Below are positions 1 through 64,000 of a stretch of 64,000 nt of DNA, one piece after another (position 1 is the first letter of the stretch; each line of letters opens with the position of its first letter). The translations under genes were made by a program, and so were the position numbers. Under the pieces are notes generated by a model, which was given only the letters and a program-made list of their open reading frames with translations, was not told the DNA's origin and searched no databases. The stretch comes from the human T2T-CHM13v2.0 reference genome, Homo sapiens, in the NCBI GenBank assembly GCA_009914755.4, contig CP068257.2:9664001-9728000 (forward strand), written 5' to 3'.

Positions 1-1560
1 AGAGAGCCTGAATATCTGCATACAAATGCCCCTTAAGTGTGGCCAGTATCAAAGATATGTATGCACAAGGTGAGACGTCAAGAAGCCTAGCAGAAATCAA
101 TAAATGGGAGGTTGGAGTGCTGAGTTTAGATTTCAGCTAGTGGTTTAGAGAAGAAAGAGGTTGTGGTTCAAACACTGGTAATTACAGAGGATGAGATGGG
201 AGTGAGAAACTATATGGCTAAATGTGGTCATTCTTCAGGTTTTAGCTTTTATGCAGGGTGCTATATGCTGGTTGCTTCCAACACTGAAAAAGTTATTATT
301 TAATTACCTACATATAAAAGATGACCATGAATAGGCATAAGATGAAAGTATGTCATTAATCAAAATGATGATTAATTCAATTCTCTATAATTGAGATTCA
401 ATTAAAAAGAATATTATTCATCACATTCACAGAGTAAATGAGAAAAATCACATAATTTCAGTAGATGCAGATACGTTAAGATCTGTATCCTAACAGATAT
501 TGATACAAAGAAGTATTTGATAAAATTCATCATTAATTTACTGTATATATATATATGCTCTTATTAAACTAGGATTTAAAAGGCACTTAATTAAGTTGAT
601 AAAGTGTATCTTTTGAAATCCTATAAACAATATGTTATGACATAATAATGTGGGAATGTTAGAAGACTTGCTTTTAAACCTGGGAACAAGAAGAGATTCT
701 CTGTTATTTTCCTATGCTGCTGTAACAAATTGCCACAAAATGGGTAGCTTAAAGCAACACAGACTTTTTCTCTTATAGTTCTGAAGGCCAAAAATTCATA
801 ATCAGTATCAGTGGTCTAAAACCAAGGTGTGATCAGCACCCTATTTTTTCCAGAGAACTCAGGGGAGAGTAATTCTAGAAATTATTCCAGAAACGCAGCT
901 TCTAGAACTACATTTCTTGTCTCAAAGGCCACTTCTTCTATCTTCAAAGATAGCAGCGTATAATTTTCAAATATTTCTCCACTTCCATGATCACATAACC
1001 TAGATTCTATGTCAAATCTCCCTCTCCCTCACTCTTATAAGGACACTTAAGATTGCATTTAGAGCCCACCAAGATAATTCATGATAATCTTCCATCACAA
1101 AATTCTTCACTTATTCACATCTGCAAGTCTCTTTGCCATAAAGGTTACATTTACAGGTACTAAGGATTAAGACCTGACATCTCTTGAGGCCATTATTCAC
1201 CCTAACACAGATGTCCTCTCTTGCTGCTTGTTTTACACATTGTACTTTTCTGAATACTTTTGAGAAAGTTTGCTCTAAAGAAGAAAAAAAAGTAGTTCTA
1301 TATTTGTGAGACATGTAGACTGAGGAGAATGACTATTTTTCTAATGTGATATATAAAAGCACATTTATGTGACAATAGCAATAATAGAGAAGATAAAGTT
1401 ATGCAGAAGGGAGAAGATTTGACAATAGCAAGCATGAAAGTCCTGCAGGAGAAAAGTTTGGATGGGATACTGAATAAAATTGTAATATTACTTTTTGATG
1501 CATACGTTCACACCATTTTTTCACAATGCTTCCTAGATTGCTCTGTATTTCTTTCCCATC

Positions 1561-1745
1561 TATATATATATACGCATATATATATACACATATATATACA
1601 CACACATATATATACACACATATATACACACATATATACACACACATATATACACACACATATATACACACACATATATATACACATATATATACACATA
1701 TATATACACACATATATATACACATACACACATATATATACACAT
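1561..1745. repeat. Compound microsatellite (TA)n/(CATATA)n/(CA)n, ~185 bp
   Basis: Uninterrupted alternating tatatacacacatatata units are directly visible. The overlapping track ORFs (MYIYVC... and HIYIHIY...) are translation artefacts of this repeat. Confidence 0.95.
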
Positions 1746-1864
1746 TTTGACTGAAAATGATTGACTAGGATGAAAGAAAATGAGAAAGAAAAACGGAACA
1801 AGGAATTCTCAATTATATAAATAGAATATTATAATTAGTAAACCATGAATAAAAGAAGGCATAT

Positions 1865-2225
<361 letters not shown>

Positions 2226-5200
2226 CTATCTACTTCTGGAATTTCCACCATAAGGGAATAATAATGACGTAGGGGTTCACTTAAAGGACAGAACTTGTAC
2301 TTGGTTACTTATGTACACAATCTCTGCCTTACTTGCTTTTGGTGGATCGTATTGTGTCATTTCAATGTGGCCATTATTGTCTTTTATGAACATATACAAT
2401 AAAGTAATATACCTTTACATAATGTCTACATCTCTACTGTAATTTAAACTTTAATGGCTCAAAAATGCTAAATTACAAAATAGAGAAAGATGTGTGTTAA
2501 ATGCAGATTAATATAATTTAAATAATATTATATATGATAAGGGTTTGTAAAACTTAACTATTAAGATGGATAGATGAGAAAGATAGAAACCTAGAATACA
2601 ATACTAGAAAATCTAGAAACATAGTAGAGATGAGTTCAATAATTCAATTCTATATAAGAGGTCATCAAACTACAAAGCACAGAGCTAATCAGGCCACTGA
2701 TGCATTTTGGTAAACAAAGTTTTATTAGAATAAAGTGACATCCTTTTATTTTACTTATTGTTTATGGATACTTATGCACTACGATGGCAAATACTGGTAC
2801 TTGTGACAGAGATCACATGGCACGTACATTCTAAAATACTTAATAGTTGGCCCTTCACGAAAGGTTTTGAGAGCTACTGCTCTAGGAAATCTCAGGTTCA
2901 ATGTCAGTTATGAATCAGCTTTGCTTAGCATAGCCATGTTTGAAATCCTTTCCAATGACAATAATTGTTACTGCCTCTAGACAGAAGAGTCCAATTATTT
3001 TAAGGTTTCATTATTAGGAATGGTTCATTTAATTAAGCCATAGTTGTTACTTCAAGTATAATTAATTAGTGAAGGTATATTGCTTTTATGGGATATAATT
3101 AATAGGAAAATAGGTTACTGCTCTGTGGCATAGTTAGAATTTAAATGCTGTGGCTTTATAGAATTTAAAGGTAGGGTCTGTTTATTATGAATTATGCCTC
3201 CCATCATCTAGCTCATGTGAGGTAGTTCTGGAATAGCACATTATTTATGTTTGCTGATAATTTATTTTAGATATAATGGTTGGTTAGGAAGGAGTTCATG
3301 GTGAAGAAGGTAGATGTCACAAAAACATGCCTGAAATGGTGATGGAGAAGACGAATCCGTGTATTTATTCATTTAATAAGTTATGTTGTCATTCAAGCAA
3401 ATAAAAATAGTCTTTACTCTGAACATTCATATAAAATATCTGTTGTATAATTAATCGTGTGCTTCTGAATAAAATAGATGAAAGCATAGTTTGCATTATA
3501 AGCATTAATTCATTAAAATTTACCCTGAACATTGTTATTTGGTTTTATTAGCAAGAAATATAGCACTTGGAATGGTTTTAGTAAACCATACATGTGAAGA
3601 ACTCTAGATCATAAAGAACCTAAAATACAGAATTTTCAGCATTATTATAATCTATTTAATTATACATTCAGGTTTATTTGTTACTGAAACTTAGTAACTT
3701 GATTTTGGGAGTTTTATATCGCTTCTGTGTCTTGTTTGTTTGCACAAGTTTGTTTATGGTGAAGTGCAAAGTATTTTAGTAAAAGGGATTTGAGCCACAG
3801 ATGACAAATAATTACAGGAACATATAAACTACACTTGGACTTTAAAGCAGGTTTAGATTATATTACTTTGGTTATTATTCTTTGTTTTCAAAAGGGAATG
3901 ATGGGTTATAGCTTTATGCCCAAATATTTAGGCAAAACACGACAAAAGAAGGGTGAAGAGACCTTTTATCGAATGGACAAAGTAGAAGGTAGCACTCATA
4001 AAATATACTGTTTTGTGTAATAAGTGAATGGAATCTTTACACAATTTTTTGCTAGGGTTAATTGTTTAGGAAACTTTTCTAATTGGCAACTACTTCATAG
4101 AAAAACTTGATCCAGACCTATATGTGGAACTTCCCTTTATATTAACTTGCTGAAATTATTAAAGTTAAAAGCTTGTTTTTCCAGGTTGATACTCTCAAGA
4201 CCTACAAAGACCAGCACATTGAAGCAATCAGTTGATTACCATCATGATGCCTGCGTATGTTTATTTCATGTCAGACACACCTGAGGTCTGTAATTGAATA
4301 CATAAAGAGTGCAACCATGGAAGAAACAAGGTTGGCTTGTGGTGCTCCTATGGCAGCATCAACACAACTTCAAGTGCACCATGAGCATGAGCACTGCCAA
4401 GAAAATATATTGGCTCTCAACTCTCAGAATACTGCCATGTCTAGAACTTTTGGCCTTGCCAACCACTGGGCAGTAAGAGACAGTAACAAATCACAGCAGA
4501 TACTGTTTCCTTAGAGCAATTAAATTACATCAGAAAAACTAAGCTGAGTGATAACAAAACAATTTCTAAATGTCAGGAGCCTATATCAATTCATTCATAA
4601 GTTGCTCATTTCACATGTCCTTGGTGTTGCTTATGATTCTACTCATGGGTCATTGTCACCTTTATACCAGGATCTAGAGGACAAAGCAGCCACTCCAGAA
4701 CATTGAAAGTTACTGTAGTCAAGGAAAAAAAGAATGTTGTGAGGCACGCTCTGAATTTTTGCCTCTAGAAGGAAACAGACACTTTAGTCTACTAACATTT
4801 CAATAAGCAAAAGGAAATCACATTCCATAACTGAATTAAACAGGGCAGTGAGCTATATCCTACCATGTGTGTGAAGAAGCCAAAAAATATGTAAGCAATC
4901 CTAATGTTTATCACCTTAAATTTATCCATGCATGCTACTGTGGTCACTTTCACTGTAAAAGCAGTCATTGCAGAATCATCACCAGTATCTCAGTATATTA
5001 GTCAGGGCAATTAATATTAGTTTCTGAACCAAACTGCAAATATCTGTGACTTAACACAATTTTTTTTCTTCTCATTCATATAATTCAGTAGAGGATTAAC
5101 TTTCTGAAATTCCTTAAACGTTTTCACAGAATCCTCTGCATTTAATATAAAGAGGAGTATGAGAAGCATTGCATGAGGTATCTTATAGCTCAGTCTAAAA

Positions 5201-5894
5201 GTGGGAAATATAACTTCTACCTACATTTCATTCACCAGTGAAATGGTCTCATCCTACCTGCAATTGAGGCTGAAAAATACAGCATTTTCTTGTGGTCCAA
5301 AGAAAGAAATAATGTTACCTCACCAATCTCTGTCAAGGTCAGTCCTTCTGATGCCAAAATACCTGCTTTAATCTTCCTCCCATTATAAAACACACTGACT
5401 TCTCTCAAAATGAAAAATGCAGAGTTCTTTCAAGGTCTGGCATCCAGCTCAAAATGTAGTATCTCTGGCCACTCATAATTCTCCCAGTGAAGTCCAGATA
5501 AGGTCCTCATTTCTCAGTAAAATCTAAACTTAAAAGAATAAATATGTGTCCTGTGTACAAATATGCAACGGTGAAGTGGGAACAAGGTGGCAGCAATAAA
5601 TACATCTCTATCACCACAGTCATTTGTTCTTGACTATTTGCAAATCATTTCAGGAAGACATGGTGAAACATCCTACACTGTGAGTGGCAGAACCCCATGT
5701 GCACTGCAATCTCATTTCCTACCCTCCAGAGGAGTATATAAACTTTTCCTACATAAATAATGGCCACATTTTTGTATCGATACATTGTAAGTTCTAAGAT
5801 GTGTGTGTTTTTTTTTAAGAGGAATTAAAATAGAAAAGCATATACCTAAAAGATGTTCCTCGGGATATATCTGCATATATTCTCTACTCTTGTC

Positions 5895-6110
5895 ATTTTA
5901 AATAAAAATACAGTGGTCCCTTGATATCCTCAAGAGATTGGGTCCAGGACCCCAGAGGATACCAAAATCAGCACATATTCAAGTAATCCTGTGGAACCAG
6001 AGTATACAAAAAGTCAGTCCTCCATATCTGCGGGTTTTTCATCCTGTGGCTACTGTATTTTGATCCACATTTCAATGCAGATGCTGATTTTTTTAATTAA
6101 AAGAATCTCT
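5895..6110. mobile_element. Possible DNA-transposon-derived (MITE-like) repeat, family uncertain
   Basis: The motif cagtggtcccttgatatcc...gggtccaggacccc...ataccaaaatc resembles a human non-autonomous DNA element I recognise but cannot name with confidence. Confidence 0.3.
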
Positions 6111-6474
6111 ATATAAGGGGATGCACACAGCTCAAGCTCATGTTGTTCAAGTGTCAACTGTACTAACTTTTTTATTTCTGTCCAATATAATTTAAATAAC
6201 ATAATTCTGTGAACTGCATGTCATTAATTACATATACTAAGAGGTGGCGTAACAATGTGTTTAAATTCCAAGAAATGGTGGCTAGCAAATTTAATTCTCA
6301 TCTCTGCTCTGCCACAGACAAGTTCTGAAGTCTTGAGCAAATCATGAGTATCTATCTCTAGCTTACTCATCTTAAGAAGGAGCCAGTAAGTAGCAATTAT
6401 CTTTCAGTGTTCTTATGAGAAGTAAATAACCTGTACACATCAATGCTCAGAACAGAGACTGCCATGTGGTATTA

Positions 6475-6973
6475 TGTCCGGAGTTGGTTCCTGCCTGTGG
6501 GTTTGGTGGGTTCGTGGTCTCGCTGACTTCAAGAATGGAGTCATGGACCTTTCCCGTGTTACAGATCTTAAAGATCACGTGGACCCGACGAGTGAGCGGT
6601 AGCAAGGTTTATTGTGAAGAGCAAAAGGAGAAAGCTTCCACAGCATGGAAGGTGACACCAGCAGATTGCCGCTGCTGGCTGGGGTGGCCAGCTTTTATTC
6701 ACGTATTGGCCCCTCCCATGTTCTATTTTTGTCCTATCAGAGTGCCCTTTTTTTCAATCCTCCCTGCAATTGGCTACTTTTAGGATCCTGCTGATTGGTG
6801 CATTTTACAGAGCGCTGATTGGTGCATTTTACAGAGCGCTGATTGGTGCATTTCACAATCCTCTTGCTAGCTACAGAGCACTGATTGGTGCATTTTACAA
6901 TCCTCTTGCTAGACAAAAAAGTTCTCCAAGTCCCCACTCCACCTAGGAAGTCCAGCGGGCTTCACCTCTCAGT
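6475..6973 (+). mobile_element. Solo LTR of the LTR12/HERV9 family (short variant, ~500 bp)
   Basis: The segment tgtccggagtt..ggtgggttcgtggtctcgctgacttcaagaatg...agtgagcggtagcaaggtttattg..agcaaaaggagaaagcttccacagcatggaaggtgacac..ccgctgctggctggggtggccagcttttattc matches the remembered LTR12 consensus. It is followed by tandem gctgattggtgcattttaca units and ends ...gtccagcgggcttcacctc, as LTR12 does. Confidence 0.75.
6791..6905 (+). promoter_or_regulatory. Four tandem CCAAT-box (attgg on this strand) repeats inside the LTR12 U3 region; putative NF-Y binding array
   Basis: The unit ctgattggtgcattttaca is repeated 4 times (3 contiguous ~24-bp units plus one after a spacer). LTR12 U3 repeats are established NF-Y sites and cryptic promoters. 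Confidence 0.5.
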
Positions 6974-9900
6974 ATGTTCTGAATAAATTGGGCTATTAAA
7001 TATGTGATATGAATTAATCAAGCAGAGAAAAAGTTACTAGTGACAGGGAAAAGGAGAAAATATGTATTCAATATTATTTTGTAAACAATTTATAAATATG
7101 CTGCACCTATGAGTTTCTTCTCAGTACCTTAGAAACTATAACACCATGGAAAATTTTGGATAGTTTAGGGAAGTGCATTATTTGGTAATGTGAAAAATAA
7201 GATGGTCGTGATAAAGCAACTTGGGAAAAAAGAAATGGCATGAATCTTGAGAACACGTACCTTCTGAGAATTTTCATGTTTAGAAAAGAGCAAGCTAAAA
7301 ATCTGGAAGCGTATTTGTTCACAGGCAATTTTCAATTGGTCTCAGGCATTTCTGTGCATCTTGCAAATAGGCACTAGCTTCACATTTATTACAGGTTTTC
7401 CTTTTTAAAGATCTTTATATAGTGGATAGCCCTGGAAGATCAAGATATTGTTTATTTATGGATGAGAGAACAGATTTGTTTATTTTCAAGTAAAACGAAG
7501 ATAGTGTTTCCTCCACAGAAAACATCAGACAGGTGTGCTTACTGCTCATTTATTAAAGATTTAAGTTTCCTTTACTTGGAGTTCTTCATCTATGACACAA
7601 ACTGTGTGTAGCATCAACTTGAACTCCTTGTCATCATCTCCAGTAAACTTGAGGGAAAACAGGAACCAGAGCAAAGATGAAGCTCGTGCAACTCTGTGCT
7701 GTGCTGCAAATAATGGAAGTCTTTCTGTCTCTGACCAAACAGTTATGTGTCTTCTGCCAGCATCCATAAAACTGAAGCAGGCTAACTTGTAAGCTCAGAT
7801 CCTTCACAGTTCTTGACAATAGTCCCTAAAACTGTCTGCAGATGCACATCCCTTGGAAAAATTTTGCATCCTTTTAAGAATAATTAATATCCTAGTTAAT
7901 GACAACTATATGACAGGATAGATCACTTTAAGCTTCTACCCAGATTACTATAACTTTTAGGTAAATAATGTATATGCCACTTTTTCTAAGGTTATCTAGC
8001 CATTTTCGATGTAGAAAACAATATTGCGTAAGATAAGCTGAGCATATTTTTCACTTCGTTTTTGTTTTGCAAAACAATTTTATTGGTTTTGTTAATGCCC
8101 CAATCATCAGTACTGCTTGGTATAAGAGCCGAGTTTGAAGAATTATCATGTTGCAAATGTATTTTGTTCAGTTATTTCAAATTAGTAGACAGAATTGAGA
8201 GGTGGAAAATTTTAGAAAAATCTTGGTTAATCATACTTGGAATTTGGTTATGTAATATCTCTTTCTCTTTTGGGGAATACAAAGGTTCATAAACTAGTGA
8301 TAATCTTCACTCTTGGAACCATTAGATGCTATCATGATGTTAGCATAGAAGATAAATTTATAAGTTGCAGTGAGGTAAGGAAATAAAACACGTAAGTCTT
8401 TGAAAACAACACTATGACAGTCCTTGCAGGCTAAAACTTAGACACCAAAGCATTTTTTGTTACTTTTGGAGAATAAAAGAAGTGTGCCCCTCAATGTCTT
8501 GTGGGAGAAAATATATAGTTTGATACACTTGTCAATATCTCTAACTCAAAAATGATGAGTATAAGGAGTGACCCTTATTGTAGTCTTATATTTCTCTCCA
8601 ACAATTAAGAGAGTTGGTGGGGATGTTTTTTCCATGAGTTCATCCCAGGCCCCAGGAGATTTTCATCTTGTATTCTCTTTATAATCCTATCTTAGTGTTT
8701 CATCCTCATGGCTAAGTTCAGCAATACTTCTGCATTCCAGACAGTAAAATGTGTAAGAAGAGATGTAAAAACAATCGGCTTTGCCTTTATGGAGATTAAC
8801 TTAAATTTATGCTCATAATATAATTCATATTATATTTGATCAAAATTAATCACTGATAAGAGACTATAGAAGGTAATCTCCTGCTTGTGGTCATATGTAC
8901 TTAGGATTCTATTACTAAACAAAATGAAAGAATGCATTATATGCACAATTAGTGGTCTCTAGTACAAAGAAATTACCAGGTCATTTCCAATTCTCAATAT
9001 TAAAAAAAAGTTTATTTCTTACTGCACTATCAAATTGGAAAGGTCAGTACAGGGGCATTCAATAATAGTAAAAATATGAATAACAATCATGTATAACAAC
9101 AGAATCATTTAAAAAGATGTATATTTAAAATGTGATTATTGCATTTTATTTCCCCTGGCAGAAAATAATAAACTGGAGAAAAATCACATTTGATTGATGT
9201 CTGTTACATGGATTTTTAAAATTTGTATCAATGAATGCTTTTTAAAGGTAAACTAATTGAGGCCTACCGAAGGTAAATAAATCTTTAGTTATTTTGGTAA
9301 ATATATTTTACAGTTTCATTCTTTTTCAACTTAAGTTAGATAATAGGTACTATATTCTCTCCTAATGTAAATGTTTACGAGCATTGAAACTCCATCTGGA
9401 GAAAATAGAAACACTTTTAATTTAAATGACATTTGAAGAAGGAAATGTATAAATGTATTCAAAACTGTAAGTGAAAATGGGAAGGTCCTATTAAAAAAAA
9501 AAGAAAGGACAAACACTTTCCAATGACCTTTCTATAATATTAGCAAATTTATTATGATCTGTTATGAAAGACTGTTTTGCCTTCCTTGTTTCTACTGTCT
9601 CAACTGCCTAAGTACTAATTCAATTGAAAAGTAACTTCAGGTATGGGTCCATTTTAATGTCCCTCTACAAGATCTGCAGTGCCATTAATTACAATCATAT
9701 AATCTTAGAGCCAAGGACCCTTAGAGATTATCTAATCCTATTCTATTAATGCATGATGAAATGGGCTTAGCAATCTGTCTAAGGTTACACAAATTCAAAA
9801 ACACATAGAAAGTTTTCATAATCAAATTAAATTAAAAGTATAAAACAATGTCACTAATTTATGTATAAGAAAATATTAAATATCATTTTATATGAAGTGA

Positions 9901-12900
9901 TTCTGATAATTTTAATGAGTTCATAACAATGCTTCTAAATATTTCAAAATTTTAGTTTATCATCCAAATATGATAATACTATACACTTTTATAAGTGAGT
10001 CTTCTACAGTGAAAATTACTAATTATAGGAAAGAGAAAATCATGGATAAATAGGGTTGTATCAAACTCTTAAAATGTACATGTGGAAATTTAAAAATATC
10101 CTCTTGCCAAGGGGATGTTGATGTCATTCCATAACAGGATTGACATGTGTAATTAAAACAAACAATAAAAATTAAGAATATATAAATAATATTTTAAATG
10201 CTTGAATTTGTTATTTATAATGAATATTGAAATTTATTTAGTGAGATAAAAGGTTAACAAATTCTTGAATATAATTATACTACTTTTATAATAAAATGCA
10301 TCCAAGCTGAAATCTCACTTCTGTTGTCAATTGCTTTGATGGTTCTAGACTCATTTCCCTATTTTTGGTGAGTCATAAGATGGATGACGCACATGCTCAA
10401 TAGCAGGTTATGTTCATGGCTAAGGTTTATCATAGCAAAAATTACAGAGCAAAACCAGTTCTATTCATATTTTTAATAAATAGTAAACTAATTATATCTT
10501 GTTATTCCTATGCTTTGTCTATCATACCTACACATAAATATAAGCACTGGTAAGTTCTGGTTCCAAACATAGCTTATATATGAATGCCATAATCATTCAA
10601 TATGCATACATTAGCCTTGAATTTTGAAGATTAAAAATTGTTTGTAAAACTATCTAGAAAAAATTTATTATGATTACAGCCACTATTAGGTTTCAAAAGG
10701 GTTCATCAGAAATCTCTGAGGTATATAATGGGGAAAGAATATTTTGACTACCACTTTAACAGGTCTGCTATTTAATAATATTAGTTTCTTTTTAATTGAT
10801 GTTTCATGGACATCCAGAATACTAGCTATAAAATCATATATGCTGCATAATGCAAGGAAAACAAAAGCACCTGTAAATATTACAGAAGACTATACATGTA
10901 TGTATATCATTGCCATAAAATACCTATATACATATATGTATATACACACATAATTGTTTTCACAACCATGATATTATTACTTACAAAAGCATGCAAATTT
11001 AGGGAGATGGCTAAATAAGTTATGGCTTTTTCATAAATTGTAAGCCTATTCATTATAAAATATTATTGAGGATCAACTTTCATTTGTTCCCCAACAAATT
11101 ATTGAGCATCTACTATGTATATTCTAGGCCCATTTCTAGGGACTGGGGAAAAAATAGTGAAAATAACATTCAGAATGTCTTGGCTTCACAGAGCTGTTGT
11201 TCCAGTGTTGGGAGAAAAACAGTAATTAATACCACAAAGTATCATGTGTTGTATGCCAGATGGTTTAAGTTCTATTCTAAAAAATGTGGCAAAGAAGGGG
11301 AATAGAGAGTTCTGGGCACAAGAGGTGCTGGATACTGAACAAGATGGTTGCTGAAAGCCTCACTGGGTGGTATCATCTGAATACAATGAGTGGTTATGAG
11401 AGAATGAGCCAAGAGCATAATTGAGAGAACATATTTTCAGGGAGCAGAAATAGCAAATGAGGCCTTGGTGTATGAACACACCCATGAGGTTCCACTAAGG
11501 ATGCCAATGTGATACAGCAGAGGAGATGAGGTCACACTCCATGGGGAGATGGTCACATAAAGCTTCTTAGAAAATGGTAAGAACTTTGTTTATTTAATTG
11601 GCAGCCATGAAGGGTTTTAAACAGAAAAGCAATCGCCTCTTTAAAGAATTAGCAGTAACAGTTTGACTGATCTGTGAAAATAGACCACAGCATAGCAAAA
11701 GAGAAAACAGGGAAATTAGCGAGGAAAGTATCGTGTAAACTATTGCTGAAGCTGTTCTAAACTATAAACTATGTAAATTATAAATTGAAATTGTTCTATG
11801 CAAACAAGATATATTTGAACCCTGTATATTAGAGGCAAAAGTCCATGATATTGGCAATGTTTTGGCCTGAACTATGGGAGGAACAGAGTTGGAATTACTC
11901 ACCTGGGTTTAAATTTGGGAGGAGCAAATTTGGGAATAGAGGATAGGAAAGATCAATAGTTTTATTTTTAACAGGCTTAATTTTAAATAGACAATCATAT
12001 AATATATTTTAAATAAACTATTAATCATAAAATAATGTCAGGCTATATTTTAATACTCACCTATCAATTATAAATAAATAAAATGATAAGAAAATACATA
12101 AAAACCGCAATAGTTTTTGTAATTAGACAGTGGAGTTACTTGTGATTTTAATGATGTAGGAATTATTCAGTTTTTAAATAATAAATCTTTATTAATTTTA
12201 TAATTATCAAAGATGCTATAAAAAGAAATAATTTTTTTATTACTATGCTACTGATGTATTTCCATTGCATTGACTAACAAAATTAATACTAGAATTTTCA
12301 AAAGTATCCACAGTGGTTACTTTATTTGCACTGTTAATTCAGCTCTTTTTAAGTATGCCTTCTCGTTCCCTAATTGATATAATTCAGAGACTACACTTGG
12401 ACACAATTTAATGAATAAGCAAATTAGGTCCAGTTATTCCAATATGAAATTCCTTTTAATTATGGGCTACTTTTGGAGATGTAGAATAATTTGAATGTTT
12501 AATTTGGTGACTCAGTATGACCTACTTCACATTGTTTTATGAGTGGGTGAAAAATATAAGTGCTAGGAAATGTGTACCAGAAATAATTTGTCATCTAATT
12601 ACATTTCAGAACATTATACCTCCTCAAAGCCTTGTTTCGGCATATATCTCATTTTAAAAATCTATGTTGCATATATGTTTACTTCTTTAAAATTTTAAAA
12701 ATGTTTGTGGCATTCACATAAAATACAGAAGAGACTAGCAATAAGTGACATACATGTACTTCAGGACCTGAAAATTTATATATTTTTTTCTTTCCTTAAA
12801 AAGAATATATTCAAATACATCATGAGAAAAATGTATAGCTTTATAGTTAGGATAAACCTTTAATTCAAGTGCTGTTACTTGAATTAAGGATGCACAAGCC

Positions 12901-13560
12901 CCGGACTCTACTCCACAAACCCCACCCACTCTTCTCACCACATAAATACCTAGGGAGAGGGATCTGTCTGAAGGAACCTTTCCCACAACAGCCTTTATTC
13001 AAAATGACACACCTGCCACTTTCTTGATGCCTACTCTTGTACTCCAACTGCAGTGTGATTCATTACACACAGTTTGCTTGTATGTTATATGACAGTGATT
13101 ACATCAAGGATTTGGGTACTAGCTAACTGAACTGATATATTTGAAAGTACTTTATAAAACAGAAAGTGCTGAATAACCATTAAGTATACAGAATGATTTG
13201 GCAACAATCATATGTAGTACCATATTTTCTGAAATATCTATTTCTTAAAAAACAAGTTTCATTAAGTATATTATTTGCTGAATAATCTCTCAAAGGTCAT
13301 GTTTTCATATAGCTACTATTATTGCATTTTGAAATCAAACATTATTTTCTTTGCCATTTCAGAGAAGCCCTTGGTAATCCAGCCCGCAAGTGCAATTCAT
13401 GCGCATGGCTCTAAAGAGAAATGGGCAAACAAAAAGAAGATTAACTACACATTCAATAATCATTTATTTATTTTCTTAGAGATATCTACAGTAGCTCTCT
13501 CTTATCCTTATTTTAATAAATGCTGACGTACAGAATTAGTGAGATTTTTGGTAATAATAT

Positions 13561-13846
13561 TTTTTTTTTTGAGGCAGAGTCTTGCTCTGCCAACCAGGTT
13601 GAAGTGCAGTGGTGCAATCTCCACTCCCTGCAACCTCCACCTCCTGGGTTTAAGCGATTCTCCTGCCTCAGCCTCCTGAGTAGCTGACAGGTGCGCACCA
13701 CCACGCCCTGGCTAATTTTTTTGCATTTTTAGTAGAGATGGAGTTTCACCATGTTGGCCAGGCTGGTCTCACTCCTGACCTCAAGTGATCTGCCTGCCTC
13801 GGCCTCCCAGAGTGCTGGGATTACAGGCATGAGCCACCGCGCCCAT
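13561..13846 (-). mobile_element. Alu SINE, minus orientation
   Basis: A poly-T stretch is followed by gaggcagagtcttgctctgccaaccaggttgaagtgcagtggtgcaatctc. The element ends ...ggattacaggcatgagccaccgcgccc. Confidence 0.95.
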
Positions 13847-16120
13847 CTGGGTTATAAATTTGTTATTCCTCTTGTGGTTGTTTGGGATGTGTATTTGTGT
13901 GTGTGCACATATACATATTATTGAATTTACCACGTTACTCCAAAGGCTTTTCTTTAACTATTTTGCTTGATGTATATTCAACAATGATAGTCTCAAACAA
14001 ACAAACAGAAAACAGAAACACATCTGATTTTTCACCAATACTGTTTATAGAATGAATCTGTATAGAGTCTGAGGCTATTCTGATGATAAATTGATTATAG
14101 GACTAGAAAAAACTATTTTGCCATTTTACAAACTCTCATTATGCACCTTATATAATAGTGCCAAGTTAATAAATTTGCTTCTATGTTTATAGTCTGCAAC
14201 AGAAAAAACTTATGAGGTACTATTTTCCAGATGAAAGTGAAAGTGATGACAGATTTTATTTCTACACTTAAATTATTAAGATATACCTTTATTATGTGAG
14301 CATAATCGATTTTATTGCAGGGAAGGCCCTTAATTCAGTAAAAAAGACAAGATTGCTTCTTGAATATTAAAACATTTTCATCTTTTCAGTTTTGCTTTTC
14401 TTGATTATCTATTTTTCTTTTTACTGAGTAATGTATATCATTTTTTAATTAAATATAATTTAAATAATATTTTACAATAATCTAAAATGCTTCTGAATAC
14501 TTCGTCAATAACTTTTGGATGTTCAATAACATTAAGAACGATTACATTTTTCAAATATTATTTTTGCATTATTTATATGTTTGCATTTTTACAAGTGTTC
14601 TAATCGCATATTGCAAGGCCAAATCAGAATTTTTAAAGACTTCATTTTATTAACATTTAATTATAGCAATAATTAAGAAATAAAATAAAATGACATAAAA
14701 TTTTAAATCATATGAATAAATTAAACCTATATATTTAAATTACTTTACAATTTTAGCATTTTTCATAAATATACAGAAATTTCATTTCGTATCTGTTGTT
14801 ATAATTATTACAATATTAAAATTATGTAATGGAAAAATACATTAAGCATCAATTAAGACAGCATACATCTGTTGGCAAAAGAAAGAGAAGGTATATTTGA
14901 TTTCCTTGATTTTTTCCTCTCAAAATTGAGAAATAGTTTAATTTTATAAATCTATATCCATTTAAATTACTTAAGTCACCATTTTAGCCTAATTTTTTCA
15001 TTTTCTAGATAGATTACTCTTCTTTTTTCTTAAAAAAAAGGTATCATTTATTCTGGTTACGAGTAAAAGACAATTTTAGATGTGCAAATATTTAGATATG
15101 TAATCACAATTAGTATTTTTACTTCATGAAATCTTTAGGCGCAAACTTTGCTGTTCTAAACTAAAATTTGGATTCCAATTCAAAAGCTAAAGACTATCAT
15201 AGTGTGATTATCCCAAATGAACTCTTTTACCTAACACTTACTGAAATTTCAAGATAAGTAGTATTGAGATTCTACAAGTCAGTAAGAGGTCTTCTCTCTG
15301 TGAACTTTTAGGTTTTAAGGGCACAAGGAATTTAATGGCTACTGGGCTAAAGAATGTAATAACCACTACTGTGCATATGATTTTAGTCATATAGGCAAAA
15401 AGCCTAGGAGTTACATTGTTTGGTCAGATGGCATAAGTACAATTAATTGCAATATAAATTGTCAGATTGTTTCATAAAGCTCTACAATAAATTATTCTTC
15501 ACCAGAAATATATGAGAGAACACTAGAAACAATAAGTCCTATAGTTATCTTTAAATGCTACCAATTTGATGGTTTTTCTGGTGACATTCCTGTGTTATTT
15601 TAATTTGTATTTTCTTTACCACCCATGAATCTTAACAGATTTTTTCTATGAAAGTTCAGCACTTTGATTCATTCTTCTGTGGACTGACTGCCTGTGCCTA
15701 TCCACTTCCCTGGCTCTCTTGCTTGGTGTGTGCATGTGGCTTAGTTTTAGCAAATAGAATATTTGCTGTCCCTGAGCCTTAGTCTTAAATCCTTATACAA
15801 GCACTTTTTCTTGTTATCTTACCTGTTTGTCTGACTTGGGTGATGATTCTTAGAGTAATTTTGGTTGCCAAATGTTAAAGTTAGTAGAACTACTATAAGC
15901 CTCTGAGTGGCTAAATGGTAGTTATTTCTGTGGCCTGAATACTCTTATGAGATATTCAGAGAGATTGAGAGGGAAGAATTATTTTTGAAGACATGGAATT
16001 TTTATTTTCTATTCCTTAGAACAGTTTAGTTTACCCTAAATAGTAACTACCTATTATTTTCCTCTGCTAATTTTTCTTGAGGCTCCTAACTTTATCAGGT
16101 GAATTTTAAGATATCTGTGA

Positions 16121-16452
<332 letters not shown>

Positions 16453-18730
16453 TTACCTTTTTGTCATCTATTTAACAAAATATTTGCTCAAATATATACT
16501 TCCATCTGACAACTATTTAACATTACTTTTCTAATATTTTTACCTTATTGCTGCTGACTTGATACATTTTTATTCATTCCACTACATCCTTGTTATTTTG
16601 GAAGATCTATCCTTTATTTCTTTATTAAGGGGTATCTTCAATTTTTTGACCTCACAATTAGATGCATAATTTTCAAGTACTATTTGAAATAAAGATACCT
16701 TCTATTGTCTTAGCAAATTAGTCAATTTCTCTACTTACCCCTCCTCAATAAGTTGACAAATTCAAAAAACATAAATTTCCCCATTTCTTTTTCACCACTC
16801 CCCTCCAAGAAACCTTGGAACCAGTTTGTTCCAAGGTTTGTTCCCACCAAAGTCTAGATTATACAAAAATATTTTAGAATGTTAATGATATATTGTTAGT
16901 AAAATTCTTCTATTGAATAGTTTATGATAATTTGTCAACATGAAATGTTAGGCAGACATTGAATACCAACTAGAGCTATTCATATTCTCTTAATGGGATT
17001 TCCATTGAGTTATTGATGAAAGATAAAGTGATATAAAGAAAATGTGTATACACCAAGTGCAAAATATTTTATACCCTTTATGTGGCCATGAATATTAAAT
17101 CATAGTTATGGGAGGAAATTGCCAAATACATATATTAGGCTGTTAAAAACTGTTTTTCTGAGCTCTGGAAACTGATGGATAGGCATAGCAGAAGAGAGCA
17201 GAAGCAAGCCAAGAAATCAAGGAAAAGATACTGCTATATAACAAGAAATAAAATAAAAGTACGTAATGTAATTCCCTTAGAAAATGAAGTTGGGTGACTG
17301 AGAAGATGTGGAGAACCTTTATACCAATTTCCTTTTTCTAATCAGATTTGATTATAAAACATCGACATAAAATCAATATATGTGTATTATATTCATTTCA
17401 ATTTTAATTTCAAGACCTAATTTTGCTGTCTTAAAGATCATGGATAACTCCATCTTATCTCAGTGTTCAATCTATAATTCATTAAAACAGTTTTCAAAAG
17501 AATTTTCAAAATACTTTATTATGATTACAACCATACTTAATCTTAAATTAGGACATACTATGTGATAAATACTATGGTGAAGTACTTCTCAATAATCCAT
17601 ATTCTTAAACACAACAAGTTCTAGGATCAATCTGCTTAAATTTATATATTTGCTCAATCATTTGCCACATAAATATTTTACAGATAAAGAAACTAAAACA
17701 CTTTTTTTTTCTCCGAAACTGTTTCAGGGCTAAGTAACTTACTCATGAGCTTGGTAAAAATAAAAATTATTAGATACCTTGTGGATCCGTTGCATATATT
17801 TCAAATTTAAGTTTTTGAAGCACTTTTTGAAAAGACTTCTTTATGTGACATTTGTTCATTAAAAACACAGTGATTCTTTTTTTGAAATACGATCCAATTG
17901 TAAAATATCCTGTGTCTAGAAATGAATTTATTTTCCTAACAAAAGTGTATTAAATTAATTAATTAAATTCTCAGAACCATTATTTAAACCAAGTTTGTTG
18001 ATCCTACAACCAGTGAAAATAATCCCTACAATGCTAAAAATGTGTGTGCTATTATCCATCTATTTCCTAGTTCATTAAAGCCAAGTTATCATAATCTGGA
18101 CTTTTTACCAAAGATTTTCAGGGATGTCAAAGGTTTTTACTCCTAAATTTAATATGCTGAAATATTACTTTATGTTCTATTTATTTTTTTCATTTAAAAT
18201 AACATTTTTCTCTATGTTGCGATTGCAAAAATTAACTTATTTACATATATACATGATGTCATGATATAATCTAGGCACAATTTTGGATATTTCCTTTTCC
18301 CAATCTGTTTAACTTACACAGGTAATCAATATATGTAATCACCAAGCAAAAGACCTTCATTGGTTTCTATTTTGTTATTTTTTCCTCTGGAAAAGTGTTT
18401 AAGATAGTTTTAACATGAAGAATAGCGACCATATTTTTTGCATACTGTTATTTCTTCAAAGACGCTTAATCTATATAAACAAATTTTAAAAACCCTGGTA
18501 TCAGTTGGGTAAAATCTCTGAGATTTAAAATATTTACTAAGCTACTAAATGTTAAGCAACACGGGATTTTGAGAAATTGGCCAATGGCAAGGATTGTAAG
18601 GGAACAAAAACTTGGAAACAATGCTGTTTGTCGACATCTTGAATAATTTGCTGTGCCTCTATTTTATGTCACAGTATTTCCACTTCCAGGCCTATACAAA
18701 TAAATAAAATCAGTATTATACACAGAATAG

Positions 18731-18733
<3 letters not shown>

Positions 18734-18769
<36 letters not shown>
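18734..18769. repeat. (CA)18 dinucleotide microsatellite
   Basis: An uninterrupted run of acacac... is directly visible. Confidence 0.97.
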
Positions 18770-18770
<1 letters not shown>

Positions 18771-19989
18771 GCGTTCAGATATAAAGATTTCAACTGTAGC
18801 ATCATTTGTAATAAACAATATTGGAAACAATGTTGGTATATATTGCTAAGAAAATGTGTTGAGATCAATTTAGTATAATTATATAATGAGATATATGATT
18901 ATTTCATTTCTTTATGGAATGAGTGTAATGGGAAAATCCAGTGGAAAGCTTACGTTAAAGCTAAGAAAGTTAAATCTTTAAGACCTTTCATATGTATGGG
19001 TCTTTCTCGGGGTCATATGAGTTTTGCAAAATTTGCTGTGTAAGATGCTTAATTAAAAATAAGAAAAGCCACACCTGTTTTGACTCCCATTTGCCTTTAG
19101 TCATTTATCTCCCTGTCAGGTAGTGCGGGTCCAGCCTACAACACTTTTAGTATTCAGCTAAGGGGAAGTTGAATAGAGACATATTTAATTTCAGTTCATT
19201 GAGGTTAATGTGTTTGATTTAAAGCCACTTCCATGTAAAATGAAGTTGTTTCTGGCAGTTCAGAGACTTTCTATTGCTCACTCCATAGATTCATCCAGTG
19301 TCGTAGCACAGAGGTGCAGAGGCAGAGAATGTTGTGAGACACATGTCATGCAGTACTTGGTACCAGAGGCTGCAGAGAAGGAAAGAAACAGCTGCCCTTA
19401 ACCTAGCTCTCCTTTCCACTAATTCTTACCGTGGTGGTGATGTGGTGAGAACCAGATGTCCTACATGTAAGGGGATCTGCTGTAGGCAAAGAACTCTGGA
19501 AAAAAGAACCTGAGCGTTTTTGTGGAAGAGTGACCCAGTTGCTCTTGACCCCCTTCTGAGTGTGTCTCCATAGTCACAAAACGGAAAAAAAACTGAGTTC
19601 TTACTTTAACCATTTGGATAAAAATAAATCTCTCTAGGGGAAAGATAACACTAGAGTCTCCAGCTTTGTAACTTCTGGGATGCATCTACTGGGTCTCATC
19701 TTCTCTTGAAATGTAAATATATATCCCTAGTGAGGTAAATCCCTCAGGATGGCCCCTAACCATGTTCTTTCTGTGAATTAATTTCCAGAGCTAGTTCTTA
19801 GCGTAGAGCAGAAGTCTGAGTAAAATTTGTTGAGAAAGTTCTTACTATGCATAAATAACTTTATTTACAGCCTAACACTATCCATTAAAATCAACAAGAG
19901 AAAGACAAACTAATCCAAAATGACCCTGCAATCGGGGCTCTAAAACAATGCAGGTTGACTGTAATTGTTAAAATGAATTTGGAAAGTAT

Positions 19990-20500
19990 TTGACCTTATC
20001 TGTTAAAATTAAGTATATGCATACCCTGTGACCAATAATTCTGCTACTATCATCCAACAGGAACACATAAACATATTCAGGAAATGTACAAAATTGTTTA
20101 TTAAAGAATTATTCACAACAGCTTAAATTGGAAGTTTTGCAGTTATCCATCAAGAGTGAAATAAACACATCATAGCATATATATAAATACATGGAGTATT
20201 ATCAAGCAAGAAGGATAAATGGTATACCCAAGAGAGCTTTGATGACTCTCCCAAATACATTTCTGAGTAAGAGAAGCCATCCAGAAAAGAATATATATTG
20301 TTTAATTCTATTATAAAAGTTCAAAAATAGGTTAAAAAAGTCTATGTTATTAGCAATCAGAATAATAATTACTTGCAGATGGAGCAGATGGTAATTTAAG
20401 GGAATTTTATTGTGAAATATGTACAATCACTTTGTTAAAATTAATTAACTATATACTATTTGTGTATTACAATAAAAATGTTTAATAAACTATCTCATTG
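19990..20500 (+). mobile_element. Ancient LINE-1 (L1M-like) 3'-end fragment
   Basis: An A-rich strand carries ttattcacaacagc...ggaagttttgcagttatccatcaagagtgaaataaacacatcatagcatatatataaatacatggagtattatcaagc. This parallels the L1 ORF2 C-terminus and 3'UTR (tattcacaatagccaaa..caacccaaatgtccatcaactgatgaatggataaac..atggaatactattcagc). Confidence 0.5.
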
Positions 20501-21646
20501 TTGTTATTTACATTTCTTAAATAGCATTTAGGCATGGGTGAAAAGGTTTAACTTGACTGGCATGAATTGCTCAAATACTGTACATTCCAAAGAGGGGTCC
20601 CTCTGCAGGACTAGACCTTAGTCTAGGAGTTCATCTCTGAGCCCTTGGAGTATTTTGCTTGATAAAAGTGTTCTTGTTTTCCTGAAGTCTTGGGCCATAC
20701 TCTCCCAGTTCGACCAGAAAAGGTTATGTTATCAACGTGACTTATGTGAACATCTGTTTTTACTCTGGGTGTAGGAAGAAAGTTGTGCTTAAATGTCATG
20801 GAGCTGAGGTCAATCATATGGGCATTACATGACTATGTGACTGATCCCAGTAAACACCTTCGACAACTAGGCTCCAGCGAGTGTTCCTGGTTGGCAATGC
20901 TTTGCACTTTACATATTGTTGCTGGGATAATTAAACATGTCCCCATGCAACTGCTCTGGGAGGGGACACCTGAGAGCTTGGACTTGGTTTCTCCTGGAGT
21001 TCACTTCATTTGTCTTTTCTCTTAGCTGACTTCTATCTGTACTGTTTTTACTGTAATATACTGTAACAATGAGTACTACAGCTTCTGATTCCCTTAGAGA
21101 TTTCCAGTAAATTACCAGGTCTCAAGTGGTCTTGGGAACCCCTGGCATATTACTGAACTTAAAGTTTTCAGAATATCTGTATTTGATATATTCCATGGCA
21201 AGCACTATATCCATCATACTTTTTCATTTATTGACATAACTCCAAATATTTCCACATATCTAAAATTCAGGAAAGTAACCCTATCCTTACCTCTGAGGAT
21301 AAAGCTTGTTAAGTATAGGTAAACCATGATAATTTAAATTCACCTGTTTGTGACTGACTTTTTTTAATGACTGTTTTTAGTCAAGAAAATGTGAGGGTAG
21401 GTCTGCCAAGAGCTACTGAAAAGAGTTACATTTTCTAAAAAAAAAAAAATCCTCGTCTTTTCTTTTTGAGAATAATTTGTGGTGTTTCTGAAATCATTGT
21501 CTGCCCATAAAGAGAGATTACTTAAACAAAAAGTCTGTATAAAATATGACTACAAATAAAGATGAGAAAAAAATCATATTCTTGATTAATTTATTGATCT
21601 ATTAAATTAATAGTCTTGGAAGTAGATCCCTCTTTGGACTTCCAGT

Positions 21647-21946
21647 TAGAGACAGGGCCTTACTCTATGGCCCAGGCTGGAGTGTAGTAGTGCCACCATA
21701 GCTCATTGTGTAGCTCACCGCAACCTCAAACTCCTGGACTCAAGCAAACCTCCTGCCTCAGCCTCCCAAGTGGCTGGAATACAGACAGGTGCCACCATGA
21801 CCACACCTGGCTATTTTTTTTTCAATTGTAGAGCTAAGGTCTCCCTATGTTGCCCAGGCTGGTTTTGAACTCCTGGCCTCCAGTGAGCCTCCCACCTCAG
21901 CCTCCCAAAATGCTGGGATTCCAGGCATAAGCCACGAGACCTGGCC
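21647..21946 (-). mobile_element. Alu SINE, minus orientation, diverged (older subfamily)
   Basis: The sequence runs gagacagggccttactctatggcccaggctggagtgtagtagtgccaccatagctcattg...cctcagcctcccaagtggctggaatacag...ctgggattccaggcataagccacgagacctggcc. Confidence 0.9.
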
Positions 21947-22369
21947 TATTTATAGTTTAAATTTTCTCATCGTCTAAATAAAAGATCTAAAACTAATTGT
22001 CTAAGTTGGCGGAGCAGTCAGAACACACACATTTATTGATTAAATTCATTGTCTTATATGGATGTGGTTCATGGTGCCCAAAACAATTACAATAGTAACA
22101 TCAAAGGTCACTGGTTACAGATTACCATATCAAATATAATTATAATTAAAAAGTTTGAAATATTGTGAGATTTACCTAGATATGGCACAGAGATACAAAT
22201 GAACACATGCTATTAAAAAGTGGTGCCAATAAAGTTGCTTGATGCAGGGTGGTCATAAACCTTCAATTTGTGAAAAACACATTATCTGTGAAGCCAAGTG
22301 AAGCAAAGCACAATCAATTGAAGTATGTCTATATTCCACTGCCTTTGTAGAGTGTATATAGTTGTATTA

Positions 22370-22520
22370 CATAACATATATAATATATATAATATATATA
22401 TTTGGGTATATGTAATATATATTATATATATTTGTATATATATTATACATACATATTATATACATATATAGTATGCATATATATTATACATATATATTAC
22501 ATATATATATATATTTGATA
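22370..22520. repeat. AT-rich (TATATA/TATACA)n-like simple repeat
   Basis: A degenerate atatataatatatatatttg...atatattatacatatatattacatatatatatatat tract is directly visible. Confidence 0.85.
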
Positions 22521-24078
22521 TGGACTGTGTCTTGTTTCCCCAAAATTAATATATTGAAGCCTTAACTCTCAATGTGTTAGCATTTGGAGGTGGGACCTTT
22601 GGAAGTAATTAGGTTTAGATGAGCCCATAAGGATGGGGTCTTCATGATGGGATTAGTGCTCTTACAGGAAGAGACCAGAGAGCTAACACTTTCTATTCGC
22701 TATGTACGTACATAGGAAAAAGGCAGCCCTTTGAAAGCCCAGAAGATGACCCTCCTCAGACTTGCCAGGTTCAAGAACTATAAGAAATAAATGTCTATTG
22801 TTCAGACCAGCGCCTATCTTATTTTTATATAGCAGCCTGAGCTTACTAAAACAATTATTAAGAAAAAACAGCAAAGCAAACAAACAAAAGCAACTATGTT
22901 TAAAACTCCTGGAAAAATAATTTATCTTCTGTGCAGCTGTTTTTTAAGATCTTCCTTTAATGTATTTCCCCTCATTTTTCTTGCGTCTTATTTGGAGTCT
23001 GTAGTAGCATAGTTCTTAATTTGCTTATCAAGTAATTTACATCATATTAAACATGAATTTCAACCAGCAAAGAATATTATTAAAACTTCTGGACTAATGT
23101 TATTCACTTGTATTCTTTCCTACTACCCGGAAATGCTTTTGCTGGCAATGATTTCTCCTTTGATGTTGTGAAGTTTCGGGCCATTGTTAGAGAAACAGGT
23201 CCACTTGCCGATTAGCAGGCAGTAGGCTTTGTGACCTAAGTTCAGTAACAGAAAATCATTACTTTCTCTGGCAATTTGATACAACATGCTTCATATATTC
23301 CAAAATTCATCAATTTTCTGCTCTGTTGATGTCCTCCTTTATTATGTTAAAGAATTGCCACAGTATAGTTTATTCATAATGCTATTTTCAGTTGAATTAC
23401 TAGAGCTCCACTTTAGCATTTTAAAATCATATTATCGCATGTTTATTTCCAAATTAACAGGGCAATAAAAATCCTCTCTTAAAAATCAGGGATATCAGTA
23501 TTCATCTCTTTTCATGTAAAAATATTAAAAAATTAGAAGTGAAATATCACAGAAGATATTTTAAATATGAAGACAAATAATGAAATAAGGAGAATTTTAA
23601 AAGCCAAATATTTTGGATCAGAGTAAGAAGTTAGTGGTAAAAGATAAAGGTTATCCAACAACCTTTTGCAAATGAAGCCAAAAAAGTAGGTTTGCGCAAC
23701 ACTGAATAACTAAAATTACAACTCTTTTATATTTCATTAAAAAACATGCCCTTTTTCAAAAAGTCAGATCGGTTTAATCACACCATAAAATTATTTACCC
23801 AAAGTTAAGGAAAAATAGCATGCTTTCATATAAGTAGAAAATTTAAATACACAATTGATATTTAACGTTCTCTAAGCAATGTAAAGATTGCTTTTAAGCC
23901 ATCTAACAGAGTTGTATTTATTATTAGGGATCAAAAAGTGTGTAAATTAGCACAATATATTTTATATAAAATGAATCTGTTTTCTCTTATAAGAGTATAC
24001 AATTATAATTCTGAATTTTGAATTTATTCTTAAACAAATAAAAACAACTGCTATATCTGAATTCTTGTTTTATGTCAC

Positions 24079-24182
24079 TCTATCTATCTATATTTTTTTA
24101 CTATCTATATTTTTTTTACTATCTATATTTTTTTACTATCTATATTTTAGGCATTTTTACTATCTATATTTTAGGCATTTTA
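24079..24182. repeat. Minisatellite, ~19-21-bp unit (ctatctatatttttttactat) x5
   Basis: Five head-to-tail copies are present with small variations (tttttttt length; last two copies end ttaggcattt). Confidence 0.9.
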
Positions 24183-24240
24183 TAGGCTAAGTATGCGCAG
24201 TTGGTGCTTACTCAATATAGCCTAGCAATGCTCCCTGTTT

Positions 24241-24950
24241 CTTTTTTTTAACCTTTAATTTCAGGGGTACATGTGCAGGTTTGTTATATAAATACATTTG
24301 CATCATGGGGGTTTGTTTTACAGATTAATTCATTACCCAGGCATTAAGCCTATGACTCATTAGTTATTTTTCCAGATCGTCTCCCTCCCCCGACCTTCTG
24401 CCCTCTTGTAGGGCCCAGTGTCTGTTGTTCCCTTCTTTGTGTGCATGTGTTCTCATCATTTAGCTTGCACTTACAAGTGAGAGAATGTGGCATTTGTTTT
24501 TTCGTTCCTACATTGATTTGCTAAGGATAATGGCCTTCAATTCCATCCATATTCCTTCAAAACACATGATCTCGTTCCTTTTTATGGCTACATCTTATTC
24601 CCTGGTGTATATGTTCAACATTTTATTTATCCAGTCTTTACTATTGATGGCCATTTAGGTCTATTCCATGTCTTTGTTAATGTGAATAGTGCTGCAGTGA
24701 ACATATGTGTGCGTGTGTCTTTATAATAGAACAATTTATATTCCTTTGGATATATACCCAGTAATGGGATTGCTGGGTCTAATGGTAGTTCTGTTTTTAG
24801 GTCTTTGAGGAATCACCACACTGTTTTCCACAATGGCTGAATTAATTTACATTCTCTTTAACAGTGTATAGTGTTCCTTTTTCTCTGCAACCTTACCAGC
24901 ACCTGCTATTTTTTGACTTTTTAATAATAGCCATTCTGACTGGTGTGCTT
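24241..24950 (-). mobile_element. LINE-1 3'-terminal fragment (primate L1P-type), minus orientation, 5'-truncated
   Basis: A poly-T stretch is followed by ggggtacatgtgcaggtttgttatata..catcatgggggtttgtt...cccaggcattaagcc...ccctcccccgacc...gttctcatcatttagcttgcacttacaagtgagagaatgtggcatttg...ctaaggataatggcc..tccatccat. This is the reverse complement of the L1 3'UTR and ORF2 C-terminus (...cacatgtaccc..aaaa on the coding strand). Confidence 0.85.
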
Positions 24951-25879
24951 ACTGGTTCTTAATCTCACCCACATCTTAGAATAATGTGGAACATTCAAAC
25001 TACCCACACCTGTTTCTAAAAACTGAAGTTCTGTTTTAATTGGACTTTAGTAGAGCCAAGAAATGAGTATTACTTAAAATCTTGCCATGTGATTCTACTA
25101 GGAAGCCAGAGTTCAGAGCCATGGATTACATTTTTAATATAAATACACATTATTAGTTGAAGCAGTTTTAAGTTAGGATAGCTGTAACGTTGATTGAAAG
25201 GGGAATACTTAAAACAGAACCCTGCCTTGGGTCGTCAAGACTTAAAAAATTCTTCTGTTTTTATTCTATTAAATATAATCATGCATTCATTTACTTTAGC
25301 ATTTGTAATTCTAAAACACATTGCAAATTTCACAAAACTATCATTTTCTAAATGTCAACACTCTAAATACACCATTTATTTTTTAAAGTAGTATATTCAC
25401 TTCAAATTCCATTGCTGTGTCAAGAGTTAGTTGAACTTAAAATATAATTAATAGTTACTCAGCAAAAATAGAAAGATGTTAGCTGACTGTGTCAAAAGAA
25501 ATATTTTAACACTGATTTCATTTTTACTAAATGACTGAATTTTTCTTTATGTTTTATGCTTAAGCTTCTCTGCTTTCTTTCTATTTTTTGTGGTTTAAAT
25601 AAAGAACCATGATTATTTGTATAACTGATTGCTCAAAGTAATTAATCATTTTTCTTATGAAATTACCAGGGTAAATTAAGAATCTTATAATTACAGAGTT
25701 TTCTCTTGCCTAGAGGAAACATACTGAGAAACTGTGTTAGGAAATTATTATTTCAAAACCCAGTCTAAGTTCTTAGCCACTGGACATTTAAAAAATACAT
25801 ATTACATATACTTTTTCTAACATGATTGAGAATATAGTTTGTTTCAGATTTCCACATTTCTTAAATGAAAACAATAAAG

Positions 25880-26183
25880 AATTCAAAAGGCAAAAGGTAC
25901 TGTAAAAAAAGTTATTTGATCACATGTAAATGAAAATTCTACCTTCTTATTGAATTTTACTAATTAGAGGGGTAATTATTCTCACATCAGATTATTTGCA
26001 CAAGATACTATTTCTGATGTATTTTATTAAAGAACTCAAAAGGCAAAGGTATTGTAAAAAAAGTTATTTGATCACATGTAAATGAAAATTCTACCTTCTT
26101 ATTGAATTTTACTAATTAGAGGGGTAATTATTCTGGCATCAGATTATTTGCACAAGATACTATTTCTGATCTATTTTATTAAA
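25880..26183. repeat. Tandem duplication of a ~152-bp unit (2 copies, ~95% identical)
   Basis: Copy 1 is at 25880-26029 and copy 2 at 26030-26183. Both read ga(a/t)(t/c)tcaaaaggcaaa(a)ggta(c/t)tgtaaaaaaagttatttgatcacatgtaaatgaaaattctaccttcttattgaattttactaattagaggggtaattattct(ca/gg)catcagattatttgcacaagatactatttctgat(g/c)tattttattaaa. Confidence 0.95.
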
Positions 26184-26469
26184 AGTCACCATTTATTATT
26201 GGTTTTCATCTCATGTTATATATGCAAATGAAACTCCTTTGAGTATGCAATGGTTATTTACTGCAGTGAATATTGTACAATCATATTTATCAAAATGTTC
26301 TTCTTCAAAATATTTTTCTAATGCTTATTAGCAAGCAGTTTTTATATTTGAGAAAGTGAAACATGGACTTTAGAATCAGATTTAGGCCATATGGTAAGCC
26401 AGCTGCCTGAAAAATCTTCATAACAAATGCTAATATTGATGAATTTTGGAGATGTCATTATATATGTAT

Positions 26470-27460
26470 ACCTAAAACTACAGGAAAACAAAGAAAATTA
26501 CCAATGCCAGAAACACAGGCAACACTTAAAACCAGCAAGACCAGTTGCTCTGACTTTTCTGGATGGAAAGAGAGATGGACCCAGCAATTTATAAATTTGG
26601 ATTTTCTTAAGGCTCATCAGCGAAGGGGTGATGCATAGCTGGACCTAGATTGAAAGAGTAAAGAAAAATACTTATTAACCAACCCAGTACAATTAAGAAG
26701 TTTGTCTGTAAATACTAGAACAATTGGTAGAAAAAACAAATACATATTCTCCCCTGAGAATCTGTAACATCAGGATTATCCATCATGTGTTGTTTGACTT
26801 CAAACTTATAAATTATACAGCCTTGAGCCATGAAGCATCAAATTAACAAATTAACATATAGATTATTTTCTGGCCATTGATACACTGGAAGTTTGGTGGA
26901 AGAGATGCAAAATCATTCCAGAGCAAAAGCTGAAAATTTTTTTCTGCAAAGGGCAAGATAATAAACATCTTACACATTATTGACCATTTTAAAGAGCAGC
27001 TTATAGTCACCAAAAGGAATATCAACAAACTAGCAAGTGAAGATAAAGAATTATCCAGAATGCAGAATATGAACCAAAAGATAGAACATAAGATAAGCTG
27101 AAAGACATGGAGGATTGAATAAAACTATCCAAGGAATATCTAAAAGAAATTCTGAAAAGAGAATAGTAGGAATAAAAATAATGAGATTATAATAGTTTGC
27201 TTCTACTTCTGGGATGAATGTAGTAGTTGTATAAGACACATACTCTTATTAAAATGACAAGAAAAAGCTGGATAAATTATAAAAGCCACATATCTTTTAA
27301 AGCATGAGGGAACTGTAGAAGCAATGATGAATAGATGAACTAAGAGTACAGACATACCTGAGTGTTCGAAATGGGCCAAAGAGCATGATGCATTCATAGC
27401 ATCTACTAGTCAATTCTGGCACAAATTAGGAAGTAGAAGGCATGTTCAATGGAGGCAAAA
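26470..27460 (+). mobile_element. Probable ancient L1 (L1M) 5'/ORF1-region fragment
   Basis: The strand is A-rich and has the word usage typical of old L1 ORF1/ORF2 coding strands (gaaagacatggagg..., gaataaaaataatg...). No family-level match was made. Confidence 0.3.
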
Positions 27461-27539
27461 CAGTAATATATATATAAACATGTGGGTAAGTCTAAAGAAG
27501 CATTTGCTATATTGAATCAAACAAATACAATAAAGTAAA

Positions 27540-27960
27540 ACAAATACTAGAGAACATTGTTAAACTGAGTTAAGTTTGGCTCAAAGTGCCCATTGTACTT
27601 GCCTAATTAAGTTTGGCCCAAAGTGGCATCCATACATAGTGACTGTACTCTAACTTAATGTGTAAATAAGTTGTAAGCTAATGTAGATGTATGGACTTGT
27701 AACCAAGCAACTGAGACTCAACCAATCATAGGAGCCAAACCCTTAGTCAATCCCAAACTGAATGCTGCCAAATTATGCCCAAATAAGGCAAATATTGAAC
27801 TGCACCAATCAGGGAAACTCTGAATATAATTTTCTATGTTCTGGTTATAAATACATCTCACCACTCTGGATGTGGAGTCACTCTGAACAATCTTCGTTCT
27901 GGGATGGTGCCTAGTTCTCAAACCTTTTTCTTGGTCAAATAAACTTAGTGAAATTTAACA
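27540..27960 (+). mobile_element. Possible solo LTR (ERV-type), family unknown
   Basis: It contains a TATA-like ttataaatacatctcacc followed ~110 bp downstream by aaataaacttagtg (a poly-A signal). This is a U3-R-like layout. The segment interrupts flanking L1M-like sequence. Confidence 0.3.
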
Positions 27961-28753
27961 TGTCTTAGTTGTATTTTTTTAAACAACATTCAAAGACCTA
28001 CGAAATAGGACAGGGAACTTGTATTTAGACTATACTGTCTAAATGCAACTTATTTATGCTAGTTATTTGTGTGTTATAGAGAATATAGTGATATTGATAT
28101 ACTTTAAGTCATTTATGTACATCGGGAAGAGGAAAAAAAAAAGTTACCCAATTCAATGGAAGTCAAATGAAGAAGCAGAATAGAGCTACCAGAAAAACAT
28201 GATAAGAGTTAAAGAAGATGGGAGCTCAAAGAGGAAAACTATCACTGAATTTGGGGAACTTCTCCTTGCAAGCCAAGTTAACTTTTGTTCAGATAGAATT
28301 CTCAGATGAAAAAAGACAGAAATTATAGTCTATGGCTGACAAAATATAGAGAGTCTGCCCAGAGACTTTTGCTATTCTAAGCTAGAATCTTAAGGTTAAT
28401 ACACTTCAATGAAGGAGAAAACAAGAACCAACTCTTGAGCATACTTGAAGTCTGGGACCAAATCTGAGTTGTTCAGATACTCATATTTTCACCCTGATTT
28501 AAGATGATCTGATATGGGTAATGCTTGCATAATCAAAACTTCTGGAGGAACTTATCTCCATAGTAGACAACAAGGTAATCTTAAACTATCCTGACACTAA
28601 TTGGGTGTATAAACTTGGCCAAGTCATTTTTCCCTTTGAGTCTCAGTTTCGTCAACTGTAACGTGAATATGAAAGTAACTAACTTGTAGGTCTGTATTAA
28701 AAATTAAGTCAATTATTTTGGTAAATCAGTTGTATGCAATATAGCGTACATGA

Positions 28754-28830
28754 GAGAGAGAGAGAGAGTTTGTGTGCATGTGTTTAGAGAGAGATGGAGA
28801 GAGAGACACACATACACAGAGAAGAATCAG
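28754..28830. repeat. (GA)n-rich simple repeat
   Basis: The tract gagagagagagagagagtttgtgtgcatgtgtttagagagagatggagagagagacacac is directly visible. The track ORF 28726-28923 overlaps it. Confidence 0.85.
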
Positions 28831-28939
28831 TATATTGTTAAGGATAACAACATCTAGAAACAAATCGACAGACAAGAAAAACAATTTAAGTAATAGAATT
28901 TTCAGACAGAAGTTAAAGAACAAAACATATGCTTAAAGA

Positions 28940-29470
28940 TGCCCACAGGAAAATACAAATATGATCATGGTAGATTTAGAAAGGAAATACCTGCTAGAAG
29001 TAACAGAGAACTACAGGAAAATTAATGAAGTGCAGTAGGAAGAAAGAAAATAAATTATTGAAGAAAAGTTTCAAGATACAAAGGATAGAATTAAACATTA
29101 ATATATGTCTAAACTTTACCAGGAAAAGAGAGACAAAGGCAATAACTAAGGAAATAATAGAGAATGTTTTTAGTACTGATTGAAGACAGATAAGCAGATT
29201 TAAGCAGGTCAACAAATTCTGAGTGGAGTAAGAAAAGTACAGTGAAGAAAACAAAAGACAAAGCCAAAATTCTGTAAAGCAACCTGAAAATAAGGCTTAT
29301 TACCATTAAATAACAACATTTCAGTCTATAGAAACTTACATCCTAGGAGAGGGAATACTTTAAATAAAAAAGTAATGGATGAAAGGAGAAAAATTCCATC
29401 AAGTGGGATAACTGTGATCCATAAAGAAGTAGCAGGTGAGATGGGGAGTAAAAAAACAAACATATATAAA
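28940..29470 (+). mobile_element. Probable ancient L1 (L1M) ORF1-region fragment
   Basis: An A-rich coding-like strand (aaggaaataatagagaatgttt..., aaagcaacctgaaaataaggctt...) resembles the ORF1 region of old mammalian L1s. The match is weak. Confidence 0.35.
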
Positions 29471-30365
29471 TCCTCTTATTTTATATATTAGAGCTCAATT
29501 TTATTCCCATCTTTGATAATCCAAAAATTATACACTGATCAATATATCTGTTCTAAATGTTAAGATTCCAACAGGTAGATCATGTCTCTCAAAATGTGTT
29601 GCACATTGCCTCAACTGGAGGTTCATGATGCATATTAAAATAAGAAAGGCTTAGAGAATTCTTACAGCAAGGAAAACAATGTAAGTTTATTTAATTTAGT
29701 GTTTTAGCTACATATTTAATAATTATTTTAGGTAGGCAGTTGTTTAAAGACAATAGAAAATACTTGGAATTTAAAGCAAGCAAAAATGAATGTGTTGGAA
29801 AAGCACAACGCAGCTCTTAGAATTGAAAAAAAAGTAGGTGAACCAGGCTCAGGCAGGAATCAGAGAGCAAGTCAGAACCAATATCAGAAAAAGGAAGTTC
29901 TGCTTTTCATGTGGCTATTGTCCTGTCAGTCATGACCGCTGGCCACTGCCAGCAAAGCATGCACAGGCATTTTCTGGAATGCTGCTGGGCTCTGCTTTAG
30001 CTTGTCACTTCCCACTTTACCATTGGATTCCAAAAATCTATCCATCCGACAGGAATAATTTCAGACTCTCTGCCTACTTCTTACCTTGCAAGGTTAAAAA
30101 TGCAAGGAATGAGTGGCTATTCTTGGGTCTCTGGTTTACATTTTAGCCTCCAGGTGGTGGGAAGAGAAAAATCTACTCACAAACAGCTTCAAAACGGAAA
30201 GGCCCTATATTGGCATTCCTACATAAAAGAAAGTACTGGGGGGCTTGACAAATGGACATTTGCCTTCAAAGAACACATATTCTCCTTTAGACAAAGTTTG
30301 CACTTATATAGCACAATTAACCTACTTCTTATCAATCAATAAAATGAAGAGACAATTACAGAACA

Positions 30366-30915
30366 GGATAAGGTGTTTGCAAACTATGTATTCAACAAGG
30401 TTTAATATCCAGAATATATAAGGAACTCAAAAAACTCAATAGCAAAAGAAAAAGTTGATTAAAAAATGGACAAAAGAAGACATACAAATGGCCAAAAAAT
30501 ATATAAAGAAATGCTCAACATCATTAAGCCTCAGAAAAATGCAAAACAAACCCACAATGAGCTATTACCTTACCCCAGTTTAAATGATGAATATTATCAA
30601 GAAGACAAAATATAACAAATGGAAACGATAATGTGGAGAAAGAGGAAAGTTATACACTGTTGATGGGAATATAAAATAGTATAGCTGTTATGAAAAGCAG
30701 TATGGAGTTTCCACAAAAAATAAAAAAGAGAACTATTATATTACCCAGCAATCCCACTACTGCGTACGTAATAAAAAAAAAAATGAAATTAGTATGACAA
30801 AGAGACATCTGCACCCAGGGATATTGAAGCATCATTCAAAATAGCCGTGATATGGAATCTGCCTAAATACTCATCTAACAACAAATGGATAAAGAAAAAG
30901 TGGTGTATAAATGTA

Positions 30916-30958
<43 letters not shown>

Positions 30959-31195
30959 TTATCATCTATCTATTTATCATCTATCTATCCACCCCTCCAG
31001 AACAATATTCAGCCATAAAATGCTGTTATTTTTAGCAATGTGGATGAAGTTGGAGGACATTTTGTTAAGTGAAATAAGCCAGGCACAGAAAGACGCACTG
31101 CATGATCAAATTCATATCTGGAGTTTTAAGGATATGGAGAAAGATGTTAGGTTTTTTCCTTGTGTGGACAATATTTAAAATTATTATATTTGGAG
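30366..31195 (+). mobile_element. LINE-1 3'-end fragment (older L1P/L1M type) containing an internal STR
   Basis: The run ...tatccagaatatataagga..aaaaatggacaaaagaagacatacaaatggccaa...atgctcaacatcat...gaaaaatgcaaaacaaacccacaatgag...cactgttgatgggaatataaaatagtatagc...acccagcaatcccactact...aaatggataaagaaaaagtggtgtata / ...ttcagccataaaatg...gaggacattttgttaagtgaaataagccaggcacagaaag parallels the L1 ORF2 C-terminus and 3'UTR. Confidence 0.85.
30915..30990. repeat. (TATC)n tetranucleotide STR (~12 pure units plus degenerate units)
   Basis: The tract tatctatctatc... is directly visible. It is embedded at the tatacacaatgg position of the L1 above. The track ORFs with SIYLSIYL are its translation. Confidence 0.95.
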
Positions 31196-33477
31196 AGATA
31201 ACTAGAATACTCCTGCCAACTTAACTATGACCCATTGAATTGCTCTGAATTATAAATCAGATACTCTGAATTAGCACTTCACTACCATTTTTAAATCTAC
31301 AGCATTTATGTAAATTAATAACTGCTGTAGAGCATACTACTCATGGCTGAAAAAAGTGACCTGATGATTCGAGCTATCTAAGACTCACCTGATGTCTAAC
31401 AGCACTAAGGATCAAGCTATCACCTCTCCCTTAACACATCTTTCACACCAGTGTGCTAGAGCAGATAGCTGAAAAGTTTTCCCTAAGCCAGAGATCATTC
31501 TGACAAGGCATATGGAACAATAGAGATGTCAACATGCTTTCAAGACAAGTAACAGTAATCCTGGCTCTTAACTTGCTTTAATAATAATGAATTCTTTTAT
31601 CAAGTCCTGAGGAATGAGGGCTTCCAGGTGCCATATTTCCAGGTGCTTATCAGAATTTTTCTTTGCTGATAAGAACAATTGTTGCAGCATGCTTTGCTAT
31701 TCATATACAGAAAGACAAGAAATTTATATTCTAATAATAGAACACAAGTCCATCTCTTGCATCTGATTTAGCCAGATTAAGTCACCTTTCCACCAATATC
31801 AATCTGGAAGTGATATCATGAACTAAATGGTGTCAACCTGGGGTTTCTATTATATCTCGACAAAGAAAAAGAAGTTGCCATCATTGGCAAGGCACATACA
31901 GGATACATCTCTGTTTCGGGAGATGGGATGAGATTTCCCTGATTCTCCTACACTGCAGAGGGTAGAGGGAGGTATTTATATAATACACGGGATTTTAATT
32001 GAAGAAGCAAAGAGGAATGGATTATTGGGATTAATAGTGTTTATCCAATACAAGATGAAAAACAACATATTATTGTTTGTATTGTGATGGTTCTAGAATA
32101 AAACACATCATTTCTCTAATTTTGGTTAGATCTTTGCTGAAAGAAAAAGATAAATAAAATATCCTACAGTTTATCCATATCCATGTTCCTCTACACTAAA
32201 TATTCATCTTTGATTAGTTATTTTTAACTATATTTGATTTCTTTATAAATTACCTTTTGAAACTTTAAACACATAAAGACATTGTTTCCCCTCAAAGGAT
32301 TTTTCTTTTGCTTTCTTTTGTTTTTTTTTTATCTAAAACTTTCTTTCAAAAACAATGACTTTCATAAACTTGCAACTTGTTAAATATAGTATTTTTATTA
32401 ACATTCTAGTTTGTAACACAAGGCAAAACCTAAACACTTACCATTTATAAATAATGGGTAATACTGTTTCAACTTAACCTTGAGAATGTAGAAAAAAAAT
32501 TGAGTCCAGTCTGATAGCAGCCAAAAGATCTCAGAAACAGTAATCTTAGTGCTAGCCTGGCAGACACAATCTGCACAGAACTTAATCAAAATAAGATTAA
32601 AAGTCCATAGCAATTTCCTTGAGTGGCCAGTCAGATATCCCCCACTACAGTCACCAACCAGCCTGCCCCTGGGGCCTATTTCAGAAATAAATTGGTTTGT
32701 AGATGAGCTGATGCAGAAGAAGGAAAAAAAAATGTTTTCTTGAGACTGTACCTAAATCTTATCAAGTAATACAAGGAAGCTTCAAAGTCTTTTTATTCTG
32801 AAATGTTATTTTATTCTGCTTTATATCATCTTAAATTTATTAGTATTATATTAAATATTAGTTTATGTAAGCTTATTATTTGACTCTGTATAGGATATAA
32901 TAGATGGCATTGAATATTTAATAAGATAGCAACAGCAATAACACCTGAGAAATTGTTCAGGGAAGGATTCTATTCAGTTATTAAAAGATTTGCATACTTA
33001 TTTCACTAATATTACTCAGCAATCACAAACATTGGGTAATGCTAGACAAATCTGCAAGAGGTACTGTTATTCCAGCACCTTAAAAACATTTTTCAATCTG
33101 AAAGATACTTCTAGATGTTTTTTTCCATAACAGAGCAGATGATTTCTAAGTGTTTATATCACTGAAACTTCACAGTATTAGTGGAATATGTTATCCTTTA
33201 TACCAAAAGTAATCAGATTATTTTATAAAGCAATTATCAATTAAATATAGATTACTAAGAACATACTGTATAAAATGCCGTATGGGCTATTAATTCTGCA
33301 TGCATTGCCACATTTGATTATCTCAAAAAACCTCCTGAAATATGTATTCTTAACACACTTTTATTGAGATTATGAGTAATAAAAGTTAAAAGATTTTCCC
33401 AAAGACGTACAAGTAAAACAGGTCCTCAAATAAAGTTGTTTTGTTCAATGATGTTTCGCTATAATGTAGATGAGAAT

Positions 33478-33725
33478 AAATATTGATTCCTGGACAGGGC
33501 TACCATCTGTGTAGGGTCTGCATGTTCTCCCCACGCCTGCATGGGTTTTCTCCAGGAACTCCTGCTTCCTCTCACATCCCCAAGATGTGCATGTCTGGTT
33601 AATTGGCATTTCCCCACTGTGTGTCCCCATGTGAGTGAATGTGGTTGTGCCCTGCCATGGAATAGCATCCTGTGCAGGGTTTATTCCTGCATTACATGCT
33701 GAGTAAGAATAGGCTCTTGCCACCC
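33478..33725. other. GC-richer ~245-bp block resembling a vertebrate-wide conserved repeat family
   Basis: The motif gcatgttctccccacgcctgcatgggttttctccaggaactcctgcttcctctcacatccccaagatgtgcatgtctggttaattgg closely parallels catgttctccccgtg.ctgcgtgggtttcctccgggtactccggtttcctcccacagtccaaagacatgc, which is abundant in teleost and other vertebrate genomes. The flanks are ordinary AT-rich sequence. Confidence 0.45.
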
Positions 33726-34149
33726 GAGACTCTGAACTGGAATAATTGGGTAAATAATCATCTTACTTGTTTTTATTAATCTTTTTAAAAATGTATGTAT
33801 ACCTCACACTTATTTCAGTGTTGAATGTTTTAAGTGTTTTAGTCTTCATTTAGAAGTACAGTGATAATATTGTGACCAGAAATATGCAGTAGGAACTTAT
33901 ATATTGTTTTATCAATTGGCCTATGGTAAAATTTGTTTCATTGTTCACCATTTTGCTGATAGTTGCAGTTTCCAATAATCTACTGATATTAAATGTGGAC
34001 TTACTATGTAAACAATAGCAAGGATCCTAAATCCTAGGTTACATCTAAGTTTAAATGGCTTGACACCATGTCAGAATTGCCTTATCACCATGCTCTTATA
34101 AGTGTTTCATTTTTTAAAACAGTGCAAACTGAATTTTGCATGAGTATTA

Positions 34150-34290
34150 TCATTAAAAATTTTTTTGTTACAGATAGGATCTTGCTATGTTGCCCAGGTT
34201 GACCTTGAAGTTCTGAGTTCAAATGATCCTTTTGCCTCAGCATCCAGTGTACCTGGGACTACAACTGTGTGCCACCATACCCAGGGCTGC
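34150..34290 (-). mobile_element. Alu monomer-like fragment (FLAM/FRAM-like), minus orientation
   Basis: The segment gatcttgctatgttgcccaggttgaccttgaagttctgagttcaaatgatcc..gcctcagcatccagtgtacctgggactacaactgtgtgccaccatacccaggg is directly visible. Confidence 0.7.
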
Positions 34291-34483
34291 AGGAAAAGTT
34301 GTTACGTAAAGCAGTGATTTATGAAAATAAGACTTTATTTGGGCAACATAGAAAATGTAAACAAAAAGAGTTGCTCAACATAAAACTTACTCAAGTCACA
34401 ATTTACCTCTGACATGACATATTTCCATCCACTTCAGAAAAAAAATGTGTATACCTTTTTATTTCTTTTTTTCTTTTCTTTCC

Positions 34484-34517
<34 letters not shown>

Positions 34518-34757
34518 CGGGCTGGAGTGCAGTCACAGCTCACTGCACCTTTGAGCTCCTGGGCTAAAGTAATCTTCCTTTCTCAGCCTCTTGAGTAGTT
34601 AGAACTAAGACATGCACCACCATGTCTGGCTAATTTTTAACATTTTTTTTGTGGAGATGGAGTCTCGCTATGTTGCCCAGGCTGGTCTTGAACTTCTGGC
34701 CACATGCTATCCTCTCACCTCGACCCCCCAAAGCACTTGGATTATTGGCTCAAGTAC
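34484..34757 (-). mobile_element. Alu SINE, minus orientation, diverged, with a ~36-nt poly-T (tail)
   Basis: A long T run is followed by agacgggctggagtgcagtcacagctcactgcacc...gcctcttgagtag...catgcaccaccatgtctggctaattttt...gagatggagtctcgctatgttgcccaggctggtcttgaact. Confidence 0.85.
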
Positions 34758-37700
34758 TTAGATGTATTAACCAGGATCACAGAGAGCTTGATTTTGTAAG
34801 TTTGAGTTAGCATGTAATAACTGCAGTTGATTTTGATGCATGTATTTAATGAGAATCATTGCTTTAGACTATATGATATTTGAAACAAAAGAGCAATAGG
34901 ACTGCACGGCACAATATAAAGTCTGTTATGACATAGTGACTTTAATATATTCTAATTAAAATTATAATAGTAAAAGCTAAAAATGACAAGACAATTGTTA
35001 GAAATCATATCACGACAGCATAATCATGTATCCAGAAGTGATTGATACAATAACATGAACTGACATTTTGCTACAATATTAATCAGTTAATACAGGTTTT
35101 GAGGTTTCAGTTAACTGGTTAATCATAAAATATTATATAAAATATTATCAAATTGTTGTGTAAGTCATCTCACTGTATTCTAAAATTTATGTTATTTTAT
35201 ATTTCTAATCTGTGTTTTGCAGAGATCATGAAAATTTTAACTGGGTAACTGAAGAAGAATTGTCCCAAGGACTTGAATAAATGTTAATGTTCATAACAGT
35301 ATGTTCTAAAAAGAAATTTAAGTAAAAAAGGAAAAAACATATTTCATTTTAAAAATATCTACCCATGCACATCATTCATCTAAAAAACCCATTTACTATA
35401 ATCATCTAGTTATGTAAAGATATACCCAATAGCTACTTAAAATAGAAATATTCTATTTCATTATTAGAAATTATTATTTTAAAAGGTTGTTAAAACATCA
35501 AAAATATGCTTATTTCTAGTAACCAGAGAACACAGCAGGGTTATGAAACTTCGGATTCCTGTTTGGTTTGGCAGGTAACTAGATTAACAAAAATACGAGG
35601 TTTTGAGTTTCAAAACACAATAGCATATTTAAAAAATACTTGGTGGGAGTCTGGCAATTGAGAGACCTTAGAAGCATAATCATTGGTCTTCACAATCACT
35701 GCCAGGTACTCTTTCAAACTAGCTTGAATAACTGCAAAACACATCATCAACCCAGCTTTTTTTTGCTGGACCTGGGCATATATAAACTGATTAGATTTAA
35801 AAATAAAAAAATTAGAGTTTTTTCTGTTGTGTTTGAAGAGGTGAACCCTTGGACTCAAAATCTCTCAAAAGTCCTGTCTTTCACTTCAGAATCTGCGTTA
35901 ATTTGCACAGGAATATACTTCTGTGTTTTAATAAACACATGTAATTTTTCTGTTTTCATCTTGCAAGTAATGACAGCTTTGTTCTCAAACCAATTTTGTT
36001 TTTTATAGATTTTACCCTGATATATAATGAAGAGACAATTACATGATCTGTGTAGAAATTCTTCCTCTAAACTAAATTATACTACCTTAGAAATCTGACA
36101 TGAAAGTACCAAAACTATGTAAATTCATTTCACCAAGAAAATTATTACATAAAACAGTGATTCATGGAAATAAGACTTGATTTGGGCAACATAGAAAGTA
36201 TTAAAACTAAAAAGGAGTTGCTTGAGATAAAATTTACCCAAGTGACAATTTTACCTGTGACAAACATATTTCCATCCACTGCAGTAACAAATGTGTTTAG
36301 TTTATTAAAGTATATGTTTAACAGCAAAAAATAAATAGAATAAATTTATTATCCCTATCCAGTGATAAACACAATTTTAAAATAAAAATAAAAACATCCT
36401 GCTTATATTTGCTATACTATTTCATGCATTAGGCTAAGATATATGGTTATTTCCATGCTTTCAGGATGTGTTTAACAAATCTCTTATACATTTTCCTATT
36501 GTTGTCATTTTAATATCTTGAATATAATATTAAATAAACATTTCTACAAATAATTTGAACCTCAAAGTTTCATAAGCATCTATCCTTCAATATTTAGGCC
36601 TAAAAAGTAATCTCCATTATCTATCAAATTCTAAATTTGAACTTATTATGGTTTACTCCTACTTTTTAATTATTACTTTGGTTAAAGATACTTCATGATA
36701 TTATTAAGTTCCTTACTAATAATGTATATGGTTGTATTACATTCATTTATCCATCAAGACTAACTTTGAGCTACTATGAAATATAATTCAAATCATTCAT
36801 ATAATATCTAATGAATGATTATTATAATACAAAGCACTATACTAGGTTTCATAAGTGATACAAAAACAAGTGCAACCGCCTCAGTAACCAACACATTTGC
36901 AGTCTAATAGAGGAAAACAAGCCCTGTTATAAGAATAATTATAGTAAAAGACTATATAAAATACAATCCATTTTGACACACACACCTTCAACTCTATTTG
37001 CTAATTCTAATTTTCACTCTTCAGTTTATTTTTAGATTAAATAGTTATTTTCACAAATCAGTCTGAGGACAGAGTTTTTTGCTTTGTTTTGTTTTGTTTT
37101 GTTTTGTTTTTGTGAGTCATCAGCACTATGCAATTGCATATACCTGTCGTGTTTGGTCTACAGAGGCTAAACATCATGTAATAGTTTTTATGCATTTTGT
37201 TCATAGGTTACTGGGTGCTTTAAGGCAAAACTGAATGAGTTTCCAATAGTCCAAAACTACAAGAAATACAGACACAAAGTGCCTGGGGTTATCCTCAAAT
37301 GAAGTTAGATTTGAATTGCATTCAATAACCTTTTTTACAATGTGTAGATGCTCAAAGCAAATACAATAGTTTCTCTTTGCCTCTGTGACTTGAGTTCATA
37401 GTGTTGTGTTTAAATATAACTTTTGTAATGTCTACTTCACTGAAGAAACTTTTAAAAAAATTTGACTTATAATGGTTTTCTGTAACAACCTATGGTGCTT
37501 GGTTTGTAAAGTAAAACAGGAACTCAATTTAGTACCTACTGAATAATAACATTTTTTAACTGAGATTCCACTCATAAAGCACCTAAATGTTTAAAGTTAA
37601 AGCATATTATGTTGATATTAAATTTAAAAAGAACAAGTTAGAGAAGAAATAAAGAAAAAAAACTTCGGAGAATAAACTGCTTCCAAGTATACAAGCACTA

Positions 37701-38724
37701 AACAGGCTATACACTGGTATGCTCATTATAAATAAAAACATTCATTCATGTCATTTTATCTCATTACTACATATTTAAAATAATCTCTTATCATTATAGT
37801 AGGCCATCATTTTCCAAATAGCATCAAGAATCCTTATTTTGAAATAGTAATCAGATCATGTAGTTCTCCTGATCAGATCTCTTCACACTCTAGAATAATA
37901 TGCATACCTTCATTTTAGCTTTTAGACTTTTTTCTGATCTAGCTCTAGATTATTGTTTGATCTCATTTTTACTATTCTTCTCATTGCTCATTCAATTCAA
38001 TTTCAAGCATAATGATTTTTTGCTCTTTTTGGAATACACTAGCTTTTTGATTTCATTAGAGCCTGTACACTTCCCTCTTCCTGAAATGTTCTTCCCCAAA
38101 TTTATGTATAGCTTATTCTCTCTTTGTTCAGGGCTCAGTGTAATTGTAGATTGTTCTCTACCTTGAATATGTCTTACCCCTCATTTGACTGGTTTTCCTT
38201 CATACCAATTATTTGTATTCTAAAATATTTTATATTTTTCCATTGACTTGTTCACTGAGTTCCTTCCTCTAAAATGTAGCTTCATGAGGGCAGATATTTT
38301 GTTAAAATTGTATGCTACTGTATCACTAGAACTGAGAACAATGCCTGAACAGAGTAGCTACTCATGACTCATTGGCTAAAACAAGTTAATGAATGAGAAC
38401 AGGCAGGTAGAAAGCCAGGAAGGAAAGGAGGCTATTATATTAAGTTGAATGAGGGATTAAATGAATATAAATCAGCTGAAAGTAGCATAGGTTATGCAAT
38501 ATGCTTAATAAAGTATGTTTGTCTATTTTCGTTATGTAATCCAAAACCTGGCCAACCACAAAACTGGCTTTTTACTCACTTTCTCTTTCTTCCCTGTTTA
38601 GTGCAGCATAAAATTAGTTATTGATTTTATCTCTTAACGCTCCGCCTCTATTAGTGAAAGGATCTTCTCTTATCATATTTCCAGTCCAAAGTTCAGTGGA
38701 AACTTTTTACACTCTTACAGTCTA

Positions 38725-39972
38725 TTTGAAATCCTTATATCATAAACATACCAGCACTTATCACAGCACTATTCACAGTAGCAAAGATACTGAATCAACC
38801 TAAGTGTCCACCAATAGATGATTTGATAAAGAAAATGTGAGATGGTACCATCTCACTCCAGTTAGAATGGAGATCACTAAAAAGTCAGAAAACAACAGAT
38901 ACTGGAGAGAATGTGGAGCAATAGGCATGCTTTTACACTGTTGGTGGGAGTGTAAATTAGTTTAACCATTGTGGAAGACAGTGTGGCGATTCTTCAGGGA
39001 TCTAGAACTAGAAATACATTTTGACCCAGCAATCCCATTACTGGGTATATACCCAAAGGATTATAAATCATCCTACTCTGAAGACACATGCACACATATG
39101 TTTATCGCAGCACTGTTCACAATAGCAAAGACTTGGAACCAACCCAAATGCCCACCAATGATAGACTGGATAAAGAAAATGTGGCACATATACATCATGG
39201 AATACTATGCAGCCATAAAAAATGATGAGTTCATGTCCTTTGCAGGGACATGAATGAAATTGGCAAACATCATTCTCAGCAAGCTAACACAAGAACAGAA
39301 AACCAAACACTGCATGCTCTCACTCATAAGTGGGAGTTGAACAATGAGAATACATGGACACAAGGAGGGGAACATCACACTCCACAGCCTGTCAGAGGGT
39401 GAGGGGCTAGGGGAGGGATAGCATTTAGAGAAAGACTTAATGTAGATGACAGGTTGATGAGTGCAGCAAACCACTATGGCACGTGTATACCTACATAACA
39501 AACCTGCAAGTTCTGCACATGTACCCCAGAACTTAAAGTATAATAAAAAAGATTTCCACCTAAAGATAAGAAAATATGATGATATACACAATGGAATACA
39601 ATTCAGCCTTTAAAAATAATATACTTATGAAACATGTATTTTGGAGCAGTTTGGATGGAACTGGAGGACATTATCTTAGATGAAAGTCAGACACAGAAAG
39701 ACAGATACTGCGTGTTCTCATTTATAAATGGGAGGTAATTAATATGTTCACATGGACATAGAGTGTGCAATGATAGAGACTTGGACATGAAGACTTGGAA
39801 GAGTTGGGGGAGAGTGAGAGGGGAGTAAATGATAAGAAATTACTTAATGAGTACAAGGTATGCTTTTCAGGTGATGAATATGCTGAACATCCTGACTTCA
39901 CTATGCAACATATGGATGTAACAAAATTACAGTTGCACTCCATAAATTTATAGAAATAAAATAAAATAAATT
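38725..39972 (+). mobile_element. Older LINE-1 3' end (ORF2 C-terminus + 3'UTR), split by a nested younger L1
   Basis: The 5' part, 38725-38840, reads ...cacagcactattcacagtagcaaagatactgaatcaacctaagtgtccaccaatagatgatttgataaagaaaatgtg. The 3' part, 39566-39972, reads ataagaaaatatgatgatatacacaatggaatacaattcagcc...ggatggaactggaggacattatcttagatgaaagtcagacacagaaag...ttctcatttataaatgggag... and ends aaataaaataaaataaa. Confidence 0.8.
38841..39551 (+). mobile_element. Younger LINE-1 (L1PA-type) 3' end nested inside the older L1; ORF2 C-terminal remnant + 3'UTR
   Basis: The run agatggtaccatctcactccagttagaatggagatcactaaaaagtcag..aacaacagatactggagagaatgtggagcaataggcatgcttttacactgttggtgggagtgtaaattagtttaaccattgtggaagacagtgtggcgattcttcagggatctagaactagaaatacattttgacccagcaatcccattactgggtatatacccaaaggattataaatcat... 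ends ...cacatgtaccccagaacttaaagtataataaaaaag. The track ORF 38969-39253 (MWKTVWRFFRDLELEI...IYPKDYKS...WIKKMWHIY..MEYYAAIKNDEF) is an L1 ORF2p C-terminal fragment. Confidence 0.9.
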
Positions 39973-41639
39973 ACATTTTAATAGAGACACTATCAGAGAA
40001 ATACACCAAAATGACTGGACTGAACTGGAAATGGAAAAGGTAGAAATCTCATTTTCTCTTCAGAGACTATTGCAAATTTGTATGTATGTAATACACTAAT
40101 CACATCAGATGCCAGTTTTAAGTACATATTTTCCTCCACTGTGTAGATTTGTTTCAATAAGGAAACATTTCAGAACATACATAATCAATACAAAGCCATT
40201 CTCAGTAATTTATTTTCATTCCATGCCATGTTACTTAGGTTTACATTTACTACCTTAGAAAACATTATGTACAAAAACTTTTCTTTCTTATAGTGAATTA
40301 AATCTCCAACTGCTTTTGTTTCTATTTTAAGAAAGTAAATATTATGACATAAATGTTTGCAATGTTTTTGTTTAAATAAAGTATTTCTAGATTTCTCTTA
40401 ATTCATAGTTACGTTGGTTTCTTTATTGATGTTCAAACACAGACTTTTAAAAATTCATATTTTTTTAAAATGTGTGACTATTTACTTTCTAGTTCAATTT
40501 AAAAAGCATTTACCATAAAAATGGCAGTATCTTTTTGTACAGATGCTACCTCTGAATCAAAGCCTTTCAGCAACTGGCAACAGGAAGCTCTAATGCACTT
40601 TATCCCTAATAGTTATAAAATATGCAATCATCTGAAATCACATATTGATTTCATATTGATTTCCACTTCTTTTCTAACTACGGTTATACGTAAATATTTC
40701 ACTTTCAAAAATAGATCTTTGCCTTTTTATTTAGTTTTTTTTTCCTTGGCTTAGAAATAGTTTTTATGAAATATTCAAATATAAAAATAGTCTGTAAAAG
40801 CAAAGTATGGTTCTTTTTCAGCCAAAACACTTTCCCCTAAGCATTTCATTAGTTATATAAGTGATAAATGTTTTTCTGAATGGGAATTTACCTAAAGTGT
40901 TTCAAAATTAGGTGACCATTTGTGCTTTCCAAACCATACAGAACTTTATATTTATTCCTGGGTAAATCACCCATTTCCTTGTTCATCAAGATCAGGTGAA
41001 ATGATATCCATATGAGATAATTAATTCCTCTGCTATCTATTTTATTATACTTAGTTATCCATTGAAAATAAATATCTACTATAACAAGTAAAATATATAA
41101 TAGTGTAGAAGACAACAAGAGTATGTGTTTGCAGTATGTGTAATAGAGTTAAATATATCTAAATATAGTATGTCTGTATTAAGGCAATGAACATCAATTT
41201 TAGCTAATCACCCTCATTAAAGCAAAGGGCACTACCATATGTGACATAGTTATCATTGACAGTCTGATAAATCTTGTAGCTGAGGTAACGGACAGGGAAG
41301 AGTTTGTGATAGTGAAATTTGTAGAACTAAGATCAAATTACCAAATACGTAGGCATTATTAAACAAATTCTCACCAATTACTTCAAAAATATTGTAACTT
41401 CTATTTAATATTTCTTGTTTTTAATCTTAAAAACTCTAAATTGAGTAGAATTTGAAATAGCAGTAAATTTCAGGTTAATGGAAATAAAATCACACTTGTT
41501 ATTATTGTTCAATTTTTTTTATTAAGTCTGAAGAAATATTTAATTGAATATGACATCTAAGAATGATGGACAAAAGCTTTTTTTCTTTCCACTCCTTTTT
41601 CTGAAAGCTTTGATACAAAAATCATTTGACACAAATGAT

Positions 41640-41897
41640 TTTTTTGTGTGTGACAGGATCTTACTATGTTGCCCAGGCTGAAGTGCAGTGTGCTCATGCA
41701 ATCCTCCCATCTCAGCCTCCTGAGTAGCTGGGACTACAGGCACATGCCGCCATGCCCAGCTAATTTTTGTATCTTTAGTAGAAACAAGATTTTGCCACAT
41801 TGCCCAGGCTGGTCTCCAACTCGTGGGCTGAAGTGATCTGCCCACCTTGGCCTCCCAGTGTTCTGGGATTACAGGAGTGAGCCACTGTACCCGGCTG
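41640..41897 (-). mobile_element. Alu SINE, minus orientation
   Basis: The sequence runs ttttttgtgtgtgacaggatcttactatgttgcccaggctgaagtgcagtg...cctcagcctcctgagtagctgggactacaggcacatgccgccatgcccagctaatttttgta...tctgggattacaggagtgagccactgtacccggctg. Confidence 0.95.
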
Positions 41898-42419
41898 ATG
41901 CAAATGATTTCTATTATTAATATCTTGCAGTTATTCTTCCATCAGATAACCATCAATGTCAAAATAAAGATTATTAATTACTGAAGGACTGAAAAATCAA
42001 AAATCAACTTCATGAGATGCTTTACAAACAAGTGATCTCTTTTAATATTTGACTCAGTAAAATTTTTTAAGAAAAGTTAAGTTTGTGTTTTTATTTGTGT
42101 ATACTCTCTAGTGCTTAAATGTATCAGGATAGAACTTTTCTAAACTAGGTCAGTCTTTTTTCTATATCTATGGTTGAATACTTCAGTTAAATAAAGCAAT
42201 GGTAGATAGCAAACTATGTTATAATTGGCATTTTGGGCACTTGCTGCAATTAATTGCCAAAAAAAGCATATCTCACCACAATTGATCTCTCATTTTTCCA
42301 CTCTCATTTATTTCCCTTCACTTTCTTCTTGGCTTCTGCAAAAGCATTTGTTTTTCCTTTTTCTTTCTTCTTTAAAAAAATATATTTGAAGAGATTTACT
42401 CTAAGCCAAATATGAGTCA

Positions 42420-43080
42420 CCATGGCCAGTGACACAGCATTCAGGAGGTCCTGAGAACATGTGCCCAAGGTGGTTGGGAGGCAGCTTGCTTTTATACATT
42501 TTAGAGAGGCATGAGACATCAATTAACTACACTTGAGAAATACATCAGTTTGATCCAGAAAGGTGGGACAACTCAAAGCAGAGGGAGTGGGGGTGGGAGG
42601 GGTTGGGGGTGGCAGGGGGGTTGGGGGATGGGAGGGTATTGGGGTTTGGGGGTTGGTTCCAGGCTATAGGTGAATTTAAACATTTTCTGGTTGATAATTG
42701 GTTGAGTTTGTTTCAAGACCTGGGATTGATAGAAAGGGAATGTTCAGGTTAAGATAAAAGATTGTGGAGACCAAGGTTCTTTTGAAGTCATAACAGTGGC
42801 TGCCGTTAGAGACAATAAATGACAAGTGTTTCCTATTCAGATCTTTAAAAGGTACTAGACTTTTAGTTAATCTCTTTAGGACTGGGAGGGCCGTTTTTAC
42901 ATATTATAATTTATCTCCTTCATGTCTGTAACGAAGATAGGAATCGCTATAAAGTGTCTTCCCAGTTTCTGCCTAACCACATCCCTGGATTTCCTGGCCC
43001 CTGGCTTGGCATATGTTTGGGGTTAGCCTTCTCCCACTGCTAATTTGTATGCCATAAGATGGTTGTTTTGTTCCTCAGTA
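42420..43080. mobile_element. Probable interspersed repeat, family not identified
   Basis: The words cttttatacattttagagaggcatgagacatcaattaactacacttgagaaatacatcagtttgatccagaaaggtgggacaactcaaagcag ... catgtctgtaacgaagataggaatcgctataaagtgtcttcc are ones I recognise as recurring in human repeats (LTR or DNA-element type). I cannot name the family from memory. Confidence 0.3.
42586..42665 (+). repeat. G-rich low-complexity tract (GGGGTTGGGGG-like units); G-quadruplex-forming potential
   Basis: The tract gagtgggggtgggaggggttgggggtggcaggggggttgggggatgggagggtattggggtttgggggttgg has more than 10 G-runs of 3 or more G. Confidence 0.85.
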
Positions 43081-43475
43081 CATTTATGTCAGATATAATT
43101 GTTACTGTAGTAAACAACTATTGTGTAAAACAATGATAAGTGAGTGTGAAAGTAAAAAAACAAATCAGAAAATGAAGCAGAATGTAAATAATTGATAAAG
43201 ACAAGTTCTGAAAAAATGTCAAATTGGATTTAGGAGTCAGACACCTGTAAGAGGTTTATTTGAGGGGCTAAGCGTGCTGGTATTTACACACATATTACTT
43301 CTTGTGTCTCTTCAATTTATTGGTTCATTTCAAAAAACCAAAGCTAAAAATCATAAAATATTCATTATGTAAAAAAAAGAATGTTCAATGAATCCATACA
43401 TACATACCGAAGACCTTTGTCAGATAGTTGACAAGTATATTTGCATATATGTTTTCCAAGGTAAAAGAAAATTTG

Positions 43476-43800
43476 TGGCTGGGCACGGCAACTCATGCCT
43501 GCAATCCCAGCATTTCAGGAGGCCAAGGCCGGTGGATCAGCTGAAGTCAGGCATCCAAGACCAGCCTGGCCAACACGGTGAAACCCCATCTCTACTAAAA
43601 ATACAAAAAAATAGCTGGGCGTGGTGGCTGGCACCTGTAATCCCAGCTACTTGGGAGGCCGAAGCAAGAGAATTGCTTGAACCCGGGAGGCAGAGTTTGC
43701 AGTAAGCTGAGATCAAGCCACTGCACTACAGCCTGGGCAACAAGAGTGAAACTCTGTCTCAAAAAAAAAAAAAAAAAAAAGAAAAAGAAAAAGAAAAAAG
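43476..43800 (+). mobile_element. Alu SINE, plus orientation, with a long A/GA-rich tail
   Basis: The sequence runs ggctgggcacggcaactcatgcctgcaatcccagcatttcaggaggccaaggccggtggatcagctgaagtcagg...gcctgggcaacaagagtgaaactctgtctcaaaaaaaa...gaaaaagaaaaag. A possible TSD is gaaaatttgt / gacaatttgt. Confidence 0.95.
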
Positions 43801-44965
43801 ACAATTTGTAGGATATGGATAAGTAATTCATTTTAGAAGAATTTTTTTTTGTAGAATGATTTGTGCTAAAGCAATACATCTCTTTCTATCATATACTGAT
43901 ATCTTGAAAATTTTATAACGTTTCTTGTCACTTTCAGTATTTTAAAAATAGGATTGATTCTAAGTTTTGAGTTTATGGTGCATTTGAATATTAGAGATAT
44001 TATCTCATACATTTCAAAGTTTTGCTGCATTCTAAACTCAGTCCTGCCTTAGCCTTAGTAATGGCAATGAAGTGCGGGGATAGAATGTTCACTATTTTTT
44101 TATGTGCTGTTAAAATTTCATACCTCCTGTTCTATCTTGAAGTCTTACAGTTTTGGAATGGTGAGTGGGGGAAACAAGCATAAAACTATTACATAATTCA
44201 TGTAGTTTTCACTGGGCAACAGTATCTATCCTCTGAATGGTGAAATGGCTACTTTTCATTTATTTATTTTTTTCTTTCCTGGGGTAAAACGCTTGAAAAC
44301 TGCACCACTGGGAAATTGCAGCTATAGTCCATGTTTCAACATAGTCCATGCTTCTTTGAGTTGGCCACTTAATGTTTACTCTCATCTCCTTAGGTTTAGC
44401 AGTAAAGACCAGTAAGATTTCTTCTGTTAGGATCATCTAGCCATTCCAAACATTTCTCTTAGATTTGATTCTTTCAAGACAAATCAACCCAATAAAAAGC
44501 TCATAAATAACGGTGATCTAGCTACCACATTTGATGTTCTCATCTGACCAAACCAAATTTTATGTATACATTCAATTCTCAATCCAACCTAGTCTGTTTG
44601 CCTAAACCATTCCAGACAAACTTCCACTTCGAAGGTTTTAAATGCATAAGTCAGATAGCAATCCTTCAGTTGCCCCAGAGGCACATCACGTTCTTTGAAT
44701 GCTTCATTATAGTCCTCTTCATTTAGCAATCAGTGAGGCAATACACTGGCATCATGATCCCTTTTTTTAGGAACTCTGTACAAAATTCCCTTTGAAAATA
44801 TAAATTTTGGAAATGAGTGATGAGCAAAGGGGTTTCATTAACATTATCACAATCTCTTGATATATCTGCTTGATAATGTAGCACCTATTATTTGGGGCCA
44901 TTAGGACCTTGGCTGAAATTCTGGTAAATGTAAAGAAACCACATTTAACATCCAGTTAATTTAAT

Positions 44966-45277
44966 TTTTGTTTGTTTGTTTGTTTTGTTTTTGTTTTTGT
45001 TTTTGAGACGTTGTCTTACTATGTCACCCAGGCTAGAGTGCAGTGGTGTGATCTCGACTCACTGCAACCTCCACCTCCACCTTCTGGGTTCAAGCAATTA
45101 TCTTCCTCAGCCTGGGATTACAGGAACCCACCACCATGCCCACCTAATTTTGTATTTTTAGTAAAGACGGGGTTTCACTATCTTGGTCAGGCTAGTCTTG
45201 AAGGCCTGACCTCGTGATCCACCTGCCTCGACCTCCCAAAGTGCTGGAATTACAGGCATGAGCCACCTTGCCTGGCC
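44966..45277 (-). mobile_element. Alu SINE, minus orientation, with a (GTTT)n-like tail
   Basis: A tttgtttgtttgttttgtttttg stretch is followed by agacgttgtcttactatgtcacccaggctagagtgcagtggtgtgatctcgactcactgcaacctcc...cctcccaaagtgctggaattacaggcatgagccaccttgcctggcc. Confidence 0.95.
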
Positions 45278-45764
45278 TCAATATTGTTTTTAATAATTTC
45301 TGCTTTACTTGCAGTTAATCCTATCAGGCCTTCTACCATACCCAGTTGTGTCAGCAAGATCTGTACAATGATAAGTAACACATGGCTCCCAGGGCTAAAC
45401 ATATTCCTAACACTTATATAAACACTTTTTCAGAAATTTGACAATATTTTATAATTAAACAATATCTTATTTTACAAGAAAAGATATGGTATCACAATAC
45501 TCTGAGCAAAGAGTTAATTTGCTTCTCAAATTTCCTAGATAATGAAGTAGTCCTAAAATATTTAACTCAGTATTGGTAATAGTTTCAATTTGAGGAAGTG
45601 TTCTGAATAGCCTTTTTAATGCTGATGTCATAAGATTGTGTTACAAACACACTTTCATTTAAAGACACTTTATTTTTAATTTTGTTCTAAAAACTAAAAT
45701 TATATATAAATACACATGCATCCTAAACTATATATGTATAATATACATATATGTATATATATAC

Positions 45765-45815
45765 ACACAGAGAGAGAGAGAGAGAGAAGGAGAGAGAAAC
45801 AGAGACAAAGAGAGC
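45765..45815. repeat. (GA)n-rich simple repeat
   Basis: The tract acacacagagagagagagagagagaaggagagagaaacagagacaaagagag is directly visible. Confidence 0.9.
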
Positions 45816-47040
45816 CATAAATCCTGAATTTGTTGTTGTCAGTGGTGTTTGATAGCATCACTTTTTAACTCAATAGGATGTATCTGCACAAAGCTAAAAT
45901 TAATTTATTTTTGCCATACAAGGCAAGTGTATCTTGTTGATGTCTATAGAGAAAATAAATCACCCTCTAAAGAACGGTTTATAAATAAATAATTGATATC
46001 TGAAAATTCAGAAAAAAATACCACTATCATTTTACTTACCATATTGCATTGAAATTATATGTTTATGCTTCTCTTGCTTCTACCTCTCTGTGAATTCAAG
46101 GTTAGAAAAGGAGAAATTTTTATCTTAGCATTCCCAGGACCAATCACAATATCTAATACTTACAGCATGCAATAAATGTTGGTTGAACTAAAATAAATCT
46201 GATATAAAAACAAATAATGCTTTAGGGAAGTGATTTTTCATTTGAGATTATTTTCTCAGAAAAATTAACATGACCAGGTTGTCATCCTATGCAAACATTA
46301 GTATGCCTTATTGATTTTTCACTAAGTTATATAGCTTATATTATAAGACTTTTTTATGGGTGTCTCTACCTATAGATTCCAGGCACTAACAAACGTGTAG
46401 AAACTCATAAATTTAATGCATTTTATCAAGTTGATTAATATAGCATGAACATTTTTCAACTGGCTTCACAAATCATTTATTGTTAAATGTTATTCTTATA
46501 CCTGTATTAGAGAGAAAAAAGCCAGAGGTGGCAAGGTGATATACAGATCAACTGGAAATCCACAAGTTTTGGTTTGGAACTCTTTGGAAAATTGAATAAA
46601 GAGTCACACCTTGCTCAAAACTGAATCAGTAAAAGTGATGTACATATCAATAAACAAACTAATAAAAAAGCATTAAAAATATAGTCAGCATATATTTTTC
46701 TGGAATATAAAATTGAGGAACTAGAATAATTCAACTTGAATAAGTGTAACTAATTCATTTTCTGCAAAATATTACCCAGAGATTGAGTATTTTTCTATTT
46801 ATTCTATTGGAAAAAAATGATATACCACTGTACTGGAAATATTCAGAAAAGTTTGTCTATTTTTTAAAATTGTACTTATTATACCTTTATAACCGTGAGA
46901 TAATATATTTATTATTTGAATGAGAATAAATGTTTATGATTTATACAAACATGCCTGACACAGACTACTATGCCCACAAAAGTTGAATGGTTGTTTTTAG
47001 CTTATATATACCTATACGGGTTAATAGATATATCTTTACT

Positions 47041-47338
47041 TCTTTTTTCTTTTTTTTTGAGACAGAGTCTCACTCTGCAGCCCAGGTTGGAGTGCAGTGA
47101 CATGATCTCGGCTCACTGCAACTCCGCCTCCCATGTTCACGCTATCCTCCTACCTCAGCCTCCTGAATAGCTGGGACTACAGGTGCCCGCCACCACGCCC
47201 GTCTTATTTTTTGTATTTTTAGTAGCGATGGGGTTTCACCGTGTTAGCCAGGATGGTCTCAATCTCCTGACATTGTGATCTGCCTGCCTCAGCCTCCCAA
47301 AGTGCTGGGATTATAGGCGCGAGCCACCGCACCCGGCC
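47041..47338 (-). mobile_element. Alu SINE, minus orientation, flanked by a ~17-bp TSD
   Basis: A poly-T stretch is followed by gagacagagtctcactctgcagcccaggttggagtgcagtgacatgatctcggctcactgcaactccgcctcc...ggattataggcgcgagccaccgcacccggcc. The TSD atatatctttacttc(tt) is present immediately 5' (47025-47040) and 3' (47341-47357). Confidence 0.95.
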
Positions 47339-47605
47339 AATATATCTTTACTTCTTATAAGAAATGAGTAACTTTATTAATTCTACCAACAGATAACATT
47401 CTTCCTCTCAGAGAGTAATATGCAATCATTTCCTAACCTTATTTTATTGCGCTATATTTTAAATATAATAAACGTGTCAAAAATGTGGTTTCGTACTTTT
47501 TATAAATTGATATATTTACCTAATTACACTAAATCTAGAAAATACTATTGTGCTTATTCAAACTTCTCTTCTCTTCTTCAGAGGCAAACCTGTATAACTT
47601 CTTTG

Positions 47606-47745
47606 GTTTGTTTGTTTTAAGACGTAGTCTTACTCTGTTACCCAGGCTAGAGTGCAGTGGTACAATGTGAGGTCACTGCAACCTCCGCCTCCCGGGTTCA
47701 AGCGATTCTCCGGCTTCAGCATCCCAAATAACTCGGATTAAACCC
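47606..47745 (-). mobile_element. Partial Alu (one arm, ~135 bp), minus orientation
   Basis: The fragment gtttgtttgttttaagacgtagtcttactctgttacccaggctagagtgcagtggtacaatgtgaggtcactgcaacctccgcctcccgggttcaagcgattctccggcttcagcatccc is directly visible. Confidence 0.85.
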
Positions 47746-48160
47746 TTATAATTTCTATCATGATTGATTAATTTTGTTCATCTTCAAATTCCAATAATTA
47801 GAATTCCTACAGGATGTGTGTGTGAGTGTGTATCTGGTTTATTTTCTTTAGCATAAATAAATATTTGAGATTTAGCCAAATATTTGTGTGTATCATTTGT
47901 TTATTTTTCCTCATATTTCTGAGTTGCCTATGTATTTGTCAGAGTTTGCTTATTCATTAGTCTGTTAGTGAATATTCAGATTGCTTTCAGAATTAGCTTT
48001 TACAAATAAAGGACTTAGGTGCATTCTCAAACAGGTTTTTGTGTAAATATATGCTTTTATTTTTGTTGGATAAATTTCTAGAATTGAAATTGCTGTGCTA
48101 TAGGGTAGATATATGTTGGCCTTATTTAGAAGCGAATTATTTTTCAAAGCGGTTGTTCCG

Positions 48161-48162
<2 letters not shown>

Positions 48163-48198
<36 letters not shown>

Positions 48199-48485
48199 AG
48201 ACAGTCTCGCGCTGTCGCCCGGGCTGGAGTGCACTGGCGTGATCTGGGCTCACCGCAAGCTCCACTTCTCAGGTTCACGCCATTCTCCTGCCTCAGCTTC
48301 CTGATTAGTTGGGACTACAGGCGCCCGCCACCACACCCGTCTAATTTTTTTTTTTTTTTGTATTTTTAGTAGAGACGGGGTTTCACCATGTTAGCCAGGA
48401 TAGGCTCGATCTCATGACCCCGTGATCCACCCGCCTCGGCCCCCCAAAGTGCTGTGATTACAGGCATGAGCCACCGCGCCCAGCC
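48163..48485 (-). mobile_element. Young Alu (AluY-like, many CpGs retained), minus orientation, ~38-nt poly-T, 8-9-bp TSD
   Basis: The sequence runs gagacagtctcgcgctgtcgcccgggctggagtgcactggcgtgatctgggctcaccgcaagctcc...gcgcccgccaccacacccgtc...gagccaccgcgcccagcc. The TSD (c)ggttgttc is present at 48151-48158 and 48486-48493. Confidence 0.95.
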
Positions 48486-49405
48486 GGTTGTTCTATTTTA
48501 CACTCTCACAAGAAATAGACATGACTTCTAGTTTCCCCACATATTTGCCAATATTAGTATTATCATTTTAAATGGTAGTCTTTCCAGTTTCAATGCATTT
48601 TGGTTGCATTTCCCCTTATCTAATAATATTGAGCATCTTTTCACATTCCTATAAGCCACTTGTATCTCTTGTTTTGTGAAATACCTGTTCAAGATTCTTA
48701 TAACTATTTAGTGGATCTCAGGAGTACTCTGTGCGTTTTGAACACGCAATTTTTTTCTCATACATATATGGAATAATTTATCACAGTCTATGGCTTAAAA
48801 TTATATTTTCTTACATTTTGCAGTTTTATTAGGATACATTTTTAATTAATATCTACAATTTATCAATTTTTAATCTTATGATAGTGCTTTCTCTGTTCAG
48901 AAATATTTTTCCTATTATAATAGCTCACAGATATTGTTTAATTTTTTTCTTTTAAAAGCTTTCTGAATTTTGCTTTTTCATTTTTATGCCTACATTAAAA
49001 ATATCGGATTAGTTTTGTGTATACAAAGGACTGATGCATGTATTTTTTTAATATGAGAATGCATTTATTTCAAAAGCCTTTGTTAAAGACTTACTTTCCC
49101 CACTGAATTATCTACATGCCCTTATAAACATTTAATTTACTGCATAGGTGGAGGTCTAATTTTGAACCCATCTTTATCCTTATTATTTTTGTGTTATGAT
49201 GCTTTGATACTGCAGCTTTCTTAGATGTCTGAAAATTGGCTCTATTTTTTTCTCAAAATTCTAGGTCCTATGAATTTTCTAAACAAATTTTGGAAACAGC
49301 TTGTGAATTTCTCTCAAAATGTTTGCCACAATTTACTATAGAGTTGTAGTAAATAGATATAGAATTCATTGTAGTCAATAAATTACAAACTATAGATTGC
49401 ATTGA

Positions 49406-49708
<303 letters not shown>

Positions 49709-50164
49709 CCCTACTGCATTGATTCTAAAGATTAACTTCCAGAGAATTCACATCAAACAATGTTGCATCTTCAAATCTATGAATATGGTAGTTCTTTACA
49801 TTTATTTAGGTCTTCTGTAATGTTTCTCTACAAGAAATTTTAAAAAGTTTTAGAGTGAAAGATTTTTAAAGGTTTCACTTAAATTATTCTTAACTATTTT
49901 TATACCATTAAAATTTTACTTTTAAATGTATTCTCAATTGTTTATTTCTAGTATTTAGAAATTCCATTAATTTTACATATTGTATTTTATGTATTGACCT
50001 TGCATTCTACACATTCTGCACCATTATTGAATTTGATTCTTATTATTCACAGCTTTTTAAATAAATGTATTAGGATTTTCTTCATACACAATATACATAC
50101 ATAAGTTCTGTGAATAAAAATATTTTTTCTTTTCACTTTTCAATTTTTATGCTTTTCATTTCTT

Positions 50165-51470
50165 GACCCCATGCAAATCTGAAATCCAGAGGGGCAGCCA
50201 AATCTTAAAGCTCCAAAATGATCTCCTTTGACTCCATGTCTCACATCCTGATCATGCAGATGCAAGAGGTGGGTTCCCATGGTATTGGGCAGCTCTGCCC
50301 CTGTGGCTTTGCGGGATATAGCCTGCCTTCTGGCTGCTTTTGTGGGCTGGTGTTGAGTGTCTGTGGCTTTCCCAGGCACATGGTGTTGTTGGTGGATCTA
50401 ACATTCTGAGGTCTGGAGGATGGTGGCCCTCTTCCCACAGGTCCACCAGGCGGTGGTGCCCCAGTAGGGACTCTGTGTGGGGGCTCCCACCCAACATTTC
50501 CCTTCCTCACTGCCCTAGCAGAGGTTGTCAATGAGGGCCCCATCCCTGCAGCAAACTTTTGCATGGGCATCCAGGTGTTTCCATATATCTTCTGAAATCT
50601 AAGCAGATGTTCCCAAACCTCAATTCTTGATTTCTGTGCATCCACAGGCTCAACACCACATGGAAGCTGCCAAGGCTTGGGGCTTCCACCCTATGAAGCA
50701 ACAGCTCAAGCTGTACTTTGGTCCCTTTTAGTCACAGCTGGAGTGGCTGGGATGCAGGGCACCAACACCCTACACTGCACACAGCATGGGGACCCTGGGC
50801 CCAGCAAAACCATTTTCCTCTAGGCCTCTGAGACTGTGATGGGAAGGGCTGCTGTGAAGACTTCTAACATGCCCAGGAGACATTTTCACCATTGTCTTGG
50901 GGATTGACATTCAGTTCCTTGTTACTTATGCAAATTTCTGCAGCCAGCTTAAATTTCTCCTCAGAAAATGGGTTTTTCTCTTCTATCACATTGTCAGGCT
51001 GCAAATTTTCTGAACTTTTATGCTCTGCTTGCCTTATAAACTGAAACTGAATGCCTTTAAAAGCACCCAAGTCACTTCTTCAATGCTTTGCTGTTTAGAA
51101 ATTTCTTCTGTCAGATACCCTAATTCATCTGTCAAGTTCTAAGTTTCACTAATCTTTAGGGCATGGGCAAAATGCTGTCAGTCTCTTTGCTAAAACATAA
51201 CAAGAGTCAACTTTGCTCTAGTTTCTAACAAGTTCCTCAACTCCATCTGAGACCACATCAGCCTGGATCTCATTGTTCACATCATTATCAGCGTTTTGGT
51301 CAAAGCCATTCAAAACGTCTCTAGGAAGTTCCAAACTTTCCTGCATTTTCCTGTCTTCTGCTGAGCCCTTCAAACTGTTCCAACCCCCGCCTGTTACGCA
51401 GTTCCAAAATTGCTTCCACATTTTCAGGTATCTTTTCAGCAGCATCCCACTCTACTGATACCAGTTTACT
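50165..51470 (-). mobile_element. ERVL-MaLR (THE1/MST-type) internal region, 3'-truncated
   Basis: The sequence is contiguous with the LTR below. It reads ...gctttgcgggatatagcctgccttctggctgcttttgtgggctggtgttgagtgtctgtggctttcccagg...ccaaggcttggggcttccaccc...cagctggagtggctgggatgcagggcaccaa...ttcctcaactccatctgagaccacatcagcctggatctcattg..., matching my memory of MaLR internal sequence. The GC-rich track ORFs (50241-50645 etc.) lie here. Confidence 0.65.
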
Positions 51471-51826
51471 GTATTAGTCTGTTTTAATGCTGCTGATAAA
51501 GACATACCCAAGACTGGGCAATTGACAAAAGAAAAAAGGTTTAATTGGACTTACAGTTTCATGTAGCTGGGGAAGCCTCACAATCATGGTGGAAAGCAAA
51601 GAGGAGCAAGTCATAACTTACATGGATGGCAGCAGGCAAAGAGAGCTTGTGCAGGAAAACTCCCCCTTATAATAACCATCAGACCTCATGAGACTTACTC
51701 ACTATCAGGAAAACAGCACAGGAAAAGCCTACCTCCATGATTCAGTTACCTCCCACCAGGTTCCTCCCAAAAGGTATGGGAATTCAAGATGAGATTTGGG
51801 TGGGGACACAGCCAAACCACATCAAT
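51471..51826 (-). mobile_element. MaLR LTR (THE1/MST-like), 5' LTR of the minus-strand element
   Basis: The LTR reads tgtattagtctgttttaatgctgctgataaagacatacccaagactgggcaatt...cacaatcatggtggaaagcaaagaggagcaagtca..acatggatggcagcaggcaaagagagcttgtgcagg...ccatcagacctcatgagacttactcactatcagg...tcccaccaggttcctcccaaaagg..gggaattcaagatgagatttgggtggggacacagccaaaccacatca. This is the reverse complement of TGATATGGTTTGGCTGTGTCCCCACCCAAATCTCATCTTGAATT...CAGTCTCGGGTATGTCTTTATCAGCAG..AATACA. Confidence 0.85.
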
Positions 51827-51899
51827 GAAGCTCTCTGTCGTATATGTTAATGCTGATAATGTTTTTTTGTTTTGTTTTTGAGGAGATCTTAGAGACGAA

Positions 51900-52990
51900 A
51901 AAGGGGAAGCTCCATTAAAATTGGTAAAGGAAGAAACATAATATGAAAGGAGGGAAATAATGAGGTAAAAGATGCAGAGACTGCTTTCCAGACAAAGTAA
52001 GAATGAACTTCACTTTGGAATAACAAAGCAGTGCTTGCTTGGCAAGGTGAGTCTTAGAATCTGACTAACATCAACAGGGCAGAGTCTCAGGTAATTAACA
52101 AAACCAGGAAGGAACAGGGAGCAGCAATGCTAAAACACAAGAAACCAGGTTACTTTGTCCTACTTCATAGTTGTTATTTTCCTAATCATTGGAGATAAGC
52201 TATGATTAACAGAAAAACTACCCATGTAAAATATTGTCACCCAACTTTTAAGAAAAACAAGAAAGAAGATACAAAACTTAGCAAACAGAATAAGTAATTT
52301 CAGAGAATCAGAATTAAGACAAGAAACAAATGTAATTACAGTAAGTGTAATTCATATCTTCAGAGACATGCAAGAAGAGGTTGCATTTTAGAAAATACTG
52401 ATAATAGCTCTTGGATTAAAAACTCAACAGATGTTCTGAAGAGAACAATAGACATAGTTAAATATAGATCTAGCAAGTTTGAAGTTTAAAAGTTGAATAA
52501 TTTTCTCTGAATCCAATGGCTAGGATAAAATGAAGAAAGGTAAAGGGAGGTAAAGTGAAGATAAAGAATTGTTGACGTAAAGTTGTTTAAAATGCTAGAA
52601 AAAAAAGGAAAGTAAACATAAAGATGGAAATAATTAAAGAACTAATTTAAATATTTTTTAGAACTAGAAATACTGTAGACTTGAGATTTAAAGTTTTCAT
52701 AGAAGTATGAACTTATATTAATGGAGAAATTCTACTGATAGACATCTCTTGAAGAAGCAATGGGATACTAACGATTAGGACAGAATCATAAAGACTTCCA
52801 GAGTAGGAGGATAGAAAGGTAATTTTCAATGGAATAAGAAGTAGATAGAAAAGAAAATTTATTCTTAAACATGTAGATGTTGTTAATAACTGGGACAAGA
52901 CCATCAATGTCTGAAGAAATTCCAAAAATAAAATAATAAAATTAACAAACAGATTTTTAGAATTACATCTGGCAGTCATAGAGCGCAATA
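51900..52990 (+). mobile_element. Ancient L1 (L1M-type) coding-region fragment
   Basis: A long A-rich strand with L1-ORF-like word content lies directly adjacent to the L1 pieces below. No family was identified. Confidence 0.4.
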
Positions 52991-52994
52991 GCAT

Positions 52995-54060
<1,066 letters not shown>

Positions 54061-54141
54061 ATTACAAAAGCAGAATTAAGTAGTTGTAACAGAGCCTAAT
54101 GGCACACAAGCCTAAAATATTTAGCTTTTAAGGAAAGCATG

Positions 54142-54440
<299 letters not shown>

Positions 54441-55217
54441 AGAGAGAAGAAAACAACATTATTAACCTCTAATTTAAACAAGAATAATAACAATTTATAA
54501 TGAGTTTACAACATATATAAAAATAAATCACATGACAATAACAGAACAACAGTTAGGATAAAATAATGAAAATGTTGTTATTCATGATACTGTATGTAAA
54601 GTAGTATATTATAATTTGAAGGTAGAATGTGATGAGTTAAACATGTATACTACAAACTCAAAAGCAACCATTAAAATTAACAATATAGAGAGTTTTAATT
54701 CTCAAGTAAAAAAGGAGATAAGATGAAACCGTAAAATATATTTAATTCATAGAAAAGAAGGCAAACAAGAGGGAAAATAAGCAAAAAACAGATGGGATGG
54801 TAGGGGAAGCAAAATTTTATTACCATCTTCTTAGTTTTTTTTTTCCTCTGCTAAGCCTGAGAATTAAATTGATATAAGACAGATCAACAGGAAAATGCAT
54901 ACAAATTTATTTAATACATGTATTATGTGGCATGAGAGATTCTTTAAGGAAGGAAGACTCCATGACATAATCACTTATGTTCTGAAGTAGACACAGAGTA
55001 GTAAATTGTGAAATATGACAACACAAAGGAGCTGGAACTAGTGTAGTTAATTGGGTGAAGAGGTGATTAACAGGATAAGGGTTGGTTTAACAAGGTATGT
55101 TTGTACAGGTTTCCCTTGCCTCAACTTCTCATCCTGGGTGATGAGACTGTTACTTTCCTTCTTGTATAAAGAGGGCAACTTTCATGTAGAAATTTTACCT
55201 CCTACTTTTAAGAAAAA

Positions 55218-55320
55218 GGAAAATCAGAGTGCTTTAAAGGAAAATCAGAGTGCCTTAAAGGAAAATCAGAGTGCTTTAAAGGAAAGTCAGAGTGCTTTAA
55301 AGGAAAATCAGAGTGCTTTT
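55218..55320. repeat. Minisatellite: 21-bp unit ggaaaatcagagtgctttaaa x ~5
   Basis: Five near-perfect tandem copies (variants gcc, agt) are present. The track ORF 55051-55422 translates them as KENQSAL x5 because 21 is divisible by 3. Confidence 0.95.
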
Positions 55321-55462
55321 CTTGCACCTGCTATTTTTCAAGTGTCTTTAACTCAAAAAAATCAATATGCCAAAGTGGCACGTTTCGGGGTATCTGGTTC
55401 TGAATTCCTTCAGGAAAGATAGAAAGCAAAAGCAAAATAATAGGTTTAAAACTAAAAATATC

Positions 55463-55824
<362 letters not shown>

Positions 55825-57297
55825 TTAAAAGCAGATTGGATGAATAAAACAAGATCTAAGTTATTACTGTCTAGAAGAAATTCAAGAATATCCTAATAAA
55901 AGATATCTATGTAAAAACAATAGCTGGCATCATACTTAATGAAGAAAAATCAGTTTATTTCCCCCTATTTCAGGAACAAGATGAGTCCATTAACTCTTAG
56001 CACTTTGTTTTAACATTCCACTAGACGTTCTACCAAGTAAAATAGACAAAAAACATAAACAAAAGAATTACAGATGGGAAAGGAAAATGTAGATTGGTTT
56101 TATTTATAGACGGCATGTCTCTGTAGAAAGTCCACTGAAATCTACAAAAACACTGCTGGCTATAATAAGTGAGTTAGCAACATAAAAAAGAAAAAAAGCA
56201 ACATATTAAACTAATATTTCCATATACCAGCAATGAACAATAAAAAATTAAAATAAAAGTACTATTAATAATATCATGAAAAATGTAGAAGAATTAGGAA
56301 TTAATCTATCAAATGATGTGAGTCTGGTACACTAAAACTCAAAACACTGCAGAAAGTTAAAGAAGACTTAAATAAATGGAAAGATGTAATATGAATATGG
56401 GTTAGAAAATTCACATGGTAAAATGTGATTATCCCTAAATATAGATTCAATACAATACCAATTAAAATATTATTAGGCATTGTTTATAGGAATTTACACA
56501 CTAATTTTAAAACTTCAGTAGAAATGCAAAGAGTCTAAAATAGCCAAAATAATTCTTAAAAATAAGAATATTTTTGAAGGATTAGCACAATCTAATGCCA
56601 AAGCTTATAAGGCTACAGTAATGAAAATAGTGTGATATTGGCATAAAGATAGACAGAAATGTCATTGGAAGATAATAGAAAATTCAGAAATATATGTACA
56701 GAATTTTGGTAAATTGGTGTTCTCCAAAGATACAAAGGTAATTCAGTAAATAAAAGATAGCCCTTCAACAAATTCTGCTGGAACAATTAGATGCTCATAT
56801 GCAAAAAGTAGAACTTTAACACGTAACTCATGATACAAAAATTAATTTAGTACAGATCATATGCCTAAATGTAAAATGTAAAAACAAAGTGAAAAAAAGG
56901 AAGAAAAATTACGTATAGGAGAAAATATAGAAAAGTCTTTGACCTCAATACTACTTAGACATGACACAAACACCATGTTTCATCAAAGTAGAAATTGACA
57001 ACTCGAGTTCATCAAAATGTAAAACATATGTTCCTCAGGAAACACTGTAAAACAAATAGAAATATAAGACACTACTGAGAACAATATTTGCAAAATATAT
57101 GTCTGGCAAAAAAGTTGTGTCCAGAAAATATAAGAACTCTCAAAACTTGATAATAAATGTAGCAACTCTAATAAAAGTAGGCAAATGGCTTAAATGAATA
57201 CTTCTTCCCTAAAGAACATATGTAGATAGAAAGTAAACACATGGAAAGATCCTCAATATCATTAGTCATTAGGGAATTGATCTGTGTCTGTCAAAAA

Positions 57298-57613
57298 TGG
57301 GTTGGGTACAGTTGCTCAAGCCTGTAATCCCAGCACTTTGGAAGGTCAAGGCAGCAGGGTTTCTTGACCCCAGGAGTTAGAGAGCAGCCTGGGCAACGTA
57401 GTGAGATCCTGTCTCTACAAAAAAGAAAAAGACATGGCATGGTGTCTCTATTTAGCTAGGCATGGTGGCACATGCCTGTAGTACCGGCTACTCGGAAGCT
57501 GAGGTGGGAGAATCACTTGAGCCCAGGAGGTGGAGCCTGCAGTGAACTATGGTTGTGCCAATGCACTCCAGCCTGCGTGACAGAGCAAGAACCCATCTCA
57601 AAAAAGAAAAAAA
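57298..57613 (+). mobile_element. Alu SINE (older, AluJ-like), plus orientation; first of a head-to-tail Alu pair
   Basis: The sequence runs gggttgggtacagttgctcaagcctgtaatcccagcactttggaaggtcaaggcagcagggtttcttgacc...gcctgcgtgacagagcaagaacccatctcaaaaaag. Confidence 0.9.
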
Positions 57614-57943
57614 GAGGCCAGGCACAGTGGCTCACACCTGTAATCACAGCACTCTGGGAGGTCAAGGTGGGTGGATCACCTGAGGTCAAGAGATCGAGAC
57701 CAGCCTGACCAACATGGGGAAACCCCATCTCTACTAAAAATACAAAAATTAGCTGGGCATGGTGATGTGCGCCTATATCCCAGCTACTTGGGAGGCTGAG
57801 GCAGGAGAACTGTTTGAACCCAGGAGGTGTAGATTGCAGTGAGCCGAGATTGTGCCATTGCACATTGCACTCCAGCCTGGGCAACAAGAGTGAAACTTCA
57901 TCTCAAAAAAAAAAAAAAAAAAAGAAAGAAAGAAAGAAAAAAG
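57614..57943 (+). mobile_element. Alu SINE, plus orientation; second of the head-to-tail pair
   Basis: The sequence runs aggccaggcacagtggctcacacctgtaatcacagcactctgggaggtcaaggtgggtggatcacctgaggtcaagagatcgagaccagcctgacc...cagcctgggcaacaagagtgaaacttcatctcaaaaaaa..(gaaa)n. Confidence 0.95.
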
Positions 57944-58569
57944 AATGGCTAAAGTTAAAAAGGCTGGCCATGCCAAGTGTTGGCAAAACTATAGAGGACA
58001 ACCAACATACATGCACTGCTAATGGTAATGGAAATTAGTACAATGACTCTGGAAAAAGCCTTGTCAGTTTTTAAAATATTTTGACGTATGCACCTATCAT
58101 ATGACTGCCAATCAATTTGTAGGGAAATGAAAGTATATGTACATAAAAAACTTGTACCAAAACATTCACAGCACTTTTTTATGGGAGAGAGGGGCTAATA
58201 GTGAAGAGCATGTAACAATCAAATATTCATTAACAGATGAATGAATAAGCAAGCTTTGATATATCCATATTTTGAAATACTACAAGCAATAAAAGAAATG
58301 AAACTTTCATCCATACTATAAAATAGATTAATCTCAATAAATATGCTAATTAATAGAAGCCAGATCAAAAGAGAACAGTATGATATCATTTATATAAAAA
58401 GAGGCATTAGAGCCTAGTAGTTAAGAGTGCAGCTTCTGGAAGCAAAATCCTTAGTATGATTTTGGCTCATTGTCTGCAGCATTTATTTTATGTGCGCTCT
58501 TGAGGTTTTTACAGAAACAATATGCCTCAGTTTACTCATCTATATAATGACTATATCGATAGTCATCTA

Positions 58570-58930
58570 CTTTATAAAATATAGTATTTTATAATGTAAT
58601 ACTTTATAATATATATTTGATATATATTTTAAAATGTCTTTATTATATTTTATAAAGTATAAATAATATAAAATAATGTCTATAGTTGTTGACTTATAAA
58701 AATAAAGATTAAATAAACAAAAATATGTGAAGCACTAGTTTACTACCTAGAAAATGGTACATTTTAAATATTTTCATGATTGTAATAAATAAATGTATCC
58801 TTATAATGTTATTTTATTAATAATAAACAAAAATTTATTTTTAGAATAATGAATATTATAATTATTTTTATTTTTAGAATAAATAATAATGAATAATATT
58901 ATTATAATAATATTATTATTCATTCTTATA
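58570..58930. repeat. AT-rich low-complexity tract with internal short duplications (ataataat / tattattat)
   Basis: The region is more than 85% A+T, with repeated ttataatatatatttgatatatatttt, tagaataaataataatgaataatattattataataatattattattcatt and self-complementary segments. Confidence 0.8.
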
Positions 58931-59689
58931 TACCTTTGAAAAATCATAGGGTAAGATGATTGAAATTCTGTGTATAGCATCTCAGCAGATGAGATATATA
59001 AGAAAGAACCATTGCACCCCCATTTACTTAAATCAGTTATAGTTTAAGTTGTTTGAAAAAAGTCATTTATTGGAATCACCACATGACATCAATCAAGAGC
59101 AAAGTGTGTAGAATACTGTCAAGTTTTTCTCCAAGAATTTATTTCTGTTTTCAATTTGCAACTCACTGAAGCATTGAACATTTTATGAGCTCTACAACTA
59201 ACAATGCCTGGGAATTTAAATATTTTCCATGGAATATGATTACTTCAAATGAAAAAAAAGGAGCAGATATGATAATGAATAATTTACCATGCGTATATGG
59301 TACAAAGTAGAATCTTTAAAAATAAAGACACAAACAGCAACAACCACAAAAACCTCAATTGTTTCTGCTTTTGTTCTATTTTTAGTGAACTTAAAATTTT
59401 AAGAGAAACTCTTTCTCCTTGTTTTTAACACATGTAGAGAGAGGTGTGGAATATTGTAAAGCTTTTTATCTGATTCGGCCTGAGTCTCAATAGATGAAGA
59501 TTCATCGAGTTTAGTAGGCCGAATAGTTTTTTCTAAAAGATATGTGACGCGTTAATCCTTGGAATCTTTGAATATAATGACACGTTAAACAGTGAATATT
59601 ACCTTATACGGCAATGCTTGTGATTAAGTTAAGGACTTTAAGGGAAGGGGCTTATTCTGAAATATACTCACGGGTCTCTAATTCAATGA

Positions 59690-59992
<303 letters not shown>

Positions 59993-60322
59993 CTGACAAA
60001 TGTTTTTTTAAGAGTGAGTCAGAGGGAGACTTGACACACAGAAGAGGAGGCAATGTGACCAGGGAGCAGAGATTGGAGTGGCGCAGCCCCCAGAAGCTGG
60101 GGAAAAGGAATGCTGGCATGAGTAAAGGAATGCTGGCAGCCCCCAGAAGCTGGAAGATCCACAGAATGGATTCTCTCTAGGGACCTCAGAGCGAGTGTGG
60201 CCCCACTGTATTTAGGACTTCTAGCCTCTAGAACTGTTTTAGAATACATTGCTGTTGTTGAAGTCATTTAGTTTGTGTCAATTTGTTGTGATAGCCTAGG
60301 GAACTAATATAATGAAGCATGG

Positions 60323-60346
60323 AGAGAGAGAGAGAGAGAGAGAGGA
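60323..60346. repeat. (GA)12 dinucleotide repeat
   Basis: The tract agagagagagagagagagagagag is directly visible. Confidence 0.95.
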
Positions 60347-60435
60347 TAAAAGGTGAAAATCATGTGCCAAAACTAAAGAAAAGAGATGCTGACATTTGTG
60401 ATTAAATAGAATAATTGCACTATTTAAGATTAATC

Positions 60436-60535
60436 ACTTGAGCCTGGGAGGTGGAGGCTGTAGTGAGTCATCATGGTGCCACTGCATTCCAGCCTGCATG
60501 ACAGAGAGAGACTCTGTCTTAGGAAAAAAAAAAAA
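60436..60535 (+). mobile_element. Alu 3' fragment (~100 bp) with poly-A
   Basis: The fragment cacttgagcctgggaggtggaggctgtagtgagtcatcatggtgccactgcattccagcctgcatgacagagagagactctgtcttaggaaaaaaaaaaaa is directly visible. Confidence 0.9.
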
Positions 60536-60687
60536 TTAAGGTGGTCCAGAATGCACCCAAGGATAAAATGCAAAGATGATCTTGCCCCATGTATGTTTTA
60601 GCATACTACTTAGGTACTATTTATTTTTTAATTATCTCCTTTTTACATTTTGACAATTTTATCCCAGTGGTCAAGCCTTGTATTAGA

Positions 60688-60808
60688 AAAGACAGAAAGA
60701 AGGAAAAGAAAGAAGGCAGGAAGGAAGGCAAGGGGAAGGAAAGGAAGTGGAAGGGAAGGGGAAGAGAAGGGGAAGAGAAGGGGAGGGGAAGGGGAGGGGA
60801 GGGGAAAC
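60688..60808 (+). repeat. ~120-bp polypurine (GGAA/GGGGAA-rich) tract; polypyrimidine on the opposite strand
   Basis: The tract aaagaaggaaaagaaagaaggcaggaaggaaggcaaggggaaggaaaggaagtggaagggaaggggaagagaaggggaagagaaggggaggggaaggggaggggaggggaaa is essentially all purine on the plus strand. The track ORFs (GRKEGKGKERKWKGRGREGEEKGRGRGGEG / SPSLPLPF..) are its translations. Confidence 0.95.
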
Positions 60809-61015
60809 GTTGCTTTGGACAGAATAAATGGGTAAGGGTTTCTATTTTAATTAGATTAAGATTAATTAGATTAAACCTCTGAGGAAGTCTTACTTGAGCT
60901 GAGAAACTAAATATGAGAGGGAGGAGTACCACTGCATTGGTTATAGATGGGGTAGAAGTCTACAAAAGAGTTCATTGAGGAATAGAGTAGTAAATAAGTG
61001 ACTTAATGAGTTTGT

Positions 61016-61457
<442 letters not shown>

Positions 61458-64000
61458 CTAATAATTATTTAAGAAAAGTATTTTTCTGCTTTCAGTTTTA
61501 TTTATTAAATAGTTTCTGCTAGCCTAATGTTAAAGTCTGCCAACTAGTTCCTTCAAGTTAATCACATTCACTTTTGATTCCCTCTTAACACATTAAGATA
61601 TTTTATAACTCTGTGAGTTTAAAATCTGATGCAAATTCATTGTGGTCAGGCAAGATGCAAGACCAGTCGGGCAAATACACTTCCCTTATTTTTTATGGGT
61701 CTGAAATATCTTTTGTCTTGGGAGATGTATTATTATACAAAAGATCTATTTGGCAATTTATAGTTTGCTTTTTATCTATTCAATTGTTTCCTGGTATTCT
61801 TAGAACAGAAAAGCGAACCTTTTAAGAATAATAACATGCAAATTACCTTTAATTACTCTCTAGCTCTTTCAGTTAAACAAAAAAAAACCTCTCATTTTAG
61901 GTTCAGTTTGTAACTGAATAGAACATTTTATATCTAAACCCTTAATGGAAAGGCTTTCCTATTTCCCACAATTTTCTTTTCTATTTAATGTATTCTCTAA
62001 ATTTAACACATTATTTAAAATGCCATCCATATACCTGATCAACTTGAAAAGATGGAGAAACACACAAGTAAAGCTTATTATCTGTTCACATTTTATTCTA
62101 TGTTTCCATTTTCATAATCAAATAAATGTAGACTGCAAAATACTTATTTACAAATCTGTCTGATTTATATAATAAACTCTGAGGAAACTGGAATGAAGTA
62201 GTGCTACAAGCAAGGGACAGAATAAAGTTTTGTGTATTAATTACCTGATTTATACTTTAGTCCCTTTAAGTAAAAGAATGTAACAAATAGAAGGATAGTT
62301 ATTAATATATTTGGAGGAGAAAGAAGGATAAAATGAAAGATACAATGTTCTTAAAAACCGAGAGTTTTATCTTTTTTCAGAAGTTTAAAAAATATTTAAA
62401 CATTTCCCTTTATGTTAGCACATATTTATGTTATACATTTCATTTACAAGTAATTGTATGGTAAATAGTTACAAAAACAACAAGGAAAAGCTTTGAGTTA
62501 AGGAGCTCATGATTTTCAGTGTAAAATACATGTTATTTGAGTAATTTGGGAAACTGACAGAAGCTTTCTTGCAGTCAAGAATGCTGCTCAAAAATTAATT
62601 TTAAAATAAAAATAAAAGAAAAAAAATCCTGAAAGCTTATGTAGCAAAACAAGTATTGTAGTCCATTACAAAAATTAGCCTTTTCTGAAATCATGTTAAA
62701 AAGCAAAAAGATCTTAGAGCAGAATTTCATGTACAGTTCATTTTGGGATTGATCTTACTTCCTTGATAGGTGGTCTTACTTCATCCTGTTGGAGCCCATC
62801 ATGGAGAGCTGTTTTACAAATATTCTTAGCTCTACTACTCACATAAAAATTCAACCTATGACTCCTGTTTCTGATAAAGTAGCTATTTAAATTCATTAAG
62901 AATGTTTCATCATTTTAGTATGCAAAATGCATTGTTAGATTATGTAAGTGACACATACTATCTTAAAAGTTAATAAATCTCCCAGAAGAAATTAGACTCA
63001 GATGCTATATTTATTATGGAGAATTAAGAAATACCTAAGGTTACTGTGATCATCACTTAGGAGTTTTGAATCAATTATATGAGAAACTAAAGAAGAAGCT
63101 TTGACTGGAAAAAAAATGAACCAAAAAGAAAAAAATTATATAAAGTCATTTTATTGGACACACATGCTAAAAATTAGAAAAACCATACATTTTACTCTAT
63201 CGATCTGTTAGGAAAAACTATAGAATATGATAGTGATTGCATTGATTCTACTTAGCAAATTAAATGCAAAACTAAGATATTCACCAAATATAAAATATAG
63301 TTATTTTCTAAGAAATAAAACTCACACATTCTGGTGGCAACTGCCATTTTTAGCAGAAACCAAAACTATTTCCTGTTAACATGAAGGAAAAACCATCATT
63401 GAACACTCAAGTAATAATCAGGGGACTAGGATGGACTTTCAATAAGAAACCACTGGAATATACCTGGACTAAATCTATTCTGACAAAATTAAGTATACCA
63501 ACCGAATAGTTTTGTGTGTGCATTTGTTTTTACTATATACTTTTATAATCTCAAAAGTACCTAAAAGGAGGCAAAACAAGAAAGGATTTGTCTACAGAAA
63601 GTAAAAATAAGAATGATTATAAAATATTGTTAAAGAAAAGACACTGCACAGAATAGTCATGGAGATTTCTGTACTAATCACCTTGATCATAATGAATAAT
63701 CACTGAATTTCACTGGCCTATTTTCCTCCACAAGATTCTATGTTAGGTAAGCAACTTTGGGTAATTCAATAATAGGAAAGATGTTTCTTTTATAACATAT
63801 CTGATTTGTACAACTATTTGAAATACATTTTATGCTATAAAATAAAAATGGTAACTCTTATTTACACAGCTATTTATTGTGAATTTGTATAAAGACAGCT
63901 CATCCTTAGAACTTAATAGACTAGGATTCTTGGTAAAGTATATATTGTATATCTGAAAAATGTAACAGTGACAATATTAAAGTATTGCCACTTAGTGCTG

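What the first reader, a model, noticed from the sequence alone, without database searches (positions are those of the whole stretch)
33478..33725. GC-richer ~245-bp island that looks like a member of a repeat family conserved across vertebrates
In an otherwise AT-rich stretch, the core of this block aligns by eye to a sequence abundant in teleost and other vertebrate genomes. The core reads catgttctccccacgcctgcatgggttttctccaggaactcctgcttcctctcacatccccaagatgtgcatgtctggttaattgg. The vertebrate sequence reads catgttctcccc-gtgcctgcgtgggtttcctccgggtactccggtttcctcccacagtccaaagacatgc-...ggttaattgg. This level of similarity between mammal and fish is unusual for neutral DNA. It suggests either an ancient exapted element (conserved non-coding element) or a SINE/DNA-element core under constraint. 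The two minus-strand track ORFs here (92 and 69 aa) have no repeat explanation I can name. They are probably incidental, given the low-complexity G/C content.
Basis: partly seen in the sequence, partly recalled or inferred. Interest (0 to 1): 0.6.

Follow-up and report, generated by a model that had tools for sequence, protein, structure and literature searches.

The report
Decayed MER6A transposon carrying V-SINE core
The GC-rich block is the fish-SINE-like middle of an ordinary, full-length but dead copy of MER6A, a known small DNA transposon of primates. Its likeness to fish repeats comes from that transposon family, not from conservation at this site.

Summary
Window 33478-33725 is 50% GC in a 34% GC window. 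Its core (33521-33606) does match the "V" highly conserved domain of vertebrate V-SINEs, at 74-77% identity to published fish and frog consensus sequences (E 1e-9 to 2e-13).

The island is only the middle of a larger element. Window 33416-34008 (593 bp, + strand) aligns end to end with the published MER6A consensus (positions 4-605 of 606, E 5e-133; 81% identity in a global alignment). It has the MER6A-specific internal deletion junction, decayed terminal inverted repeats and a flanking TA/TA target-site duplication.

MER6/MER6A is a known Tc1/mariner MITE of primates (MER6A also occurs in bats and eulipotyphlans). It carries a head-less Ac1-like V-SINE (Luchetti et al. 2019, PMC6887750).

This copy looks neutral:
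- Its divergence (JC 0.216) equals the family mean.
- The V domain is no better kept than the rest (80.1% vs 81.6%, p = 0.73).
- Only 2 of the 33 consensus CpGs survive.
- No Rfam or Pfam hit was found, and no RNA fold is significantly more stable than shuffled sequence.

The minus-strand ORFs are incidental. Verdict: already known and ordinary.

The parts
33414..33415 (.). Left copy of the TA target-site duplication
   Evidence: '...caagTA|AAACAGGTCCTC' is read directly from the sequence. MER6 insertions are flanked by a TA duplication (PMC6887750).
33416..33439 (+). 5' terminal inverted repeat (consensus positions 1-24), decayed: the terminal CAG now reads AAA
   Evidence: Global alignment to the MER6A consensus and coordinate map. 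About 18 of 24 positions match the consensus.
33416..33472 (+). 5' mariner-derived terminal region of MER6A (consensus 1-58)
   Evidence: 78.9% identity to the consensus. The paper reports that the 5' 56-57 bp are homologous to Mariner-2_CPB.
33474..33649 (+). V highly conserved domain region (consensus 60-240).
   Evidence: 80.1% identity to the MER6A consensus. blastn hits of fish Ac1 and frog V-SINE consensus sequences fall at 33506-33619, with E down to 2e-13.
33650..33747 (+). Remainder of the Ac1-like SINE body, up to the MER6A deletion junction (consensus 241-345). The SINE's tRNA head and its (TGAA)n tail are both absent.
   Evidence: 77.8% identity to the consensus. Local alignments to fish Ac1 consensus sequences run to 33734-33758. 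No tRNA-like sequence was found.
33738..33756 (+). MER6A-diagnostic junction (ctggaataATTGGGTAAATA) where the 261-bp MER6 internal segment is missing
   Evidence: The MER6 consensus aligns in two pieces (4-347 and 593-859) that abut in the window at 33741-33751. The MER6A consensus aligns in one piece. The junction reads as in the MER6A row of Suppl. Fig. S2.
33748..34008 (+). 3' AT-rich MITE part of MER6A (consensus 346-606). It includes the mariner-derived 3' end.
   Evidence: 83.7% identity to the consensus. The paper reports that the 3' 101-104 bp are homologous to Mariner-2_CPB.
33983..34008 (-). 3' terminal inverted repeat (consensus 583-606), decayed, with a 2-nt insertion before the final TG
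   Evidence: Alignments. About 18 of 24 positions match the consensus.
34009..34010 (.). Right copy of the TA target-site duplication
   Evidence: 'GGACTTACTATG|TAaacaat' is read directly from the sequence.

Best explanation
Window 33416-34008 is one full-length, inactive copy of MER6A, in + orientation. MER6A is a non-autonomous Tc1/mariner DNA transposon (a MITE) already catalogued in Repbase and RepeatMasker.

The family arose in two steps. A mariner element lost its transposase gene, and a fish-type Ac1-like V-SINE, lacking its tRNA head, became embedded in the remnant. The composite was then copied around the genome by a mariner transposase supplied in trans. That transposase recognises the 24-bp terminal inverted repeats and inserts at TA dinucleotides by cut-and-paste.

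It stands out only because the MITE's own sequence and the surrounding DNA are AT-rich.

After insertion, tens of millions of years ago in a primate ancestor, this copy decayed at roughly the neutral rate. Today it most likely does nothing.

Shown here: family membership, boundaries, target-site duplication, subfamily junction, and the even decay across modules. Taken from the literature: the origin of the family, its host range and its age. Inferred: trans-mobilisation by a now extinct transposase, and the absence of present function.
For: - blastn of the MER6A consensus (transcribed from Suppl. Fig. S2 of PMC6887750) against the whole window gives one hit: consensus 4-605 to window 33419-34005, E 4.7e-133.
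- Global alignment gives 475 matches, 110 mismatches and 29 gap columns. That is 81.2% identity and JC 0.216, within the 19-22% mean divergence reported for primate MER6A copies (Table 1).
- The MER6 consensus aligns in two pieces that skip its internal segment, so this copy is the MER6A variant.
- TA flanks both ends.
- The consensus inverted repeats match each other at 18 of the first 22 positions. Both are recognisable in the copy, though mutated.
- The fish and frog V-SINE similarity covers only 33485-33758. It is weaker (72-77%) than that of the MER6A consensus to the same fish sequences (79-83%).
- There is no sign of constraint. The V domain is 80.1% identical to the consensus and the rest of the element 81.6% (Fisher p = 0.73).
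- Of 33 consensus CpGs, 2 are kept and 20 have become TG or CA. The island has 1 CpG where 15.7 are expected.
- Eleven Alu matches show the window is from a primate, the reported host of MER6 and MER6A.
- There is no tRNA and no Rfam match at gathering score. RNA fold z-scores are +0.5, +0.4, -1.45 and -1.88. The ORFs have no Pfam match.
Against: - The consensus was read from a machine-converted PDF table. About 5-9 nt were lost, and 25 nt of the MER6A row had to be filled in from the MER6 row, so per-site numbers are approximate.
- The MER6B and MER6C subfamilies exist in Repbase but could not be compared, so the subfamily label could shift.
- No vertebrate genome alignments were available. 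Lack of constraint is therefore inferred from divergence to the consensus, not from orthologous comparisons.
- Some MER6 copies lie in UTRs or lncRNAs, and a role for the V domain has been hypothesised. A function for this copy is not strictly excluded.
Confidence: 0.96

Rival explanations
1. This MER6A copy, or its V domain, has been exapted by the host. It could act as an enhancer or other cis-regulatory element, or as a regulatory module inside a transcript (UTR or lncRNA), and so be under purifying selection.
For: The paper reports that about 40% of MER6/MER6A copies lie in or near genes. It also reports that dozens occur in human mRNAs, UTRs and lncRNAs, and it speculates on a V-domain function.
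Against: Divergence equals the family average (against Table 1). The V domain is no better preserved than the AT-rich MITE parts. 31 of 33 CpGs are lost, as expected for methylated, unconstrained DNA. No fold is significantly more stable than shuffled sequence. The region is AT-rich and full of repeats, and nothing was recognised as an exon within +/-7 kb: ORFs of at least 90 aa in 26000-41000 have no Pfam hits.
Confidence: 0.03
2. The island is an independent V-SINE retroposon insertion, or an ancient V-SINE relic shared by descent with fish. In that case it is not part of a DNA transposon.
For: There is significant similarity to fish Ac1-like and frog V-SINE consensus sequences.
Against: The SINE-like segment lacks the tRNA head; alignments start at fish consensus positions 56-89. 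It also lacks the 3' (TGAA)n/(ATGG)n tail. It is flanked colinearly on both sides by the non-SINE parts of MER6A, out to the inverted repeats and the TA duplication. V-SINEs as such are reported absent from amniotes.
Confidence: 0.005
3. The island is a functional gene feature: a protein-coding segment (the 92-aa or 69-aa minus-strand ORFs), a CpG-island promoter, or a structured non-coding RNA.
For: Open reading frames exist on both strands. GC content is locally raised.
Against: The ORFs have no Pfam family. No gene with the 92-aa product is on record. The ORFs are explained by the scarcity of stop codons in a 50% GC stretch. CpG observed/expected is 1/15.7, so this is not a CpG island. No Rfam family reaches even E < 0.1 inside the element, and none reaches gathering score anywhere in the window. 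Fold z-scores are not significant.
Confidence: 0.005

Closest known systems
MER6A (Repbase/RepeatMasker; Tc1/mariner non-autonomous DNA transposon, a MITE), as analysed by Luchetti, Lomiento & Mantovani 2019 (PMC6887750)
   Same: The alignment is colinear over the whole consensus (4-605 of 606, E 5e-133). This copy has the same internal deletion junction relative to MER6, the same inverted repeats and TA duplication, and the same embedded head-less Ac1-like V-SINE. Its divergence is typical of primate copies, and the host is a primate.
   Different: Nothing of substance. This copy is 593 bp rather than about 606-615 bp, because of small indels: a 12-nt loss in the (GT)n-like stretch and a few 1-3-nt indels. 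Both termini are mutated. The MER6B and MER6C subfamilies could not be compared.
MER6 (865-bp parent variant)
   Same: Both ends and the V-SINE module are shared (consensus 4-347 and 593-859 align).
   Different: The 261-bp internal segment of MER6 (about 348-592) is absent from the window copy.
V-SINE superfamily, Ac1-like SINEs of bony fishes and Racla-like SINEs of frogs
   Same: The V highly conserved domain and most of the Ac1 body are recognisable: 72-77% identity over 190-260 nt.
   Different: There is no tRNA-derived head, no LINE-type or short-repeat tail, and no retroposon-style insertion boundaries. The segment is an internal passenger of a DNA transposon and cannot retropose.
Exapted SINE-derived conserved non-coding elements (for example the CORE-SINE-derived POMC enhancer nPE2, PMC2000970; AmnSINE1/LF-SINE elements)
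   Same: Both are SINE-core-derived sequence found in a mammalian genome.
   Different: Those elements are defined by orthologous conservation far above neutral. Here divergence from the source consensus is at the family's neutral average, and the CpGs have decayed. Orthologous conservation could not be measured.

Membership tests
MER6A (Tc1/mariner MITE) | End-to-end sequence similarity to the family consensus | tested here: met
   Consensus 4-605 of 606 aligns to window 33419-34005 with E 4.7e-133. The global alignment gives 81.2% identity.
MER6A (Tc1/mariner MITE) | 261-bp internal deletion relative to MER6, with the primate/bat-type junction | tested here: met
   MER6 aligns as 4-347 plus 593-859, abutting at 33741-33751. 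The junction reads GGAATAATTGGGTAAATA, as in the MER6A row of Suppl. Fig. S2.
MER6A (Tc1/mariner MITE) | 24-bp terminal inverted repeats | tested here: met
   Both termini align to the consensus repeats at about 18 of 24 positions each. The 5' CAG is mutated to AAA, and there is a 2-nt insertion at the 3' end. They are recognisable only through the consensus: the repeat finder did not pair them directly.
MER6A (Tc1/mariner MITE) | TA target-site duplication | tested here: met
   TA is present at 33414-33415 and at 34009-34010. A 2-nt match alone is weak evidence; it counts only together with the exact element ends.
MER6A (Tc1/mariner MITE) | Embedded Ac1-like V-SINE body with the V domain at about consensus 60-240, without the tRNA head | tested here: met
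   Fish and frog consensus sequences hit 33485-33758 only. No tRNA was found.
MER6A (Tc1/mariner MITE) | Host is a primate, bat or eulipotyphlan | tested here: met
   There are 11 Alu-motif matches against 0 expected. That Alu is restricted to primates is established knowledge.
MER6A (Tc1/mariner MITE) | Better match to MER6A than to the sister subfamilies MER6B and MER6C | not testable with these tools
   MER6B and MER6C are listed in Repbase, but no consensus for them was available.
V-SINE (autonomous-partner-dependent retroposon) | V highly conserved domain | tested here: met
V-SINE (autonomous-partner-dependent retroposon) | tRNA-derived head with a Pol III promoter | tested here: not met
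   ARAGORN finds nothing. Alignments to full-length fish consensus sequences start at their positions 56-89. The sequence upstream of that is the mariner terminal region.
V-SINE (autonomous-partner-dependent retroposon) | LINE-related 3' tail ending in short tandem repeats | tested here: not met
   The (TGAA)n tail present in MER6 and the fish consensus sequences is removed by the MER6A deletion. The window reads straight into the MITE 3' part.
Conserved non-coding element / exapted TE | Substitution rate at orthologous sites well below neutral across species | not testable with these tools
   No vertebrate genome alignments were available. The proxy points the other way: divergence equals the family mean, decay is even across modules, and 31 of 33 CpGs are lost.
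CpG island | High GC with CpG observed/expected above about 0.6 | tested here: not met
   GC is 50.4%, but there is 1 CpG against 15.7 expected.

The most novel reading that the evidence does not exclude
This MER6A copy lies in a transcribed region, and its V domain acts as a post-transcriptional or cis-regulatory module. This is the role hypothesised, but never demonstrated, for V-domain SINEs in fish mRNAs and for MER6 copies in primate UTRs and lncRNAs. Selection would be too weak or too recent to show in divergence from the consensus.
Probability: 0.03. Interest if true: 0.4.

Novelty: already known. Interest (0 to 1): 0.07.

Why it matters
It matters little for this locus. This is one of roughly 500 MER6A fossils per primate genome, and any RepeatMasker run would label it. 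That question is already described in the literature (Ogiwara et al. 2002, as cited in PMC6887750; Luchetti et al. 2019), and this copy adds nothing new to it. The practical lesson is that similarity between a mammalian sequence and a fish repeat consensus need not mean orthologous conservation.

Tried and rejected
- Searched for the terminal inverted repeats directly with the repeat finder on 33200-34500. Only weak AT-rich pairs were reported, none at the true ends, because both repeats are too decayed. The ends were found only by aligning to the consensus.
- Full-text search for the fish core sequence string found no papers.
- Looked up the 92-aa ORF in the assemblies collection to identify the source organism or locus; it is not on record.
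- Rfam at permissive E-values on 33000-34300 gave only chance-level snoRNA and miRNA hits, plus a 12-bit SRP hit on the neighbouring Alu fragment. At gathering threshold nothing was found in the whole window.
- RNA folding of both halves of the island on both strands gave no z-score below -1.9.
- Pfam scans of the ORFs in and around the element found nothing.
- Tried to read Ogiwara et al. 2002 (DOI and PMC155270); the paper is not held.
- I deliberately did not spend the large protein or metagenome searches. The collections hold no annotated vertebrate genomes, and the published consensus already gave an unambiguous answer.

Full report
**Observation**

The stated block is there. GC content is 0.515 at 33500-33699, while the flanks are 0.26-0.33. 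The interval 33478-33725 is 50.4% GC in a window of 33.7% GC. The quoted 86-nt core sits exactly at 33521-33606 and is unique in the window. The two minus-strand ORFs (33445-33723, 92 aa; 33459-33668, 69 aa) are present, as are three shorter plus-strand ORFs.

**Replacing a remembered resemblance with a test**

A literature search led to Luchetti, Lomiento & Mantovani 2019 (PMC6887750). That paper states three things:
- SINEs carrying the roughly 120-bp "V" highly conserved domain are absent from amniotes.
- The domain does occur in mammals inside the Tc1/mariner MITE MER6 (865 bp, 24-bp inverted repeats, TA duplication) and its variant MER6A, which has a 261-bp internal deletion.
- MER6 and MER6A occur in primates, and MER6A also occurs in bats and eulipotyphlans.

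The paper's supplement prints the MER6 and MER6A consensus sequences (Suppl. Fig. S2). It also prints consensus sequences of fish Ac1-like and frog V-SINEs (Suppl. Data S1-S2). I transcribed these. The PDF-to-text conversion lost a few bases (860 instead of 865 for MER6). It also lost one MER6A row, from which I filled 25 nt using the identical part of the MER6 row.

**What the island is part of**

blastn of the MER6A consensus against the whole 64-kb window gives one significant hit: consensus 4-605 of 606 to window 33419-34005, E 4.7e-133. The MER6 consensus aligns in two pieces, 4-347 and 593-859. These abut at 33741-33751, so the MER6-only internal segment is missing and the copy is of the MER6A type.

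A global alignment places the element at 33416-34008 (593 bp, + orientation). It has 475 matches, 110 mismatches and 29 gap columns, which is 81.2% identity and a Jukes-Cantor distance of 0.216. The paper's Table 1 gives a mean divergence from consensus of 19-22% for primate MER6A copies, so this is an average copy.

Immediately outside the ends the sequence reads TA (33414-33415) and TA (34009-34010), the expected mariner target-site duplication. Both inverted repeats are recognisable against the consensus at about 18 of 24 positions each. Both are damaged: the 5' CAG now reads AAA, and the 3' end has a 2-nt insertion. That is why a direct inverted-repeat search did not find them.

**Where the fish similarity sits**

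Fish Ac1-like and frog V-SINE consensus sequences hit only 33506-33619 by blastn, at 74-77% identity with E 4.5e-10 to 2e-13. By local alignment they reach 33485-33758 at 72-77% over 190-260 columns. The same fish sequences are 79-83% identical to the MER6A consensus.

So the window copy resembles fish SINEs less than its own family consensus does. It resembles that consensus over its whole length, including the roughly 57 bp on the left and roughly 260 bp on the right that have no fish counterpart. The alignments start at positions 56-89 of full-length fish SINEs, so the tRNA head is missing. ARAGORN finds no tRNA-like sequence. The (TGAA)n tail is removed by the MER6A deletion.

The block is therefore not a SINE insertion. 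It is the SINE-derived passenger module of a DNA transposon. It looks like a "GC island" only because the MITE arms and the surrounding DNA are AT-rich.

**Is this copy under constraint?**

I compared identity to the consensus inside and outside several intervals:

| Interval | Identity inside | Identity outside | Fisher p |
|---|---|---|---|
| V domain (consensus 60-240), all sites | 80.1% | 81.6% | 0.73 |
| V domain, non-CpG sites only | 83.7% | 85.4% | 0.59 |

- Of the 33 CpG dinucleotides in the consensus, 2 survive, 20 have become TG or CA, and the rest are otherwise changed or deleted.
- The island has 1 CpG against 15.7 expected, so it is not a CpG island.
- RNA folding of both halves on both strands gives z-scores of +0.51, +0.43, -1.45 and -1.88, none remarkable.
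- Rfam finds nothing above chance in the region and nothing at gathering score in the window.
- The ORFs have no Pfam match, and the 92-aa product is not on record anywhere. Open frames of this length are expected in a 50% GC stretch, where stop codons are scarce.

All of this is what a neutrally decaying, germline-methylated repeat looks like. A direct test, such as phyloP at the orthologous site or presence of the insertion in other species, could not be run because no vertebrate genomes are available through these tools.

**Host and age**

The window contains 11 matches (0 expected) to the Alu left-arm motif. Since Alu is primate-specific (established knowledge), the window is from a primate genome. 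That agrees with the reported host range of MER6 and MER6A.

The paper cites 50-70 Mya (Pace & Feschotte 2007) and proposes about 96 Mya for the family's activity. Using the neutral rate quoted there (2.2e-9 per site per year), this copy's JC distance of 0.216 (0.169 at non-CpG sites) corresponds to roughly 75-100 My. That estimate is rough and given only as an order of magnitude.

**Mechanism**

Shown here: the element's identity, ends, target-site duplication, subfamily junction, modular composition and even decay.

From the literature:
- MER6 arose as an internal-deletion derivative of a mariner related to Mariner-2_CPB of the painted turtle.
- An Ac1-like V-SINE then inserted into that derivative.
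- The composite spread as a MITE.

Inferred:
- This copy was inserted at a TA by a mariner transposase acting in trans on the inverted repeats.
- It has been immobile since, because the repeats are mutated and no active DNA transposon family exists in humans (citing Pace & Feschotte).
- It has no present function.

The resemblance to a vertebrate-wide repeat core is correct, and "SINE/DNA-element core" was a fair guess. The inference that the similarity is "unusual for neutral DNA" and points to an ancient conserved non-coding element is not supported. The similarity was inherited from a transposon master copy that was itself about 80% identical to fish Ac1 SINEs when it amplified. This copy has only drifted away since then.

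Why the V domain is conserved among SINE families, and how a fish-like SINE entered a mammalian MITE, are genuinely interesting questions. They are already published and concern the family, not this locus.

**Verdict**

This is a known repeat (MER6A) and an ordinary fossil copy. Novelty: already known. Interest is low. The residual possibility that this copy has been co-opted is about 3% and would need conservation, chromatin and transcript data to assess.

Noticed in passing
window 1879, 13802, 16134, 45231, 47292, 48439, 49663, 54154, 55473, 59947, 61029: There are eleven matches (at most 3 mismatches, 0 expected) to the Alu left-arm motif GGCTCACGCCTGTAATCCCAGCACTTTGGGAGGC, on both strands. 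The window is therefore primate DNA with a normal Alu load.
   Followed up: partly
window 34217-34284 (-) and 34456-34744 (-): Two Alu-derived pieces lie just right of the MER6A. The first is a short old fragment at 34217-34284; it matches a window Alu at 72% (E 7e-6) and gives a 12-bit SRP hit in Rfam. The second is a larger minus-strand Alu body at 34538-34744, preceded by its poly-T (poly-A on the minus strand) at 34456-34514.
   Followed up: partly
window 38969-39253 (+): A 94-aa ORF (…DPAIPLLGIYPKDYKS…FTIAKTWNQPKCP…WHIYIMEYYAAIKNDEFMSF…) reads like the C-terminal end of LINE-1 ORF2. This rests on memory only; a Pfam scan found no family.
   Followed up: partly
window 30916-30989: A (TATC)n microsatellite of 19 copies lies inside a spurious 97-aa ORF at 30885-31178.
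   Followed up: no
window 18732-18777: A GT-rich low-complexity stretch gives weak chance-level hits to the (GT)n-like part of the fish SINE consensus sequences (E 0.02-0.8). It is not a second V-SINE or MER6 copy.
   Followed up: yes
window 33416-34008 (method note): Two caveats apply to the consensus used. The PDF-to-text version of Suppl. Fig. S2 lost one MER6A row and a few bases, so I filled 25 nt from the MER6 row. Repbase also lists MER6B and MER6C, which could not be compared. The subfamily call 'MER6A' is therefore relative to MER6 only.
   Followed up: partly
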